Shown: positions 1 to 64,000 of the stretch, one piece after another | Position numbering within the stretch: position 1 is the first letter of the stretch | How the letters are laid out: the number at the start of each line of letters is the position of its first letter | Origin: Bacilli bacterium | Lineage (GTDB): Bacteria > Bacillota_I > Bacilli_A > RF39 > UBA660 | Reading direction: 5' to 3' | DNA length: 64,000 nucleotides | Assembly: GCA_031549195.1 (NCBI GenBank) | Contig: JAVBQF010000010.1 | Location: 1,443-65,442, forward strand | The notes under the pieces: generated by a model | Seen by the model: the letters and a program-made list of their open reading frames with translations, nothing else | Database searches by the model: none | Told to the model about the DNA's origin: nothing | Position numbers and translations under genes: made by a program

Positions 1-107
1 TCTAAATGTGGATTTTCATCCTCTGGCATAACTTCTCCACCTAATTTGCCGTTGTTATACATATCTATTAATAATTCAACCTGTTTAAGTATTAAGTTAG
101 TATTCAA
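1..107 (-). CDS. Conserved hypothetical protein, 5' part only (MNTNLILKQVELLIDMYNNGKLGGEVMPEDENPHL...), runs off the window
   Basis: Manual translation; TTG start at 107 preceded by GGAGTGA RBS; frame open to the window edge. Confidence 0.7.
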   Translation of the reverse strand, partial: MNTNLILKQVELLIDMYNNGKLGGEVMPEDENPHL

Positions 108-182
108 TATAATCACTCCATATATATATATTATCATATTTCCTAACATTTATTGGTAAAAAAAAGCACAAGATTAGCTGTG

Positions 183-719
183 CTATTTCAATGATTGAAT
201 ATGTTTTTTTATTTTCTTTATTGCCCAGTCATAGTGACTTGAAGTAACTGATGTGCAGTACTGTCCTAAAGTAGACCCACCAGCCCAAAAGAAATGTTTT
301 TTAGTAAATAATTCCTCATTGGAAAACGTTTCAATTAATATCATTACTTTTTTATGACTATCTTTTAACATATCTTTCGCTTTACCATATGGTGTATTTT
401 GGTGCTTCTTCCAGATCATCTCTACATTCATTTCACCATATGTCTTCCAATTATAAGGTTCTGGTAAAAAAGGCTTGTTTTCTCCCTTTTTATTAGCATC
501 TATCCAGTTTAATAGTAATTGATGCCACTCATAGATATGTATTAAAACATCTCTTATATTTTTATCTCTTTTCCAGTGTGCTTCTTTTCCTTTTGAAACA
601 TCAAAACTAAATAGGGTAGTTTGTTCTTCTTCAGTCATAGAATTAATAAAATTCCATAGTTCATTATACTTTTCATTTGCAAATTTAATTAAGTCTTCTT
701 TAATCACTGGTCTTGCCAT
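183..719 (-). CDS. ClbS/DfsB family four-helix-bundle protein (DUF1706, DinB superfamily)
   Basis: MARP..KEDLI start, AHWKRDKNIRDVLIHIYEWH, PYNWKTYG and TSSHYDWA motifs; AAGGAG RBS. Confidence 0.9.
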   Translation of the reverse strand: MARPVIKEDLIKFANEKYNELWNFINSMTEEEQTTLFSFDVSKGKEAHWKRDKNIRDVLIHIYEWHQLLLNWIDANKKGENKPFLPEPYNWKTYGEMNVEMIWKKHQNTPYGKAKDMLKDSHKKVMILIETFSNEELFTKKHFFWAGGSTLGQYCTSVTSSHYDWAIKKIKKHIQSLK

Positions 720-730
720 AATTTCTCCTT

Positions 731-1192
731 TTATAGTTTGATTTGACTGATATCTTCAACTATAATCCAGTCATCCATATTATTTTCTCTATTATACTTA
801 AAAGATTTAATTTCTTCTAAACTAGATATTTCATAAACAGCTAAGAATTTCTTTCCAGCCCATCTTTCAAATTGTTCCTTAGATAAATTCAACTCTCTTT
901 CATATTTTTTTATAAAAGCAATTGATTCATCTACTGTCATCTTTTCACTTTCTATAACATTAGAAATAATACCTTTATGTGTTACTAACAAATCCCCACC
1001 AGTTTCAACTAAATAAATAATATCATTTATTTTTGCTCTACCACCTAACGGACATTTTTTACCAGCAGCCCCTCTAATAATCATTGATTTTTCATTTTTC
1101 AAAAGTTTTTCTAATTCTTTCGCTTTACTATTTAAATAGACTAAGTGCTGTGCTTATCCTTCTTTTCCGACATACCATTCAGCTTTTCCCAT
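731..1192 (-). pseudogene. ASCH/PUA-like hypothetical protein gene with a premature TAA at codon 13
   Basis: ATG at 1192 with GAAAGGTGG RBS reads MGKAEWYVGKEG*AQHLVYLNSKAKELEKLLKNEKSMIIRGAAGKK; stop at 1154-1156 is in frame with ORF 731..1102. Confidence 0.7.
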
Positions 1193-1210
1193 TTTAATAC
1201 CACCTTTCAG

Positions 1211-1270
1211 TTATCTTTTCTCTTGATTTAATAATAGTGTAATTATTTCTAATAATCTATTTATTTGCAT
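1211..1270 (-). pseudogene. N-terminal relic of a YafY/WYL-family HTH regulator
   Basis: Translates MQINRLLEIITLLLNQEKR*, resembling the typical YafY start; TATAAT -10 upstream at about 1294-1299. Confidence 0.6.
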
Positions 1271-1355
1271 TTTATCACATACTTTCAATAAATATTATAC
1301 TACAAAAAAAGGACCTATAAGGTCACAATTGTAGTTTATAAACAAGAGTGAATAA

Positions 1356-2813
1356 TTACTTATCTCTAAATCTTCTTTCATCTCTATTTCTATTATCTTT
1401 TCTATCTTTATTATCTCTTCTGCCTCTAAATCCTCTACGATCTCTCCTATCGCCTCTATCTTCACTTCTTCTGGCATCGTTATTTCCTCTTTTTACTACA
1501 ACGGGAGGCTCACCAGTTAATGCTACTTCATTAATATCAGCTCTCTTTGATAGGCTTTCTATTAATACAGATACTAATTTTTCAGAACCAAATTCATTTA
1601 TTAATTCTGTTGCAAAATTTCTGGTCTTTGTAACATCGATTTCATGTAATTTCTTTAATATAGATTCTTTAACTTCACTATTTCTAGCGTCCATTACTTC
1701 TTCATAAGTAGGAATACTTTTCTCTGATATTTTAATATTTGTTTCCTTCTCAATTCTTCTTATATGATTAAGTTCAGTTTCTTTTATAAAGGAATATGAT
1801 ATACCATGCTTTTTCGCTCTACCAGTTCTACCTATTCTATGTATATAGAATTCTACTTCTTGTGGTAAATCAAAGTTATAAACATGTGAAATATCACTAA
1901 TATCCAATCCTCTTGCTGCAACATCTGTAGCTACTAAAATATTAATTTGATTTTCTCTAAATCTTTTCATAACTGCATTTCTTTGTTGCTGTGATAAGTC
2001 ACCATGAATACCAACTGATTTATAACCGCATTTATTAAGTGCTTCATTTAATTCATCGACTCTTCTTTTTGTTCTACCAAATATAATTGCTGATTTTGGA
2101 ACATCAACATCAAGTAATTTTGTTAAAGTAGAGAACTTTTGTTTCTCTTTCATTATAATATAGTATTGTTCAATATTAGTTGATGAACTCTTTTTATCTT
2201 TAACACTTATAAAATGAGACTCTTTCATAATAGATTTACTTAATTCAATTATTTGTTTTGATATAGTCGCACTGAAAAGAAGTGCTTGTTTATTTTCTGG
2301 TATTTCATTGTTGATGATTGTTATGTCTTCTTTGAATCCCTCTTTAAGCATTTCATCTGCTTCGTCTAATACAAAGAATTTAACATGACTTAAATCTAAT
2401 TTTTTACTTCTTAGATGATCATTAATTCTTCCTAGGGTACCAACTACTATAGCTGGATTGTTATTTAGCTCTTTAACTTGATCTCTAATTGACATACCAC
2501 CAACTAATGTAGCATATGACAAGTTCATATATTTACCTAGCTTTTTAATTTCTGTCATAATCTGCATCGCAAGCTCTCTTGTTGGTGCGACTATTAAGCA
2601 TTCTGTTTTCTTAGATTTAAAATCAATATTATTTAATAATGGTATAGCAAAAGCAGCTGTTTTACCAGTTCCTGTTTCAGCTTCAGCAATAATATTAGTA
2701 CCATCAAGTATTACAGGTATAGCCTCTGCTTGAATTGGCATCATTTCTTCAAATCCAATATCAGATATTGCTTTTTTAATTTGTTCTTTTATTTGTAGTT
2801 CTGTAAATTTCAT
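1356..2813 (-). CDS. cshA: DEAD-box RNA helicase (CshA-like)
   Basis: Q motif GFEEMMPIQ, AETGTGKT, PTRELA, DEAD, SAT, HRIGRTGR; Arg/Asp-rich C-terminal tail. Confidence 0.95.
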   Translation of the reverse strand: MKFTELQIKEQIKKAISDIGFEEMMPIQAEAIPVILDGTNIIAEAETGTGKTAAFAIPLLNNIDFKSKKTECLIVAPTRELAMQIMTEIKKLGKYMNLSYATLVGGMSIRDQVKELNNNPAIVVGTLGRINDHLRSKKLDLSHVKFFVLDEADEMLKEGFKEDITIINNEIPENKQALLFSATISKQIIELSKSIMKESHFISVKDKKSSSTNIEQYYIIMKEKQKFSTLTKLLDVDVPKSAIIFGRTKRRVDELNEALNKCGYKSVGIHGDLSQQQRNAVMKRFRENQINILVATDVAARGLDISDISHVYNFDLPQEVEFYIHRIGRTGRAKKHGISYSFIKETELNHIRRIEKETNIKISEKSIPTYEEVMDARNSEVKESILKKLHEIDVTKTRNFATELINEFGSEKLVSVLIESLSKRADINEVALTGEPPVVVKRGNNDARRSEDRGDRRDRRGFRGRRDNKDRKDNRNRDERRFRDK

Positions 2814-2828
2814 TGTAACTCCTCTTCG

Positions 2829-2866
2829 AAAAAAAAGAGAATCCTTCTAAATCAAAGGAATCCCTT
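2829..2866 (-). promoter_or_regulatory. Terminator-like hairpin plus U8 inside the cshA 5' UTR (candidate attenuator)
   Basis: Minus strand AAGGGATTCCTT-TGATTTAG-AAGGATTCTC-TTTTTTTT lies between the promoter and the GAGGAG RBS. Confidence 0.55.
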
Positions 2867-2879
2867 AATTAAAACCGTT

Positions 2880-2911
2880 ATTATATTAGCACAGTTAATG
2901 AATTTAGTCAA
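2880..2911 (-). promoter_or_regulatory. SigA-type promoter of cshA
   Basis: TTGACT-17 bp-TAATAT on the minus strand, with an overlapping TATAAT. Confidence 0.6.
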
Positions 2912-2994
2912 ATTATTATCATATAAATACTGATTAATAATAACTGTGATATAATTATAATTGATAAATATAAAATTAAGGGAGGAATAATTAC

Positions 2995-3297
2995 ATGTCA
3001 AAAGTCGTTATGTACATATCGTTCAAATTAATAAAGGGAAAATCTGTACCAGATTTCTTACTTGCCTCAGAAAAACTTAATAATGAGTATATGTCTAAAC
3101 AAAAAGGTTATATTTCGTGGGAGCAACTTAATAATGGAGATACTTGGGTAGACTTTCTAACATTTGAAACTATGGAGGATGTTAAAGAAGTAGAAAATAA
3201 CCCTAATCCAAGTGATTCAGCATTAAAATTTTATTCTTTTATAAATATGAGTACTTGCAAAGTTCAATATTTTACTGTTGAAAGAAGTTATAAATAG
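2995..3297 (+). CDS. ABM-like (dimeric alpha/beta barrel) hypothetical protein
   Basis: 100 aa; FLLASEKL..EYMSKQKGYISW...WVDFLTFET pattern; GGAGG RBS. Confidence 0.7.
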   Translation: MSKVVMYISFKLIKGKSVPDFLLASEKLNNEYMSKQKGYISWEQLNNGDTWVDFLTFETMEDVKEVENNPNPSDSALKFYSFINMSTCKVQYFTVERSYK

Positions 3298-3306
3298 GAG
3301 AAAATT

Positions 3307-3882
3307 ATGGCTGAAAGGTTTAGGTGTTTTGGAACTGGAACACCAATTTATGAAAAATACCATGATAATGAATGGGGAAGGCCTGTATACGACGATTATA
3401 AGTTATTTGAAATGTTAGTTTTAGAAGGCATGCAAGCTGGATTATCATGGATAACAGTACTAAAAAAAAGAGACGCATATAGCAAAGCTTTTGATAACTT
3501 TGATACTAAGAAGATAGCTCTTTATGATGATAAAAAGATTGAAGAACTTATGCTTAATGCTGGAATAATTAGAAATCGTTTAAAAATCAATTCTATTATT
3601 ATAAATGCTAAATTATTTTTAAAAATCATGGAGACTGGTTCGTTTAGTGATATGCTTTGGAAATATGTAGATAATAAACCTATTGTTGGTCACTATAAAA
3701 GTTTTAAAGATATGCCCTTAACTACAGCTATTTCTGATAAAATTAGTAAGGATCTTAAAAAAATGGGATTCAAGTTTGTTGGGACAACTATAATTTATTC
3801 TTTTATGCAAGCTGTTGGTATGGTAAACGATCATCTAATGGAATGCCCTACTTATGAAGAAATATTGCAATCACAAAAATAA
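3307..3882 (+). CDS. tag: DNA-3-methyladenine glycosylase I
   Basis: YHDNEWG, LFEMLVLEGMQAGLSW, GIIRNRLKI, FKFVGTTIIYSFMQAVGMVNDHL..C. Confidence 0.97.
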   Translation: MAERFRCFGTGTPIYEKYHDNEWGRPVYDDYKLFEMLVLEGMQAGLSWITVLKKRDAYSKAFDNFDTKKIALYDDKKIEELMLNAGIIRNRLKINSIIINAKLFLKIMETGSFSDMLWKYVDNKPIVGHYKSFKDMPLTTAISDKISKDLKKMGFKFVGTTIIYSFMQAVGMVNDHLMECPTYEEILQSQK

Positions 3883-3930
3883 AAAGATGTTATTCTTTCT
3901 TATATATTTAGAAAGAAGAGCATCTTTTTT
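3881..3930. terminator. Bidirectional intrinsic terminator between convergent tag and DUF2000 genes
   Basis: AAAAAGATG..TTCTTTCT / AGAAAGAA..CATCTTTTT inverted repeat. Confidence 0.75.
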
Positions 3931-3946
3931 ATTTATCCTTAGTACT

Positions 3947-4375
3947 TTAATCTAAATTCCATAATTGAAACCTACCAGTAATTTCATTTACATCTTTGGT
4001 ATCACCATAAATAATTGCACCCAAATATTCAAACTTATCATTCTCTTTTGACTCTATTGAATTTACTAATTCTTCATCTGTCCGGGTCTCTAACATCTCT
4101 TTAGGATAGTCTGCTACCAATAGCTTTTTATTTGCTTTAGCAGTATCAATTGCTGTTTTCAATTTCCCTGCTTTAACTTTAGTTACAATAAATGGGAATC
4201 TACTTATACCTGTATGAGTTATCCCAGAGTTATCAGTAATAATTGATTTTCCCATTATTTCATTATCAGAGTATTTACCAATTGCAACAGCAAGGTGTCC
4301 TATTACATTAAGTGCTGTTGATGGATCAACATTTGTAGCTATAATTCCAACTATTTTCTTATCTTCATAATTCAT
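3947..4375 (-). CDS. DUF2000 family protein (peptidyl-tRNA hydrolase II-like fold)
   Basis: KKIVGIIA..ALNVIGHLAVAIG..EYLGAIIYG...VNEITGRFQLW; start corrected to ATG 4375 behind AAAGGAGG. Confidence 0.8.
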   Translation of the reverse strand: MNYEDKKIVGIIATNVDPSTALNVIGHLAVAIGKYSDNEIMGKSIITDNSGITHTGISRFPFIVTKVKAGKLKTAIDTAKANKKLLVADYPKEMLETRTDEELVNSIESKENDKFEYLGAIIYGDTKDVNEITGRFQLWNLD

Positions 4376-4403
4376 ATTTCTATTTCCTCCTTTTATATTT
4401 GAA

Positions 4404-4493
4404 CTACTTATATAAAGGAGGTAAAACATTTGCAAGAACTTCAATTTTTGCCCATAATTCTCCACCATGCATTTTTCTTGGATATTTAATCAT
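4404..4493 (-). CDS. 29-aa leader peptide MIKYPRKMHGGELWAKIEVLANVLPPLYK (not in ORF track)
   Basis: AGGAGG RBS 7 nt before ATG 4493; TAG at 4404-4406; last codons complementary to the downstream RBS. Confidence 0.65.
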   Translation of the reverse strand: MIKYPRKMHGGELWAKIEVLANVLPPLYK

Positions 4494-4561
4494 ATGGCGT
4501 CCTCCTATTTCTTTGTGTTATTTAACAATTGAAAATAAATTGTAAGAGTTTTCATTCTACA

Positions 4562-4939
4562 TTATAAATTATCACAATATCTTCCCTTACCAAACTCAAA
4601 ACCAAAATTTCTATATAAAAAGTTATTTTCTATATAGTACTTTGTAATAGTAAAGTCTTGGTCTTTATCATAATAGTAGGTATTTTCACCACAGGTAATT
4701 TCTTCTAATACTTTTAAGTAATTTTCAATATCCACTTTTAATGAGAACTCGCTCCTAACACTTGTAAAGTTAGCAACTGTCATACAACACTCATCCTTAA
4801 ATGTTGATAACCTTGGAACTTTTAATATAACTTCATTAGCTTCTGATGCATAATCTCTGTTTCCAAATGGCACAAATAATATTGTTAATATTACAAACAT
4901 AATTACTCCAAATATAGATATCAATATTTTGTTGTACAT
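4562..4939 (-). CDS. Hypothetical protein with N-terminal membrane anchor
   Basis: Hydrophobic residues 5-25; AGGAG RBS. Confidence 0.75.
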   Translation of the reverse strand: MYNKILISIFGVIMFVILTILFVPFGNRDYASEANEVILKVPRLSTFKDECCMTVANFTSVRSEFSLKVDIENYLKVLEEITCGENTYYYDKDQDFTITKYYIENNFLYRNFGFEFGKGRYCDNL

Positions 4940-4969
4940 AAGATCTCCTAATAATAATCTTTTTCTTTA

Positions 4970-5437
4970 TTACCATTTTTCTACTTGGTATTTCTCTTGC
5001 TTACTTATTATCTCAATTTGTCTTTGTATTTCTTTTACATCTTCTACATTGAGTGGTTCAAAACCAACATAGAAACCACTTTCTCTTGCTGGTAAATATA
5101 CTGCTTCAGGGAATATTTGTTTTTTTGCAGTTGTTACTCTTCCATATATGTGCATATGAAAATTTGGTTCTTGATTTTTCTTATATGCCCAATTGCCCAT
5201 ATCTTGATAGTTTAATCGGATAATGTCGATGCCAACTTCTTTCATTGCTAGGGGATAAGCTTCATCCACTATCATAGTTAGCCTAATAAAGTCTTTTGCT
5301 TCTTCAATGGTCATCTCTCCTCTAGACTTCATTTTTCTTTTGGGCAATATTCTAATATTTCCGCCTTCTTCTCTTGATACATGGGGCGTTTCAAATGATT
5401 CTAGAATAAAGTTGTTTGTCTCATAAATTAATGCCAT
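4970..5437 (-). CDS. HIT-family hydrolase-like protein
   Basis: PHVSREEGG, LNYQDMGNW, variant HIT motif FHMHIYGR; start corrected to ATG 5437 behind AGGAG. Confidence 0.8.
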   Translation of the reverse strand: MALIYETNNFILESFETPHVSREEGGNIRILPKRKMKSRGEMTIEEAKDFIRLTMIVDEAYPLAMKEVGIDIIRLNYQDMGNWAYKKNQEPNFHMHIYGRVTTAKKQIFPEAVYLPARESGFYVGFEPLNVEDVKEIQRQIEIISKQEKYQVEKW

Positions 5438-5676
5438 ATTATCAACTCCTAAGTATATTATACACTTTTTATATAAAAAAACGAGCATTAAAAAAAGTTC
5501 TCTCATCCACAAATAATTAGTAATATCTTTTATTAAATGATATAATCATCTTATGAAATTTAAAATCCTATTGGGGAAAAATTATAGTGATATGTATTTT
5601 TGATAATAAGGAATTTGCATCAATTGATGTTGATTTATATGATATGTTAAGTAGTAATTTGAAAAGGAGTGTTTGA

Positions 5677-6030
5677 ATGAAACAAAATCGTATTTTTAAA
5701 GATAGTTTTGCAAGTGTTTATCCATTTTATGTTCAAAAAGCAGTGAATAAAGATCGTACTAAAAAAGAAGTTGATGAGATTATTTGCTGGCTTACTGGTT
5801 ATGATATCGATGGCTTAAAAACACAATTAGATAAAGAAGTGGACGTTGAAACGTTCTTTAATGAAGCTCCTAAAATAAACCCTAATAGTTATTTAATTAC
5901 TGGTGTCGTATGTGGAGTACGTGTAGAAGAAGTTGAAGACCCTTTAATGCAGAAAATTCGTTTTCTGGATAAGTTAATTGATGAATTAGCCAAAGGAAAA
6001 GCTATGGATAAGATTTTACGAAGTAAATAA
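5677..6030 (+). CDS. DUF2200 family protein
   Basis: [51 protein letters not shown]. Confidence 0.92.
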
Positions 6031-6046
6031 TTGAAAGGTAGCAAAA

Positions 6047-6469
6047 ATGAATGTAATAGCAAATACAATTGATGAGTTCTTTGAGTCTTCGTTAAATAAA
6101 GAGGACTTAATAAGATTGGATAAAACAATAACTTCATTAACGACTGGACTTGATAGGAAACTCCATATAAGCCCAACTTTTACCGTCCTTGGATATGGAA
6201 GTATGATTTATAGTAGAAAAACGGTTAATGGTATCATTCCCATAATCGCATTTGCACCACAAAAGGGAAGTATTAATTTATATATTTCACTTCATCCAGA
6301 AGGACCTCTAATAATTAACTCGTATAAAGAAAAACTTGGCAAATGTTCCTATGGAAAAACATGCATAAAATTCACAAAGTTTGACAAATTAAATAAGTTA
6401 GAATTTGAAAGATTTATTAAAGAAATAGTAGAATGTGCAAGAAAGAAAAATATAGAATTTATAAAATAA
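6047..6469 (+). CDS. DUF1801 (YdhG-like) family protein
   Basis: LGYG, IAFAPQKGSINLY, LGKCSYGKTCIKFTK. Confidence 0.8.
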   Translation: MNVIANTIDEFFESSLNKEDLIRLDKTITSLTTGLDRKLHISPTFTVLGYGSMIYSRKTVNGIIPIIAFAPQKGSINLYISLHPEGPLIINSYKEKLGKCSYGKTCIKFTKFDKLNKLEFERFIKEIVECARKKNIEFIK

Positions 6470-6478
6470 TTTATTGGG

Positions 6479-6952
6479 GTGATATTATTGAATATTTATG
6501 AGTATCAAAGACCTGTTGGAAAAATTGTAGATATTCCAGAATTACGAAAAGAATTTATTACTATTTTTGATACTAAAAACAAACATGAGATGGCTAAGTT
6601 TGGGTTAATCTATGCAAAACATATTTTAGACATTACCAGATTTGAAGCAAACGATGAGTTATTATCGGCCTTTGAAGCAGTACAAGAATGGATAGATGGT
6701 AAAGTTAATTATCACAAAGCTAGAAATGTGGCATTTGCTGAATTATATAAATCTGCACGTGAAAGTAATGATCAAGTAAAAATAAAGTTTTGTAAAACAA
6801 TGGCACAAATATCGTGCATACCACATGTAAAAGCACATGGTCTTTGGGCATCTGATTTTGCAATCACTTTGATAAATACAATGTTTGTGGGTAACCTTGA
6901 TAAGGTCAAAGAGGAAAGGAAAATACAGATTGAACTGTTGAAATCAGTATAA
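6479..6952 (+). CDS. Imm5-like putative immunity protein
   Basis: Helical; WIDGKVNYHKAR..AF, AQ...IPHVKAHGLWASDFA, EER..QI motifs. Confidence 0.7.
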   Translation: MILLNIYEYQRPVGKIVDIPELRKEFITIFDTKNKHEMAKFGLIYAKHILDITRFEANDELLSAFEAVQEWIDGKVNYHKARNVAFAELYKSARESNDQVKIKFCKTMAQISCIPHVKAHGLWASDFAITLINTMFVGNLDKVKEERKIQIELLKSV

Positions 6953-7113
6953 TGTAACTTATAGAAGAACTTTATGGGAAATTTGTATAGGCTTTTGCTA
7001 ATACTGATTTCCTTTTAAAATGGTGAATTAGGGGAATATATAATAAGTATGGTTCTATTATTACTAATAAAATAAATATAAAAAAGCATACCCGTTTTTT
7101 GCATAAAATAAAA

Positions 7114-7139
7114 ACTTATAAGCTTAAATGCTTATAAGT
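7114..7139. terminator. Palindromic hairpin between convergent genes
   Basis: ACTTATAAGC-TTAAAT-GCTTATAAGT perfect 10-bp stem. Confidence 0.65.
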
Positions 7140-7210
7140 GATTTTCAAATTGCTCAGTATTCTAAAGAGTGTTATTATCATTTGATACCATTTATTCAAT
7201 AATAATTAAA

Positions 7211-7798
7211 TTAAGAAATATATATATCTATATCGTCTCTATTTAATTTTTTCCTTAACATCAATTGGTTTTTTCCTAAGTCTAATTCTCTAACATTTCT
7301 AAGACCTAACTCATTAATGAATTGTCTAATTTTTTCTTTAATTTCCATTACATCTTCATCATCATTTGAAATCATTATTTCAACTTCCATAAACAGACCC
7401 AAGTCTTCAACTTCTTCAAAAACAATTTCATATTCATTATTTTTATAAACTTTTCTTTTGTTATGCACTACAACCTGAACTTCTAACCCTAACATTTTAA
7501 CAATCTTTTCAATTATTTCATAACTTTCAGCTTTAGTTTCATATTCATCAGAATATATCCAATGATTATCTTTAAAATGATTCTTTTTATATGTAATAAG
7601 ACAATCATCACCTTTTCTTCTGACTCTAAAAATTTCATTTATTCTAAGGTTAGGCTCGGGTTTTAAGGCGTCTCTTAATTGATCTACATAATAGGTGTCA
7701 TATATTTCTTTTTCTTCAATAAAATCAAATTTAGATAGTATATCTAATACTGTTTGTTTGTCATCATCAAATGTAACTAATATTTCTATTTCCTTCAT
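7211..7798 (-). CDS. CYTH-domain protein (class IV adenylate cyclase-like)
   Basis: N-terminal EIE, DTYY, FRVR, ITYK, EYET, KRKVY, LGLFMEVE. Confidence 0.88.
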   Translation of the reverse strand: MKEIEILVTFDDDKQTVLDILSKFDFIEEKEIYDTYYVDQLRDALKPEPNLRINEIFRVRRKGDDCLITYKKNHFKDNHWIYSDEYETKAESYEIIEKIVKMLGLEVQVVVHNKRKVYKNNEYEIVFEEVEDLGLFMEVEIMISNDDEDVMEIKEKIRQFINELGLRNVRELDLGKNQLMLRKKLNRDDIDIYIS

Positions 7799-7837
7799 AA
7801 TTTATCACTCCAAAGATAATTATACCCTTTTTTATAT

Positions 7838-7865
7838 AAAAAATGAACCTTTTTAATAAAGGTTC
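7838..7865 (-). terminator. Intrinsic terminator, probably the original tRNA-His terminator displaced by an insertion
   Basis: Minus strand GAACCTTT-ATTAA-AAAGGTTC-ATTTTTT, 13 nt after a GCCCCAT copy of the tRNA 3' end. Confidence 0.65.
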
Positions 7866-7889
7866 GATTGTTCAATTTATGGGGCTTTG

Positions 7890-7910
7890 TGTGAACATAA
7901 TACAAACTGT
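7890..7910 (+). repeat. Left copy of perfect 21-bp inverted repeat TGTGAACATAATACAAACTGT
   Basis: Exact reverse complement of 9467-9487. Confidence 0.95.
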
Positions 7911-7969
7911 CTTGGTTATAATTTCCCATCACCAATTTACCATTGCTTTAAAATTAAGTCCATAGTTTC

Positions 7970-8050
7970 TGTTCCTTTTCTGACCAAAATGTGCCCCGAA
8001 ACTGACTTTTTATGGACTTCTTCTGTACCTTTTTTGTACCTGTTTGTACC
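7970..8050 (+). repeat. Left array of TGTACC-like hexamers
   Basis: TGTTCC 7970, TGTGCC 7990, TGGACT 8013, TGTACC 8024, 8035, 8045. Confidence 0.8.
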
Positions 8051-8055
8051 TTATA

Positions 8056-9243
8056 CTACTTACTATTTATGTTATTTTTTAAAAAATTTATGACCATGTT
8101 CTTATACTCGTTATCGAAAGGTACAAATAAATCTGAATAAAATAGATTTTTAAACTCTGCCATAGATAACCATTTTACTTCTGCAACTTCTTTTTCTTGA
8201 AGGTGCATATCTTTTATATTTAAATCTAGTTTTAACAAATATATTTGAGCAATTTCCCAAGATTTATCAGCTATAAATTCTCCAATATATAAGTAATCGA
8301 CCTCTTTAGTTTTAATTCCAAGTTCTTCTTCAGTTTCCCTGATAGCCCCCATAATAGATGATTCACCTGCTTGAACATGTCCTGCACTTGGCATATCCCA
8401 ATAATTTGGATATTTCTTTTTTGTTTCAGCTCGCTTTTGTACTAATACTTGTCCATCAGAATTTATAATCCAAACCCACACAGGTTTATGATAAAATCCA
8501 GGATTATTACTATGACAAATTGATTTTTCTTTAGTACCCAAATGCTCTCCGTCCCGTGTATAAATATCAAAAATTTCATCATTATTCAATATTTCCATTC
8601 TCCCATTTAAAAATAAGTAATGAACGCCTACATTAGTAACCTTATTATTTTCTATTTTAATCATAGAATAGTCTGGTAATCCAACAATGGGCATTTTTTT
8701 TGAATATAATAATGCTTCTTTTACTCTAGACTTATCACTTACATCAAAATGTGGATCAATTGTGATATCAATTAAACCTAAACCATCATATATTATCGTT
8801 TTAGGATAGTCGTCATCTTTTGAGTAAAAAGATTTTTTACCTAAATTCATGCTCCCCGCACTTAATCCTAATATTATTCCATTATAATTTTCTAAAAAAT
8901 CTTTATAACCGTTATCTCTTATATAGTTTTTTTGTATAAAAGGATCCCCACCTTGAAGATAAATAATATCAGCTTTTTCTAACAATTTTAGACCATCCTC
9001 TTTAGGAGTTCTGCCATCTATCATATAGAATTCTTTTAAATCACTAAATCCAAAAGTTTTTTCTACTCCTAACATTGATTCATCTCCATAAAAATAAGTA
9101 TCATTTTTTTCAAATTCTCTTCTTGCACCAATTGATACTAAAATGTTTTTTCCTTTTAAATCTTCCTTGAGTTGGTGTTCAATCTCTTTTCCAAACATTC
9201 CTTTTATTTTGTCTCCACCACTTAATAAATATATTATTGCCAT
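8056..9243 (-). CDS. Peptidase E (S51 family) - Nudix hydrolase fusion protein
   Basis: N-half IIYLQGGD, GLSAGS, IDPHF; C-half Nudix box GHVQAGESSIMGAIRETEEELG; start ATG 9243 behind AGGTGA. Confidence 0.88.
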   Translation of the reverse strand: MAIIYLLSGGDKIKGMFGKEIEHQLKEDLKGKNILVSIGARREFEKNDTYFYGDESMLGVEKTFGFSDLKEFYMIDGRTPKEDGLKLLEKADIIYLQGGDPFIQKNYIRDNGYKDFLENYNGIILGLSAGSMNLGKKSFYSKDDDYPKTIIYDGLGLIDITIDPHFDVSDKSRVKEALLYSKKMPIVGLPDYSMIKIENNKVTNVGVHYLFLNGRMEILNNDEIFDIYTRDGEHLGTKEKSICHSNNPGFYHKPVWVWIINSDGQVLVQKRAETKKKYPNYWDMPSAGHVQAGESSIMGAIRETEEELGIKTKEVDYLYIGEFIADKSWEIAQIYLLKLDLNIKDMHLQEKEVAEVKWLSMAEFKNLFYSDLFVPFDNEYKNMVINFLKNNINSK

Positions 9244-9306
9244 TATAATCACCTAATTTAATTATACACTATTTAATAAAATTATTTTAGTCAATGTATC
9301 AATTAA

Positions 9307-9387
9307 GGACCAAAATTGTACATTTAGATGACTTTTTATGTTTTTTTTTGTACCATTTTTGTACTATTTCTGTACCAAAAATGTACC
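9307..9387 (+). repeat. Right array of TGTACC-like hexamers with exact 11-bp period
   Basis: TGTACC 9349, TGTACT 9360, TGTACC 9371, TGTACC 9382; preceded by GACCAAAAT..TGACTTTTTATG, also present at 7982-8014. Confidence 0.85.
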
Positions 9388-9466
9388 TTTTTCAGACTAA
9401 TTTTTATCATATAGTTTTTGTAACACTCAATTTTTTTGTTTTTTTTGAAAGAATGTTTTTAACTAA

Positions 9467-9487
9467 ACAGTTTGTATTATGTTCACA
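9467..9487 (-). repeat. Right copy of the 21-bp inverted repeat
   Basis: ACAGTTTGTATTATGTTCACA. Confidence 0.95.
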
Positions 9488-9564
9488 TGTCGCCGATACG
9501 TGGGGTGCTCAAACTGTATTCATAAATCGCCAGTTTCCCTTGTATTTCAAGAAAAATAGCATAG

Positions 9565-9592
9565 AAAAAGCCAAACTGTTTTTCAGTTTGAC
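9565..9592 (-). terminator. Current tRNA-His terminator
   Basis: CAAACTG-AAAAA-CAGTTTG followed by GCTTTTT on the minus strand. Confidence 0.75.
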
Positions 9593-9604
9593 CTAAATAC
9601 CTAA

Positions 9605-9681
9605 TGGGGCGAATGATGGGAATCGAACCCACGAATACCAGAGCCACAATCTGGCGTGTTAACCACTTCACCACATTCGCC
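9605..9681 (-). tRNA. tRNA-His (GTG)
   Basis: G-1; acceptor GCGAATG/CATTCGC; anticodon GTG at 9645-9647; GGTTCGATTCC T-arm; encoded CCA. Confidence 0.97.
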
Positions 9682-9802
9682 ATGTGTAACAATAATTCTA
9701 TCAAAAAAAAGAAAATTTATCAAGTCTTTTATTTTACCTTCACACTCTTTAGAATAAAGCATGTAGTTAGTTCATTCTATTCATAAGAAGTGAGGTGTAT
9801 GT

Positions 9803-10978
9803 ATGCGTAGTGTAGGAACAGTTGCAAGAGGTATTAGGACTCCTTTGATTCAAATAGGAGATGATTTAGTAGATATAGTTGTTAACAGCTTATTAGAAGC
9901 ATCTAGTAATGAAGGTTTTGAATTTAAGGATAGAGACATTGTTGGTATTACAGAATCAGCTGTAGCAAGAAGTCAGAGAAACTTTGCAACAATTGATCAA
10001 ATGGCAAAGGACATAAAAAGAAAATATCCATCTGGTGATATTGGAATTATATTTCCAATAATATCAAGAAATAGATTTTCAACCTTATTACAAGCTATAG
10101 CAAATGGCTGTGATAAACTTTATATAATGCTTTCATATCCATCTGATGAAGTAGGTAATGAGTTAATTACTTGGGATATGTTGGACAAAGCAGAAGTTAA
10201 CCCTTACACTGATGTATTATCGGAAATAGAATATAGAAGATTGTTTGGCTATGAGTATAAGCATCCATTCACTGGACTTGATTATGTAGAATACTATAAA
10301 AGCTTTGGAGAACATATAGAAATAATATTTGCTAATGATCCAAGAAGCATTTTAAAATATACTAAAAATGTATTATGTTGTGATATACACACAAGACATA
10401 GAAACAAAAGAATATTAAAAGCATCAGGTGCTGAAATCGTTTATGGACTTGATGATATTCTAACAGAGAGTATAGATGGCAGTGGATATAATGAGCAATA
10501 TGGACTTCTTGGTAGCAATAAATCTACTGATGCTTCTGTTAAATTATTTCCAAGAGATTGTGAGGCAATAGTTTATGAAATACAAGATAGATTATATAAA
10601 GCTACAGGAAAGCAAATAGAAGTCTTAGTATATGGTGATGGAGCTTTTAAAGATCCTGTTGGTGGTATTTGGGAACTAGCTGATCCAGTAGTGTCTCCAG
10701 GATTTACCAAAGGGCTGATAGGTACTCCTAACGAAATAAAGCTTAAATATGTTTTGGATAATGAGCTTGCTGATAAATCTAAAGAAGAAGCTTTATCAGC
10801 ACTAAACACAGCCATCAAATCTAAAAATAATAATTTAGGTGATAAAGCATTAGGTACAACCCCTAGACAATATACAGACTTAATAGGAAGCTTATGTGAT
10901 CTAATGAGCGGAAGTGGAGACAAAGGAACACCGGTAGTTCATATTTCTGGATATTTTGATAATAGAGCAACTGAATAA
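9803..10978 (+). CDS. Coenzyme F420-0:gamma-glutamyl ligase (CofE)-like family protein
   Basis: GTVARGIRTPLI..GDDL, GITESAVAR, DLIGSLCDLMSGSGDKGTPVV. Confidence 0.85.
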   Translation: MRSVGTVARGIRTPLIQIGDDLVDIVVNSLLEASSNEGFEFKDRDIVGITESAVARSQRNFATIDQMAKDIKRKYPSGDIGIIFPIISRNRFSTLLQAIANGCDKLYIMLSYPSDEVGNELITWDMLDKAEVNPYTDVLSEIEYRRLFGYEYKHPFTGLDYVEYYKSFGEHIEIIFANDPRSILKYTKNVLCCDIHTRHRNKRILKASGAEIVYGLDDILTESIDGSGYNEQYGLLGSNKSTDASVKLFPRDCEAIVYEIQDRLYKATGKQIEVLVYGDGAFKDPVGGIWELADPVVSPGFTKGLIGTPNEIKLKYVLDNELADKSKEEALSALNTAIKSKNNNLGDKALGTTPRQYTDLIGSLCDLMSGSGDKGTPVVHISGYFDNRATE

Positions 10979-11020
10979 TCCCAATTGGGATTTTTTCTTA
11001 TGTTTATAGACTAATTCCCT

Positions 11021-11049
11021 ATATCATCTAGTACATATGTCATAGATTA
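11021..11049 (+). promoter_or_regulatory. SigE/SigK-type sporulation promoter of the cotJ operon
   Basis: ATA-17 bp-CATAGATTA just before the GGGAGG RBS. Confidence 0.55.
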
Positions 11050-11065
11050 TACCAGGGAGGAAGTT

Positions 11066-11509
11066 ATGAATATCTACAATAATGAATATATGTATAATGA
11101 TTTTGTGAACACGCCTAATGTTCCAAATACTAATAATGAGATGATGGTAAATAGTAACTTATATGGTCCTTATGAGGGATTTGTAAACGGAAATATGTTT
11201 AGAGATTTATATAGTCCATATAGAAACTATCAGCCAAAACAATTAATACCAACAAATGAAGAGGAGGAAGCTCTTTTAAATTTAGGACAAATGGGATTTG
11301 CAATGCATGAGATGAATTTGCTTCTAGATGTGTACCCAAATGATGAAAGAGCAATGGAAGAATATAGAAACTTTAGAAACAGTTATAATGAACTTTTAAC
11401 TAATTATCAACAAAGATTTGAAGCATTAAATGTTAATAGCGAACATTTAAATAATACTCCATTTGGATGGGAAGCAGAAGTATGGCCATTTGATAGGAGG
11501 GATTTCTAA
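11066..11509 (+). CDS. cotJB: Spore coat protein CotJB with N-terminal CotJA-like segment
   Basis: LYGPYEGFVNGNMFRDLY.PY, then FAMHEMNLLLDVYPND...FGWEAEVWPF. Confidence 0.85.
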   Translation: MNIYNNEYMYNDFVNTPNVPNTNNEMMVNSNLYGPYEGFVNGNMFRDLYSPYRNYQPKQLIPTNEEEEALLNLGQMGFAMHEMNLLLDVYPNDERAMEEYRNFRNSYNELLTNYQQRFEALNVNSEHLNNTPFGWEAEVWPFDRRDF

Positions 11510-12069
11510 TGTTTTCATATAGTAAAAGATTACAATATCCAATAAACATCAAAAATAAAGACTTAAGAATGGCTAAATATTTAGTTACACAATATGGAGG
11601 ACCTAATGGAGAATTAGGAGCAGCACTACGCTATTTTAATCAAAGATATAATATGCCTGATAATAGAGGAAAATCACTTTTAACTGATATAGCTACAGAG
11701 GAGCTAGGGCATGTCGAAATGATTACCACAATGATATATCAATTAGTACAAGGTGCTACTGTAGAAGAAATGGAAAGAGAAGGACTTGGCAGTAACTTTG
11801 TAGAGCATGGATTTGGAATGTTTCCTACTGACTCAAATGGAGTACCATTTGGAGCGCATTTTGTAACAACAGGAGACTATCTAGCAGATTTATCAGAAGA
11901 TATGGCTGCAGAAGAAAAAGCAAGAGCAACCTATGAAAATTTAATAAATATGACAAATGACCCTGATCTCATTGAACCTCTTTTATGGTTAAGACAAAGA
12001 GAAATAGTTCATTTTAAAAGATTTGAAGAACTTTATAATATATATAAAAAAGAACTGCCAAACAGTTAA
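11509..12069 (+). CDS. cotJC: Spore coat manganese catalase CotJC
   Basis: YSKRLQYPI, QYGGPNGELGAALRY, DIATEELGHVEM, EDMAAEEKAR, REIVHFKRF. Confidence 0.95.
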   Translation: MFSYSKRLQYPINIKNKDLRMAKYLVTQYGGPNGELGAALRYFNQRYNMPDNRGKSLLTDIATEELGHVEMITTMIYQLVQGATVEEMEREGLGSNFVEHGFGMFPTDSNGVPFGAHFVTTGDYLADLSEDMAAEEKARATYENLINMTNDPDLIEPLLWLRQREIVHFKRFEELYNIYKKELPNS

Positions 12070-12075
12070 AAGATT

Positions 12076-12110
12076 AAATACTTTTCACAACATTGTGAGA
12101 GTATTTTTTT
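12076..12110. terminator. Bidirectional terminator
   Basis: AAATACTTTTCACAA-C-ATTGTGAGAGTATTTTTT imperfect stem between convergent genes. Confidence 0.7.
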
Positions 12111-13068
12111 ATAATCCTTTTAAGCAGTTATTTGCAGCTTTCAAATATTTAACAGCATTTTTCTTGGCACTAATAGTCTCACCAGCAAATAGTACATAAT
12201 CAGCACCGTCACAAACAGCTCTCATAAAATCATTCCTATCCGCATAAGTTGGCTGTTCTTGCCATCTTAAACTCTGAAAAAAGTTCGATGCCACTACAGC
12301 AGGCTTTCCATCACTATGTGCTTGTGTTATAATTCTTTTTTGAACATCAGGAATAGCTTGTTTACCTATAGTAACTGAAAGATCACCTCTTGCAACCATT
12401 AATAAATCACTATTTTCTGAAATTGCTTGTAAATTTTCTATAGCACTAGGGTTTTCTATTTTACCAATAAGTTTTATCTTAGATCCTTCAGTATGGTTTC
12501 TTAATAAAGCAATATCAGAAGCGTCTCTTACAAATGAGGCTCCAATATAATCAATACCACCCTTTAATGCTAACTTTATATATTCTTCATCACTATCTCT
12601 AAAATATGGAGCATTTAATTCGAATCCCTTAATATATGCCCCACTTTTATCATAGAAATCATTAAACTTTCCTTGTGGAACTGCAACCTTTTTATCACCT
12701 TTATCTATTACTACAAGAACTGTTCGTCCATCTCTAATACTTATAAACGTGCCAGGTGTTAATTTATCTAAGTCACCAAAGCTAAAAGAAAAGTCTTCTC
12801 CAATAGTATAAAAGTTTTTAATACCTATTGCTCTATCACTATCTGCTACAATTCTTAATTTAGGACCTTGTATATCTAATTCTATTTCTAAATTCACTCC
12901 AAGTTTTGCATTTAAATCACTAGCATTATCTACAAGACTTTCAATATTACAGTTAGGATGAGCAGTGTTAACTCTAACGATTCTCATACCGTGTTCATAT
13001 AACGGTGCCAAACATTCATAATTGTTAGCAGATTCATCTAGTGAACAAATATACTTAATATTACCCAT
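12109..13068 (-). CDS. Divergent pyruvate kinase-like protein lacking the C-terminal domain
   Basis: DIQGPKLR, DYIGASFVR, GKIEN, LMVARGDL, DGADYVLFAGET; only 319 aa. Confidence 0.85.
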   Translation of the reverse strand: MGNIKYICSLDESANNYECLAPLYEHGMRIVRVNTAHPNCNIESLVDNASDLNAKLGVNLEIELDIQGPKLRIVADSDRAIGIKNFYTIGEDFSFSFGDLDKLTPGTFISIRDGRTVLVVIDKGDKKVAVPQGKFNDFYDKSGAYIKGFELNAPYFRDSDEEYIKLALKGGIDYIGASFVRDASDIALLRNHTEGSKIKLIGKIENPSAIENLQAISENSDLLMVARGDLSVTIGKQAIPDVQKRIITQAHSDGKPAVVASNFFQSLRWQEQPTYADRNDFMRAVCDGADYVLFAGETISAKKNAVKYLKAANNCLKGL

Positions 13069-13161
13069 AAAATCACCCTTTAAATGCCGATTATTATACC
13101 ATAATTTATAAGATATAGCAAATAGATTAAAAATAGTGTATTATACATGTGGTGATATATT

Positions 13162-13905
13162 ATGGAAAAAACTGTATTAATAACAGGTGCTGCAACAGGA
13201 ATAGGTAGGGCAACTGCAAAAAAATTTGCCAGTAATGGATGGAATGTAGTAATACATTATTTTAATAGTGAAGAAGATGCTAAAGAGTTAAGTAGAGAAT
13301 TATTAAATAAATATAATATTAAAACTTATTTATATAAAGCTGATATTAGAGAAGAAAAAGAAGTTATAGATATGGTATCTGATATAGAAGAAAACTTTGA
13401 CCATATTACTTCTTTAATTAACAATGCCGCTATATCATTTGATTGTTCAATAGAAGATAAGACAGTAACTAATTTTAAAAAGATCATAGATACTAATATA
13501 ATTGGTCCATTTTTAATGAGTAAATATGTTGGAAAGAGAATGTTTAATAGAAGTAATTGTTCTATTATCAATATCGCATCTACTAATGGAATAGATACTT
13601 ACTATGTTGAATCAATGGATTATGATGCTACAAAAGCAGCCTTAATATCATTGACTCATAACTTATCATTGCAATATGCTCCAAATGTGAGGGTTAACTG
13701 CGTTGCCCCAGGATGGGTAGCTACTGATTTTGTTTCTAATAATATAGATGATTATTATAAAAGACAGGAAGAAGATAAAATATTTTCTAAAAGATTTGCA
13801 AAACCTGAAGAGATTGCTAATGTTATATATTTCTTAGCAAGTGAAGAAGCAAGCTATATCAATAATGAAGTTATAAGAGTAGATGGAGGTACATATCATG
13901 CCTAA
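13162..13905 (+). CDS. SDR family oxidoreductase (FabG-like)
   Basis: TGAATGIG, LINNAA, YDATK, VNCVAPG, VDGG. Confidence 0.93.
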   Translation: MEKTVLITGAATGIGRATAKKFASNGWNVVIHYFNSEEDAKELSRELLNKYNIKTYLYKADIREEKEVIDMVSDIEENFDHITSLINNAAISFDCSIEDKTVTNFKKIIDTNIIGPFLMSKYVGKRMFNRSNCSIINIASTNGIDTYYVESMDYDATKAALISLTHNLSLQYAPNVRVNCVAPGWVATDFVSNNIDDYYKRQEEDKIFSKRFAKPEEIANVIYFLASEEASYINNEVIRVDGGTYHA

Positions 13906-15130
13906 TATAAAAGAGTTAGTAGATAATTGTGAAGAAAGATTAAAAGATATCTTTAAAAGAGTAGATGAAATTAATTTTTTAAATAGTAAAAAAGTATTAG
14001 ATGCATTTCATAATAATAGAGTATCAGAAACTGATTTTATTTCTACAACTGGATATGGATATAATGATATGGGGAGAGATAAGATAGAGAGAATATATGC
14101 AGATATATTTAAAGCAGAAGATGCTTTAGTGCGTAATCAATTTATTTCAGGTTCGCATGCTTTATCAACAACTTTATTTGCACTTCTTCGCCCAGAGGAT
14201 ATCCTTTTGTCTATAACAGGTAAACCGTATGATACTTTAGATGAAGTCATAGGAATAACACAAAATGCTAGTTCTTTGCAATCATTTAATATTAAATATA
14301 TGCAAATAGATTTAATAGATGATGATTTTGATTACAATAGTATAAAAGAAGTTTTAATGAATAATAAAATAAAAGTAATAGAGATTCAAAGATCGAAAGG
14401 GTATTCAACTAGAAAAAGTATTTCAATAAATAGACTAGAGAAAATAATAAGCTTTATAAGAGATATTGATAAAGAAGTTATTATAATGATAGACAATTGT
14501 TACTGTGAGTTTGTAAGCGAAAAAGAACCAATTGAGATAGGTGCAGATATAGCTGTGGGATCACTTATTAAAAACTTAGGTGGTGGTATTGCTAATAATG
14601 GAGCCTATGTCGTTGGAAATCATAATCTAATAGAACTTGTAGCAGAAAGATTAAATCTCCCAGGAGAAGGAAGAGAAGTAGGCCCTTCACTTGGTGCTAA
14701 TAAATTGTTTTTGCAAGGCCTTTATATGGCACCATCAGCAGTATCCTCAAGTGTTAAGACATCCATATTGACAAGTCTAGTAATGCAAGAGCTAGGATAT
14801 AATGTTGATCCTTTATATAATGAAGAAAGAATAGATATAGTTCAAAATATTATATTCAATGATAAAAATCTTTTAATAAGATTTTGTCAGGGTATACAAT
14901 CAGGTTCTGCAATAGATTCTTATACTTTACCAATACCTGCTCCTATGCCAGGATACGATTCAGAAGTAATAATGGCATCTGGCTCTTTTGTTCAAGGATC
15001 TTCAATAGAATTATCTTGTGATGGACCTCTTAGAGAACCTTATATTGCTTACATGCAAGGATCACTTACATATGAATATGGTAAGTTAGGATTAATAAGC
15101 TCCTTGGAATATTTAAATGGATCAAAATAA
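13898..15130 (+). CDS. Methionine gamma-lyase family PLP protein (YnbB/aluminium-resistance type)
   Basis: TGYGYNDMGRD, ISGSHA, QRSKGY, DNCYCEF, GSLIKNLGGG, GSFVQGSSIELSCDGP. Confidence 0.93.
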   Translation: MPNIKELVDNCEERLKDIFKRVDEINFLNSKKVLDAFHNNRVSETDFISTTGYGYNDMGRDKIERIYADIFKAEDALVRNQFISGSHALSTTLFALLRPEDILLSITGKPYDTLDEVIGITQNASSLQSFNIKYMQIDLIDDDFDYNSIKEVLMNNKIKVIEIQRSKGYSTRKSISINRLEKIISFIRDIDKEVIIMIDNCYCEFVSEKEPIEIGADIAVGSLIKNLGGGIANNGAYVVGNHNLIELVAERLNLPGEGREVGPSLGANKLFLQGLYMAPSAVSSSVKTSILTSLVMQELGYNVDPLYNEERIDIVQNIIFNDKNLLIRFCQGIQSGSAIDSYTLPIPAPMPGYDSEVIMASGSFVQGSSIELSCDGPLREPYIAYMQGSLTYEYGKLGLISSLEYLNGSK

Positions 15131-15535
15131 TATGTTCGACAAATCAATGACAAATTGAATTTAGATAAAAAATGCTTTACATTGGAGCCTCTTTTTTACC
15201 CTTTTTTTACCAAGCTTTATTATAGGCTTAAATTGTGGGGTTTTGGTTTAAAAACAGAAAATAAAAAATGTTAAAATTTCAAAAATAGAAAAAACGAGAA
15301 AGTCTTAAACTTGAATTTTAAATATTTTTGGAAAAATAATAATAAAACGGTTTTATAATAAAATCCTTATTTTTCAACACAAAACGATTGTTAATAAATT
15401 AAAGTGATAAAACCAAAAAAGTGAAAAAGTAAAAAAATGTAAAAATGTAAAGTAACTAAAAATTAATTTTTTGCTAAATTCGTTTAATTATAAGGGTTTC
15501 GTTAAAGGAACATAAAAAACAATGAAAAAAGGGTG

Positions 15536-15564
15536 TTGACTTTCCTTTTTTTTAGTATTAAATT
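15536..15564 (+). promoter_or_regulatory. SigA-type promoter of nrdD
   Basis: TTGACT-17 bp-TAAATT; GGGAGG RBS downstream. Confidence 0.55.
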
Positions 15565-15603
15565 TATCTTAAAGAAGACAGCAGTAGGGAGGTATTTTAA
15601 AAA

Positions 15604-17907
15604 ATGGGAGAGGATTTTTTAACAACATTAAAGGTTATAAAAAGAAATGGTAAAAAAGTAGACTTTAATGGTACTAAAATAGCAGTTGCTATTAAGAAAG
15701 GTTTTGACAGTGTCATTAGCCGCGAGGAAGATGAAGAAGTTAAACCTTATACAGAAAAAGATATTCAAAAAGTATACCATGAGGTTATTACTAGAATAGA
15801 AAAAGATTATGCAACTGAAGACAAAATTAAAATAGAAGAAGTTCAAGACTTAATTGAGAACGCATTACAAAAATTAGGTTATGAAGATGTCTATAGATCA
15901 TTCTCAGAGTATCGTGAAAGAAGAAGAGAATCGCGTGAAATGTTCTCAGATGACAAGAAATTACATAAATTCCTAAAAACACTTGAAGGACTGAGTTTGA
16001 AATCATCTGTTGAAGACGATACAAAAAGGGATAATGCAAATGTTGATGGTGATACAGCAATGGGTACTATGCTTCAATATGGAAGTACAGTATCAAAGGA
16101 ATTTGCAAAAGCATATTTAATGAAAAAGAAATATTCAGACGCTCATGATGAAGGAATGATTCATATACATGATATGGACTTTCTACCAATGGGTACTACA
16201 ACTTGTATGCAAATAGATTTAGATAAACTGTTTAAAAATGGTTTTTCAACAGGGCATGGACATCTAAGGGGACCAAAAGATATTATGTCTTATTCAGCTC
16301 TTGCTGCTATTGCAATACAATCAAATCAAAATGATCAACATGGGGGACAAAGTATTCCAGCATTTGATTATTATCTAGCACCAGGAGTACTTAATACATT
16401 CAAAAAACAATTTAAACAGACAATTTCAGATATATTAGATTATTCAGGATTTGGTGACTTTATCAATATGGCAAGTATTGCTAAAGAGATAGATAAACTT
16501 GATTGTATAGAGTTCGAATTAGACACGTTTGCAAGGTTTATAAAAGATTCAGATCAAGTAGAAAGAATATTTAAAGTTGCCAAAGATAAAGCAATGCAAA
16601 AAACAAATAGGATAACATATCAAGCAATGGAAGCATTTGTACATAATTTAAATACAATGCATTCAAGAGCAGGAGCACAAGTACCATTTTCATCAGTAAA
16701 TCTTGGAACTGATATAACTCCAGAGGGAAAAATGGTAACTGAAAATTACCTATTAGCACTTGATGCTGGATTAGGTCAAGGAGAAACTCCAATATTTCCA
16801 ATAACTATATTTAAAGTAAAAGAGGGAGTTAACTATAATGAAAAGGATCCTAACTACAATCTATTTAAACTAGCTTGTAGAGTGTCTGCTAAAAGATTAT
16901 TCCCTAATTTCTCATTCTTAGATGCGCCATTCAACAAGCAATTCTATAAAGAAGGAGACTTTACTACAGAAGTTGGATATATGGGATGTAGAACTAGGGT
17001 TCTTGCAAATGTAGTAGATCCAGACAAATCAGTAACTCCAGGAAGAGGAAACTTATCTTTCACTTCACTTAACTTACCAAGAATTGGAATCAAATATGGT
17101 ATTGTTAATGGAAGAGAAAAAGCTGATATGAAAGCATTCTTTGAAGAATTAGATGAGGTAATGGAATTAGTTAAAGATCAATTACTTGACCGCTTTGAAA
17201 TTCAATGTAATAAAAGAGTGTATAATTTTCCATTCTTGTTAGGTCAAGGCGTATGGATAGATTCTGAAAAATTAAAGAATACTGATAGATTAAGAAAATC
17301 ATTAAAGCATGGAACACTAAGTATTGGATTTATTGGATTAGCAGAATGTCTAAAAGCTTTAACTGGAGAACACCATGGTGAAAGTGAAGAATCACAAAAA
17401 TTAGGAATAAAAATAGTAAAACACATGAGAGAAAAATGTGATGAGTTTGCAGCAAAATATAACTTAAACTTTACTTGTCTTGCAACTCCTGCTGAGGGAT
17501 TATCGGGGAGATTTACAAGTATAGATAAAGCTATATATGGTAAGATTAAAGGTGTAACAGATAAACCTTACTATACAAATTCATTCCATGTACCAGTTTA
17601 TTACAATACAACAATTACTAAAAAAATCAAAACAGAAGCACCATATCATGCATTTACAAATGCAGGACACATATCATATATTGAACTAGACGGAGATCCA
17701 ACGGAAAACTTAGAAGCTTTTGAAAAAGTTATAAGACTTATGAAGGAGTCAGGTATCGGTTATGGAGCTATTAATCATCCAGTTGATAGAGACCCAGTAT
17801 GTGGATATGTTGGGGTAATTAAAGATGTTTGCCCAAGATGTGGAAGACGCGAGGGTGAAGCAGTAAGTTTAGAAAGGATTACAAGCCTAAATTGTGGCTG
17901 TAAATAA
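15604..17907 (+). CDS. nrdD: Anaerobic (class III) ribonucleoside-triphosphate reductase large chain, lacking the glycyl-radical loop
   Basis: ATP cone (VIKRNG), HIHDMDF, TTTC, MGCRT, ATPAEGLSGRF, DPVC..CPRC; ends ...NCGCK with no RxxGY. Confidence 0.95.
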   Translation: MGEDFLTTLKVIKRNGKKVDFNGTKIAVAIKKGFDSVISREEDEEVKPYTEKDIQKVYHEVITRIEKDYATEDKIKIEEVQDLIENALQKLGYEDVYRSFSEYRERRRESREMFSDDKKLHKFLKTLEGLSLKSSVEDDTKRDNANVDGDTAMGTMLQYGSTVSKEFAKAYLMKKKYSDAHDEGMIHIHDMDFLPMGTTTCMQIDLDKLFKNGFSTGHGHLRGPKDIMSYSALAAIAIQSNQNDQHGGQSIPAFDYYLAPGVLNTFKKQFKQTISDILDYSGFGDFINMASIAKEIDKLDCIEFELDTFARFIKDSDQVERIFKVAKDKAMQKTNRITYQAMEAFVHNLNTMHSRAGAQVPFSSVNLGTDITPEGKMVTENYLLALDAGLGQGETPIFPITIFKVKEGVNYNEKDPNYNLFKLACRVSAKRLFPNFSFLDAPFNKQFYKEGDFTTEVGYMGCRTRVLANVVDPDKSVTPGRGNLSFTSLNLPRIGIKYGIVNGREKADMKAFFEELDEVMELVKDQLLDRFEIQCNKRVYNFPFLLGQGVWIDSEKLKNTDRLRKSLKHGTLSIGFIGLAECLKALTGEHHGESEESQKLGIKIVKHMREKCDEFAAKYNLNFTCLATPAEGLSGRFTSIDKAIYGKIKGVTDKPYYTNSFHVPVYYNTTITKKIKTEAPYHAFTNAGHISYIELDGDPTENLEAFEKVIRLMKESGIGYGAINHPVDRDPVCGYVGVIKDVCPRCGRREGEAVSLERITSLNCGCK

Positions 17908-17928
17908 AAAGGAGAGGGAAGAAGTATT

Positions 17929-18102
17929 ATGAGAAAAGAAGTAGAAATTGTAACATCACCAAAAGAAGAAAAAACAACAGGAGATGGAGTTAAATTCGAA
18001 CGCATTAGAAGAATAACTGGATATCTTGTTGGAACAGTAGATAGATTTAACAATAGCAAACAAGCAGAAGAACACGATAGAGTAAAACATAAAGATAACT
18101 AA
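17929..18102 (+). CDS. 57-aa stand-alone NrdD glycyl-radical domain (not in ORF track)
   Basis: MRKEVEIVTSPKEEKTTGDGVKFERIRRITGYLVGTVDRFNNSKQAEEHDRVKHKDN; own AGGAGAGG RBS; stop overlaps nrdG start (TAATG). Confidence 0.92.
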   Translation: MRKEVEIVTSPKEEKTTGDGVKFERIRRITGYLVGTVDRFNNSKQAEEHDRVKHKDN

Positions 18103-18644
18103 TGAAAATAAGACTTGCAAATCCACTTGAAGCTGACAGTATAGTTGATGGTCCTGGATTAAGAGCGGTTATTTGGACACAAGGTTGTAAACATAACTGT
18201 AAGGGATGTCATAATCCGCACACGCATTCATTTAAAGGCGGATACTTAACTGATACAGAAGAGTTAAAAAAAGAAATAAGTAGTTTAATGCTTATAGAAG
18301 GAATAACATTATCTGGTGGAGATCCTATTGAACAAGTCAGCGCATGTTTGGATATTGCTAAATACTGTAAACAAAATGGTCTAAGTGTTTGGTGTTGGAC
18401 AGGATACACATATGAAGAACTTATGGATATGTGTGAAACAAATAAAGAATTATTAGAACTCTTAGAAAATATTGATGTCATAGTTGATGGAAGATTTGAA
18501 CTTGAAAAAAGAAGTTTAGATATCAAGTTTAGAGGATCTACAAATCAAAGACTGATTGATATGAGAAAAAGCATGAAACAGGGAAAGATAGTTCTACTAA
18601 AAGAAAAAAATAAAGAAGTAAAGAAAGAGCAAATATTTATATAA
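18102..18644 (+). CDS. nrdG: Anaerobic RNR activating radical SAM enzyme
   Basis: DSIVDGPGLR, CKHNCKGC (CxxxCxxC), TLSGGDP, DGRF, FRGSTNQR. Confidence 0.97.
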   Translation: MKIRLANPLEADSIVDGPGLRAVIWTQGCKHNCKGCHNPHTHSFKGGYLTDTEELKKEISSLMLIEGITLSGGDPIEQVSACLDIAKYCKQNGLSVWCWTGYTYEELMDMCETNKELLELLENIDVIVDGRFELEKRSLDIKFRGSTNQRLIDMRKSMKQGKIVLLKEKNKEVKKEQIFI

Positions 18645-18712
18645 ATGCTCTTTTTAAATACTTTAATAAAGCGTTATTTTATGATAAAATAATATTATAT
18701 CGAGGAGGGACT

Positions 18713-19318
18713 ATGGAAAATAATATTCAAATAGTAATGTTTTTTAGTAAGAATGTATCATATAATCCTACTAAAATAGCAGCAAAAATAAATGAATTAA
18801 TACCTTTATTAGGTCAACCACTAATATTACCACCAGCAAAGGAAGATAATGGACAACCATTAATTATATTTAATCAAAATAATACGTTTCAATTAACTAC
18901 AAATCTTGGCAGTGTATCATTTATATTTTTAAGCGAACATTTAAAAGAATATAAAAAGATAGTATTACAAGTATTAGATATCTTTGATAAAGAAGATATA
19001 GGCTTTTCTAGGATTGGTTATGTAGCGTCAAATGCTCTTTCTAAAAAGGATATAGCAAAATTTAAGAAAAGAATATTTAAGGATGAGGAACTTCTTGAAG
19101 CAGAAGATTTTCAACTTGCTTGGTATAAAAGTATAATTTTAGATGGAACAAAAGTTAATTGCTGGGAGCGATATTTTACAGATCATGATCAAAGTGACAA
19201 ATTAGTATCCATATTTGATATTAATACCCCACTTAATGAAGAATATAATGTTTCAGAAGACTTTGTGGATAGATATATAAGCAATTGTAATAAATTTATA
19301 GAAGATAAATTAAAGTAG
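18713..19318 (+). CDS. Hypothetical protein
   Basis: 201-aa ORF; GAGGAGG RBS; downstream terminator. Confidence 0.75.
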   Translation: MENNIQIVMFFSKNVSYNPTKIAAKINELIPLLGQPLILPPAKEDNGQPLIIFNQNNTFQLTTNLGSVSFIFLSEHLKEYKKIVLQVLDIFDKEDIGFSRIGYVASNALSKKDIAKFKKRIFKDEELLEAEDFQLAWYKSIILDGTKVNCWERYFTDHDQSDKLVSIFDINTPLNEEYNVSEDFVDRYISNCNKFIEDKLK

Positions 19319-19431
19319 CAAAGAGAAATAATTCTCTTTTTTATTAGGCATATTTTTAATTTCACAATAAAAATAAGTTTTCAAAATATAAAAGTAAATG
19401 TTATAATTATTACCATAGGATTGGTGAACAT

Positions 19432-22077
19432 ATGAATTTGCATAGTATGGATATAAAAGAAGTATATGAAAAATTAAATACAAGTGACAAAGGACTTAGT
19501 GGTAGTGAAGTAAATAAAAGACTAGAAGAATATGGTAAAAATGAACTGCCTAAAGAGAAAAAAGCAGGTATAGCAAAAGTGTTTTTTAGTCAATTTAAGA
19601 GTTCTATTGTTTATATAATGATACTGGCAGCAATATTTTCTTTCTTACTAAAAGAATATGTTGACACTATAGCAATTATAATAATTATATTAGTAGATGC
19701 GATACTTGGAACTCTTCAAGAATGGAAAGCGGGAAAAGAAGCTGAAAGTCTACAAAATCTAATAAAGGTACAAACTAAAGTACTTAGAGACAATAAAGAA
19801 ATGATGATTGATTCGGAGGATCTAGTAATTGGTGACGTTGTATTATTAGAGTCAGGGAATAAAGTATCAGCAGATTTGCGCATAATAGAATCATCCAACT
19901 TAACTATAGATGAATCAGTATTAACAGGAGAATCTATTGCTGCAACTAAAAGTAATACTACATTAAAAGAGAATATCAGTATAGTTGAAAGAAAAAATAT
20001 TGCTTATGCAGGTACTAGTGTAACAACAGGAAGAGCAGTTGGTATTGTCATAGCAGTAGGAGTCGATACCGAGGTGGGAAAGATTTCTAGTAAGGTTCTT
20101 GAAACAAAAAGTGAAGAAACACCCCTTGTTATTAGAATGGAAAAGTTAACAAAGCAAATTAGCATATTAATATTAGTAATAGCAGCAGTATTAATTGTTA
20201 TATTACTATTAAAAGGAGAACAGTTAGGGGAAATACTTTTATCTGTTACAGCTTTATCAGTATCCGCAATGCCAGAAGGACTCCCTCTAGCATTAACACT
20301 AGCACTCACAATTGGTTCAAATAGAATGGGTAAGAAAAATGTTGTTGTAAAAAAGCTTAATTCTGTTGAAAGTTTAGGAAGTTGTACAGTTATTGCAAGT
20401 GATAAGACAGGAACACTTACAGTTAATGAACAGACAGCCCAAAGAATAGTATTAGCAGATGGTTCTACTTATGAAGTAACAGGAACAGGTTATAATGGTG
20501 AAGGTGAAGTAATAGCAATTGATGATGCTGATATAAATAAAGCAAAAGAGATAAGCAAACTAGGTATGTTAAATAATGAAGCAACATTAAAAAAAGAAGA
20601 TAACAAATGGAGAAGTTTTGGAGATTCCATTGATATAGCATTCTTAGCTTTAGGAGAAAAATTAAAAGTAAAAACAAATACTAGTATCCTAGGGGAAATC
20701 CCATATGAGTCTGAGAAAAAGTATTCAGCAGTATTTTATAAGGAAGATGGAAAAAATTATTGTACAGCAAAAGGATCGGTAGAGAAGATATTAGAATTCT
20801 GTGACTCTATGATAGTAGATGGTAAAAGAGTACCAATTGATAAGAATCAAATAAAAGGACAAAATGAAGCTTTAGCAGGAGATGGATATAGAATTATTGC
20901 TTTAGCAAAAAAAGAGTGTGTGGAAAAAGAAAATTCTTATGTGGAAGGAGATATTCCTCAATTAGATTTTATAGGTTTAGTCGCATTTATTGATCCAATA
21001 AGAAAAGAGGCAAAGGATTCTGTTGGCAAATGTAAAAAAGCGGGTATAAAGGTTGTAATGATAACAGGAGACCATCCATTAACTGCCTTTGCTATTTCTA
21101 AAGAATTAGGTATTGCTAGTAATTATGATGAAGTAACGACAGGTACAGAAATAGAGGAATACTTAGCAAAAGGAAATAAAGCCTTCGATAACTTTGTAAA
21201 AGAAAAAAGAGTATTCTCAAGAGTTACTCCAATACAAAAACTAGAAATAGTTAATTCTTTTAAAAGACAAGGTGAGTTTATTGCAGTAACAGGAGACGGT
21301 GTTAATGATGCTCCTGCAATAAAAGCAGCAAATATCGGGGTTGCAATGGGAAGTGGAACAGATGTTGCTAAAGAAACTGGAACAATGATTATAATAGATG
21401 ATAACTTTATGTCAATAGTAGCGGGGATTGAAGAAGGAAGAAATGCTTATAGTAATATAAGAAAAGTAGTATATATGCTTTTATCAACAGGTATCTCAGA
21501 AGTTTTATTTTTCACTTTATCAATAGTATTCAACTTACCAATGCCATTAATGGCTATTCAGCTTTTATGGTTAAATATAGTGACAGACGGGTTTCAAGAT
21601 ATAGCTTTATCTTTTGAAAAAGAAGATGGGAAAATAATGAAAGAGAAACCAAGGGATCCTAAAGAATCAGTTTTTGATAGACTAATGACACAAGAAACTT
21701 TATTAGCAGGATTCAGTATAGGATTAATTGTATTCTCTGTTTGGATATATCTACTAAAGGTACTAAATATGGATGCAGCTAATGCTAGAGGATATGTAAT
21801 GTTACTTATGGTATTTATGCAAAATATTCAAGTTATTAACTGTCGCAGCGAAAAAAAATCAGCATTTAAAATACCTCTTTCAAATAACTGGTTTGTAGTA
21901 GCTAGTATAACTGCAGCAATTATACTTCAAATTATAGTTATGGAAGTACCAATATTTAATACATTCTTACAAGTTGATGGAATGCCTATATTAGATATAA
22001 TATTAATTTTCTTAGTCTCACTTCCAGTACTATTTATAATGGAAATATTTAAAAAAATAAAATTTAAAGAAGATTAA
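19432..22077 (+). CDS. Cation-translocating P-type ATPase (type IIA, Ca2+-like)
   Basis: TGES, PEGL, DKTGTLT, MITGD, TGDGVNDAPA; multiple TM helices. Confidence 0.95.
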   Translation: MNLHSMDIKEVYEKLNTSDKGLSGSEVNKRLEEYGKNELPKEKKAGIAKVFFSQFKSSIVYIMILAAIFSFLLKEYVDTIAIIIIILVDAILGTLQEWKAGKEAESLQNLIKVQTKVLRDNKEMMIDSEDLVIGDVVLLESGNKVSADLRIIESSNLTIDESVLTGESIAATKSNTTLKENISIVERKNIAYAGTSVTTGRAVGIVIAVGVDTEVGKISSKVLETKSEETPLVIRMEKLTKQISILILVIAAVLIVILLLKGEQLGEILLSVTALSVSAMPEGLPLALTLALTIGSNRMGKKNVVVKKLNSVESLGSCTVIASDKTGTLTVNEQTAQRIVLADGSTYEVTGTGYNGEGEVIAIDDADINKAKEISKLGMLNNEATLKKEDNKWRSFGDSIDIAFLALGEKLKVKTNTSILGEIPYESEKKYSAVFYKEDGKNYCTAKGSVEKILEFCDSMIVDGKRVPIDKNQIKGQNEALAGDGYRIIALAKKECVEKENSYVEGDIPQLDFIGLVAFIDPIRKEAKDSVGKCKKAGIKVVMITGDHPLTAFAISKELGIASNYDEVTTGTEIEEYLAKGNKAFDNFVKEKRVFSRVTPIQKLEIVNSFKRQGEFIAVTGDGVNDAPAIKAANIGVAMGSGTDVAKETGTMIIIDDNFMSIVAGIEEGRNAYSNIRKVVYMLLSTGISEVLFFTLSIVFNLPMPLMAIQLLWLNIVTDGFQDIALSFEKEDGKIMKEKPRDPKESVFDRLMTQETLLAGFSIGLIVFSVWIYLLKVLNMDAANARGYVMLLMVFMQNIQVINCRSEKKSAFKIPLSNNWFVVASITAAIILQIIVMEVPIFNTFLQVDGMPILDIILIFLVSLPVLFIMEIFKKIKFKED

Positions 22078-22109
22078 GTTCTATTTATTTTATAGTTAAT
22101 ATAACTAAC

Positions 22110-22141
22110 AAAGCCTATATAAGAAAACTTATATAGGCTTT
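22110..22141 (+). terminator. Intrinsic terminator
   Basis: AAAGCCTATATAAG-AAAA-CTTATATAGGCTTT perfect 14-bp stem. Confidence 0.85.
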
Positions 22142-22338
22142 ATTTTATTAAGATATGAAATATTTGTGATAAGCAAAACTACATTGCAATCTATGATTGC
22201 TTTAATGGCAATAATAATGCCAAATAAATCAATTAATTAATGTAAAAAAATAGCAGAAAATAGTAAGTAGAGATAGCTTTATTTGGTTTGACTAAAATAC
22301 CTTTTTATAGTATTATTTACAATAAGGAAGGCCACTAT

Positions 22339-24540
22339 ATGGAAAAAAAAAATAATAAAAAAAATGGCAAAAAAAACAGGCAAAATGCTTTTACTTTAAT
22401 AGAGATATTAGCGGTAGTTATTATACTAGGAATATTAATGATAATAGCAATACCAACAATAGTAGAATATATATCATCATCAAGAAAAAAAGCCTATATA
22501 ATGTCAGCAAATAATTATGTATCAGGTGTTAGAAACAAGGTAAATAGTCTGGCGTATAAATTTACAGATCCAGCTGTAATATATTATGTTCCAATTAATT
22601 GTGTAACATTAGAAAAAGATGGGAAAAGTCCATTTGGAGAATGGAGAGAAGCCTATGTTGTAGTAACTTTTCATGATAATAGTTATAATTACTATTGGAC
22701 AAGTCTAGACAGTGCTGGTTATGGAATTGAATTAACAAAAGAAGAAGAGTTAGATGCAGATAAAGTAAAGACAGGAATGATAAAAATAGACAAGACTATA
22801 TCAGTAGAAGAAAAATTTATGTTAGGAATGATAGAAGAAAAATCAGGGGAATGCACTAATACTCCAGTAATAGCAGAAATGGAACTGGAGGCAGGAAAAA
22901 TAGGAATATATAATGAGAATGATTTGAACGATATAAAAAACAATTTAAGTGGGGATTATGTATTAATGAACGATATAACATTAACTGCTCCATTTGAACC
23001 TGTAGGAAATAGTTCTATGCCATTTAATGGAACATTTGAAGGAAGAAATCGAACAATAAGTAATTTAGTAATCAATAAAGGTAATACAAGTAATGTAGGG
23101 CTGTTTGGTAATATAAGCAGTGCAACCATTAAAAATTTGACATTGAAAAATGTGGAGATTAAGGGAAAAAATAATGTTGGAGGGTTAATAGGACTAGCAT
23201 ACAACACCAATGTTACCAATGTTAGTATAAATGGAAATATAGAAGGGACAGAATCTAATGTAGGAGGGATAATTGGACAATTTATTCCAAAAGATAAAAA
23301 AAATATAATTTCTAATAATAATATTGATGTTGTAATAAAATCAATGTTAAGTACTAGTGGTGGATTGATTGGCTGGATTAATTTAAACGCAATTTTACAA
23401 AATGCAGAGGTGACCATCACTAACAATACCATTCATGGAACAATTAATACAGGTGGTGGTCAAGTAGGGGGGCTAATAGCCGCTATAACAGGTGGCGCTT
23501 CAGATAAAATATATATAGAAAATAATAAATCAAATGCTAACGTTACTTCAAACACTAATGTTGCAGGTGGATTAATAGGGATTGCTATAGCTGGAGCAAT
23601 CAGAAATAATGTGGCGACAGGTAATACAAATGTAACTGCTGGAGGAAATGTCGGTGGATTAGTAGGGACTATACAAATAAACAATGAAAATCAAGCTATA
23701 TTAATAGAGAAGAATAAGGCGATGGGTAATGTAACAGGTGGGTCCAATAGTGGAGGTTTAATTGGATCAATAGAAAATGAAACCACATTAAATCCAAGAA
23801 ATAGTAATGTCATAGTTCAAAATAACACAGCTGCTGGAAATACAAGCTCTAATACTGGTAGTAGTATTGGTGGCCTAATTGGATTATTGAGAATGGGTAC
23901 AATTAAAAAAAATTATGCTGTTGGGAATGTAACTTCAATCAAAAATGGTTATGTTGGTGGTTTAATTGGACAAGTTGTCCCAAGAAATGCAAGTCAGGTT
24001 ATAGTAATTGAGGAAAATTATTCGTTGGGAAATTCTTATGGAAACCTTAATGGTATTGGAGGATTAATTAGTGCAATATATACGCTGGTGGATAATTCTA
24101 ACACAATTCAAATAAGAAATAATTATACTAAAGGAAATATTAAAACAGATAGTGCAACTACATTTCAAGTTGGTGGCTTAGTGGCTTTAATTGGTCACAG
24201 CTCATATGTTTGTACATTGAAAGTCAATTTTGAAAACAACTACGCAGTTTCTTCGTTTTTGGAGTCTGCTGGTAATCCATCTGGGTTTGTTGGTTCTATT
24301 TCAAATCGTGGTACAGGTTCTGGCAAGACGGAAACAACATATAGTGGAAATTATTTTAATGTAGAAACAAGTGGCAGGACAAATGCTCAGGCAGTGCAAG
24401 GTGCAGCACAAATAGGAGTAACAGGAACAACAACATTAAATTTGAAAGCAGTCACCACATTTAGTGACTGGAGTACTTCAATATGGCAGCTTAATGATGG
24501 AAGTTATCCTAAGCTTAAAAATGTAGGTGGAAATCAATAA
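22339..24540 (+). CDS. Type IV prepilin-like protein with large GLUG-repeat C-terminal domain
   Basis: Basic leader, A|FTLIEIL cleavage/methylation motif, YVLMNDITL..PFNGTFEG, many VGGLIG repeats; start ATG 22339 behind AAGGAAGG. Confidence 0.9.
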   Translation: MEKKNNKKNGKKNRQNAFTLIEILAVVIILGILMIIAIPTIVEYISSSRKKAYIMSANNYVSGVRNKVNSLAYKFTDPAVIYYVPINCVTLEKDGKSPFGEWREAYVVVTFHDNSYNYYWTSLDSAGYGIELTKEEELDADKVKTGMIKIDKTISVEEKFMLGMIEEKSGECTNTPVIAEMELEAGKIGIYNENDLNDIKNNLSGDYVLMNDITLTAPFEPVGNSSMPFNGTFEGRNRTISNLVINKGNTSNVGLFGNISSATIKNLTLKNVEIKGKNNVGGLIGLAYNTNVTNVSINGNIEGTESNVGGIIGQFIPKDKKNIISNNNIDVVIKSMLSTSGGLIGWINLNAILQNAEVTITNNTIHGTINTGGGQVGGLIAAITGGASDKIYIENNKSNANVTSNTNVAGGLIGIAIAGAIRNNVATGNTNVTAGGNVGGLVGTIQINNENQAILIEKNKAMGNVTGGSNSGGLIGSIENETTLNPRNSNVIVQNNTAAGNTSSNTGSSIGGLIGLLRMGTIKKNYAVGNVTSIKNGYVGGLIGQVVPRNASQVIVIEENYSLGNSYGNLNGIGGLISAIYTLVDNSNTIQIRNNYTKGNIKTDSATTFQVGGLVALIGHSSYVCTLKVNFENNYAVSSFLESAGNPSGFVGSISNRGTGSGKTETTYSGNYFNVETSGRTNAQAVQGAAQIGVTGTTTLNLKAVTTFSDWSTSIWQLNDGSYPKLKNVGGNQ

Positions 24541-24709
24541 TTAAATAAGAAGGGATAATTAATATAAATAACAATTATTTCTTTTTCACAAGTATCAAAT
24601 TGTTATTATTTTTAGTTGTACCATTTAATTATCATTAGTAATTTTGACATTTGCAACATAGAAGAAACTTACTTGAGGAAATGTAGTCATCACCTATTAT
24701 AATTATTAT

Positions 24710-26452
24710 ATGGACAATAAAATAAAAGAATTTATAGAATCTCTAAACAATAAATATATTTCAAAAAAAGATATAATTTTAATTAAGAAAAAGTATCACA
24801 ACTTATATACAGACATAAATAATTTATTTATTTTTAGAAAATTAAAATATATTAAATTCATTATGATGTACCTATTCATAGAGCAATATACTAACAAACA
24901 TAACAAAAAATATATTAAGAGTGAATTAATAAAATCTAAATCTATTCTTGATAATATTAATGGGTACCCACTAGATAGAAATCAAAGAATAGCCGTATTA
25001 ACAGATGAAGATAATGTACTAGTTATTGCTGGTGCTGGGTCTGGGAAAACATTAACCATTATAGGTAAGATAAGATATCTAATCGAAGTTAAAAAAATAA
25101 GACCTAAAGATATATTGTGTATATCATTTACCAATGAATCAACTAAAAGTATTAAGAATTCTATTGATAAATATTATGGATATGAAGTAGATATTAAAAC
25201 ATTTCATAAACTAGCCCTACATATATTGAAAGGCAAAAATATATCTGTAGCACCATCTGATTATTTAGATTATTTAATTACTGAATACTTTAATGGTGAT
25301 ATAGAAATGGAAGAAAATAACTTATTTTATTTAAAAGAGTATTTTAGACTAAGTTATGGTAATGATAGTTTAAAAGAAGAATATCTCATTAATCTAAAAA
25401 GAGTAATAATAACTTTTATAAATGTATTTAAAGCTAATGACTATGAAAAAGAATACTTTAAAAATTTATTCTTTTTCATAGAAAAAATAAAGGATAGGAA
25501 GAAAAGAAAAATTAATAAATTATTACTATTAATAATATTTAATATATATTTAAAATATAAAGAAGAATTAGATAGCGGCAATACAATAGATTTTAATGAT
25601 ATGATTAATTTAGCAAACGATGAAGTTAAAAGCAAAAGACTTAAGCTTAATTATAAACATATAATAATTGATGAGTACCAAGACTCTTCATTAACTAGAT
25701 TTAATTTAATAAAAAATATAATTGATATTAATAATGCAAAGCTATTTGTTGTAGGCGATGATTTTCAATCAATATATAGGTTTACTGGATGTAATTTAAA
25801 TATCTTTTTAAAATTTAATAAATATATTGGATATGCAAAAGTCTTAAAGATAAATAGGACTTATCGAAGTCCTAAAGGAGTAGTAGAAGTAGCTGGTAAT
25901 TTTATAATGAAAAACAAAAAGCAAACTAAGAAAACATTGTTAACTAGCAAAAAGATAAAAAAGCCCATAACGATTAGTTATTATAAAAGTATAATTAATA
26001 GCATTATTACTATAATAGGCAGAATTTATTTGGAAAATAAAGGTAGAATATTAATATTAGGTAGGAATAATAATGATATAAATATGATTATTGATAATAT
26101 TAATTTTATAAATAGAGATGGTATAATTACATATACAAAGAATGAAAATATAGAGTTAAGTTATCTAACTGTTCATAAATCTAAAGGGTTAGAAAGTGAT
26201 AATGTAATAATAATAAATATGATTAATTCTATTATAGGGTTTCCAAATAAAATAAAGGATATAGAAATAGTCAATTTAATAATGAAAAAAGAAGATTTTC
26301 CTTTTGAAGAAGAAAGAAGACTTTTCTATGTAGCATTAACAAGAACTAAAAACAAAGTATACTTATTAGTGCCAATAAGAAATGAATCAATATTTATACA
26401 AGAGCTAAAAAAGGATTATAAAAAAAATATCAAAATAGAATATTTACAATAA
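24710..26452 (+). CDS. UvrD/helicase IV-like SF1 DNA helicase
   Basis: AGAGSGKT, DEYQD, VGDDFQSIY, TYRS, TVHKSKGLE, EERRLFYVALTR. Confidence 0.93.
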   Translation: MDNKIKEFIESLNNKYISKKDIILIKKKYHNLYTDINNLFIFRKLKYIKFIMMYLFIEQYTNKHNKKYIKSELIKSKSILDNINGYPLDRNQRIAVLTDEDNVLVIAGAGSGKTLTIIGKIRYLIEVKKIRPKDILCISFTNESTKSIKNSIDKYYGYEVDIKTFHKLALHILKGKNISVAPSDYLDYLITEYFNGDIEMEENNLFYLKEYFRLSYGNDSLKEEYLINLKRVIITFINVFKANDYEKEYFKNLFFFIEKIKDRKKRKINKLLLLIIFNIYLKYKEELDSGNTIDFNDMINLANDEVKSKRLKLNYKHIIIDEYQDSSLTRFNLIKNIIDINNAKLFVVGDDFQSIYRFTGCNLNIFLKFNKYIGYAKVLKINRTYRSPKGVVEVAGNFIMKNKKQTKKTLLTSKKIKKPITISYYKSIINSIITIIGRIYLENKGRILILGRNNNDINMIIDNINFINRDGIITYTKNENIELSYLTVHKSKGLESDNVIIINMINSIIGFPNKIKDIEIVNLIMKKEDFPFEEERRLFYVALTRTKNKVYLLVPIRNESIFIQELKKDYKKNIKIEYLQ

Positions 26453-26535
26453 TTTACGACATTAATATCTTTTATAATAATATTGATTTAAATAAATTAT
26501 TAAGTATAATATAATTAAAATAGGAGAGTGTTATT

Positions 26536-27132
26536 ATGAATAAGAAAAATATAGCATTAATCTTTATTGCAGTAGGTATAGTTTTAGTTTTATTTGGTGG
26601 ATATAAGTTACTAAATAGTAAAAAAGAAAATAATATGCCAATAGAGAATAAAGATGAAGATATTACTCCTACAGAGAGTGAAGCAATATCAATAATAGAT
26701 GATAAACTACAAGAAATAATGTCTCTATTTGAGACTCCAAAAGATATATTTAGTGTAGCAGAAGAGACAGAAATAGATAGCGTTCTAAGAATAAAAGTAA
26801 ATAACTATGATGAAGTTATTAATAAATTATATACTTCTAATGGTATAAAGCAATTAGAAAACATGAAATATGATAAGGATTTATATGTGTTAAAGAACGA
26901 AACAGGAGTTTATCTTCTTTCAAAATTACCAGACAATAAGTATCATAGTAAAGAGCAAAAAACTATTGCTTCTATAGGTATTGAAAAAAATAGTATTATT
27001 TGTAATATTACATATTCTAAATCTTATGTAAAAGAAACTGGAGATATTCAGGTGAGCTCTAATATAATAAAGCTGGAACTAAAGTATTCAAATAAAGTAT
27101 GGCTTATAGAAAATTTTAATTATAGTTATTAG
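26536..27132 (+). CDS. Hypothetical membrane-anchored protein
   Basis: N-terminal TM helix; AGGAG RBS. Confidence 0.8.
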   Translation: MNKKNIALIFIAVGIVLVLFGGYKLLNSKKENNMPIENKDEDITPTESEAISIIDDKLQEIMSLFETPKDIFSVAEETEIDSVLRIKVNNYDEVINKLYTSNGIKQLENMKYDKDLYVLKNETGVYLLSKLPDNKYHSKEQKTIASIGIEKNSIICNITYSKSYVKETGDIQVSSNIIKLELKYSNKVWLIENFNYSY

Positions 27133-27202
27133 GACATTCGTGTCCTTTTTTCTTGATTATTTTTTCTTCTTCGTTATAATTAAATTTAGAGCAGGTGGTT
27201 TA

Positions 27203-28114
27203 ATGAGAAATATATATATTGTGAATAAAAATGCTGGTAGAAAAGAAAAAACTGAGGAAATAGAAAAGCTAATAAAAGAAGTAGATCCAGATGCTAAAAT
27301 CATTTTGACAGAAAGTATTGAGTCAGCTCAAAGAGAAGTCACAAGGCTATCTTATACAGCTATACCAACGACAATTTACTTTGTTGGTGGTGATGGTGGA
27401 TTAATACCAATCATAGAAGCGAAAAATCCAAAGGTACCTCTTGGTATAATACCTGGTGGTACAGGAAATGATTTTATAAAAACTGTGTATGGTGATGTAA
27501 CAGTAGATAAAGCTTTTTTAGAAAGTCTAATTTTATCAGAAGAAACTAAATTAGTAGATACAATAAAGATAGAGACAGATTTAGGTAACACTTTAGCACT
27601 TAATATAGGGTCTGTTGGATTATCTGGTATGGCTGTTTTAGAAGCTGAAAAATTACGAAATACAAATTTAAAACCAAGTCAAAAATATTATTTAGGAATT
27701 TTAAGGGCTTTTTTAAATTATAAATCACCATTTACTGATACTGAAATATTATTAAGAGATGGAACTGTAGAAAAGAGAAAGGGAAAACTTCTGATTGGAG
27801 CGTTTTGTAATGGAAAGTGTTTTGGAGGAGGCTTAAATATTTCTCCAGGGAGCATAGAAGATGATGATAAGTTTGAATTTGTTATGGTAGATAATACAAT
27901 GAGATTACTATGGCCAAGCTTACTGGGAAAATTGAAAGCTGGTACTCATAGAACCTCTAATAAAGTTTCTTTTTATGAAGATGTGGAAAGTGTCACAATA
28001 ACTTCTAATGATCCAATAATTGGGGAGCATGATGGAGAACCATATAAAAGTAAACGTATTAAATTTGGTATAGGACCAAGGACGCTAATTAAGGTTCCTA
28101 AAAAAAGTAATTGA
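27203..28114 (+). CDS. Diacylglycerol kinase family lipid kinase (YegS/BmrU-like)
   Basis: VNKNAG, VGGDG, IPGGTGNDF, CFGGG, HDGE; start ATG 27203 behind AGGTGG. Confidence 0.88.
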   Translation: MRNIYIVNKNAGRKEKTEEIEKLIKEVDPDAKIILTESIESAQREVTRLSYTAIPTTIYFVGGDGGLIPIIEAKNPKVPLGIIPGGTGNDFIKTVYGDVTVDKAFLESLILSEETKLVDTIKIETDLGNTLALNIGSVGLSGMAVLEAEKLRNTNLKPSQKYYLGILRAFLNYKSPFTDTEILLRDGTVEKRKGKLLIGAFCNGKCFGGGLNISPGSIEDDDKFEFVMVDNTMRLLWPSLLGKLKAGTHRTSNKVSFYEDVESVTITSNDPIIGEHDGEPYKSKRIKFGIGPRTLIKVPKKSN

Positions 28115-28163
28115 AAAATATTTAAAACACATATATAATTATCATATTGATAGGAGAATAGAT

Positions 28164-28667
28164 ATGACAAGAAGACAAAGAAATAATTTATTTATTGCAA
28201 TAATGCTTTTGGCAGTTGTTTTCATTGGAGTAGGATATGCACTTTCAGTTCAAGACTTAGAAGTAAAAGGAAATACAACAATAGAAGATACTGTTTGGAA
28301 AGTATCATTTACAAATATTGAGCTTGATATGTCAAATAGCATTGAAGAAAATAAGATAGCAAATTATGTAGATACTACTGCTAATATAGATGTTAAACTG
28401 TTGAAACCAGGTTCTTTTGCCTTATATCATGTAACTGTAAAAAATAATGGTACAGTACCTGCTAAGTTATATACAATAAAGAAAACAGCAGATGTATCAC
28501 CAATAATTACCAGTATATATGGTATTGAAGAAGGAGAAATCCTTGCTGTTGGAGAAGAAAGAACTTTTTCAGTATCTATTGAATGGGATGAAACGGTTAC
28601 TGAAGTTCCAACTGGAGGAGTAACAGAAGCATTCTCGTTTATATTAGATTTCTTTCAAGCTAAATAA
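28164..28667 (+). CDS. Secreted beta-rich protein with ...IGVGYA signal peptide
   Basis: Basic N-terminus, hydrophobic helix ending GYA; L.KPG....Y.VTVKNNGTVPA. Confidence 0.75.
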   Translation: MTRRQRNNLFIAIMLLAVVFIGVGYALSVQDLEVKGNTTIEDTVWKVSFTNIELDMSNSIEENKIANYVDTTANIDVKLLKPGSFALYHVTVKNNGTVPAKLYTIKKTADVSPIITSIYGIEEGEILAVGEERTFSVSIEWDETVTEVPTGGVTEAFSFILDFFQAK

Positions 28668-28751
28668 TTCGGGTCTTAGGACTCTTTTTTTGTGTTAAAG
28701 AAAAGAGGTATATGCTATAATTAAGTAAATAAACCATAAGAGGGTGAATGT

Positions 28752-29798
28752 ATGCAATCAGTAGATTATAAATGCCCAAGTTGTAATGCATATTTGCATT
28801 TCAATCCTAAGGAACAAAATTGGATTTGTGATTATTGTGGAAGTAATTTTAGTTTGGAAAACCTAAAAGATAATAATGATAAATTTGAAAAAGCTACCAT
28901 AAAAGAAAATAATACTGATAAAGTACAATTGAATGAATATCATTGTGCCGATTGTGGTGCAACGATTGTTGCAGATGAAAACACTGCAGCAACTTTTTGT
29001 GTTTATTGTAAAAATACAGCAATACTTAAAGATAAACTAGTAGGAATTTTTGCCCCTAATTATATTATTCCATTTAATAATACTAAGGAAGAGGCTATAG
29101 CAGCTTTTAAAAAAGTAGGAAAAGGAAAAATATTAATGCCAAAGGAGTTTGCTGACATTAAAAATATTCAAAAAATGACAGGAATTTATATTCCCTTTTG
29201 GCTAATTGACTGTACTTTATCTGGATCGATTGAAGCTGCTGCTAAGAGAGTAACAACTTCCAGATTAGGAGAATATATTCAGACTAGAACAGATAGCTAT
29301 ATCGTAAAAAGAGGAGGAAATGTTGGCTTTGATAAGATACCAGCAGATGGATCAGTTAGATTTGATGACGCGATTATGAATTCAATAGAACCTTTTTCAT
29401 ATACAGCATTAAAGGACTTTGATTCATCTTATTTATCTGGCTTTTTAGCAGAAAAATATGATGTTGAAAAAGAAAAAGGTGAAGAAATAGCCAATGAGCG
29501 TGCAAAACAAAGTTTTAAAAAATTGATGGAAAATCAAATAAATGGCTATACATCTTATTCTGTGAAAAGTACTAATATAGTAATAAGCCCAAAGCAAACA
29601 AATTATGTTTTATTACCAGTATGGATGTTAAATATTAAGTATAAAAATAAGATGTATACATTTGCTATGAATGGACAAACAGGGAAGATGATAGGAAACA
29701 TTCCATGGAGTAAACCTAAAGCTATTATCCTGTTTTTAGTAGTATTTATAGTTATAACCATTATCTTAGCACTTACTGTATTTGGAGGTGTACTATGA
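28752..29798 (+). CDS. Double zinc-ribbon membrane protein
   Basis: Four CxxC motifs; YIPFW, LLPVW, MNGQTGK; C-terminal TM. Confidence 0.85.
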   Translation: MQSVDYKCPSCNAYLHFNPKEQNWICDYCGSNFSLENLKDNNDKFEKATIKENNTDKVQLNEYHCADCGATIVADENTAATFCVYCKNTAILKDKLVGIFAPNYIIPFNNTKEEAIAAFKKVGKGKILMPKEFADIKNIQKMTGIYIPFWLIDCTLSGSIEAAAKRVTTSRLGEYIQTRTDSYIVKRGGNVGFDKIPADGSVRFDDAIMNSIEPFSYTALKDFDSSYLSGFLAEKYDVEKEKGEEIANERAKQSFKKLMENQINGYTSYSVKSTNIVISPKQTNYVLLPVWMLNIKYKNKMYTFAMNGQTGKMIGNIPWSKPKAIILFLVVFIVITIILALTVFGGVL

Positions 29799-30709
29799 AA
29801 AAGTTTTATTATCTAATAATTACTTTAGTTATGATTTCCATATTACAAGTAAATGCTTCAACAAATGTTACTTCTAGAACAGAAGATAATTTACAAATAA
29901 ACTCAGATATTAAAGTAACAAGTTCAAATATTAAAAATATATTAAATACTCCTAAGGTGAATGAAGAAGAAAAAATATATGATTTTGCAAATTTACTTAG
30001 TGAGACAGAAGAATTGGAACTATTCAACTTAATTAGTAAATATATAGAGAAGTATGATATGGATATGGTCATCGTTACTATTGATAAAAATGATAAAAGG
30101 GATGAAGAAGAGTATGCAGATGACTTCTATGACTATAATTACTTTGGTAAAAAAGATAAGCATGATGGATTACTATTATTAATGGATATGGACAATAGAG
30201 GGATATATATTTTTACTAATGGTAACGCCATTTTGATGTACGATGATGTGAGAATAAATATTATTATTGACTATATGTATGATTATATGGTTGATGGAGA
30301 TTATTATAAAGCAGCTAAAAACTTTGTTTATTATGCAGACAGCTATGCCAAAAGTGGAATACCAAGATCCAATGATGGGTATATTATAGATGAAAATGGC
30401 AATTATGTTAAAGCTCCTAGAAAGATGAATATACTAGCAGCAGCCATTGGAGGGTTAATTACCTCAACAATAGTCTTAATTATATTTATATCTAAACATA
30501 AGGGGATAAAGTTAGCAACGGAAGCTAATAACTATATCAATCAGCAGGATGTAATCTTTGATACACCTATTGATGCTTTTGTTGGTACCAGCACATCTAC
30601 CGTAAAAATATCAAGAGATCGTGGTAGTTCTGGTGGATGGAGTGGTGGATCAAGCACTCATAGTGGAAGCAGTGGCAGAAGTCATGGTGGCGGTGGAAGA
30701 AGATTCTAA
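29795..30709 (+). CDS. TPM-domain membrane protein with Gly/Ser-rich tail
   Basis: IYDFANLLS, YADDFYD, DGLLLLMDMDNR, TM, SSGRSHGGGGRRF. Confidence 0.88.
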   Translation: MKKFYYLIITLVMISILQVNASTNVTSRTEDNLQINSDIKVTSSNIKNILNTPKVNEEEKIYDFANLLSETEELELFNLISKYIEKYDMDMVIVTIDKNDKRDEEEYADDFYDYNYFGKKDKHDGLLLLMDMDNRGIYIFTNGNAILMYDDVRINIIIDYMYDYMVDGDYYKAAKNFVYYADSYAKSGIPRSNDGYIIDENGNYVKAPRKMNILAAAIGGLITSTIVLIIFISKHKGIKLATEANNYINQQDVIFDTPIDAFVGTSTSTVKISRDRGSSGGWSGGSSTHSGSSGRSHGGGGRRF

Positions 30710-30764
30710 TTATCAAAACTACTATATTTGAATTGTTGTATCTATATAAGAGAGGAGCAGCTAT

Positions 30765-31088
30765 ATGAAAACCTTTGTAAAGTGCTTTGCATTTAGTCTT
30801 GCAGTTTCTATGGCAGTTAATGGCTATAGTTTACGCAAAACACAAATTGAAAATATTAGGGCATACTTTTTTCCAGAAAGAGTATACCAAGATGATGTGG
30901 ATAAATGGCAAATAGAGAATGCTGATATTTGTGCATCTGTGCATGATAAAAATGGAGAAAAAGACGTACTTTATTATGGTGAAGACTATAAACTTCCACC
31001 TCACTGTACTGAGGATGAACATATGGAACTAGCAGGATATGATGATAAAAGCGGAACTATCATTATCGAGGATTATAAAGTAAAATAA
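30765..31088 (+). CDS. Hypothetical exported protein
   Basis: GAGGAG RBS; signal-like N-terminus. Confidence 0.65.
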   Translation: MKTFVKCFAFSLAVSMAVNGYSLRKTQIENIRAYFFPERVYQDDVDKWQIENADICASVHDKNGEKDVLYYGEDYKLPPHCTEDEHMELAGYDDKSGTIIIEDYKVK

Positions 31089-31171
31089 AAGTTAGTGTTA
31101 TTAAATCTATTATAAGTTAATAGATTTTTTATACACTTAATATATAATGAATTTGAAGTAAATGGAGAGTA

Positions 31172-33040
31172 ATGATGTTAGACAAAATAAATAGTATTAA
31201 AGATGTAAGTAAATTAAGTATAGAAGACAAGAAACTATTATCAAGTGAAATAAGAGACTTCCTAATAGATAAGGTATCTACAAATGGTGGACACCTTGCA
31301 TCGAATCTTGGCGTTGTAGAACTCACAATTGCTCTTTTATCATCTTTTGACTTTGATAAAGACAAAATAGTTTGGGATGTTGGTCATCAGAGTTATGTTT
31401 ATAAAATTTTAACAGGCAGACAAAAAGATTTTGATAAGTTAAGGCAGTACAAGGGCCTAAGAGGATTCCCTTATAAAAGAGAAAGTAACTATGATCACTT
31501 TGAAACTGGGCATAGCAGCACCTCTATTTCAGCAGCACTTGGAATGGCAAGAGCAAGAGATATTAATAAAGAAAAATATAATGTAATCTCTGTAATTGGT
31601 GATGGTTCTATTAGTAATGGTATGAGTTTAGAGGCAATTAATGATGTTGGATTTAATAAGGCTAAGATGATAATAATACTTAATGATAATGGAATGAGTA
31701 TTTCTGCAAATGTTGGTGGACTATCAAGCTATTTTAGTAGAATAAGTATAAATGAAAGATATATTAGAATTAAAAATAAAGTAAAGCATTCTTTGGATGA
31801 TACAAAAGTTGGTGATTTTTTAATTAAAGTACTAGGTAAAGCAAAGGCTGGGGTAAGAGAATTTCTAGTACCTTCCAATTACTTTGACAATATGGGACTT
31901 ACGTATATTGGGCCGATTGATGGACATGATATTTCACTTATGATGAAAGTGTTTGAAAGAGTAAAAAGAATAAATGGTCCAGTCTTAATACATATTGTGA
32001 CTAAAAAAGGGAAAGGTTATGAACTTGCTGAGAAAAGTCCTGATGTATATCATGCTGTATCTCCATTTAATTCTAAAATTGGTATCATTGAAGCAAAAAA
32101 CAAGACGTATTCTAACGAATTTGGTGATGCAATCGTAAAGTTAGCAGAGAAAAATGACAACTTAGTTGCAATAACTGCTGCAATGAGAGATGGTGTTGGA
32201 CTTACGAAGTTTGCTGAAAAATATCCAAAAAGGTTCTTTGATGTAGGAATATCAGAGGAACATGCGATAACACTTGCTGCTGGTCTTGCAACAAATGGCA
32301 TGGTTCCTATTGTTGCAATATATTCAACATTTATGCAAAGAGGGTTTGATCAAATTATTCATGATGTTTGTATGCAACATAACCATGTTATATTAGCACT
32401 GGATAGAGCTGGTATTGTAGGTAGTGATGGTGAAACACATCAAGGTATATTTGATTTATCATATCTATCTTTAATACCAAATATGGTTATAATGTCTCCT
32501 AAATGCATCGAAGATATGTACTTAATGTTTTCTTTTGCAATAAAGAATAATTATCCAATTGCAATTAGATATCCAAGGGGAGGAGATAGTATTCCAATGG
32601 TACCATTAAAAGAAGTGAAATTTGGTAAATGGGAGACTATATCATATGGCAAAAAGATCGCAATTATTGCAACCGGAAAAATGGTAGAAAAAGCAATAGA
32701 AGTGAAGGAAAGGTATAATCTAGATATAATGGTTATAAATGCCTTATTTATTAAACCATTGGATACTGATTTATTAAAAAAATTAGTTGAGGAAGACTAT
32801 AATATTGTAACTATTGAAGATAATGTTATAAATGGTGGTCTAGGGAATAATATATTGCTCGAATTAAATAAATTAGGATTCAAAAAAGCAATAAAAATAT
32901 TAGGATTCAATGATGAATTTATTCCGCAAGGAACAAGTGAAGAACTATATAAAGATGCTGGATTAGATGTAGAAAATATTTATAAAGAAGTAAATAAATT
33001 ATTAAAAGGGAAAAAGACTTATACTACAAAAGAAGATTAG
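31172..33040 (+). CDS. dxs: 1-deoxy-D-xylulose-5-phosphate synthase
   Basis: GGHLASNLGVVELT, WDVGHQ, GHSSTSISAALG, GDG..LNDN, DRAGIVGSDGETHQG. Confidence 0.97.
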   Translation: MMLDKINSIKDVSKLSIEDKKLLSSEIRDFLIDKVSTNGGHLASNLGVVELTIALLSSFDFDKDKIVWDVGHQSYVYKILTGRQKDFDKLRQYKGLRGFPYKRESNYDHFETGHSSTSISAALGMARARDINKEKYNVISVIGDGSISNGMSLEAINDVGFNKAKMIIILNDNGMSISANVGGLSSYFSRISINERYIRIKNKVKHSLDDTKVGDFLIKVLGKAKAGVREFLVPSNYFDNMGLTYIGPIDGHDISLMMKVFERVKRINGPVLIHIVTKKGKGYELAEKSPDVYHAVSPFNSKIGIIEAKNKTYSNEFGDAIVKLAEKNDNLVAITAAMRDGVGLTKFAEKYPKRFFDVGISEEHAITLAAGLATNGMVPIVAIYSTFMQRGFDQIIHDVCMQHNHVILALDRAGIVGSDGETHQGIFDLSYLSLIPNMVIMSPKCIEDMYLMFSFAIKNNYPIAIRYPRGGDSIPMVPLKEVKFGKWETISYGKKIAIIATGKMVEKAIEVKERYNLDIMVINALFIKPLDTDLLKKLVEEDYNIVTIEDNVINGGLGNNILLELNKLGFKKAIKILGFNDEFIPQGTSEELYKDAGLDVENIYKEVNKLLKGKKTYTTKED

Positions 33041-33097
33041 ACTAGGCTGATGTGCTAAATACAGATAATTATGATATAATTTAAATAGGAGGAAAAG

Positions 33098-34711
33098 ATG
33101 AAAAGATTTTTTAAATACAATTTTAAAGCTTTACTTACAACTATTGTAATTGCACTATTACTATTCTATCTAACATTACCAGCACTTAATCTATCTAATC
33201 CAGGTTTTTGGATGTATATGTGTTTTATACTATTTATATATTTAATATTAAGCTTTGTTGGTGAAGGAAGTAGAATGATTACTGGTCTTAAACAAGGAAG
33301 ATTAGAAAAATTCCCTAAGTGGATTGCATATACCTTAGGTGGAATGGGAGTAGCTATATTATTAATGTTTTTATTAAATATTGCTTTATCACCTATGTTT
33401 AATTCAAAAAGTTATTCAAATAGAATTAAAATAACTGAAGGTATTACATTTGAGGAAGGTGTTGAAGAAGTAGATTTCAAACATGTACCACTTCTTGACA
33501 GAGACTCAACTAATAAAATAGGTGATAGAGTTATGGGAGAAATGCCAGAGCTTGTTTCACAGTTTTATGTTTCAAATCTTTATACTCAAATAAACTATAA
33601 AGGTGAACAAATAAGAGTAACACCACTTGAATATGCTGATATGATTAAATACTTTACTAATAGAAAAGAAGGCGTAAAAGGTTATATAACAGTTAACTCA
33701 GTAACAGGAGAAGCAAAACTAGTTAAACTTGATAAAGGTATGAAATATATGCCATCAGCTATGTTCAATGAGAATTTATATAGAAAGTTGAGATTTGATT
33801 ATCCAACACTTAATTTTGGTACTGAAAGTTTCGAACTTGATGAAGAGGGTAATCCATACTGGATTGTGCCAACTATAAAGTATAGTGGTGTAGGATTGAA
33901 AGAAGAAATAACAGGTATTATTATTCTAAATCCAATTACAGGAGAGTCAACAAAATATGATGTAGAAGATGTTCCAGCATGGGTTGATCATGTTTATTCA
34001 GCTAGTCTAATACTTGAACAAGTAGATGACTGGGGTAAATATAACGGTGGATTCCTAAACTCAATCTTTGGTCAAAAAAATGTTGTATCTACAACAGAAG
34101 GATATAATTATACTGTTATGGGCGATGATGTATATCTATACACAGGAATTACATCTGTTGCGACTGATGAATCCAACTTAGGATTTATACTTACAAATTT
34201 AAGAACAAAAGAAACAAATTACTATTTAGTTCCTGGGGCTGAAGAATATTCTGCTATGGCATCAGCAGAAGGTCAAGTGCAACAGATGAAATACACTGCA
34301 TCTTTCCCACTACTAATTAATTTAAACAGTAAGCCAACATATTTAGTGTCACTAAAGGATAATGCAGGGCTTGTAAAAATGTATGCATTTGTTGATGTGG
34401 TAAATTATCAAAAAGTAGTTGTTACTGATTCCTCAAATGGAATAGTAGCAGCTGCAAATAATTATTTAAAATCTGATACTAGTGTTGATGAAAACAAAGT
34501 AAAAACTAAAGAGATAAAAGTTAAAAGTATAACTCAAGTTCAAATAGAAGGAAACAGTTACTATTATATAGAGGATATTAGCAATATAAAATATAGAGTA
34601 TCAATAAAGGTTAATGAAAATGCATTACCATTCTTAAAAGTAGGAGATACTATAACGGTAAGCTATAAACTAGAAGAAGAAGTGACTGAATTATTTAAAC
34701 TAACAAAATAG
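33098..34711 (+). CDS. Conserved membrane protein (three N-terminal TM helices, large extracellular domain)
   Basis: TM segments then VTPLEY, YTGITSV..DESNLGF, GAEEYSAMASAEG. Confidence 0.85.
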   Translation: MKRFFKYNFKALLTTIVIALLLFYLTLPALNLSNPGFWMYMCFILFIYLILSFVGEGSRMITGLKQGRLEKFPKWIAYTLGGMGVAILLMFLLNIALSPMFNSKSYSNRIKITEGITFEEGVEEVDFKHVPLLDRDSTNKIGDRVMGEMPELVSQFYVSNLYTQINYKGEQIRVTPLEYADMIKYFTNRKEGVKGYITVNSVTGEAKLVKLDKGMKYMPSAMFNENLYRKLRFDYPTLNFGTESFELDEEGNPYWIVPTIKYSGVGLKEEITGIIILNPITGESTKYDVEDVPAWVDHVYSASLILEQVDDWGKYNGGFLNSIFGQKNVVSTTEGYNYTVMGDDVYLYTGITSVATDESNLGFILTNLRTKETNYYLVPGAEEYSAMASAEGQVQQMKYTASFPLLINLNSKPTYLVSLKDNAGLVKMYAFVDVVNYQKVVVTDSSNGIVAAANNYLKSDTSVDENKVKTKEIKVKSITQVQIEGNSYYYIEDISNIKYRVSIKVNENALPFLKVGDTITVSYKLEEEVTELFKLTK

Positions 34712-34738
34712 CTGACAAATTTTATTTGTCAGCTTTTT
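34710..34738. terminator. Bidirectional terminator
   Basis: AGCTGACAAAT-TTT-ATTTGTCAGCT-TTTT. Confidence 0.85.
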
Positions 34739-34770
34739 CTTTGTGTATCAAACTTAACTCTTTTAACCTT

Positions 34771-35907
34771 CTATAAGCCATCACCCACAACATTTTGACT
34801 AAATGAAAAGTGCATGTTCTCTGGGTGCCTTTTACTATAACCATCAATTTGAACAATACCTTTATCGATAAGGGGCTCCATCATTCCTTTAAATAATTGT
34901 GATGGATGAATTTTAGGATTAAACCTATTATAGAAGGTTGAGAGGTCTAGTAAAGTACTATTTGAATTATTAGTCAACATATATTGTAACATCTGCCTAT
35001 CTTCAACACTTAAATCACAACTAGCAGCCCTTTGGATATGACCAACTATATATTCTTTTTCTAACTCGATTATTACGTTATTTAACATATACTTTAAGAA
35101 AAAAGTTGCATTCTTGAAATCTTTTGTTTCCCTAATAACCCTGTAGTAGGAACTTTTGTCATGGTGTATTGCTCTATTAAAAAGTGTAAATGGATATGCA
35201 TCATTATTTAATAAGTACCATATACCTAATGTTCTAGATGCCCTTCCATTAACATCGAAGTATGGATGAATATATACAAATTGAAAATGAATAAGCTGAC
35301 TTCTAATAAAAGCACTCACAGGATCATCGTTTTCGTGACTTTGATTGATATACTCAATAAGGTTTTCCATCATAGCATCTACATTTTCAGGGTGTGCTCC
35401 TTGAGCTGGTGCTATGTCTGGATTATTAGACCAATGAATATAAACAGGTGCATGCCTATATGAATTACCATCTAACAATCTTTCATCTGAATCCAAAATA
35501 TCGTCCGATAGAATTGTATACAATTCTAATAAGGAGACCTTATTTATATTTCGATGATTTAAAATATAACTGTACCCTCTTGCAAGATTAGTAATTCGTT
35601 GTTGTTGTTCACTTAGTATTCTCTCTTTATTTTGACCAGAACTTTTTGCATAGCTTGCAACAGTAGAAATACTGTCATTATAGCCTTCAACTTCATTGTT
35701 ATATTTTATTTCATATGGAAAAAGAATACTTTTTGCAAAATCAAGGCTTTGAAATTGATCTTCACCATCTAAAAATTCTTTTAGTTCATCAATTAGTGGC
35801 TGAATTAATGCTTCGTAGTATCCAAAAGAAGTATTTTCTGATATTTTATTTTTATGATTTTCAACAAAAAATGGCAGCTTTGTTTTCTTAAGTGAATAAT
35901 TGTTCAT
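34771..35907 (-). CDS. Fic family protein
   Basis: HFQFVYIHPYFDVNGRASR motif; NNEVEG upstream. Confidence 0.9.
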   Translation of the reverse strand: MNNYSLKKTKLPFFVENHKNKISENTSFGYYEALIQPLIDELKEFLDGEDQFQSLDFAKSILFPYEIKYNNEVEGYNDSISTVASYAKSSGQNKERILSEQQQRITNLARGYSYILNHRNINKVSLLELYTILSDDILDSDERLLDGNSYRHAPVYIHWSNNPDIAPAQGAHPENVDAMMENLIEYINQSHENDDPVSAFIRSQLIHFQFVYIHPYFDVNGRASRTLGIWYLLNNDAYPFTLFNRAIHHDKSSYYRVIRETKDFKNATFFLKYMLNNVIIELEKEYIVGHIQRAASCDLSVEDRQMLQYMLTNNSNSTLLDLSTFYNRFNPKIHPSQLFKGMMEPLIDKGIVQIDGYSKRHPENMHFSFSQNVVGDGL

Positions 35908-36245
35908 ACTATCAGTCCTTTGTTGATAAGATATATTACCATAAACATATTACTTATTCAAGAAATATTGTCTAAAAGCTAATTTTAATAGAGATTATTA
36001 ATATCTACGCATCTGAAAAATATTAGTTAGTAAAAACTTGAAATTTAGCTTTACAAGTTTATATTTAATATATCATTTATCATTTCAACTATTTTGCTTT
36101 TCATAAAATCAATACCTTTAAGAATTTATTAACAGTGTAATTCTTTCATATAAATAATTATATTTCACTAAACATAAATTTTTAATACTTATAAATTGTA
36201 AAATGAGGTTTAATATATTATAATTACAATAGTAGGTGATAATAA

Positions 36246-36923
36246 ATGAATAAAAAAATGTTAATAACTAGTTTAATATTAGTAATGTTAATTGCTTTAA
36301 CTGGATGTTTTAGATTTGGTGATAGTAGTGATGGTAAAAAGTTTAAGGAAGAATATGAAGATTTAAATGGAAAGTTAAATGATGATGGTACTAGAAGTTA
36401 TATGAGTATTACGATACCTGAAGAAAATCCTATTAAATATAGTTCGTATGAAGAAATAAATAAAGTTTTAAATGAAGGTACTGGCGTAATACTATTTGGG
36501 TTCCCAGAGTGCCCATGGTGTAGAAATGCTATTCCAGAATTACTAGCGATAGCAGAAGATTTAGAGCTTAAAACAATCTATTACTTAAATAATAGAGAAG
36601 ATAGAGACACACGAGTATTAGACGAGGAAGGTAATATTGTAGTTGAAAAAGAGGGAACAAGTGAATATTATAAATTACTTGAAAAACTATCAGGTGTTGC
36701 ATCTGAATACACTGGACTAAATGATGCGACTATAAAGAGAATATATTTTCCAACCGTAGTATTTGTTTTAAATGGTGAAATAATCGGATACCATGAAGCA
36801 ACATTAGATTCACAAGAAGATCCATATATACCTTTGACTAAAGAACAAAAAGAAGAATTACAATTAATTTATAGAGACTATATTGTTAAAGTACTCAATA
36901 TAGCTTGCGACGAAGGATGCTAA
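36246..36923 (+). CDS. Thioredoxin-fold lipoprotein
   Basis: Lipobox LTG|C; CPWC; FPTVVF. Confidence 0.85.
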   Translation: MNKKMLITSLILVMLIALTGCFRFGDSSDGKKFKEEYEDLNGKLNDDGTRSYMSITIPEENPIKYSSYEEINKVLNEGTGVILFGFPECPWCRNAIPELLAIAEDLELKTIYYLNNREDRDTRVLDEEGNIVVEKEGTSEYYKLLEKLSGVASEYTGLNDATIKRIYFPTVVFVLNGEIIGYHEATLDSQEDPYIPLTKEQKEELQLIYRDYIVKVLNIACDEGC

Positions 36924-36989
36924 AAGCATTCTTTTACTTTGAAAGAATAAAAGTATTTTATAATGAATATGTTTTATTGGTGATAAGAC

Positions 36990-37301
36990 TTGGATACAAA
37001 TAAAGTACAAATTGGAGATGTAATAACAGTAGAAACTAAAAGTCAAAAAGGTATTGGTACAAAAATAACAAAAGAAGGTGTTCTTTTATATCAAAAACCT
37101 GATGGTACATTTTTAGATTTAGATACTAACGATACATATTATGTTGGACCAAATAGATACCTGGATGTTGGAGACTCTTTTGTTTTAAAAGAGTTATTGA
37201 AACCATTCACCGGGTTACTTACTAAACCACAACAGGAAGCAGATATGCCTAAGTCCCAAATAAAAAGTATATATAGGTTAGTTTCAAAAAAAACAAAATA
37301 A
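36990..37301 (+). CDS. Hypothetical protein
   Basis: TTG start with GGTGA RBS. Confidence 0.65.
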   Translation: MDTNKVQIGDVITVETKSQKGIGTKITKEGVLLYQKPDGTFLDLDTNDTYYVGPNRYLDVGDSFVLKELLKPFTGLLTKPQQEADMPKSQIKSIYRLVSKKTK

Positions 37302-37373
37302 TAAGTGGATAGCCTCTCATATTTAACCAAACTAGGCCTTACTCATATATTAAAGTAGTAAGGAAGTGAAGAT

Positions 37374-37616
37374 ATGAGTATAAAAACGCTTAGAGATACA
37401 AATGTTGGTGATATTGTTAAAGTTAAAAAAGTAACATCAACTGGTGATATTAAAAGAAGATTATTGGATATTGGTCTCACTCCTGGTACAAAAATAGAAA
37501 ATGCTTTTAAAAACCCATTTGGTGATATTGCAGCCTACGAAATAAGAGGAGCTTTAATTGCCATAAGGGATATAGATAGCAGAAATATACTAGTTGAAGA
37601 GGTATCTTATGACTAA
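37374..37616 (+). CDS. feoA: Ferrous iron transport protein A
   Basis: RRLLDIGLTPG, PFGDIAAYEIRGALIAIR. Confidence 0.95.
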   Translation: MSIKTLRDTNVGDIVKVKKVTSTGDIKRRLLDIGLTPGTKIENAFKNPFGDIAAYEIRGALIAIRDIDSRNILVEEVSYD

Positions 37617-39660
37617 GAAGATATCTAAGACATTATGCTTAGTAGGAAATCCAAATGTTGGAAAGTCTACAGTGTTTAATGCTTTAACTGGGATGAATCA
37701 GCATACAGGTAATTGGCCAGGAAAAACGGTTAGCAATGCATCTGGAGAATATAACTATAAAAATGAACATTATAAGATATATGATTTGCCAGGAATATAC
37801 TCACTTCTACCAAAAACAGAAGAAGAATTAGTTGCAAGAGACTTTATTTGCTTTGAAGAGTATGATGGAGTTGTTTTAGTATGTGATGCTCTTTGTTTAA
37901 TGAGAAATCTAAATTTAGTATTGCAAGTACTTGAAATTACTTCCAATGTAATTGTTTGTATTAATCTTTTAGATGAAGCGAAAAAGAATAATATTGAGAT
38001 AAATATTGATAAATTAAGTGATTTGCTTGGTGTAAAAGTAATAGGAATAACAGCAAGAGAAAAAATTGGTATGGATGAACTACTTGAAAATATAAGTGAA
38101 TTAAAAGAGGGACGCAAGAGAAATATATTAAGATATCCTAAAATTGAAGAGGAAATCAGTTTACTTGAGGATGCCTTAGATGGTGAAATAGAAGATATTA
38201 ATAAGATTAGATGGGCAGCAATAAATGTCTTAAAGGATGATAGAACAGTTTTAAAATCGCTTAATATAAAAAATGATAGACTAATAGAAAATAGTATTAT
38301 ACAAGTTAAGAGAAGTTTATTAGAAAAAGACATCTTAATTAATGAAATAGAAGACTATACTGTAGAAGTTATCAATAACAAAGCAGAAGATATATCTAAT
38401 AAAGTCGTAATGAATACTAGTGATAAAAGAAGTGATAAAAATAGAAAAATAGATAAGATAGTCACCAGTAAAGTGTTTGGTATACCCTTAATGCTATTAA
38501 TGTTAGTAGTTATATTTTTTATAACAATAACTTTATCCAATTACCCCTCTGAATTACTATTTAATTTATTTAGATTTATAGAAGATCATTTATTTAACAT
38601 ATTATCACAGTTATTGCCAGATAGACTATGTGATATGCTAGTATTTGGTTTATATAGAACTCTCACTTGGGTAGTATCTGTAATGCTCCCGCCTATGGCA
38701 ATATTTTTCCCGCTTTTTACAATACTTGAGGACTTAGGATATCTACCTCGTATTGCATTTAATGTAGATAAAGCATTTAGAAAATGTGATACTTGTGGAA
38801 AACAAGCGCTTACTATGTGTATGGGATTTGGGTGCAATGCTGTAGGAGTATCAGGAACAAGAATAATTGATTCTAAAAGAGAAAGATTAATTGCAATAAT
38901 AACAAATTCTTTTGTTCCCTGTAATGGTAGATTCCCAACAATTATAGCAATCATATCAATGTTTATTGTAGGTATATCTAATAGCCTAACACATTCTATA
39001 TTAAGTGCTTTCGTTCTAACTTTAGTAATACTATTAGGTATCACTATGACATTTATTGTATCTTTATTCTTATCAAAAACATTTTTAAAAGGAGAACCAT
39101 CTTCATTTATACTTGAATTGCCACCATATAGAAAACCAAAGTTTTTAAGTGTTATTGTAAGATCTTTATTAGATAGATCATTGTTTGTATTAGGAAGAGC
39201 AGTAACTGTTGCAATACCTGCTGGTATTATTATTTGGTGTATGGCTAATATTACATTAGAAAATAAAAGCATCTTACTACACTGTTCAGATTTTTTAGAT
39301 CCCTTTGCCAGTTTGTTTGGTATGGATGGCGTAATATTATTAGCTTTTATACTAGGTTTTCCAGCAAATGAAATTGTAATTCCCATAATAATTATGAGCT
39401 ATTTAAGATTAGGATCAATGACTGACTTATCTGATTTAGTAGCACTAAAAGAATTGCTAACTAATAATGGATGGACAATAATGACTGCAATATCAGTTAT
39501 AATCTTCTCGTTAATACATTTCCCCTGTTCAACTACTTGTATGACTATAAAAAAAGAAACTAGTTCGTTAAAATGGACACTATTAGCTATTTTAATACCA
39601 ACTATATGTGGTTTTTCTATTTGTTTTATAATTAACTTTTTATATAGATTGCTAATATAA
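37609..39660 (+). CDS. feoB: Ferrous iron transport protein B
   Basis: GNPNVGKS, GNWPGKTV, DLPG, GFGCN, FILELPPY; start ATG 37609. Confidence 0.97.
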   Translation: MTKKISKTLCLVGNPNVGKSTVFNALTGMNQHTGNWPGKTVSNASGEYNYKNEHYKIYDLPGIYSLLPKTEEELVARDFICFEEYDGVVLVCDALCLMRNLNLVLQVLEITSNVIVCINLLDEAKKNNIEINIDKLSDLLGVKVIGITAREKIGMDELLENISELKEGRKRNILRYPKIEEEISLLEDALDGEIEDINKIRWAAINVLKDDRTVLKSLNIKNDRLIENSIIQVKRSLLEKDILINEIEDYTVEVINNKAEDISNKVVMNTSDKRSDKNRKIDKIVTSKVFGIPLMLLMLVVIFFITITLSNYPSELLFNLFRFIEDHLFNILSQLLPDRLCDMLVFGLYRTLTWVVSVMLPPMAIFFPLFTILEDLGYLPRIAFNVDKAFRKCDTCGKQALTMCMGFGCNAVGVSGTRIIDSKRERLIAIITNSFVPCNGRFPTIIAIISMFIVGISNSLTHSILSAFVLTLVILLGITMTFIVSLFLSKTFLKGEPSSFILELPPYRKPKFLSVIVRSLLDRSLFVLGRAVTVAIPAGIIIWCMANITLENKSILLHCSDFLDPFASLFGMDGVILLAFILGFPANEIVIPIIIMSYLRLGSMTDLSDLVALKELLTNNGWTIMTAISVIIFSLIHFPCSTTCMTIKKETSSLKWTLLAILIPTICGFSICFIINFLYRLLI

Positions 39661-39742
39661 TAATAAAGTGAATAAAATTCACTTTTTATATTGAAAAAAA
39701 ATCATTAATTGATATAATTCAATAGTATATATGGAGGATGTT

Positions 39743-40276
39743 ATGAATTTTGCAGCACAGTTATTATCAACTATAGGCGCCATATTGATGATTGTTGCAA
39801 TACAGCTTCCAAAGAAAGATAAACTATTAATTTTTTATGGATTAGGTGGATTTTGCTTTGGGATTAGTTTTATCCTATTAAAAGGATATCCGGGTGGTAT
39901 TATATGTGTAATACTTGCTATGCAAACCTTTATTTCATATATTTATGAGAAGAAAAGTGAAATAGTACCTAAGTATGTTATGTATTTAACACTATCTGTA
40001 GCGCTTATTGCAGGAATATACTCATATCAAAACATTTACAGTATTCTACCTCTTGCCTGCAGTATATTACACACTGCAATAATGATGCAAAAGGATATGA
40101 GAATACTTAGAATACTAAGATTTATAATACTAATATGCTGGATATTTTATGAAGTTATAATAGGAGCATATGCAGCAATCATTTCAGATAGTTTAGGTCT
40201 TATATCAACAGTAATAGCAATATATAGATTTGATATATTAAAAAGGAGTAAGAATAATGAAACAAAAAGAAAGTAA
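39743..40276 (+). CDS. YgjV-family inner membrane protein
   Basis: About 6 TM helices; AAQLL..IG, YSILP motifs; start behind GGAGG. Confidence 0.75.
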   Translation: MNFAAQLLSTIGAILMIVAIQLPKKDKLLIFYGLGGFCFGISFILLKGYPGGIICVILAMQTFISYIYEKKSEIVPKYVMYLTLSVALIAGIYSYQNIYSILPLACSILHTAIMMQKDMRILRILRFIILICWIFYEVIIGAYAAIISDSLGLISTVIAIYRFDILKRSKNNETKRK

Positions 40277-41084
40277 AATAAATATAAATACTATAATTGT
40301 AGCAGTAATTGCCTTAGTAACTGTTATTGCAGTAGCATCAATATCATATGTTACCATTTCTTATATAAATAATAATAAAGAAAGTAATAATGAAATAGAA
40401 GAAGAAAAGGAAGATACAAATAATAACATTGAAGATACTGGTGATATTGCAGATGATGAAGATAAGGAAGATACTAATTTAAATAATTCTCAAAATAATG
40501 CTGAGAATAATAATAGTAGTTCCAATAATAATAATTCAACTGGTAATAATACTGAGAAAACTGATACTGGAAATACAAATAGCAATAATAATCCAAATTC
40601 TACAAGTGAAAAAACAAAATTAACAGAAGAAGAATTTGTAGCATATATGCAATCACAAAATGACAGTATTACATCTAAAACCTTAGGTGATAAAGCTAAG
40701 GAAATATTTATAACAACAGTTGATTTTATATTCTATGGTGGAAAGATTAAAGGATATACATTCTCTGAATTAACAGATAAAGCAAAGTTACAAGTACTAA
40801 AAATAGGTTTATCAATAGATAATAAAATAGAACAATACTTTCCAGGATATAAAGAGTCTTTATCAAGTACTTATTCAAAGGTAAAGGCCAAACTAGTAGA
40901 ATTATACTTAGACTTAACAGTTAAATTGTGTGACACTATTGGAAGTAGTGCTTGTAATCAAGCAAAGATAGACTTTCAAAATATGAAAGATAGTTTTAGT
41001 ATTACATGGGAGTTTATTAAAGATATTGGCATTTCTGCTATTTCTAAACTTGCTAGTTGGTATGAGATATATAGTGGAAAATAA
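40257..41084 (+). CDS. Membrane-anchored protein with Asn/Glu-rich linker
   Basis: N-terminal TM, low-complexity N/S/D/E stretch, globular C-domain (VDFIFYGGKIKGYTF). Confidence 0.8.
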   Translation: MKQKESKININTIIVAVIALVTVIAVASISYVTISYINNNKESNNEIEEEKEDTNNNIEDTGDIADDEDKEDTNLNNSQNNAENNNSSSNNNNSTGNNTEKTDTGNTNSNNNPNSTSEKTKLTEEEFVAYMQSQNDSITSKTLGDKAKEIFITTVDFIFYGGKIKGYTFSELTDKAKLQVLKIGLSIDNKIEQYFPGYKESLSSTYSKVKAKLVELYLDLTVKLCDTIGSSACNQAKIDFQNMKDSFSITWEFIKDIGISAISKLASWYEIYSGK

Positions 41085-41466
41085 ATTTCCAGGGAATGAA
41101 AATCTGCAAAAAGCATTAACTAAGTTTAAAGACGATTTAAGAAAGCTATCTAAAGAAGAGCAAAAGGAAGCCATTGAGAAATATGTTAAAATAATAGATA
41201 ATAAAATAGTAGAAATAGAAAGGAAAGAAAAAATGAAAAGCGGACAAGAAGAATTTTTTAATTTTATACTTGAAAGAGTAAAAGAGGGAAAAAAAGAAGA
41301 CGCCAAAGCGTTGATGGTTGAGAGTTTCGAGCATCAAATGAACGGAACTTTTAATAAGGAATATGCTTTAGCTTTCATGCCAAGAATGATATCTTTATTA
41401 AAAGAAGAGCATATTGAAGAAGTTAACAACATAATGAAACAATTCGCATCTAATACCAAAGAGTAA
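41062..41466 (+). CDS. Hypothetical helical protein (start uncertain)
   Basis: Open frame overlapping the upstream stop. Confidence 0.65.
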   Translation: MRYIVENKFPGNENLQKALTKFKDDLRKLSKEEQKEAIEKYVKIIDNKIVEIERKEKMKSGQEEFFNFILERVKEGKKEDAKALMVESFEHQMNGTFNKEYALAFMPRMISLLKEEHIEEVNNIMKQFASNTKE

Positions 41467-41549
41467 ACATCAAAAGAGATGTTTTTTCTTTTTCTATTTG
41501 CTAAATCTAAATATATATAGTAAAATCTATATAGTTTTGAGGTGAAATT

Positions 41550-43139
41550 ATGATTCAAGTAAATGATGTGACATTAAGATTTGGTAAAAGAACTTTATTT
41601 GAAGAGGTTAATATAAAATTTACTGCTGGCAATTGTTATGGTTTAATTGGTGCAAATGGTAGTGGTAAATCAACTTTCTTAAAAGTTTTATCAGGTGAAG
41701 TAGATACTACTCATGGTGATATTATAATTACAAAGGGAGAAAGACTTGCAGTATTAAAACAAGATCATTATGCCTATGATAATGAGAAAGTTATAGACAC
41801 AGTTATTATGGGTAATGCTAGGCTTTATCAAATAATGAAAGAAAAAGAGGCTCTATATAGTAAAACTGAATTCACAGATGAAGATGGCCTTAAATTAGGT
41901 GATTTAGAAGCTGAATTTATGGAATTAAATGGTTGGGAAGCTGAAAATGAAGCGGCAGAATTACTTAATAATTTGGGAATAGATGTTGAATTACATTACG
42001 AACTAATGAGAGAACTACCAAATAATAAAAAAGTAAAAGTATTACTTGCTCAAGCACTATTTGGTAACCCGGATATTCTATTACTAGATGAACCAACAAA
42101 TAACTTGGATATTGATGCAATTAACTGGTTAGAAGAGTTTTTAATCAATTTTAATAATACAGTAATAGTTGTATCGCATGATAGACATTTCTTGAATAAA
42201 GTATGCACTCATATTGCTGATATTGACTATAGTAAAATTAAACTTTATATAGGTAACTACGACTTTTGGTATGAATCAAGCCAACTTGCATTAAGGCAAA
42301 CTAAAGAAGCTAACAAGAAAAAGGAAGAGAAAATTAAAGAACTACAAGACTTTATCGCAAGATTCTCTGCTAATGCTTCTAAATCTAAACAAGCTACTTC
42401 AAGGAAGAAAATGTTAGACAAAATTGAACTAGAAGAAATAATACCTTCATCAAGAAAGTATCCTTTTATAGAGTTTAAACCGTCAAGAGACTCTGGTAAA
42501 GAAATTTTGACAGTAAATAAGGTGTCAAAAACAATAGATGGTAACAAGGTTCTTAATAATGTTAGTTTTACTGTTCAAAAGGGTGACAAAATAGCATTTA
42601 TTGGAAGTAATGATATAGCAAAAACGACATTATTCAAGATTTTAATGGGTGAGATTGAACCAGACTCTGGGAATATTATCTATGGTAAAACCATAACACC
42701 AACATACTTTCCGCAAGATAATAGCAATTACTTTACAAAAGATGAAAGTATTATGAAATGGATTGGACAATATTATAATATTGATGATGAGACCGTATTA
42801 AGAGGGTTCTTAGGAAGGATGCTATTTTCAGGTGAAGATGTATTTAAGAAAGTACCTGTACTATCAGGTGGAGAAAAAGCAAGATGTATGCTTTCAAAGA
42901 ATATGTTAGAAGCTGGTAACTTCTTAATATTAGATGAACCAACAAACCACTTAGATCTTGAAAGTATTACTTCACTTAATAATGGACTTATCAAGTATGA
43001 TGGAGAAATGCTTTTCGCATCACATGACCACCAGTTTATAGAAACAATTGCAAATAGAATAATTGAAATAAAAGATAGTGGTATCATTGATAGAAAATGT
43101 ACTTATGATGAATATTTAGATTCTATTTCTAAAAAGTAA
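41550..43139 (+). CDS. ABC-F family ATPase (YkpA/YbiT-like)
   Basis: Two ABC domains, no TM; GANGSGKST, LDEPTN twice, ARFSANASKSKQATSRKK linker. Confidence 0.95.
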   Translation: MIQVNDVTLRFGKRTLFEEVNIKFTAGNCYGLIGANGSGKSTFLKVLSGEVDTTHGDIIITKGERLAVLKQDHYAYDNEKVIDTVIMGNARLYQIMKEKEALYSKTEFTDEDGLKLGDLEAEFMELNGWEAENEAAELLNNLGIDVELHYELMRELPNNKKVKVLLAQALFGNPDILLLDEPTNNLDIDAINWLEEFLINFNNTVIVVSHDRHFLNKVCTHIADIDYSKIKLYIGNYDFWYESSQLALRQTKEANKKKEEKIKELQDFIARFSANASKSKQATSRKKMLDKIELEEIIPSSRKYPFIEFKPSRDSGKEILTVNKVSKTIDGNKVLNNVSFTVQKGDKIAFIGSNDIAKTTLFKILMGEIEPDSGNIIYGKTITPTYFPQDNSNYFTKDESIMKWIGQYYNIDDETVLRGFLGRMLFSGEDVFKKVPVLSGGEKARCMLSKNMLEAGNFLILDEPTNHLDLESITSLNNGLIKYDGEMLFASHDHQFIETIANRIIEIKDSGIIDRKCTYDEYLDSISKK

Positions 43140-43195
43140 ATTAATAAAAAATTACACATTTTATTAAACTGCATATAATACTACGGAGGTATTGT

Positions 43196-43498
43196 ATGAA
43201 CAGTATAACGGTTACAGATTTAATCAGACTGTTGCCAAAAGTTAAACTGATAGATATAAGAGATAAGTATCAGTACAATATGGGGAATATTCCTAGTAGT
43301 ATGAATATACCGGCAACTTTTCTTTTAATGAATCCTGGAAACTATTTAAATACAATTGATACATATTATATATGTTGTGAAACTGGCTATAATAGTAAAA
43401 AAGTGTGCTACGAATTACAAAGAAAAGGGTATAAAGTAGTTGATGTAATAGGTGGCTATAGTGAATATAGACTTCAAAAAAACAATGCTAATTATTAA
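43196..43498 (+). CDS. Rhodanese-like domain protein
   Basis: LIDIR...Y..GNIP, YICCETG, GY.VVDVIGG. Confidence 0.88.
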   Translation: MNSITVTDLIRLLPKVKLIDIRDKYQYNMGNIPSSMNIPATFLLMNPGNYLNTIDTYYICCETGYNSKKVCYELQRKGYKVVDVIGGYSEYRLQKNNANY

Positions 43499-43506
43499 CA
43501 TTGTTT

Positions 43507-44019
43507 TTATTTTATAAAATATCCATTTTGAACAGCTCTTGTCTCTGTTACTACCATAAAAGCAGTACTATCGAATTCTTTAATATAATCTTCTAGTTTT
43601 CTAATTTTTGTGCTATCTATTTCAATTAAAAGCATGTATTTTTTCTTAGTAGCATCATGTCCTTCAACATTAACAACAGTTACACCATATCCTTTTTCTC
43701 TTAGCATCTCATCAAGATTTTCATTATCAGTTATAACTTGTATTGTTAAGTTACCTTTAATAAATCTACTTGATAACTTACTACCTATAAAAGTACCAGT
43801 AGCAAATCCAAGTGAATAGCTTATTGCTACATATATACCACCAGCATCGGTATTAAGTGCTTCTCTTACAATCATGAACCAAATAAAAACTTCAATAAAG
43901 CCAATAAAACTTGCAAGAAGACTTTTACCTTTAACAGTAATGATAGTTCTAGCAGTACCCATTGAAACATCTAATATTCTTACACAAAAGATTTTAAGAC
44001 AAAGTAAAAAAACTTCCAT
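43507..44019 (-). CDS. UPF0316/DUF2179 membrane protein
   Basis: RILDVSMGTAR, YSLGFATGTFIG, GYGVT. Confidence 0.88.
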   Translation of the reverse strand: MEVFLLCLKIFCVRILDVSMGTARTIITVKGKSLLASFIGFIEVFIWFMIVREALNTDAGGIYVAISYSLGFATGTFIGSKLSSRFIKGNLTIQVITDNENLDEMLREKGYGVTVVNVEGHDATKKKYMLLIEIDSTKIRKLEDYIKEFDSTAFMVVTETRAVQNGYFIK

Positions 44020-44142
44020 AATGTATCTCCTTATTATTAATCTAGCTAAATCATATAAAAATTATACGTTTTTGTCAAACATTTGAATAATTAAAACTTT
44101 CAAATGACATTTATTTACGTTATAATAATAGTGGTGAATATA

Positions 44143-44718
44143 ATGGAAGGCTTTATTGACGAGATAGTAACATATATAGTTCAATATATCCAAAGTGGTG
44201 GAATTCATATAGGAATGTTTATTGTTATTCTAGAATCAATTCTTCCAATGTTACCACTTGGTGTTTTTGTGGCACTTAATATGATGGCTTTTGGATATTT
44301 TATAGGCTTTACTATTTCCTATATAGCAACAATTATAGGATGTTTGCTCTCATATTTTTTAATAAAATATTTCTTTAGTAATTATATTAGTAAAAAAGCC
44401 AAAGAAAAGGTAAAATTACAATTAATTGTTAATAGACTAAACAAAATAAAATTCACAAATTTAGTATTGGTATTAGCGTTACCCTTTACGCCAGCCTTTT
44501 TAATAAATATTAGTGCTGGACTAGTGAAGTATGATATAAAAAAATACTTTTATGCTTTATTAATATCTAAACTTTCTATTATTTCTTTTTGGGGATACAT
44601 AGGAATGAAAGCTATTACTAATATGAGAGATATGAGAGTGTTATTATTTCTTCTAATACTAATTATTATAACTTATATAATATCAAAAATAGTAAGTAAA
44701 AAACTAGAAATAGAGTAG
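44143..44718 (+). CDS. TVP38/DedA (VTT domain) membrane protein
   Basis: ESILPMLPL, LPFTPAFLINISAG; start ATG 44143 behind GGTGA. Confidence 0.85.
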   Translation: MEGFIDEIVTYIVQYIQSGGIHIGMFIVILESILPMLPLGVFVALNMMAFGYFIGFTISYIATIIGCLLSYFLIKYFFSNYISKKAKEKVKLQLIVNRLNKIKFTNLVLVLALPFTPAFLINISAGLVKYDIKKYFYALLISKLSIISFWGYIGMKAITNMRDMRVLLFLLILIIITYIISKIVSKKLEIE

Positions 44719-44726
44719 GTGTAAAA

Positions 44727-45824
44727 ATGGAATATGTAATAATCGGATTGTTAATATTATTAACTATATTAGTGATAATATTAATTATAAAATCTTTTAA
44801 TAACAAAAATAATGAGGCGTCAATGACAGAACGTCTCGGTAGATTTGAAGTTAATATTAATAAGGAAATAAATGATTTTAAAAGTGAACTTGTGAAGGAT
44901 ATTGATAATGATTTTGTTAAACTAAGCGAATCGATTGAAAAAAGACTTATTATGATTAATGATAAAGTAAATGAAAGACTTGATCAGAACTTTGAAAAGT
45001 CAAATAAGACATTTACAAGCATTCTTGAACGACTAACTAGAATAGATGAGGCTCAAAAGAAAATAGAAACACTATCTAATGATATTGTATCATTACAAAG
45101 TGTTTTAACAGATAAGAAAACAAGAGGTATATTTGGAGAAGTTAATTTAAAGCAAATATTATCAAGCGTTTTTGGAGATAATAACAAAAAAGTTTATAAC
45201 ATTCAACATACACTTCCAAATGGGACAATCGCAGACTCAATACTATTCGCGCCAGAACCACTTGGAACAATCGCAATAGATTCTAAGTTTCCACTTGAAA
45301 ACTATAGGTTAATGGTAGATAAGAAAATACCTGTTGAACTTAGAGAAAGATATGAAAAACAATTTAAGTTAGATGTAAAAAAACATATCGATGCTATTGC
45401 TGAAAAATATATAATACCAGGAGTTACGAGTGATCAAGCTATTATGTTCATACCAGCAGAAGCTATATTTGCTGAACTAAATGCATACCACTTAGAATTG
45501 ATTGACTATGCTTATAAAAAGCGAGTATGGATTACTTCGCCAACAACATTAATATCAACACTAACTGTGATACAAATGATAGTTAAAAATATTGAGAGAG
45601 ATAAATATACTAAAGTAATTCATGAAGAGTTAAATAAGTTAGGACTTGAATTCTCACGATATAAGGAAAGATGGGATCATTTAGCAAAGAGTATTCAAAC
45701 AGTTAATAAAGATGTAGAAAACGTGTATATAACAACTGAAAAAATAAGTAAAAAATTTGATGCAATAAGTGGAGTGGATTTAGACAAGATAGATAAACTA
45801 AGTGATTATAATATAAAAGAGTAA
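44727..45824 (+). CDS. rmuC: DNA recombination protein RmuC
   Basis: KKTRGIFGE, IDSKFPLENY, AIMFIPAEAIF, SPTTL. Confidence 0.95.
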   Translation: MEYVIIGLLILLTILVIILIIKSFNNKNNEASMTERLGRFEVNINKEINDFKSELVKDIDNDFVKLSESIEKRLIMINDKVNERLDQNFEKSNKTFTSILERLTRIDEAQKKIETLSNDIVSLQSVLTDKKTRGIFGEVNLKQILSSVFGDNNKKVYNIQHTLPNGTIADSILFAPEPLGTIAIDSKFPLENYRLMVDKKIPVELRERYEKQFKLDVKKHIDAIAEKYIIPGVTSDQAIMFIPAEAIFAELNAYHLELIDYAYKKRVWITSPTTLISTLTVIQMIVKNIERDKYTKVIHEELNKLGLEFSRYKERWDHLAKSIQTVNKDVENVYITTEKISKKFDAISGVDLDKIDKLSDYNIKE

Positions 45825-45913
45825 TATACTCTTTTTAATTTTCAAACAAGTATAAATTTGTTAAATATTAACATAATATAATTATTAATAAATAGATTTT
45901 AATAGGTGGTAAA

Positions 45914-46147
45914 ATGTATAGAGTATTAACATTCTTTATAGGCTTTATTTTATCAATTATAGGTCTAAGTTATATAATTATATATCTTAACTTACTAACA
46001 ATGGGTTATTCCTTTAGTGAATACATACATGCTATATTTACAAGATATGAGTGTATATTCTTTTTTATTGGCTACCTATTAATGATTCTATCTATATTTA
46101 AGAAAAAGGAGGCACGACATGCTTTACGTTTACGACATACTGCTTAA
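45914..46147 (+). CDS. Small two-TM hypothetical protein
   Basis: AGGTGG RBS; YLNLLTMGYSF motif. Confidence 0.7.
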   Translation: MYRVLTFFIGFILSIIGLSYIIIYLNLLTMGYSFSEYIHAIFTRYECIFFFIGYLLMILSIFKKKEARHALRLRHTA

Positions 46148-46778
46148 TTTGACAGATAGTTCAAGAATATATGAATTCTTTGAATGGGAATTATCAGATA
46201 ACATTGAACATATAAAAAAAATACCTATATTCAAAATTGGTTCTAAGATACTTGATGAAATAATAAAGAGTAATATTAAAATAGAAAGAGAATTCTTAAA
46301 TAAAGTATATAACTTAACAGAGATCTATAATAATAAGAAAATTGAAAAGATAAAATATGCCTGTGTATTTGCAGACTCCTTTAAAGCAATAGTAATAGAA
46401 TTTAATGAACAAGGAGAATCAATATTGAAAAGTAGAATGTTATTAGATGAAGAAGAAGACTCTATTAATATTGCAACAAGATTGCAAGATACAAGTATAA
46501 AATATAAAATTATTAAAAGAAATAGTTATAATCCTTATTTAACAAGAGAAGAAGAAAAAATAAAATACTTTCTAGAAAATGAAATAACTATGTCTTATAA
46601 ATTAAAAGATTTTAACAAATTAAAATATATTTATGTAGAATACTTCAATGAAATAAAAGATAATATTAAGGAAATGTATATTGACTTAATTGAGTCTTTA
46701 GAGAAGGGAATCACTGATGAACATATTAATTTATTTAGTTTAATAAATCTTTCATATTCCAAAAAGTCAAAGATATAA
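46119..46778 (+). CDS. DUF3603 (YjbA-like) protein
   Basis: MLYVYDILLN, FFEW..SDNIEHIKKIP, KSRMLLDEE, LTREE. Confidence 0.8.
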   Translation: MLYVYDILLNLTDSSRIYEFFEWELSDNIEHIKKIPIFKIGSKILDEIIKSNIKIEREFLNKVYNLTEIYNNKKIEKIKYACVFADSFKAIVIEFNEQGESILKSRMLLDEEEDSINIATRLQDTSIKYKIIKRNSYNPYLTREEEKIKYFLENEITMSYKLKDFNKLKYIYVEYFNEIKDNIKEMYIDLIESLEKGITDEHINLFSLINLSYSKKSKI

Positions 46779-46885
46779 AGGGACAATAATAGTTTCTTTT
46801 TTATTTTGTAAATATTAAAATTTGCAAAATATTACAAAATATGTTATTATATATGGCATTATTCAAAAAGAAAGGAATATATTTT

Positions 46886-47938
46886 ATGAGCCCGCTCACG
46901 AAATTTAGAGTTTTTTTATTAGTAGTTATGCTTATTTGCTTAATAGGTATATCATATGATTTTAATTTAAGTAAAAGAGAAAATAGTATAAGTAATGCAA
47001 TAAAAGTTAGTTATTTTGATAATATAAGAAGTAATGGATTAGTACATGAGGAAACATTTAAATATAATGAAGCAAGTAATGCTGTTGGTATTGCCATGCT
47101 TACAAGAGAAGAAGAGGATATAGTAAATGCTAAGGAATTAGTAGCAAGTATATCAAACAAAGAGACAAAAGAAGAATTAATTGAAACAATTAGTAAAATA
47201 GAAGAGACTTATGAAGAAGATAATTTAATAAGAGAGATAGTAACACTTACTTCTTCTGTTGATAATCTAGAAATGGTATCTAAAATAGAAGCATTAATAG
47301 AAAAAATATCTGTAATAGATATTAAGAATGATCTTGCAAATGATTTAAATAATAGGAGACAAGATTTACTTGTTAATGACATAAATAATAGATTAAATAA
47401 AGTAAAAAATAATAAAAAGCAAAATGAATTAGATGAAGTTAAAAAGATTATTTCACAGATAGTAAATAAAAATATTAAAAGTAATTTTGAAAAAGAAGTT
47501 AGTAATATACAATCAAGTATTAATAAATCTAAAGTAATAAATGTAGTTGGAAGCTATAGTCCTACAAGAGCTTCTAGTGCAGTTGTTGAGACTGTTAAAG
47601 GTGATATTTCAGCATATGGTCCCGACTGTGATGGTTGTGTTGGTTATACTGCAGCTGGTAGAAACGTTATGAATGGTAATATTTACTATTATGATAAAAC
47701 CTATGGTAATATTAGAATAGTAGCAGCAGGGCCAGAGTATCCATTTGGAACAATTGTAAAAATGAAAAACGTTAGTTACTATGGTGGGGACATATATGCA
47801 ATTGTGCTTGATCGTGGTGGAGTAATAGGTAAAGGGAGATATAGATTATTTGACTTATTGTTTACTTCAGAAGAAAGTGCTAGTAATTTTGGTGTATCAC
47901 GTAACACCGAATGTGAAATATTGAGAACAGGTTATTAA
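46886..47938 (+). CDS. Membrane-anchored coiled-coil protein with C-terminal 3D (MltA-like) domain
   Basis: SAYGPDCDGC.GYTAAG, IVAAG..YPFGT, VLDRGG, FDLLF. Confidence 0.82.
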   Translation: MSPLTKFRVFLLVVMLICLIGISYDFNLSKRENSISNAIKVSYFDNIRSNGLVHEETFKYNEASNAVGIAMLTREEEDIVNAKELVASISNKETKEELIETISKIEETYEEDNLIREIVTLTSSVDNLEMVSKIEALIEKISVIDIKNDLANDLNNRRQDLLVNDINNRLNKVKNNKKQNELDEVKKIISQIVNKNIKSNFEKEVSNIQSSINKSKVINVVGSYSPTRASSAVVETVKGDISAYGPDCDGCVGYTAAGRNVMNGNIYYYDKTYGNIRIVAAGPEYPFGTIVKMKNVSYYGGDIYAIVLDRGGVIGKGRYRLFDLLFTSEESASNFGVSRNTECEILRTGY

Positions 47939-48022
47939 AGATTCATAGAAATATGAATCTTTTTGTTGAACAAAATTATATTATAGTATAGAATATACCT
48001 TAATCAATGGGGAGGTTTTGAA

Positions 48023-49117
48023 ATGACACTTAAAGATATGGATCAAAATAAGGTTGTAGGGACAACATGGGACGGGAAAAGGTTAACAATAAAAGAGATA
48101 AGAGAAAATCCCTCTTTAATATATGATGTTCCACCAACAGAAACTAATAGAAAATATGCAATACTAGCAGAAAAAGAAAGCTTTGAAAGATATAATCAAT
48201 GGGGTTGGGTTTGGCAATTAAGACTGGCAAAGATAAAAAATATAAATTCTTTAAGTTTTGATAGAAAAGAAGAAGTACTAAAAAATAATCCCGAAGCAAT
48301 AATATTTTTACATGTACCAACAGATAAACAAAGTGAATATGAGTATGAAAAACTATGTGAAGTTGCAGCAGCTTATGATAAAAATGGAAGAGTTGCAAGA
48401 TTAATAAATGGGTTACCAGAATGCTTAAAAAAGTTATCAGTTGAATCAAGTAATGGTAAAGCTATTGAAAATATTATTAATCCAAGTGAAATGTTACAAA
48501 GCACTGCAGTAAGTAGAAATTCGAAGATGATTGGCAGAATCATTCACCCTTGTTTAGGGGCGCAATTAATTGCTGTTGCATTTGAACCACGTAATTTAGC
48601 ACTTATTGATGAACCTTCATTGTATGCAATAGATGAGGCTGAAAGACAAATAGACATGATATCAAACAACTGTAATAGTTATTATCAAGGACAAAAATTT
48701 GCAGAAAAATATCACAGTATTTTAGTAAATGCCAGATTAAGACATCAAGTATTTGTAGAGCGCATTATGAGGGAATCAATCAAATGTGATCAAAATGGAA
48801 GCTTAACATTAGAATCAGCAGAACTAATTAAAAATTTAGGTCCATCTCTTTTTGCTTTATATGGGGAAGAGACAACTAAAGAAATGTTGGATGGTGTAGA
48901 TAACTTAATATCACCATTTAAGGTATTAGAAGATATAGCATTAAGACAAGAAAACGCAAGACTAATACCATATACAGATATGATTACAACGGATCCGTCA
49001 AGAGAAGGAATACCTACTGCAAAAATAAAACACATTGGTAAAGTTGGAAGACGCATTGGTGGTATTAAAGGTAATGCTCGTCAAGGCGGCGATAACTATG
49101 GTAAAAGGGCACATTAA
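48023..49117 (+). CDS. Hypothetical protein with degenerate ~22-aa helical repeats
   Basis: GGGAGG RBS; NG.AI..I.NPSE..Q..AV-type repeats. Confidence 0.7.
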   Translation: MTLKDMDQNKVVGTTWDGKRLTIKEIRENPSLIYDVPPTETNRKYAILAEKESFERYNQWGWVWQLRLAKIKNINSLSFDRKEEVLKNNPEAIIFLHVPTDKQSEYEYEKLCEVAAAYDKNGRVARLINGLPECLKKLSVESSNGKAIENIINPSEMLQSTAVSRNSKMIGRIIHPCLGAQLIAVAFEPRNLALIDEPSLYAIDEAERQIDMISNNCNSYYQGQKFAEKYHSILVNARLRHQVFVERIMRESIKCDQNGSLTLESAELIKNLGPSLFALYGEETTKEMLDGVDNLISPFKVLEDIALRQENARLIPYTDMITTDPSREGIPTAKIKHIGKVGRRIGGIKGNARQGGDNYGKRAH

Positions 49118-49207
49118 TGCTCTTTTTAATTGTGTGAAACTATGTAATTCCGTTGACTTTAAATAGCAATTTTGATATATTTATTCAAGAAATGTTTGGT
49201 GGTAAAT

Positions 49208-52200
49208 TTGGAAAAAGTAATAAATATTGGGGTCGATTTAGGCTCTACTACTGTTAAAGTTTTAGCAGCAGATGGAGAATTAAATATATTATATAAAGAT
49301 TATAGAAGACACTTTTCAGATACACTTAATACAACCATTGCAGTTTTATCCGAAGTAGTTAACAAATTTGATAATTATAAGTTTAGAATTACATTAACAG
49401 GTTCTGGAGCAATAAGTATGTCAGAATTTATTAATGTTTCTTTTATTCAGGAAGTAATTGCGTGTAAAAAGGCAGTAGAAGAGTATCCAAGAGGAGTGGA
49501 TGTAGCAGTTGAGCTTGGTGGAGAAGATGCTAAAATAATATATTTCTCTAATTCAGTTGAGCAAAGAATGAATGGTAGCTGTGCAGGTGGGACGGGAGCA
49601 TTCCTAGATCAGATGGCAGTTCTTTTGAACACGAATACTGAAGGTATCAACGAACTTGCAAAAAATGGTACTACAATATATCCTATCGCATCTCGTTGTG
49701 GTGTATTTGCCAAAACAGATATCCAACCTCTTTTAAATGAAGGGGCAAAAAAAGAAGATATTGCACTTTCTATTATGCAAGCAGTAGTTAATCAAACAAT
49801 ATCAGGACTTGCATGTGGAAAACCCATCAGAGGAAATGTAATGTTTTTAGGTGGGCCACTTAATTATTTAGATATGCTAAGAGATAGATTTATTAAAACT
49901 CTTAATTTGAAAGATGAAGAAATAATAATACCAGAAGATGCTCATCTTTTTGTGGCAAGAGGTGCACTTCTTTGTAATCTAGAAAGCGTTCCATTTACAA
50001 AAGATGAAATGTTAGAAAAGATTAAAAGTTTATCAACATTTAAAGAAGAGAAATCAGTATCATTAGAGGCATTATTTAAAAGTAATAATGAATATAATAA
50101 ATTTAAAGTGAAACACAAAAAAGAGTCTATTAGTACAAAAGATATTTCTAAATATAACGGAGATATGTTTTTGGGTATAGATGCTGGTAGCACAACAGCA
50201 AAATTAGTAGTAATAGATGATCAAGGCAATTTATTACATAGTGACTATCGCTCTAATATGGGAACGCCTGTTGACACAATTAGAATAATGCTTTTAGAAC
50301 TTCATAAAAAGTTGCCTAAAAATGCTAAAATAAGAGTGTCAGGAAGTACCGGATATGGTGAAGTACTTATAAAAACTGCTTTTAGTCTTGATATATCTGA
50401 AATTGAAACAATGGCTCACTATACAGCGAGCAACCATTTTTTAAATGGAGTGGACTCCATCATAGACATTGGTGGTCAAGATATGAAATATATCAAAATA
50501 AAAGATGGTGTAATAGATACAATTATGCTCAATGAAGCTTGTTCTTCAGGTTGTGGATCATTTATAGAGACACTTGCTAAATCACTTAATATAACGGTGT
50601 CAGAATTTGTTGAATTAGCTGTTAAAAGCAAAGATCCAGTCGATTTAGGATCAAGATGTACTGTATTTATGAACTCAAAAATTAAACAAACACAAAAAGA
50701 AGGAAGGCCACTTGGGGATATTTTTGCTGGGCTTTCTTATTCAGTTGTTAAAAATGCTCTACTTAAAGTAATGAAGATAAGAGATATTAACACACTTGGG
50801 GATAAAATAGTTGTACAAGGTGGAACATTCTTAAATGATGCCGTATTAAGATCATTTGAGATTATAACTAAAAAAGAAATAGTAAGACCTAATATTGCAG
50901 GACTTATGGGTGCATATGGTATTGCGTTAATTGCAATGAAAGAATATAAAGAGTATGAAGATAAAGATATAATAAGCAGTATTTTATCAAAAGAAGAAAT
51001 TAATAATATGATGATAAAAACAACGCATACTAGATGTGGATTGTGTCCTAATAAGTGTGGGTTAACTGTTAATATGTTTAATGATAAAAAGTTTATTTCG
51101 GGAAATCGTTGTGAGAGAGGAAGCGGAAATAATGGTTCATATAATTTGATACCAAACATGTATCAATATAAATATGATAGACTATTTTGTTATGAATCAT
51201 TAGAAGAAGAGAAGGCAGAAAGAGGAACAATAGGTATTCCAAGAGTTTTAAATATGTATGAAAATTATCCCTTTTGGCATACTTTCTTTACTGAACTTGG
51301 ATTTAAAGTGGTTTTATCTGATCATTCAAACAGGACAATTTACGAGAAAGGAATTGAAAGTATTCCTTCAGAATCTTTATGTTATCCTGCAAAAATAGTT
51401 CATGGTCATATTGTCAACTTAATAGAAAAAGGAGTAAAAGCCATATTCTATCCTTGTATAATGTATGAAAATAAAGAGTTTGAACATGGTGACAATAGTT
51501 ACAATTGCCCTATTGTTACTTCCTATTCAGAAGCAATTAAGTTGAATGTTGAAGAGTTAGTAGAAAATGATATTAAATATATGAACCCATTCTTACCACT
51601 TAAGAGTGACAATTTATTTAAAAGAATACAAGAACTACCAGAATTTAAAGAATATAACTTTAATAATAAAGAACTAAAAGAAGCTATTGCAAGAGCTGTA
51701 TTTGAACAAAAAAGGTTTAAAGAAGATATTATTAACAAAGGAAAAGAAGTAATTAAGTATGTTAATGACAACGATATTAAAGGTATTGTTCTTGCAGGTA
51801 GACCATATCATCTGGATAAAGAAATTAATCATGGTCTTGATACGATGATCAATAGTCTCGGATTAGCTGTACTTACAGAAGATAGTATCTGTTATGATAG
51901 TTCTATTAATTCTAGTTTAAGAGTAGTAGATCAATGGGCATATCATTCTAGAGTTTATCATGCTGCTGATGCCGTATCAAAATATGAAAATCTAGAACTT
52001 GTAAGTCTTAACTCGTTTGGCTGTGGTCTAGATGCAATAATAACTGATCAAACAGAAGAAATATTAAAATCAAGTGGTAGGCTTTATACAACTATAAAAA
52101 TAGATGAAATTAACAATCTAGGTGCTGTAAAAATAAGAATTAGATCATTAATCGCATCTATGAATAAAAGAGCTAAAAATAAAGAATATAAAACTTATTC

Positions 52201-53461
52201 ATATGATAAAAAAATATTTACAAAAGAGATGAAAAAGACACATACAATATTAGTGCCTGATATGTCACCATTTCATATGGGACTCCTATTGGATGCCATT
52301 GGTAGCAGTGGATATAATGTTGTATATTTAAAGGATACAGATGAATCTATGGTTGAAAAAGGATTGAAGTATGTTAACAATGATGCTTGTTATCCGTCTA
52401 TCATTGTGACTGGTCAATTAATCGCAGCATTACAATCAGGTAAATATGATTTATCAACAACAGCAGTAGCTATTTCCCAAACTGGTGGTGGATGCCGTGC
52501 GACTAACTACATTGGACTTATAAGAAAAGCACTTAAAGACGCTGGTTATGAAAATATACCAATATTATCATTTAACTTTAATGGACTTGAAAAATCACAA
52601 GGATTCAAAATAACATTACCAATGATAAAAAGACTTTTAATGGCTGTTACCTATGGTGATTTATTAATGAAGTTATCTTATCAAACAAGACCATATGAAA
52701 AGACCAAGGGTTATACTACTTATCTATATAATAAATGGTACGCTATATGTAGTAGAGCAATAAAAAAAGGTAGTATGATTGAATTTAAGAGGAATGTTAA
52801 ATTAATTATTAGAGAATTTAATGATATTGAAATAATAGAAAAAACAATACCTAAAGTTGGTATTGTTGGTGAGATATTAATTAAGTACCATCACTTTGGT
52901 AACAATTATTTAGCAGAAACACTAGAAAAAGAAGGGGTAGAAGTTGTTGTTCCTGAGCTCATGGGATTTGTTAAGTATAGTGCTTTTGATGGAATAGAAA
53001 AAGCAAGGCTTATGAAGGAAGGTAAAACAGCTTCATTTGTAAGTAAAATAATGCTAGATATAATAGATTTCTATGAGTCTACTGCCAAAAAGGAAATAAG
53101 TAAAACTAGATTTAGAAGTTTATCTGATATATATCACTTAAGTGAAAATGTTGATGGAATTTTATCGACAGGAAATCAAACTGGTGAAGGATGGTTTTTA
53201 ACAGCAGAGATAGTTGAATTGATAAAAGAAGGAGTCAATAACGTTTTATGTATTCAACCATTCGCATGTCTTCCTAATCATGTCGTTGGAAAAGCAGTTA
53301 TTAAAAAGATTAAGGAACTATATCCAAAATCTAATATATCAGCAATAGACTATGATCCAGGAGCGTCACATACAAATCAATCTAATAGAATAAGACTTAT
53401 GTTGAGTGTTGCTAGAGATAATTTGAAAAAAGAAATTTCCAAAGAAACTATAGTATCATAG
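49208..53461 (+). CDS. 2-hydroxyacyl-CoA dehydratase activator fusion (two ASKHA activase domains plus DUF2229 domains)
   Basis: GVDLGSTT and GIDAGSTT, CAGGTG, CSSGCGS, SFGCG, QPFAC; probable TTG start 49208. Confidence 0.93.
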   Translation: MEKVINIGVDLGSTTVKVLAADGELNILYKDYRRHFSDTLNTTIAVLSEVVNKFDNYKFRITLTGSGAISMSEFINVSFIQEVIACKKAVEEYPRGVDVAVELGGEDAKIIYFSNSVEQRMNGSCAGGTGAFLDQMAVLLNTNTEGINELAKNGTTIYPIASRCGVFAKTDIQPLLNEGAKKEDIALSIMQAVVNQTISGLACGKPIRGNVMFLGGPLNYLDMLRDRFIKTLNLKDEEIIIPEDAHLFVARGALLCNLESVPFTKDEMLEKIKSLSTFKEEKSVSLEALFKSNNEYNKFKVKHKKESISTKDISKYNGDMFLGIDAGSTTAKLVVIDDQGNLLHSDYRSNMGTPVDTIRIMLLELHKKLPKNAKIRVSGSTGYGEVLIKTAFSLDISEIETMAHYTASNHFLNGVDSIIDIGGQDMKYIKIKDGVIDTIMLNEACSSGCGSFIETLAKSLNITVSEFVELAVKSKDPVDLGSRCTVFMNSKIKQTQKEGRPLGDIFAGLSYSVVKNALLKVMKIRDINTLGDKIVVQGGTFLNDAVLRSFEIITKKEIVRPNIAGLMGAYGIALIAMKEYKEYEDKDIISSILSKEEINNMMIKTTHTRCGLCPNKCGLTVNMFNDKKFISGNRCERGSGNNGSYNLIPNMYQYKYDRLFCYESLEEEKAERGTIGIPRVLNMYENYPFWHTFFTELGFKVVLSDHSNRTIYEKGIESIPSESLCYPAKIVHGHIVNLIEKGVKAIFYPCIMYENKEFEHGDNSYNCPIVTSYSEAIKLNVEELVENDIKYMNPFLPLKSDNLFKRIQELPEFKEYNFNNKELKEAIARAVFEQKRFKEDIINKGKEVIKYVNDNDIKGIVLAGRPYHLDKEINHGLDTMINSLGLAVLTEDSICYDSSINSSLRVVDQWAYHSRVYHAADAVSKYENLELVSLNSFGCGLDAIITDQTEEILKSSGRLYTTIKIDEINNLGAVKIRIRSLIASMNKRAKNKEYKTYSYDKKIFTKEMKKTHTILVPDMSPFHMGLLLDAIGSSGYNVVYLKDTDESMVEKGLKYVNNDACYPSIIVTGQLIAALQSGKYDLSTTAVAISQTGGGCRATNYIGLIRKALKDAGYENIPILSFNFNGLEKSQGFKITLPMIKRLLMAVTYGDLLMKLSYQTRPYEKTKGYTTYLYNKWYAICSRAIKKGSMIEFKRNVKLIIREFNDIEIIEKTIPKVGIVGEILIKYHHFGNNYLAETLEKEGVEVVVPELMGFVKYSAFDGIEKARLMKEGKTASFVSKIMLDIIDFYESTAKKEISKTRFRSLSDIYHLSENVDGILSTGNQTGEGWFLTAEIVELIKEGVNNVLCIQPFACLPNHVVGKAVIKKIKELYPKSNISAIDYDPGASHTNQSNRIRLMLSVARDNLKKEISKETIVS

Positions 53462-53620
53462 TAAATAATAATTTGTTAAAAGAAATCATTGAATCTTTAT
53501 ATATATGATTTCTTTTGTTTTTAATAAATTTTAATACTTTGTAATAACCATATTAAAGTAATATCAATTTACTCACACTAAATTTTAGAGTATAATTAAT
53601 ATATACATAGGAGAATAAAT

Positions 53621-55768
53621 ATGAATGAAACAATAATAAAAGAGATTGCAAACAACTTAAATATTAAGACAAAACAAGTAGAGGTTGTATTGACACTTTT
53701 ATCAGAAGGAAATACGATTCCTTTTATTAGTCGATATAGAAAAGAGTTAACAGGAGCACTTGATGAAGAAGTAATTAGATCAATTAATGAAGTATATGAA
53801 TATCAAGCAAATCTACTAAAAAGAAAAGAAGACGTTATTAGACTAATTGATGAAAAAGGAATGCTTACAGAAGAGTTAAAAGCAGATATTTTAAAGTGCC
53901 AAAAATTAGTTGAAGTAGAAGACCTATATAGACCATATAAAGAAAAGAAAAAAACAAAGGCTACTGAGGCCATTGCTAACGGATTAGAACCACTTGCAAA
54001 ATTAATACTAGAAGATAATAGTGCTGATATATTAGAAGAAGCTGTTAAATATATCAATGATAATGTTACAACAGTTGAAGAAGCATTACAAGGTGCTAAA
54101 TACATTATTGCTGAAATAGTAAGTGATAATGCTTTATTTAGAAAAGAAATCAGAAGAAGAATATATTATTATGGTACCATCAGTTCTAAATTAAAGAAGA
54201 ATGCTAAAGATGAAAATAAAATATATGAGATGTATTATGAATATTGTGAAGCAGTTAAAGCAATTAAACCTCATAGGATATTAGCACTTAATCGTGGCGA
54301 AAATGAAAATGTCTTATCAGTATCACTTAATTATGAAGAAGAAGATATATTACTATATTTAGAAAAAGAAGTTATTAAGGTGTCTAATAAAGTATCAATA
54401 GAACTGATTAAAGAAGCTATTAAAGATAGTTACAAAAGATTAATATTTCCAAGTGTAGAAAGAGAAATCAGATCTGACTTAACAGAAGTAGGTGAAGTAG
54501 CGGCAATAGATAATTTTGCAAAAAATATAGAAAATCTTTTAATGACTCCACCAATGAAAGAAAAGATAGTATTAGGGTATGATCCAGCATTTAGAACTGG
54601 TTGTAAATTAGCTGTTTTGGATAAGACTGGTAAACCACTTGAAATAGAAGTTATTTATCCAACAGAGCCTCATAATAAGATCGAAGAAAGTAAAAAGACT
54701 ATCCTTGCTTTAATTGATAAATATAATATTGATATTATTGCTATTGGTAATGGAACTGCATCTCGTGAGAGTGAAGCTTTTATTGTTGATGTTATTAAAG
54801 ATGCCAAAAGAAAGGTAGAATATATCATAGTAAATGAAGCAGGAGCGTCAGTCTATTCAGCATCTAAACTCGCAATAGAAGAGTTTCCAGATTTAACTGT
54901 TGAAAAAAGAAGTGCTATCAGTATTGGTAGAAGATTACAAGATGCCCTAGCAGAACTTGTTAAAATAGATCCCAAGAGTATTGGAGTTGGTCTTTATCAA
55001 CACGATGTAACACCTAAAAAGCTAGATGATTCTCTAGACTTTGTAGTCAGTAAAGTTGTTAACCAAGTAGGTGTTAATATTAATACAGCATCTTCATCTC
55101 TACTTTCTTATGTATCAGGAATGAATAAAAAATCGATAGATGCTATTCTTAGTACAAGGGATGAATTTGGGAAGATTACTTCAAGAGCAGAAATAAAAAA
55201 GATAAAGGGAATCACTCCAAAAGTATTTGAACAATCGGTGGGATTTCTTCGAGTACTTGAAGGAAGTAATCCGTTAGATAAAACGGGAATTCATCCAGAA
55301 AGCTATAAAGAGGCAGAAACTCTTCTTAAAACGTTAAACCTAAAACCAACGGATATTGGTAGTAATGAATTACAAGAAAAATTAGAAGAGTTCGATATAG
55401 CAAAATATGTAGAAGAGTTAAAAATAGATAAGTACACCTTAGAAGATATAGTAAAAGATTTATCTAAACCGTTACGTGATCCAAGAGATAACATGCCAAA
55501 ACCATTATTAAAAAGTGACATTTTAAAAATAGAAGATTTAAAACAGGGGATGAAACTACAAGGTACAGTTAGAAATGTTGTAGATTTTGGAGTATTTATT
55601 GACATTGGTCTTCATAATGATGGACTAGCACATATATCTAAATTAACAAATAAATATATTAAGCATCCTAGTGATGTTGTAAGCGTTGGTGACATAGTTG
55701 ATTGTTATGTAATTGATATATCAGTAGAAAAAGAAAAAGTATCGCTTAGTTTAGTGGAAGGTAAATAG
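53621..55768 (+). CDS. tex: Tex family RNA-binding transcriptional accessory protein
   Basis: GNTIPFISRYRKE, DPAFRTGCK, GNGTASRE, C-terminal S1 domain. Confidence 0.96.
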   Translation: MNETIIKEIANNLNIKTKQVEVVLTLLSEGNTIPFISRYRKELTGALDEEVIRSINEVYEYQANLLKRKEDVIRLIDEKGMLTEELKADILKCQKLVEVEDLYRPYKEKKKTKATEAIANGLEPLAKLILEDNSADILEEAVKYINDNVTTVEEALQGAKYIIAEIVSDNALFRKEIRRRIYYYGTISSKLKKNAKDENKIYEMYYEYCEAVKAIKPHRILALNRGENENVLSVSLNYEEEDILLYLEKEVIKVSNKVSIELIKEAIKDSYKRLIFPSVEREIRSDLTEVGEVAAIDNFAKNIENLLMTPPMKEKIVLGYDPAFRTGCKLAVLDKTGKPLEIEVIYPTEPHNKIEESKKTILALIDKYNIDIIAIGNGTASRESEAFIVDVIKDAKRKVEYIIVNEAGASVYSASKLAIEEFPDLTVEKRSAISIGRRLQDALAELVKIDPKSIGVGLYQHDVTPKKLDDSLDFVVSKVVNQVGVNINTASSSLLSYVSGMNKKSIDAILSTRDEFGKITSRAEIKKIKGITPKVFEQSVGFLRVLEGSNPLDKTGIHPESYKEAETLLKTLNLKPTDIGSNELQEKLEEFDIAKYVEELKIDKYTLEDIVKDLSKPLRDPRDNMPKPLLKSDILKIEDLKQGMKLQGTVRNVVDFGVFIDIGLHNDGLAHISKLTNKYIKHPSDVVSVGDIVDCYVIDISVEKEKVSLSLVEGK

Positions 55769-55770
55769 TA

Positions 55771-56334
55771 ATGTCTAGTTATTTATTATCTTTTGCACAT
55801 GATAAGAAAGATTTAGAAATATGCATAACTGAGGATAATGTTTTAAATATAACTGGGATAGTGGGATCTGGTAAATCCACATTAGCAAATCAATATAAAA
55901 ATAATTATAAATATATTGTAATTACAATTGATAATTTTTTCTTTGCAGACATTAATGAATTGGATAACGAGACAAAAAAAATAAGAATAATGCTTGAAAA
56001 GAAATACCAGAAGTTGAGGCCTCTTGAATTTGAATATTATTACTTAGATATAGTAAAGTATGCTAAAGAAAATATAAAAGATAAAATACTAGTGCTGGAT
56101 GGTGCCCAAATATATTACTGTGTAGATTACTCAAAGATAGTAGGAAATATTATCATAAAAAGAACTTCAATTATGAAAAGTTTTATAAGAGCATTAAATA
56201 GGGACTTAAAAGATATAAAAGAAAAGAATAAAAGTAAAAAAGAAAAATATAAGATAATAAAAAGAAGGTTAAATCAGATAAGTGATTATAAGAACTTAAA
56301 TAAATTTATCTTGTGTTTAAAAAAAGAGGTGTGA
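55771..56334 (+). CDS. P-loop nucleotide kinase-like hypothetical protein
   Basis: ITGIVGSGKST; LVLDG. Confidence 0.75.
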   Translation: MSSYLLSFAHDKKDLEICITEDNVLNITGIVGSGKSTLANQYKNNYKYIVITIDNFFFADINELDNETKKIRIMLEKKYQKLRPLEFEYYYLDIVKYAKENIKDKILVLDGAQIYYCVDYSKIVGNIIIKRTSIMKSFIRALNRDLKDIKEKNKSKKEKYKIIKRRLNQISDYKNLNKFILCLKKEV

Positions 56335-56335
56335 T

Positions 56336-56671
56336 GTGAAAAAGAGTATAGAAGAATATGTTAAAAAGATTGATAAAGATTTAGAGTCTAAAAGAAGTGA
56401 TGATTATTATCACAGCCTTTTAAGGGAACATTTAGATAAAATAAATTTTTATCAACATGAGCGTCTAATTCACCTGATAGTTACTATTAGCTTTGCCTTT
56501 CTTTTCATAACTGTATTTTTATATCTATTAAGTAACTTTTCTATTCTCTTATTATTCTTATCAATAATGTTATTATTATTGTTAATACCATATCTTTTAC
56601 ACTATTACTTTTTAGAAAATAGTGTACAAAGAATGTATGAACAATATGATTTAATTAGAAATAAGTTTTAG
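56336..56671 (+). CDS. Conserved small membrane protein
   Basis: FYQHERLIHLIVT, HYYFLENSVQRMY. Confidence 0.75.
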   Translation: MKKSIEEYVKKIDKDLESKRSDDYYHSLLREHLDKINFYQHERLIHLIVTISFAFLFITVFLYLLSNFSILLLFLSIMLLLLLIPYLLHYYFLENSVQRMYEQYDLIRNKF

Positions 56672-56682
56672 AAGTGTTATTT

Positions 56683-56710
56683 TGAAACTTTTTTTATTAA
56701 CAAATACTCT
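56683..56710 (+). promoter_or_regulatory. Candidate autoregulatory ECF promoter
   Basis: TGAAAC-16 bp-TACTCT directly upstream of the ECF sigma gene. Confidence 0.5.
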
Positions 56711-56728
56711 TTATAAGTGAGGTGTATC

Positions 56729-57268
56729 ATGAAGGAAAAACAAGAAGATATATTTGATCAAATATATAATGAGACTTATAACTATGTCCTTAGGTTTGTA
56801 ATATCTAAATGCGATAATTTAGATAGTGTAGAGGACATTATGCAAGATATCTATATAAAATTGCACTCTATAATAAAAAAGGATACATCTTATATCACCG
56901 AATACAAATCATTTTTAATAAAGCTAGCAAGAAATGAATTGTTTAAGTATTATTCACTAAAAAATAAATTAAAATTAATAATGCTTGGAAGTATTAATAA
57001 AGATGATAATGAGAGCTCTATTATTAATAATATAAAGGATGAATCATTAAATATTGAAAAAGAAATAATAGAAAAATATGATACAGAAGCAATATGGTCA
57101 GAAATAAAAAAAGAAGATATTACTACTCAGAAAATAATAGCACTTTATTTTCTAGAGGAACAAAAAATAAAGGAAATATCAAATCTATTGAATATGAATG
57201 AATCATCAGTTAAGACAAAATTATATAGAGCAATAAATAGGATAAAAGAAAGTCTAGGTGGTGAGTAG
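56729..57268 (+). CDS. ECF-type RNA polymerase sigma-70 factor
   Basis: Region 2 EDIMQDIYIK..LIKLARN; region 4 IKEISNLLNMNESSVKTKLYRA. Confidence 0.9.
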   Translation: MKEKQEDIFDQIYNETYNYVLRFVISKCDNLDSVEDIMQDIYIKLHSIIKKDTSYITEYKSFLIKLARNELFKYYSLKNKLKLIMLGSINKDDNESSIINNIKDESLNIEKEIIEKYDTEAIWSEIKKEDITTQKIIALYFLEEQKIKEISNLLNMNESSVKTKLYRAINRIKESLGGE

Positions 57269-58358
57269 AATGAAGAGTATATTAAAAGAGAAAGTTGCTA
57301 GTAAGGAAAGGATATATAATAATATTATGAATAAAAGTTATAGAATAAATTTTAGTTTGAAAAAAGCGATTTCAATGGTTGCTATTATAATTGCAATAAT
57401 CATTTTTAGTGTTGGTACTGTATATGCAGCATCTAAGATATTCAATTGGGATAAAGAGTTTTTAAACTTCTTTGGAATAAGTAGTGAGGATGCAGAAAAG
57501 ATTAATTTAAAAAATAATGAAGTGGATTTATCAGTTAAAGTTGATAATGTTGATATCAATATAAAAGAGATAACGGTAATAGAAGATAAGATGTATTTAC
57601 TAATGGATTATAAATTTGATACAAAAACAGACTGGCTAGAAGTTGGATCATATCCATTTGAAAAAATGTGTTTTGTTTCAATTACAAAAGATGGCATGGA
57701 AGAGTTATTTGGTAATTTAGATATAATATATGTGAATGATGATAAAACCGCTGCTGTAGTGGTTGGAAAAATATATAGTGAAGATAAGATTAAAAATAAC
57801 GATAAGATTAAGTTTAATTTTGAAACGAGTTATTACTTTACAGCAGATAATCCAAGCGATCCATTAAGTGGCGGTACTGGTAGTTGTAATGATAGAACAA
57901 GCTTAGAGTGGACAGTTGATATTGACATGAATACAGATAAAATAGCTTATGAATTTGACAAAGATATATATTTAAAAGATACAAATGAATTAAAAATATT
58001 ACCTAAAAAAGTAACTATTAATCCAATAGAAATAAGACTTGAATTAAACTTATACTTTGATGGTGATAGTTTAAATTATAGTAACTTTGATTCTAAGTTT
58101 GATAAAACAGTTGATATCATCTTTAAAGATGGCAAAGCAATTAATTTAAGTAATGAATATGATGATACTACTTTAGTAAAAGGAAGTAATATTATAGGTG
58201 AAGACACCGATAAGGATGGTAATAAAATAAGAGTAATGGTGCTTACTTATGATAATACTTTTACAGTAAATAATTATTCAAAGTATGATTTTAAACTATT
58301 AGATGTAAAGAATATTTCTAAAATTAAAGTTGGAGATTTTGAAGCATCCATTAAATAA
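57261..58358 (+). CDS. Putative anti-sigma factor (DUF4179-like)
   Basis: Overlaps sigma stop; single TM ending VGTVYA; extracellular beta-rich domain. Confidence 0.75.
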   Translation: MSRMKSILKEKVASKERIYNNIMNKSYRINFSLKKAISMVAIIIAIIIFSVGTVYAASKIFNWDKEFLNFFGISSEDAEKINLKNNEVDLSVKVDNVDINIKEITVIEDKMYLLMDYKFDTKTDWLEVGSYPFEKMCFVSITKDGMEELFGNLDIIYVNDDKTAAVVVGKIYSEDKIKNNDKIKFNFETSYYFTADNPSDPLSGGTGSCNDRTSLEWTVDIDMNTDKIAYEFDKDIYLKDTNELKILPKKVTINPIEIRLELNLYFDGDSLNYSNFDSKFDKTVDIIFKDGKAINLSNEYDDTTLVKGSNIIGEDTDKDGNKIRVMVLTYDNTFTVNNYSKYDFKLLDVKNISKIKVGDFEASIK

Positions 58359-58418
58359 TAAAGTAAGGAAGATCTATAAAATTCTATAGGTCTTTTTAAA
58401 TTGGCAAAATAAAAAAGA

Positions 58419-59426
58419 CTATTGAAAATAATCAATCTTCATAGCCCTTTTAACTTCGCTCATAGTTTCTACTGCCTTTTCTCTTGCATTGGTAGTACCG
58501 TTCATTAATATTTTATTTACTTCTTCTGGGTGGCTTTCATAATGTTTTCTTTTTTCTCTAATAGGAATTAAGAATTCTTCGATCTTTTCAATCAATTCCT
58601 TTTTGCATCCTACACATCCTCTAGCACCAGTTCTACATTCACTGCAGACTGTTTCAATATTAGGATTTCCAATTAACTTGTGATAGTAAGAAACCATACA
58701 TACCTCAGGATTAGCAGGATCATCCTTCTTAAGTTTTGAAGGGTCTGTTACCGCATTCATTATCTTTTTATTAACAGTTTCACTATCATCATTTAAATAA
58801 AGTGCATTGCCTAAGCTTTTACCCATCTTATCTTTACCATCGAGTCCTTTTATTCTAGGAAATGTACTTAATAAATGTTCAGGTTCTTTTAATACATCAC
58901 CATAAATTGAATTGAATTTTCTAGCGATTTCACGACATTGTTCAATAAGCGGTAATTGATCTTCTCCAACTGGAACTAGGTCACCTTGGAATACAGTAAT
59001 ATCAGCAGCTTGGCTAACAGGATAGCCAACAAAGCCATATGTTACGCTTTCACCATCATTACCAAATAAAGCCTTCTTTTGAGCAATTTCTGTTTTAACA
59101 GTAGGATTTCTATATAACCTTGCCATAGTAACTAAGTTTGAATAAAAAACAGTTAACTCAGCAATTTCTGGTATCTCAGATTGAATAAATATATTAGCTT
59201 TTTCTGGTTCTATACCAATTGACAATAAATCTATAGTTACTTCATAAACATTCTTTCTAACTTTATCTGGATTATTAAAGTTATCTGTTAATGCTTGAAC
59301 ATCAGCAATTTCAAAAAAACAGTTGTACTCATCTTGTAATACTACCCAATTTCTTAACGCACCAAATAAATGACCAAAATGCAAATTGCCAGTAGGTCTA
59401 ACTCCAGTTAAAATAGTTTTTTTCAT
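58419..59426 (-). CDS. trpS: Tryptophan--tRNA ligase
   Basis: TGVRPTG, HFGH (HIGH), QAADI, VPVGEDQ, KMGKS. Confidence 0.97.
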   Translation of the reverse strand: MKKTILTGVRPTGNLHFGHLFGALRNWVVLQDEYNCFFEIADVQALTDNFNNPDKVRKNVYEVTIDLLSIGIEPEKANIFIQSEIPEIAELTVFYSNLVTMARLYRNPTVKTEIAQKKALFGNDGESVTYGFVGYPVSQAADITVFQGDLVPVGEDQLPLIEQCREIARKFNSIYGDVLKEPEHLLSTFPRIKGLDGKDKMGKSLGNALYLNDDSETVNKKIMNAVTDPSKLKKDDPANPEVCMVSYYHKLIGNPNIETVCSECRTGARGCVGCKKELIEKIEEFLIPIREKRKHYESHPEEVNKILMNGTTNAREKAVETMSEVKRAMKIDYFQ

Positions 59427-59541
59427 ATGAATCACTTCCTTAAATAATTTTAACATATATTACTACAATATTAAATAAGAAATAAATTGACAATGGTATT
59501 TATATGTTTATAATAATTAAATAGAAGAAAAGGTGATTACT

Positions 59542-59811
59542 ATGGAACTTTCAAGTATTAGAAATACCAGGTTAACAAGAAATGCTTTTTCAGCATTAAC
59601 AAGCACTTTCTTGGTTGTGTCATCAATAAATGTGATAAACCAAGATTCGCCTTTAGCGTGCATTATTTTAGGAGGTATATCTGCTATTGGAGTTGTCACT
59701 AATAATGGAAAATTAAGAAGGCTAAGAGAAGAAAATAATTTAGAAATAAGACCAACAATAAAGAGATTAAAAACAAGTAAATTTAATCCTAAAAATTGGA
59801 GTTTGAAATAA
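59542..59811 (+). CDS. Small membrane protein
   Basis: AGGTGA RBS; two hydrophobic segments; TTGACA..TATAAT-like promoter and downstream terminator. Confidence 0.6.
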   Translation: MELSSIRNTRLTRNAFSALTSTFLVVSSINVINQDSPLACIILGGISAIGVVTNNGKLRRLREENNLEIRPTIKRLKTSKFNPKNWSLK

Positions 59812-59886
59812 GAGTGAAGAACTCTTTTTAATTGACAAAACATCAATAATAATCTATCATTTACTTATGATAGGGTGATGTGTGTG

Positions 59887-62800
59887 ATGGATAAATTAAA
59901 AATAAGAAAAAGTGAAAAAGCCTTTACGTTAATAGAAATATTATCGGTTATTGTTATACTTGGAATACTTATACTAATTGCAGTACCATCAATTAGCAAT
60001 TATATAAGAGATTCAAGAAAAGATGCATATGTTGCCTCTGCAAAACAGTATATAACAACGATGGCATCGAAACTATCAAATTATGATTTCACTGATGAAG
60101 AGGTATTATATTATGTACCAATACAATGTTTGAAAACGGAAAAAGCTAAAAATAAAAGTCCATTTGGTGAATGGATGGAAGCCTATGTAGTTGTAACATA
60201 TGACGAAGTAAAAGGATTTGAATATTTTTGGACTAGCTATGATAGTGCAACATATGGAGTAAGCCTTGTTAGTGAAACTGCATTAGAAAGAAGTCAAGTT
60301 GTAAGCGGAGTGACAAAGTTAGATAAAAATATATCAGTTAATAATAAATTAAAAAGAGGAATGATAAATGCTACCACATGTAAGGATGAGCCAATTATAG
60401 TGGGCGTAACTCCTGATAATGAAGAAGAAGAAGAGGAAGATCCAAATATGCCAACTATACCAGTAACAAATGGTGGTTGTTTTGAATTTAACTCATCAAA
60501 AAAAACAATAACAAAATATTATCAATATGAAGATAATGATTCATCAAAACCAGTATGTCCAAAGGAAGTAAAAATACCAGTCAAAATAGGTGGGATTTCA
60601 ATAAATAAAATTGCATCTGGGGCTTTTTCGGATAAGGGTTTAACAGCACTAGAAATATCAAGTGGAATAACATCGATTGGGTCTCAGGCATTTGAAAATA
60701 ATGAAATAAAAACGGTAAAGATAGCAAATACGATTAAAACTATAGAAAGCCATGCTTTTTCAAATAACTTAATTGAAAGGGTATCTTTGAAAGGTAGCGA
60801 AATAAATATAGGTATATCAGCATTTGAAAACAATAAGATTACAACATTAATATTGGGAACTGGTATAACTTCAATACCCGAAAAAGCTTTTTATAACAAT
60901 CTGATTACAAGCTTAACGATACCAAATACTGTAACTAATATAAATGCCTTTGCATTTGCGAACAATCTAATAGAAACTGTTGACTTGCAAAATAATATAA
61001 CAAGTATAGGTGTATCAGCTTTTGAAAACAATAAAATTACAACATTGACATTAGGTGATGCCATAACTTCAATACCCGAAAAGGCCTTTTGTAACAATTT
61101 AATTACAAACCTAATAATACCTAATGCTGTGACTAATATCGATTCTCAAGCTTTTGCAAGCAACAAGATTGAGGCTTTAGATATTGGGGAAGGTCTAACT
61201 GAAATAAAGGAAGAGACATTCTTGAATAATCTTATTACAAGTATAGCAATACCAGACAACATAACAACTATAGGCGCATCAGCATTTGAAAATAACCTAA
61301 TTAATAATTTAAATATTGGAGATGGCTTAATAACGATAGAGGAACGAGCATTTGCAATAAATAGTATAGCTGAAACATCAATACCATCTAATGTAAAAAA
61401 TATAGGAGATAATGCATTTATAAATAATGAAGAAACAAGTACTTTAAATGTGGATAGTGCTTATAAAACAATAGAGGGATCTCCGTGGGGAGCATTCAAA
61501 GTAAATTGGATTGGCGACGAAGCAGGAACAACAACTATAAGATGTTTTGCCTTTGATAGTAATACTAATACTATAACTGGTTATTACAATTATATGGATA
61601 ATAATAGTGAAAATGAATCATGTCCAAAAGCAGTTGTAATTCCAACCAATATTTCAGGAATTCCAGTAAAAACAATAGCTGCTTCAGCCTTTGCAAGTAA
61701 AAAGTTAACTTCGGTATTAATAGGAAGCAATGTAATTACGATAGGTGCATCAGCATTCAAAAACAATGTAATAACAACATTAACAATTGGAAGCAAGGTA
61801 ACAACAATTAAGTCTGAAGCTTTTAGTACAAATTCAATAAAGAATGTAATAATACCAAACAGCGTAACAACAATAGAAGCATCAGCCTTTTACAACAATG
61901 TAATAACAACATTGTCGCTTGGAACAGGTTTAAAAACAATAGGTGCAAGTGCGTTTAATACAAACTCAATAAAGAGTGTAACAATACCAAATAGTGTAAC
62001 AACAATAGGTACAAGTGCCTTCTATAACAATCAAATAGCAACATTATCTATTGGTACTGGAGTAAAAATAATTGATGCCAGTACATTTAATACAAATCAA
62101 ATAAAAACTCTTACAATACCAAATAATATAACAACTATAGGTCAAGGTGCATTTCACAACAATGTAATAGAAACATTAACATTGGGAAGCGGATTGACAA
62201 CAATTGAAAAAAGTGCGTTTAGTACAAATTTGATAAAGAGTGTGACAATACCCAATAGTGTAACTTCAATAGGAGAAACAGCATTTTTAAATAATGTAAT
62301 AACCACATTAACCCTAGGAACAGGATTAACAACAATAGGTACAAGTGCCTTTAGCACAAACCAGATAAAAAGTTTAGTAATACCAAATAATGTGACTTCA
62401 ATAGGAGAAACAGCATTCTTTAAAAATCAGATAACCACATTAACACTCGGGACAGGATTAACAACAATAGAAGCAAGTACGTTTAGTACAAATCAACTAG
62501 CAAGCGTAACAATACCAAATAATATTATAACAATAAAAGAAACAGCATTTTACACCAATGTAATAACCACATTAACCCTAGGAACAGGATTAAAGACAAT
62601 AAGTGCAAGTGCATTTAGTGCAAATAAACTATCTGCAGTGACAATTCCAGCAAATGTAACAACCATTGGAGCAAATGCCTTTCTTAATAATGCATCAGGC
62701 AGCACTATAAATGTATACAAAACAATAAATACAATAAGCGGATCACCATGGGGAGCTATTAATGTAAAATGGAATAGCAAAGAATACAAATATGCCTATA

Positions 62801-63579
62801 CTGGTGCTATGCAATCACTTACAATTTTAGAAACAGGATCATATAAAATAGCATTGTGGGGAGCGTCAGGAGGAAAGTCAACAGCAAATGGAACAGCTCA
62901 GACTACATTTGGAAAAGGTGCTTATACGACAGGAACAGTGAAACTATATAAAGATGATATTATATATATATATGTAGGTGGAAAAGGAGTAGATGCTATT
63001 GCAACCAAGGCTGGTAGTGGTGGGTGGAATGGTGGCGGTGCTGGTGGACAGGATGGCGATGATGACCAAGGCGGTGGTGGCGGAGGAGCTACTGATGTTA
63101 GATATGAAGGAACTGGAACAATTCATAGGATAATTGTTGCAGCAGGTGGCGGAGGCGGTTCATTTACTTATTCTGGTGGAAGTGGTGGAACGTTGAATGG
63201 TATTCAAGGAACAAGTGACGCTGCTGTTGCTACACAAACTACGGGCCATTCATTTGGCACTGGTAAATCTGGATCTGGATCTTCTGGTGATGGTGATGGC
63301 CTTGGTGGCGGAGGTGGTGGCTACTATGGTGGCTCAACATCATCAACTGCTTATAAATCGGCAGGCGGAGGCGGTTCTTCCTTTATTTCAGGATATTCAG
63401 GATGTAATGCAAAGAATTCCGCTGGAACACATACAGGTCAAGCCAATCACTTTTCAGGCGCCGTATTTACTAGTATGTCTATGAAAGCTGGAACAGCATC
63501 AATGCCATCAACAAGTGGCGCAACAGAAACAGGCCATGTTGGAAATGGCTATGCAATAATAAATTATTTAGGATTATAA
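59887..63579 (+). CDS. Type IV prepilin-like protein with two BspA-type LRR modules and a C-terminal glycine-rich domain
   Basis: KA|FTLIEIL; 22-aa IP..VT.IG..AF..N repeats in two blocks, each capped by GSPWGA; LWGASGG..YIYVGGKG..GGGATDVR..GNGYAII. Confidence 0.92.
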   Translation: MDKLKIRKSEKAFTLIEILSVIVILGILILIAVPSISNYIRDSRKDAYVASAKQYITTMASKLSNYDFTDEEVLYYVPIQCLKTEKAKNKSPFGEWMEAYVVVTYDEVKGFEYFWTSYDSATYGVSLVSETALERSQVVSGVTKLDKNISVNNKLKRGMINATTCKDEPIIVGVTPDNEEEEEEDPNMPTIPVTNGGCFEFNSSKKTITKYYQYEDNDSSKPVCPKEVKIPVKIGGISINKIASGAFSDKGLTALEISSGITSIGSQAFENNEIKTVKIANTIKTIESHAFSNNLIERVSLKGSEINIGISAFENNKITTLILGTGITSIPEKAFYNNLITSLTIPNTVTNINAFAFANNLIETVDLQNNITSIGVSAFENNKITTLTLGDAITSIPEKAFCNNLITNLIIPNAVTNIDSQAFASNKIEALDIGEGLTEIKEETFLNNLITSIAIPDNITTIGASAFENNLINNLNIGDGLITIEERAFAINSIAETSIPSNVKNIGDNAFINNEETSTLNVDSAYKTIEGSPWGAFKVNWIGDEAGTTTIRCFAFDSNTNTITGYYNYMDNNSENESCPKAVVIPTNISGIPVKTIAASAFASKKLTSVLIGSNVITIGASAFKNNVITTLTIGSKVTTIKSEAFSTNSIKNVIIPNSVTTIEASAFYNNVITTLSLGTGLKTIGASAFNTNSIKSVTIPNSVTTIGTSAFYNNQIATLSIGTGVKIIDASTFNTNQIKTLTIPNNITTIGQGAFHNNVIETLTLGSGLTTIEKSAFSTNLIKSVTIPNSVTSIGETAFLNNVITTLTLGTGLTTIGTSAFSTNQIKSLVIPNNVTSIGETAFFKNQITTLTLGTGLTTIEASTFSTNQLASVTIPNNIITIKETAFYTNVITTLTLGTGLKTISASAFSANKLSAVTIPANVTTIGANAFLNNASGSTINVYKTINTISGSPWGAINVKWNSKEYKYAYTGAMQSLTILETGSYKIALWGASGGKSTANGTAQTTFGKGAYTTGTVKLYKDDIIYIYVGGKGVDAIATKAGSGGWNGGGAGGQDGDDDQGGGGGGATDVRYEGTGTIHRIIVAAGGGGGSFTYSGGSGGTLNGIQGTSDAAVATQTTGHSFGTGKSGSGSSGDGDGLGGGGGGYYGGSTSSTAYKSAGGGGSSFISGYSGCNAKNSAGTHTGQANHFSGAVFTSMSMKAGTASMPSTSGATETGHVGNGYAIINYLGL
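60595..62700 (+). repeat. 66-bp-unit LRR coding repeats
   Basis: Identical 37-mer at 62293/62557, 23-mer at 62263/62395, 20-mer at 60865/61063 (spacings 264, 132, 198). Confidence 0.85.
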
Positions 63580-63590
63580 AAGGAGAAAGT

Positions 63591-64000
63591 ATGAATAAGA
63601 AAACAAAGGATTTAATAATAATTGTCTTACTAGTAGTTGCACTTCTGTTAATAGGATATGGTGTTTATCGCTATTTCAATGACGATAAACAAAGTAACAA
63701 TGAAGAAAAAGAACTGACAAAAGAAGAGGTTATTGAAAAAGCACTTGAAAAAATTAAAGTTTCAGCAGATATGAATGGATATACATTGTCTTATAGATTA
63801 AGCGGTATATATAATGATAAAAGAATTATTGATGATGCTAGAATTGAAAATTATATGAATAAAGATTATAAAATAATGCAGTCTACATTAACAAATATAG
63901 AAGAAAACATATCAGAATCAAAAACATACTATATCATTGGGACAGAAAAGTATATTGAAAAAGAAATGATGAAATATGAAAAAACAGAAGATTCAATAGT
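63591..64000 (+). CDS. Membrane-anchored hypothetical protein, partial
   Basis: AGGAG RBS; MNKKTKDLIIIVLLVVALLLIGYG; open to the window end. Confidence 0.75.
   Translation, partial: MNKKTKDLIIIVLLVVALLLIGYGVYRYFNDDKQSNNEEKELTKEEVIEKALEKIKVSADMNGYTLSYRLSGIYNDKRIIDDARIENYMNKDYKIMQSTLTNIEENISESKTYYIIGTEKYIEKEMMKYEKTEDSI

Follow-up and report, generated by a model that had tools for sequence, protein, structure and literature searches.

The anaerobic ribonucleotide reductase (RNR) locus of this Bacilli bacterium encodes its glycyl-radical loop as a separate 57-aa protein, between the gene for the large NrdD chain and that for the activase NrdG. In all likelihood the two pieces form a working, obligate two-subunit class III (anaerobic) RNR in which the radical glycine is provided in trans. 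The features of the locus are listed below in the coordinates of the window, which is the whole 64,000 nt stretch of DNA that was analysed.

15604..17907, + strand: gene for the NrdD large chain (767 aa, then TAA), a class III RNR catalytic body lacking the glycyl-radical loop
15631..15927, + strand: ATP-cone, large-chain residues 10–108 (PF03477, E 4.1e-15)
16987..16989, + strand: codon for the presumed thiyl-radical cysteine, Cys462 of YMGCRTRV
17773..17847, + strand: Zn-ribbon region NHPVDRDPVCGYVGVIKDVCPRCGR, residues 724–748, on the large chain, aligned to the Zn-site region of 8p23 and 1h78
17848..17904, + strand: large-chain tail REGEAVSLERITSLNCGCK, residues 749–767, with the duplicated junction strand and a Cys pair at the terminus
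17908..17928, + strand: spacer of 21 nt with the Shine-Dalgarno (SD) site of the small gene (ggagaggg)
17929..18102, + strand: small subunit gene, 57 aa plus TAA, with C-terminal matches to NF005497 and PF13597
18019..18021, + strand: Gly31 codon GGA, the presumed radical glycine
18102..18644, + strand: nrdG, radical-SAM activase, 180 aa (TIGR02491, PF13353)
15591..18608, no strand assigned: covered by the RNA library (X2) in two contigs, with no differences

Organization of the locus

The large chain ends in ...CPRCGRREGEAVSLERITSLNCGCK and has no RxxGY motif. The original prediction had placed the end of NrdD at 17907 without this motif, and both the open reading frame and the range of the HMM matches bear this out. 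The 57-aa ORF has the sequence MRKEVEIVTSPKEEKTTGDGVKFERIRRITGYLVGTVDRFNNSKQAEEHDRVKHKDN and is preceded by aaaaggagagggaagaagtatt, its ATG lying 21 nt (7 codons, same frame) past the nrdD TAA. The nrdG ATG and the TAA of the small gene share one base (TAATG). The earlier description of this ORF, at 17929–18102 with its own ribosome-binding site, the motif RIRRITGYLVG, the nrdG overlap and a position in frame 7 codons on from nrdD, was correct in every part. The small protein has a variable K/E-rich leader (residues 1–17), a junction strand GDGVKFERI (18–26) and the glycyl-radical loop RIRRITGYLVG (25–35), followed by a C-terminal tail. There is one copy of the small gene in this genome, apparently sharing a transcript with nrdG and coupled to it in translation.

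The large chain matches NCBIfam NF005497 over positions 3–719 of 746 (1020.9 bits, cut-off 764) and Pfam PF13597 over positions 1–540 of 562 (625.3 bits, cut-off 26.2). The peptide matches the remainder of the same models, at positions 710–744 of NF005497 (E 1.6e-12) and 532–562 of 562 in PF13597 (E 9.9e-08). The ranges join, with about 10 model positions shared, and the two chains therefore together make up one NrdD. Likewise, the nrdG product matches TIGR02491 with 155.1 bits (cut-off 126.1). The PFL-type glycyl-radical domain PF01228 was not found in the peptide in a Pfam scan at E≤0.1, which returned PF13597 alone; the one PF01228 match of the genome lies on a different contig, in a PFL-like ORF of 751 aa.

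The nearest solved structure to the large chain is that of P. copri NrdD (8p23, 565 bits). Cys462 aligns with the cysteine of MGCRTRV at chain position 420 of this structure. It is conserved without exception in 15 split large chains, which have a mean column identity of 79%. Gly31 of the peptide aligns with the glycine of QRITGYLVG. In P. copri NrdD, Cys416 adjoins Gly711, the radical glycine, according to the available text of PMC11226230. The chain has 743 residues and the protein 739; with this offset of 4, chain position 420 is presumed to be Cys416, and the QRITGYLVG glycine is likewise presumed to be Gly711. The large chain itself does not carry the glycyl-radical motif, having Ser761 at the radical-Gly position in the alignment to 8p23; the motif is instead on the separate 57-aa chain.

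This 95%-complete genome gave neither a PF02867 match nor another PF13597 locus, which makes the split enzyme the sole detectable RNR. This suggests that it is needed. Being the sole RNR is no proof of function, because salvage of deoxynucleosides could sustain a bacterium whose genome measures 1.3 Mb.

In the proposed two-subunit enzyme, the large chain contributes the ATP-cone and the zinc ribbon as well as the catalytic barrel, in which the presumed thiyl Cys462 lies. What are usually the last ~40 residues of NrdD, comprising the Gly31 finger loop and the C-terminal tail, would come in trans from the 57-residue protein. NrdG, translated from the overlapping start, would take the Gly31 hydrogen using SAM, and the radical would then pass to Cys462, as in the one-chain NrdD.

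The RNA library X2 covers the locus in two records. Record 9 (2011 nt) spans 15591–17601 and record 14 (1035 nt) spans 17574–18608, running from before the stop of nrdD across the whole small gene and through the greater part of nrdG; each has 0 other letters and 0 gaps against the window. These contigs may include DNA carry-over and are no proof of a single transcript, and their depth is unfit to rank the small gene against nrdD. The bins at 15300–15573 and 18725–18998 have no X2 cover and are not counted as transcript ends. The DNA run X1 gave short, partly fitting pieces only, and the RNA run X3 next to nothing.

At 17905–17907, which the original prediction had singled out as the place to look for a sense codon, the RNA-library contig carries the same TAA. 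This bears on whether the split is a pseudogene or assembly error, with a spurious stop inside one continuous nrdD, for which the in-frame arrangement in this one genome is the sole argument. The junction is identical in the RNA-library contig, the split is kept in more than 100 genomes, and both parts are under strong purifying selection. Removal of the stop alone would restore no normal NrdD, because the junction is duplicated. A pseudogene or assembly error has next to no probability and is already refuted.

Distribution of the split

The split was found in 11 of 24 other genera in a first sample of the family, with TAA or TAG stops and all three relative frames (0, +1, +2) in use for the small gene. 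In a sample of 401 genomes of the family the peptide was matched in 203. Among the 150 listed of these 203 genomes, 115 have the match in open frames of 49–77 aa and 32 in frames of 783–827 aa; 3 matches lie in frames of 182–451 aa, probably shortened where a contig ends. The split count in the family sample is thus at least 115 of 401 genomes. A wider scan found the split in 55 of the 80 best species-level loci. When small proteins (31–100 aa) were scored for likeness to the peptide, 7986 of 8000 matched at E≤1e-3, and the best 150 of 1984 representative matches are all 51–170 aa long. As judged from sequence, a two-gene NrdD is common to many gut bacteria. Similar splits, which the original prediction had thought likely in other Bacillota, do occur there and beyond. 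No paper on split NrdD was found in the openly accessible literature searched.

An ATG with an SD-like site lies 2–21 nt past the nrdD stop in all 11 split loci examined. By reading frame these loci divide into 3 with the small gene in frame 0, 6 in +1 and 2 in +2, and in several the frame of the small gene overlaps the end of nrdD. All three frames, and all of the stops TAA, TAG and TGA, also occur among 52 further split loci. In the comparison with relatives that the original prediction had asked for, a stop codon is kept and the small gene is often in another frame; the outcome that it had named as refuting was not seen. The same loci make it very improbable that the split is only apparent, with TAA readthrough or a frameshift giving one chain. 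The position of the small ORF here, in frame and 7 codons past the TAA, would suit such recoding, but recoding does not fit the use of all three frames and varied stops, nor the small gene's own SD site and ATG in 11 of 11 loci. In addition, there are 0 matches to Rfam elements at E≤0.1 in 14800–19600. Promoter-like sites number 32, which is not above shuffles (25.6±5.1), and terminators 0.

The duplicated junction

The junction between the two parts is present twice, as EGEAVSLERI on the large chain and TGDGVKFERI on the peptide. The duplication of this junction, noticed in the original prediction, agrees with the HMM overlap and is seen in all split forms examined. The origin can be pictured as a duplication of the junction, after which a stop codon would have arisen between the copies, together with an SD site and a fresh start. 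The large-chain tail has the consensus [RKH][EAD]GE[GA]V[SP]xE[KR][LI] over 67 split forms. Resemblance of the tail to a decayed Gly loop (LERITSL on LQRITGY) is true of this genome and near relatives only, and the 67-sequence consensus (E[KR][LI]KxL) gives this reading no general support. An intein or trans-splicing was also rejected: with 19 aa the tail offers too little length for this, as does the leader with 17 aa, and the Pfam scan found no such domain.

The peptide core has a dN/dS of about 0.11, with pS>pN in 105 of 105 pairs, and 23 positions of the peptide are invariant across 15 genera. For the Zn-ribbon region dN/dS is 0.057 (15 genera), and for the large-chain tail it is 0.37, with pS>pN in 98 of 105 pairs.

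Trees of the NrdD body (IQ-TREE quick tree and FastTree, 110 sequences) show split forms intermingled with unsplit ones, with at least 13 changes of state. Trees for each third of the body alignment give 16, 14 and 15 changes. Simple recombination of the 3' end is unsupported, because the C-terminal third tracks the split state no better, and an origin in a single duplication fits poorly because the distribution on the body tree is patchy. nrdG was detected beside 51 of 67 split loci vs 9 of 43 unsplit loci, the latter being partly short of downstream flank.

This interleaving bears on why the split exists. It is quite possible, at a little under an even chance, that the split is neutral and fixed: a junction duplication cut the gene, and the pieces assemble co-translationally and permanently, with no benefit and no exchange. 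The patchy tree agrees with this, as does the occurrence of both split and unsplit relatives in similar small-genome gut bacteria. There is also a precedent with no obvious advantage in NrdJa/NrdJb of P. aeruginosa, as described in the accessible part of PMC4520616. However, purifying selection still acts on the large-chain tail, and a terminal Cys pair has been gained in 33 of 67 split forms vs 0 of 41 unsplit forms. A neutral split also leaves unexplained the phages that carry the small piece only and the extra unlinked copies described below.

Predicted complex of the large chain and the peptide

A model of the two chains gave an ipSAE of 0.70 (runs 0.65, 0.73 and 0.70), against 0.00 for the best of 3 controls. 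Among solved complexes 116 of 157 attain the pass mark, and among mismatched pairs 2 of 215 do, although a pass here may be memory of solved one-chain NrdD (8p23 and others) and is therefore a sign of likeness, not of binding. The partner pLDDT is at least 68 and at least 85% of the contacts are common to the runs. In the model there are about 160 contacts (157–163), and the Gly loop is buried beside Cys462, with large-chain residues 462–463 in contact with the peptide. Tail residues 748, 750–757 and 759 are also predicted to contact the peptide, the lowest-error pairs being 750–753 with peptide residues 18–23. The peptide strand G18–R25 is placed antiparallel between the large-chain strand 727–732 and the tail strand 750–757, and the C-terminal tail of the peptide is on the surface.

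Phage-borne small subunits

The alternative to a permanent assembly is that the small protein is an exchangeable radical cartridge. A subunit cleaved by O2 at Gly31 would be swapped for a fresh NrdG-activated copy, sparing the 88-kDa body, and phages would bring their own cartridges for the host body. Such exchange, which corresponds to the cheap, replaceable subunit of the original prediction, is a tentative reading, and on balance an unlikely one. A short motif ORF with no NrdD body within ±3.5 kb, as checked with an HMM from the 15 large chains, is present in 71 of the 80 best viral loci, although IMG/VR records can be fragmentary or mis-called. Four of 4 whole phage records (52–76 kb, two rated 100% complete) match PF13597 at 533–562 only, and 0 of 5 phage records have NrdG. 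Where a phage has the small piece only, a host body is the only one on which its peptide can act. In the GenBank phage collection, matches at E≤1e-5 are limited to 7 fragments, all unannotated and labelled 'Bacteriophage sp.', with none from a phage in culture.

Copies unlinked to nrdD are also found in cellular genomes. One genome has a body with an adjacent peptide and a second, unlinked peptide, and another has two bodies and two unlinked peptides. There is a precedent for exchange in YfiD/GrcA and T4 Y06I, which serve pyruvate formate-lyase (accessible text of PMC8683613). Against this, the single small-gene copy here is tied to nrdD and nrdG and shows nothing that points to regulation apart from them, and the extent of the modelled contacts that bury the loop would argue for slow exchange. 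The small-piece-only phages and the extra unlinked copy make exchange plausible, circumstantially, and these phages suggest a new kind of auxiliary metabolic gene.

Relationship to known systems

To our knowledge, all characterised glycyl-radical enzymes bear the radical glycine on the catalytic chain, and the only detachable radical domains that we know of are YfiD/GrcA and Y06I, which are pyruvate formate-lyase spares. By sequence, the split enzyme belongs to the same family as the one-chain NrdD with NrdG of P. copri (8p23), phage T4 (1h78/1hk8) and E. coli. It shares with these the ATP-cone, barrel, MGCRTRV loop, zinc ribbon, RITGYLVG loop and adjoining nrdG. It differs in that the chain break falls after the zinc ribbon and before the radical loop, about 10 junction residues occur on both chains, and the radical glycine belongs to a 57-aa protein that has a separate start site. 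As in unsplit relatives, the zinc ribbon here has 3 Cys (DPVC...CPRC) rather than CxxC...CxxC.

Like GrcA/YfiD of E. coli and Y06I of T4, the peptide is a small stand-alone glycyl-radical-loop protein that must dock into a larger body. Phage-borne copies are a further likeness (PMC8683613, in the text available). Unlike GrcA/YfiD, it is homologous to the C-terminus of NrdD and not to that of PFL. Since the large chain lacks a radical loop altogether, the small protein would be a normal subunit, not a GrcA-type spare. Formate lyases are the sole glycyl-radical enzyme class with identified spare parts according to the available sections of a 2026 review (PMC13450708).

The NrdJa/NrdJb pair of P. 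aeruginosa likewise derives from a one-chain RNR ancestor and is now encoded by two adjacent operon genes, both of which are needed; the accessible part of the 2015 paper calls it the sole split RNR found in an organism other than a virus (PMC4520616). NrdJa/NrdJb differs in being class II and B12-dependent, with another cut site and a 229-aa small piece. That split separates no radical-carrying residue, and its likeness to the split NrdD is one of analogy only. In phages, nrdD is the most often fragmented RNR gene, being in pieces in 6 of the 16 phage genomes with split RNR genes, according to the available text of PMC3653736. Phage splits of nrdD (T4, Aeromonas phage phiAS4) are associated with group I introns, inteins and homing endonuclease genes and are mostly restored by splicing, unlike the present locus, which has a spacer of only 21 nt, contains no mobile element and has its junction in duplicate.

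If exchange does occur, this would be the first glycyl-radical enzyme with a separately encoded, swappable radical site in normal catalysis, and the first spare-part system beyond the formate lyases. Phages would then run the host reductase body for their own DNA synthesis. The 6.6-kDa radical loop protein would be a natural system for studying activase recognition of a free radical domain. The split NrdD also allows questions to be asked about the insertion and removal of the radical domain in the barrel, and about whether an enzyme essential for making DNA precursors can be mended after O2 damage by replacing one small component. Recognition of the split corrects the annotation of both the small protein and the seemingly truncated large chain.

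In public records the small protein is often called a 'hypothetical protein', and the large chain there looks truncated.

Gene structure of the split nrdD

The class III ribonucleotide reductase (RNR) of the window is very probably an obligate two-subunit enzyme in which a separate chain provides the radical glycine in trans. It is encoded at a three-gene locus:

15604–17907, + strand: nrdD large chain (the body), 767 aa, stop codon TAA, C-terminal end ...CPRCGRREGEAVSLERITSLNCGCK
17929–18102, + strand: small radical gene, a 57-codon ORF, product MRKEVEIVTSPKEEKTTGDGVKFERIRRITGYLVGTVDRFNNSKQAEEHDRVKHKDN
18102–18644, + strand: nrdG, the ATG overlapping the TAA of the small gene by one base

No RxxGY motif was found in the large chain (15604–17907), and the 21 nt between its stop and the small ORF bear the sequence ggagaggg. 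The original prediction of an NrdD ending at 17907 without RxxGY, followed by a 57-aa ORF with its own ribosome-binding site and a TAATG overlap with nrdG, agrees base for base with the sequence. NrdG scores above the equivalog cut-off (TIGR02491, 155.1 vs 126.1 bits). In profile searches the large chain spans positions 3–719 of 746 in NF005497 (1020.9 bits; cut-off 764), while the peptide spans positions 710–744 (E 1.6e-12) and corresponds to positions 532–562 of 562 in PF13597. Jointly the two chains make up one NrdD. In profile coordinates the duplicated junction is the overlap of about 10 positions between both chains in NF005497, as had been proposed. Directly 3' of nrdG is a 201-aa ORF (18713–19318, + strand) that matches nothing in Pfam or NCBIfam at E≤0.1.

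The genome holding the window (G000, 95.2% complete) has one copy of the small radical gene; neither a class I/II large subunit (PF02867) nor a second NrdD locus was found in it.

Conservation and presence in an RNA library

An initial sample of 40 relatives includes 24 other genera of the family, 11 of which have the split. In these 11, nrdD ends in TAA or TAG, with the small gene in frame 0, +1 or +2 to it. All 11 loci have an ATG with a Shine-Dalgarno-like site upstream, 2–21 nt past the nrdD stop. The peptide was matched in 203 of 401 genomes sampled from the family. Among the 150 matches listed, 115 are open frames of 49–77 aa (split), 32 are of 783–827 aa (unsplit) and 3, probably contig ends, are of 182–451 aa; there are 56 further matches. 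Across 15 genera, median dN/dS in the peptide core is 0.11, with pS exceeding pN in 105 of 105 pairs, and mean column identity among the large chains of these 15 genera is 79%.

In metatranscriptomic run X2, from the same study, a 1035-nt contig lies on 17574–18608 with zero differences, and takes in the nrdD TAA, the small gene and the greater part of nrdG; another contig, of 2011 nt, covers 15591–17601. RNA libraries can contain DNA, and such contigs are not equivalent to transcripts. Gene structure, conservation and presence in the RNA library are direct observations, and the split is not an artefact. Recoding as the source of the apparent split is highly improbable, and an error or pseudogene is more improbable still; the frames, the starts and the RNA contig speak against both.

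A second, more distant NrdD-type gene (720–746 aa, approximately 270–290 bits to NF005497) occurs in G001 (contig C39), G017 (contig C3) and other relatives, and none was found in G000. These genes reach model position 744 and are therefore unsplit; in G001 and G017 the distant gene stands beside the split one. In locus L020 (G036, contig C52), from a genome of the same class as G000, a 912-aa ORF (1489–4224) matches NrdD positions 1–743 followed by an NrdG-like C-terminus (...QYRGSENQRVIDLKK...), and may be an NrdD-NrdG fusion.

Distribution of the split

The split class III RNR is common in gut anaerobes. Among proteins of 31–100 aa, 7986 of 8000 scored candidates match at E≤1e-3; the best matches are 56–60 aa and, where named, are called 'hypothetical protein' or 'anaerobic ribonucleoside-triphosphate reductase'. 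Representatives at 50% identity give 1984 matches at E≤1e-3, of which 488 reach E≤1e-10; the best 150 matches are all 51–170 aa. With one genome scanned per species, at least 592 relatives were found among at least 600 pattern matches. The best 80 of these loci comprise 55 split (52 assigned by script and three, L055, L082 and L114, on inspection), 23 unsplit and 2 with a short peptide without an adjoining body. Titles under which split loci are recorded include uncultured Bacilli, Clostridia, Oscillospiraceae, Butyricicoccus, Fibrobacter (3 records), Treponemataceae and one isolate. Such MAG labels are not dependable: a record of the window's family carries the title Ignavibacteriales.

No paper on a split NrdD was found in the open-access PMC and bioRxiv literature. 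The split form is a genuine new variant of this known enzyme, apparently undescribed, and it lends itself to direct testing. Of glycyl-radical spare parts, only YfiD and Y06I are given as validated in a 2021 paper, with speculation on other glycyl-radical enzymes (PMC8683613). Published phage nrdD splits are of the intron or endonuclease type (PMC3653736).

The junction and the large-chain tail

In 67 split forms the large-chain consensus C-terminal to CPxCGR is [RKH][EAD]-G-E-[GA]-V-[SP]-x-E-[KR]-[LI]-K-x-L, and that of the 67 peptides is K-x-V-G-E-G-V-[GK]-F-E-R-I-R-R-I-T-G-Y-L-V-G. The same place in 41 unsplit relatives reads T-E-[AD]-D-G-V-K-F-E-R-I-R-R-I-T-G. GEGV is therefore common to both split copies, with xDGV in the unsplit form. 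The tail past CPxC is 12–53 residues (median 23) in the 67 split forms. Its dN/dS of 0.37, against 0.057 for the zinc ribbon, shows a constraint that is weaker yet real. The tail falls into recognisable types (short ...SLNCGCK; ...ERVKNASLNTCGGR; long ...EKLKELRKKYPNMPxFxGxE; ...LGVYKNYNSETIGYHGDPNEE....), drawn from L048, L049, L051, L054, L059, L072, L083 and Clostridia-labelled species-level loci, and has therefore diversified after the split.

Of the 67 split loci, 27 have at least two cysteines at the extreme end of the large chain and 7 have them at the peptide end; both chains have them in 1 locus and neither does in 34. A terminal pair is found in 0 of 41 unsplit relatives. Such pairs (CGCK, CDCR, CCK...) occur at 17893–17904 in the window and in L015, L043, L055, L060, L094, L100 and other loci. 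They might serve as a metal clamp or as a redox tail.

Modelled docking of the peptide

Docking of the peptide into the large chain was modelled from large-chain residues 125–767 and the peptide, with a 15-row alignment for each. The pair scores 0.70 (runs 0.65, 0.73 and 0.70), with 0.00 for the best of three controls; of 157 solved complexes 116 pass the score mark, as do 2 of 215 mismatched pairs. The partner pLDDT is 68 or higher, and the runs agree on at least 85% of their contacts. Because a one-chain NrdD has been solved (Prevotella copri, 8p23, matching the large chain at 565 bits), the pass may reflect the solved structures themselves; it speaks for likeness, not for binding.

In the model, peptide residues 21–26 pair with large-chain 727–732, and 18–23 with tail residues 750–753. 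Residue indices are opposed in both pairings and the strands are therefore antiparallel, making the duplicated strand the dock in the model. The modelled interface takes in peptide 14–32 and large-chain 462–463, and C-terminal peptide residues 50–51 contact large-chain 665. Cys462 aligns with the MGCRTRV cysteine of P. copri NrdD, taken as Cys416 of the published numbering because of a 4-residue chain offset; Gly31 of the peptide aligns with the G of QRITGYLVG and is taken to be the counterpart of Gly711. The P. copri paper describes Cys416 as adjoining radical Gly711 (PMC11226230). NrdG would activate the radical glycine, and radical transfer would then proceed.

Evolution, phages and extra copies

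On enzyme-body trees the split forms cluster, yet their distribution is patchy. A quick tree of 38 sequences has 4 state changes, at least 2 of them forced by well-supported branches, and a 110-sequence tree (two duplicate rows left out) has 13. Each third of the alignment gives 14–16 changes, against approximately 35 with shuffled labels. The GEGV expected from simple re-fusion is absent from every unsplit sequence (41 relatives). The pattern may reflect either one origin, with the 3' module spreading laterally, or repeated splitting.

Relatives of the peptide are present in 472 of 516 viral stretches found by peptide-alignment search. An HMM of 15 large chains was used to look for the body within ±3.5 kb of the motif ORF in the best 80 of the 472. 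In 71 there is a short motif ORF with no body match in that range; a body is present in the other 9, of which 5 are unsplit, 1 is an adjacent split, 2 have body and peptide apart, and in 1 the peptide lies upstream of the body. In four whole phage records of 52–76 kb, two of them rated 100% complete, the match to PF13597 is confined to positions 533–562, and NrdG was found in 0 of 5 phage records searched. Among cellular genomes, one combines a body and its neighbouring peptide with a further, unlinked peptide, and a second one contains two bodies and a pair of unlinked peptides.

A neutral split that became fixed is a plausible reason for the two genes, although it falls short of being probable. 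It is favoured by the single, coupled small-gene copy in G000, the deep burial of the radical loop in the model and the patchy phylogeny. The lone peptides of phages and the extra cellular copies favour exchange instead, with the peptide as a replaceable cartridge; this explanation is somewhat less likely.

In G422, the genome behind L046, two bodies (PF13597 positions 1–531 only) and two peptides are spread over contigs C169, C177, C187 and C44, which means unlinked genes or else a mixed bin. In viral contig L153 (3446–5892) the small radical gene is directly upstream of the body, the reverse of the cellular order. Viral contigs L146, L150 and L151 carry an unsplit NrdD of 1157 aa (ORF 171–3641) that matches the body HMM in two pieces, 12–467 and 459–766, with approximately 390 extra residues beside the Cys-loop region; this insertion looks like an intein.
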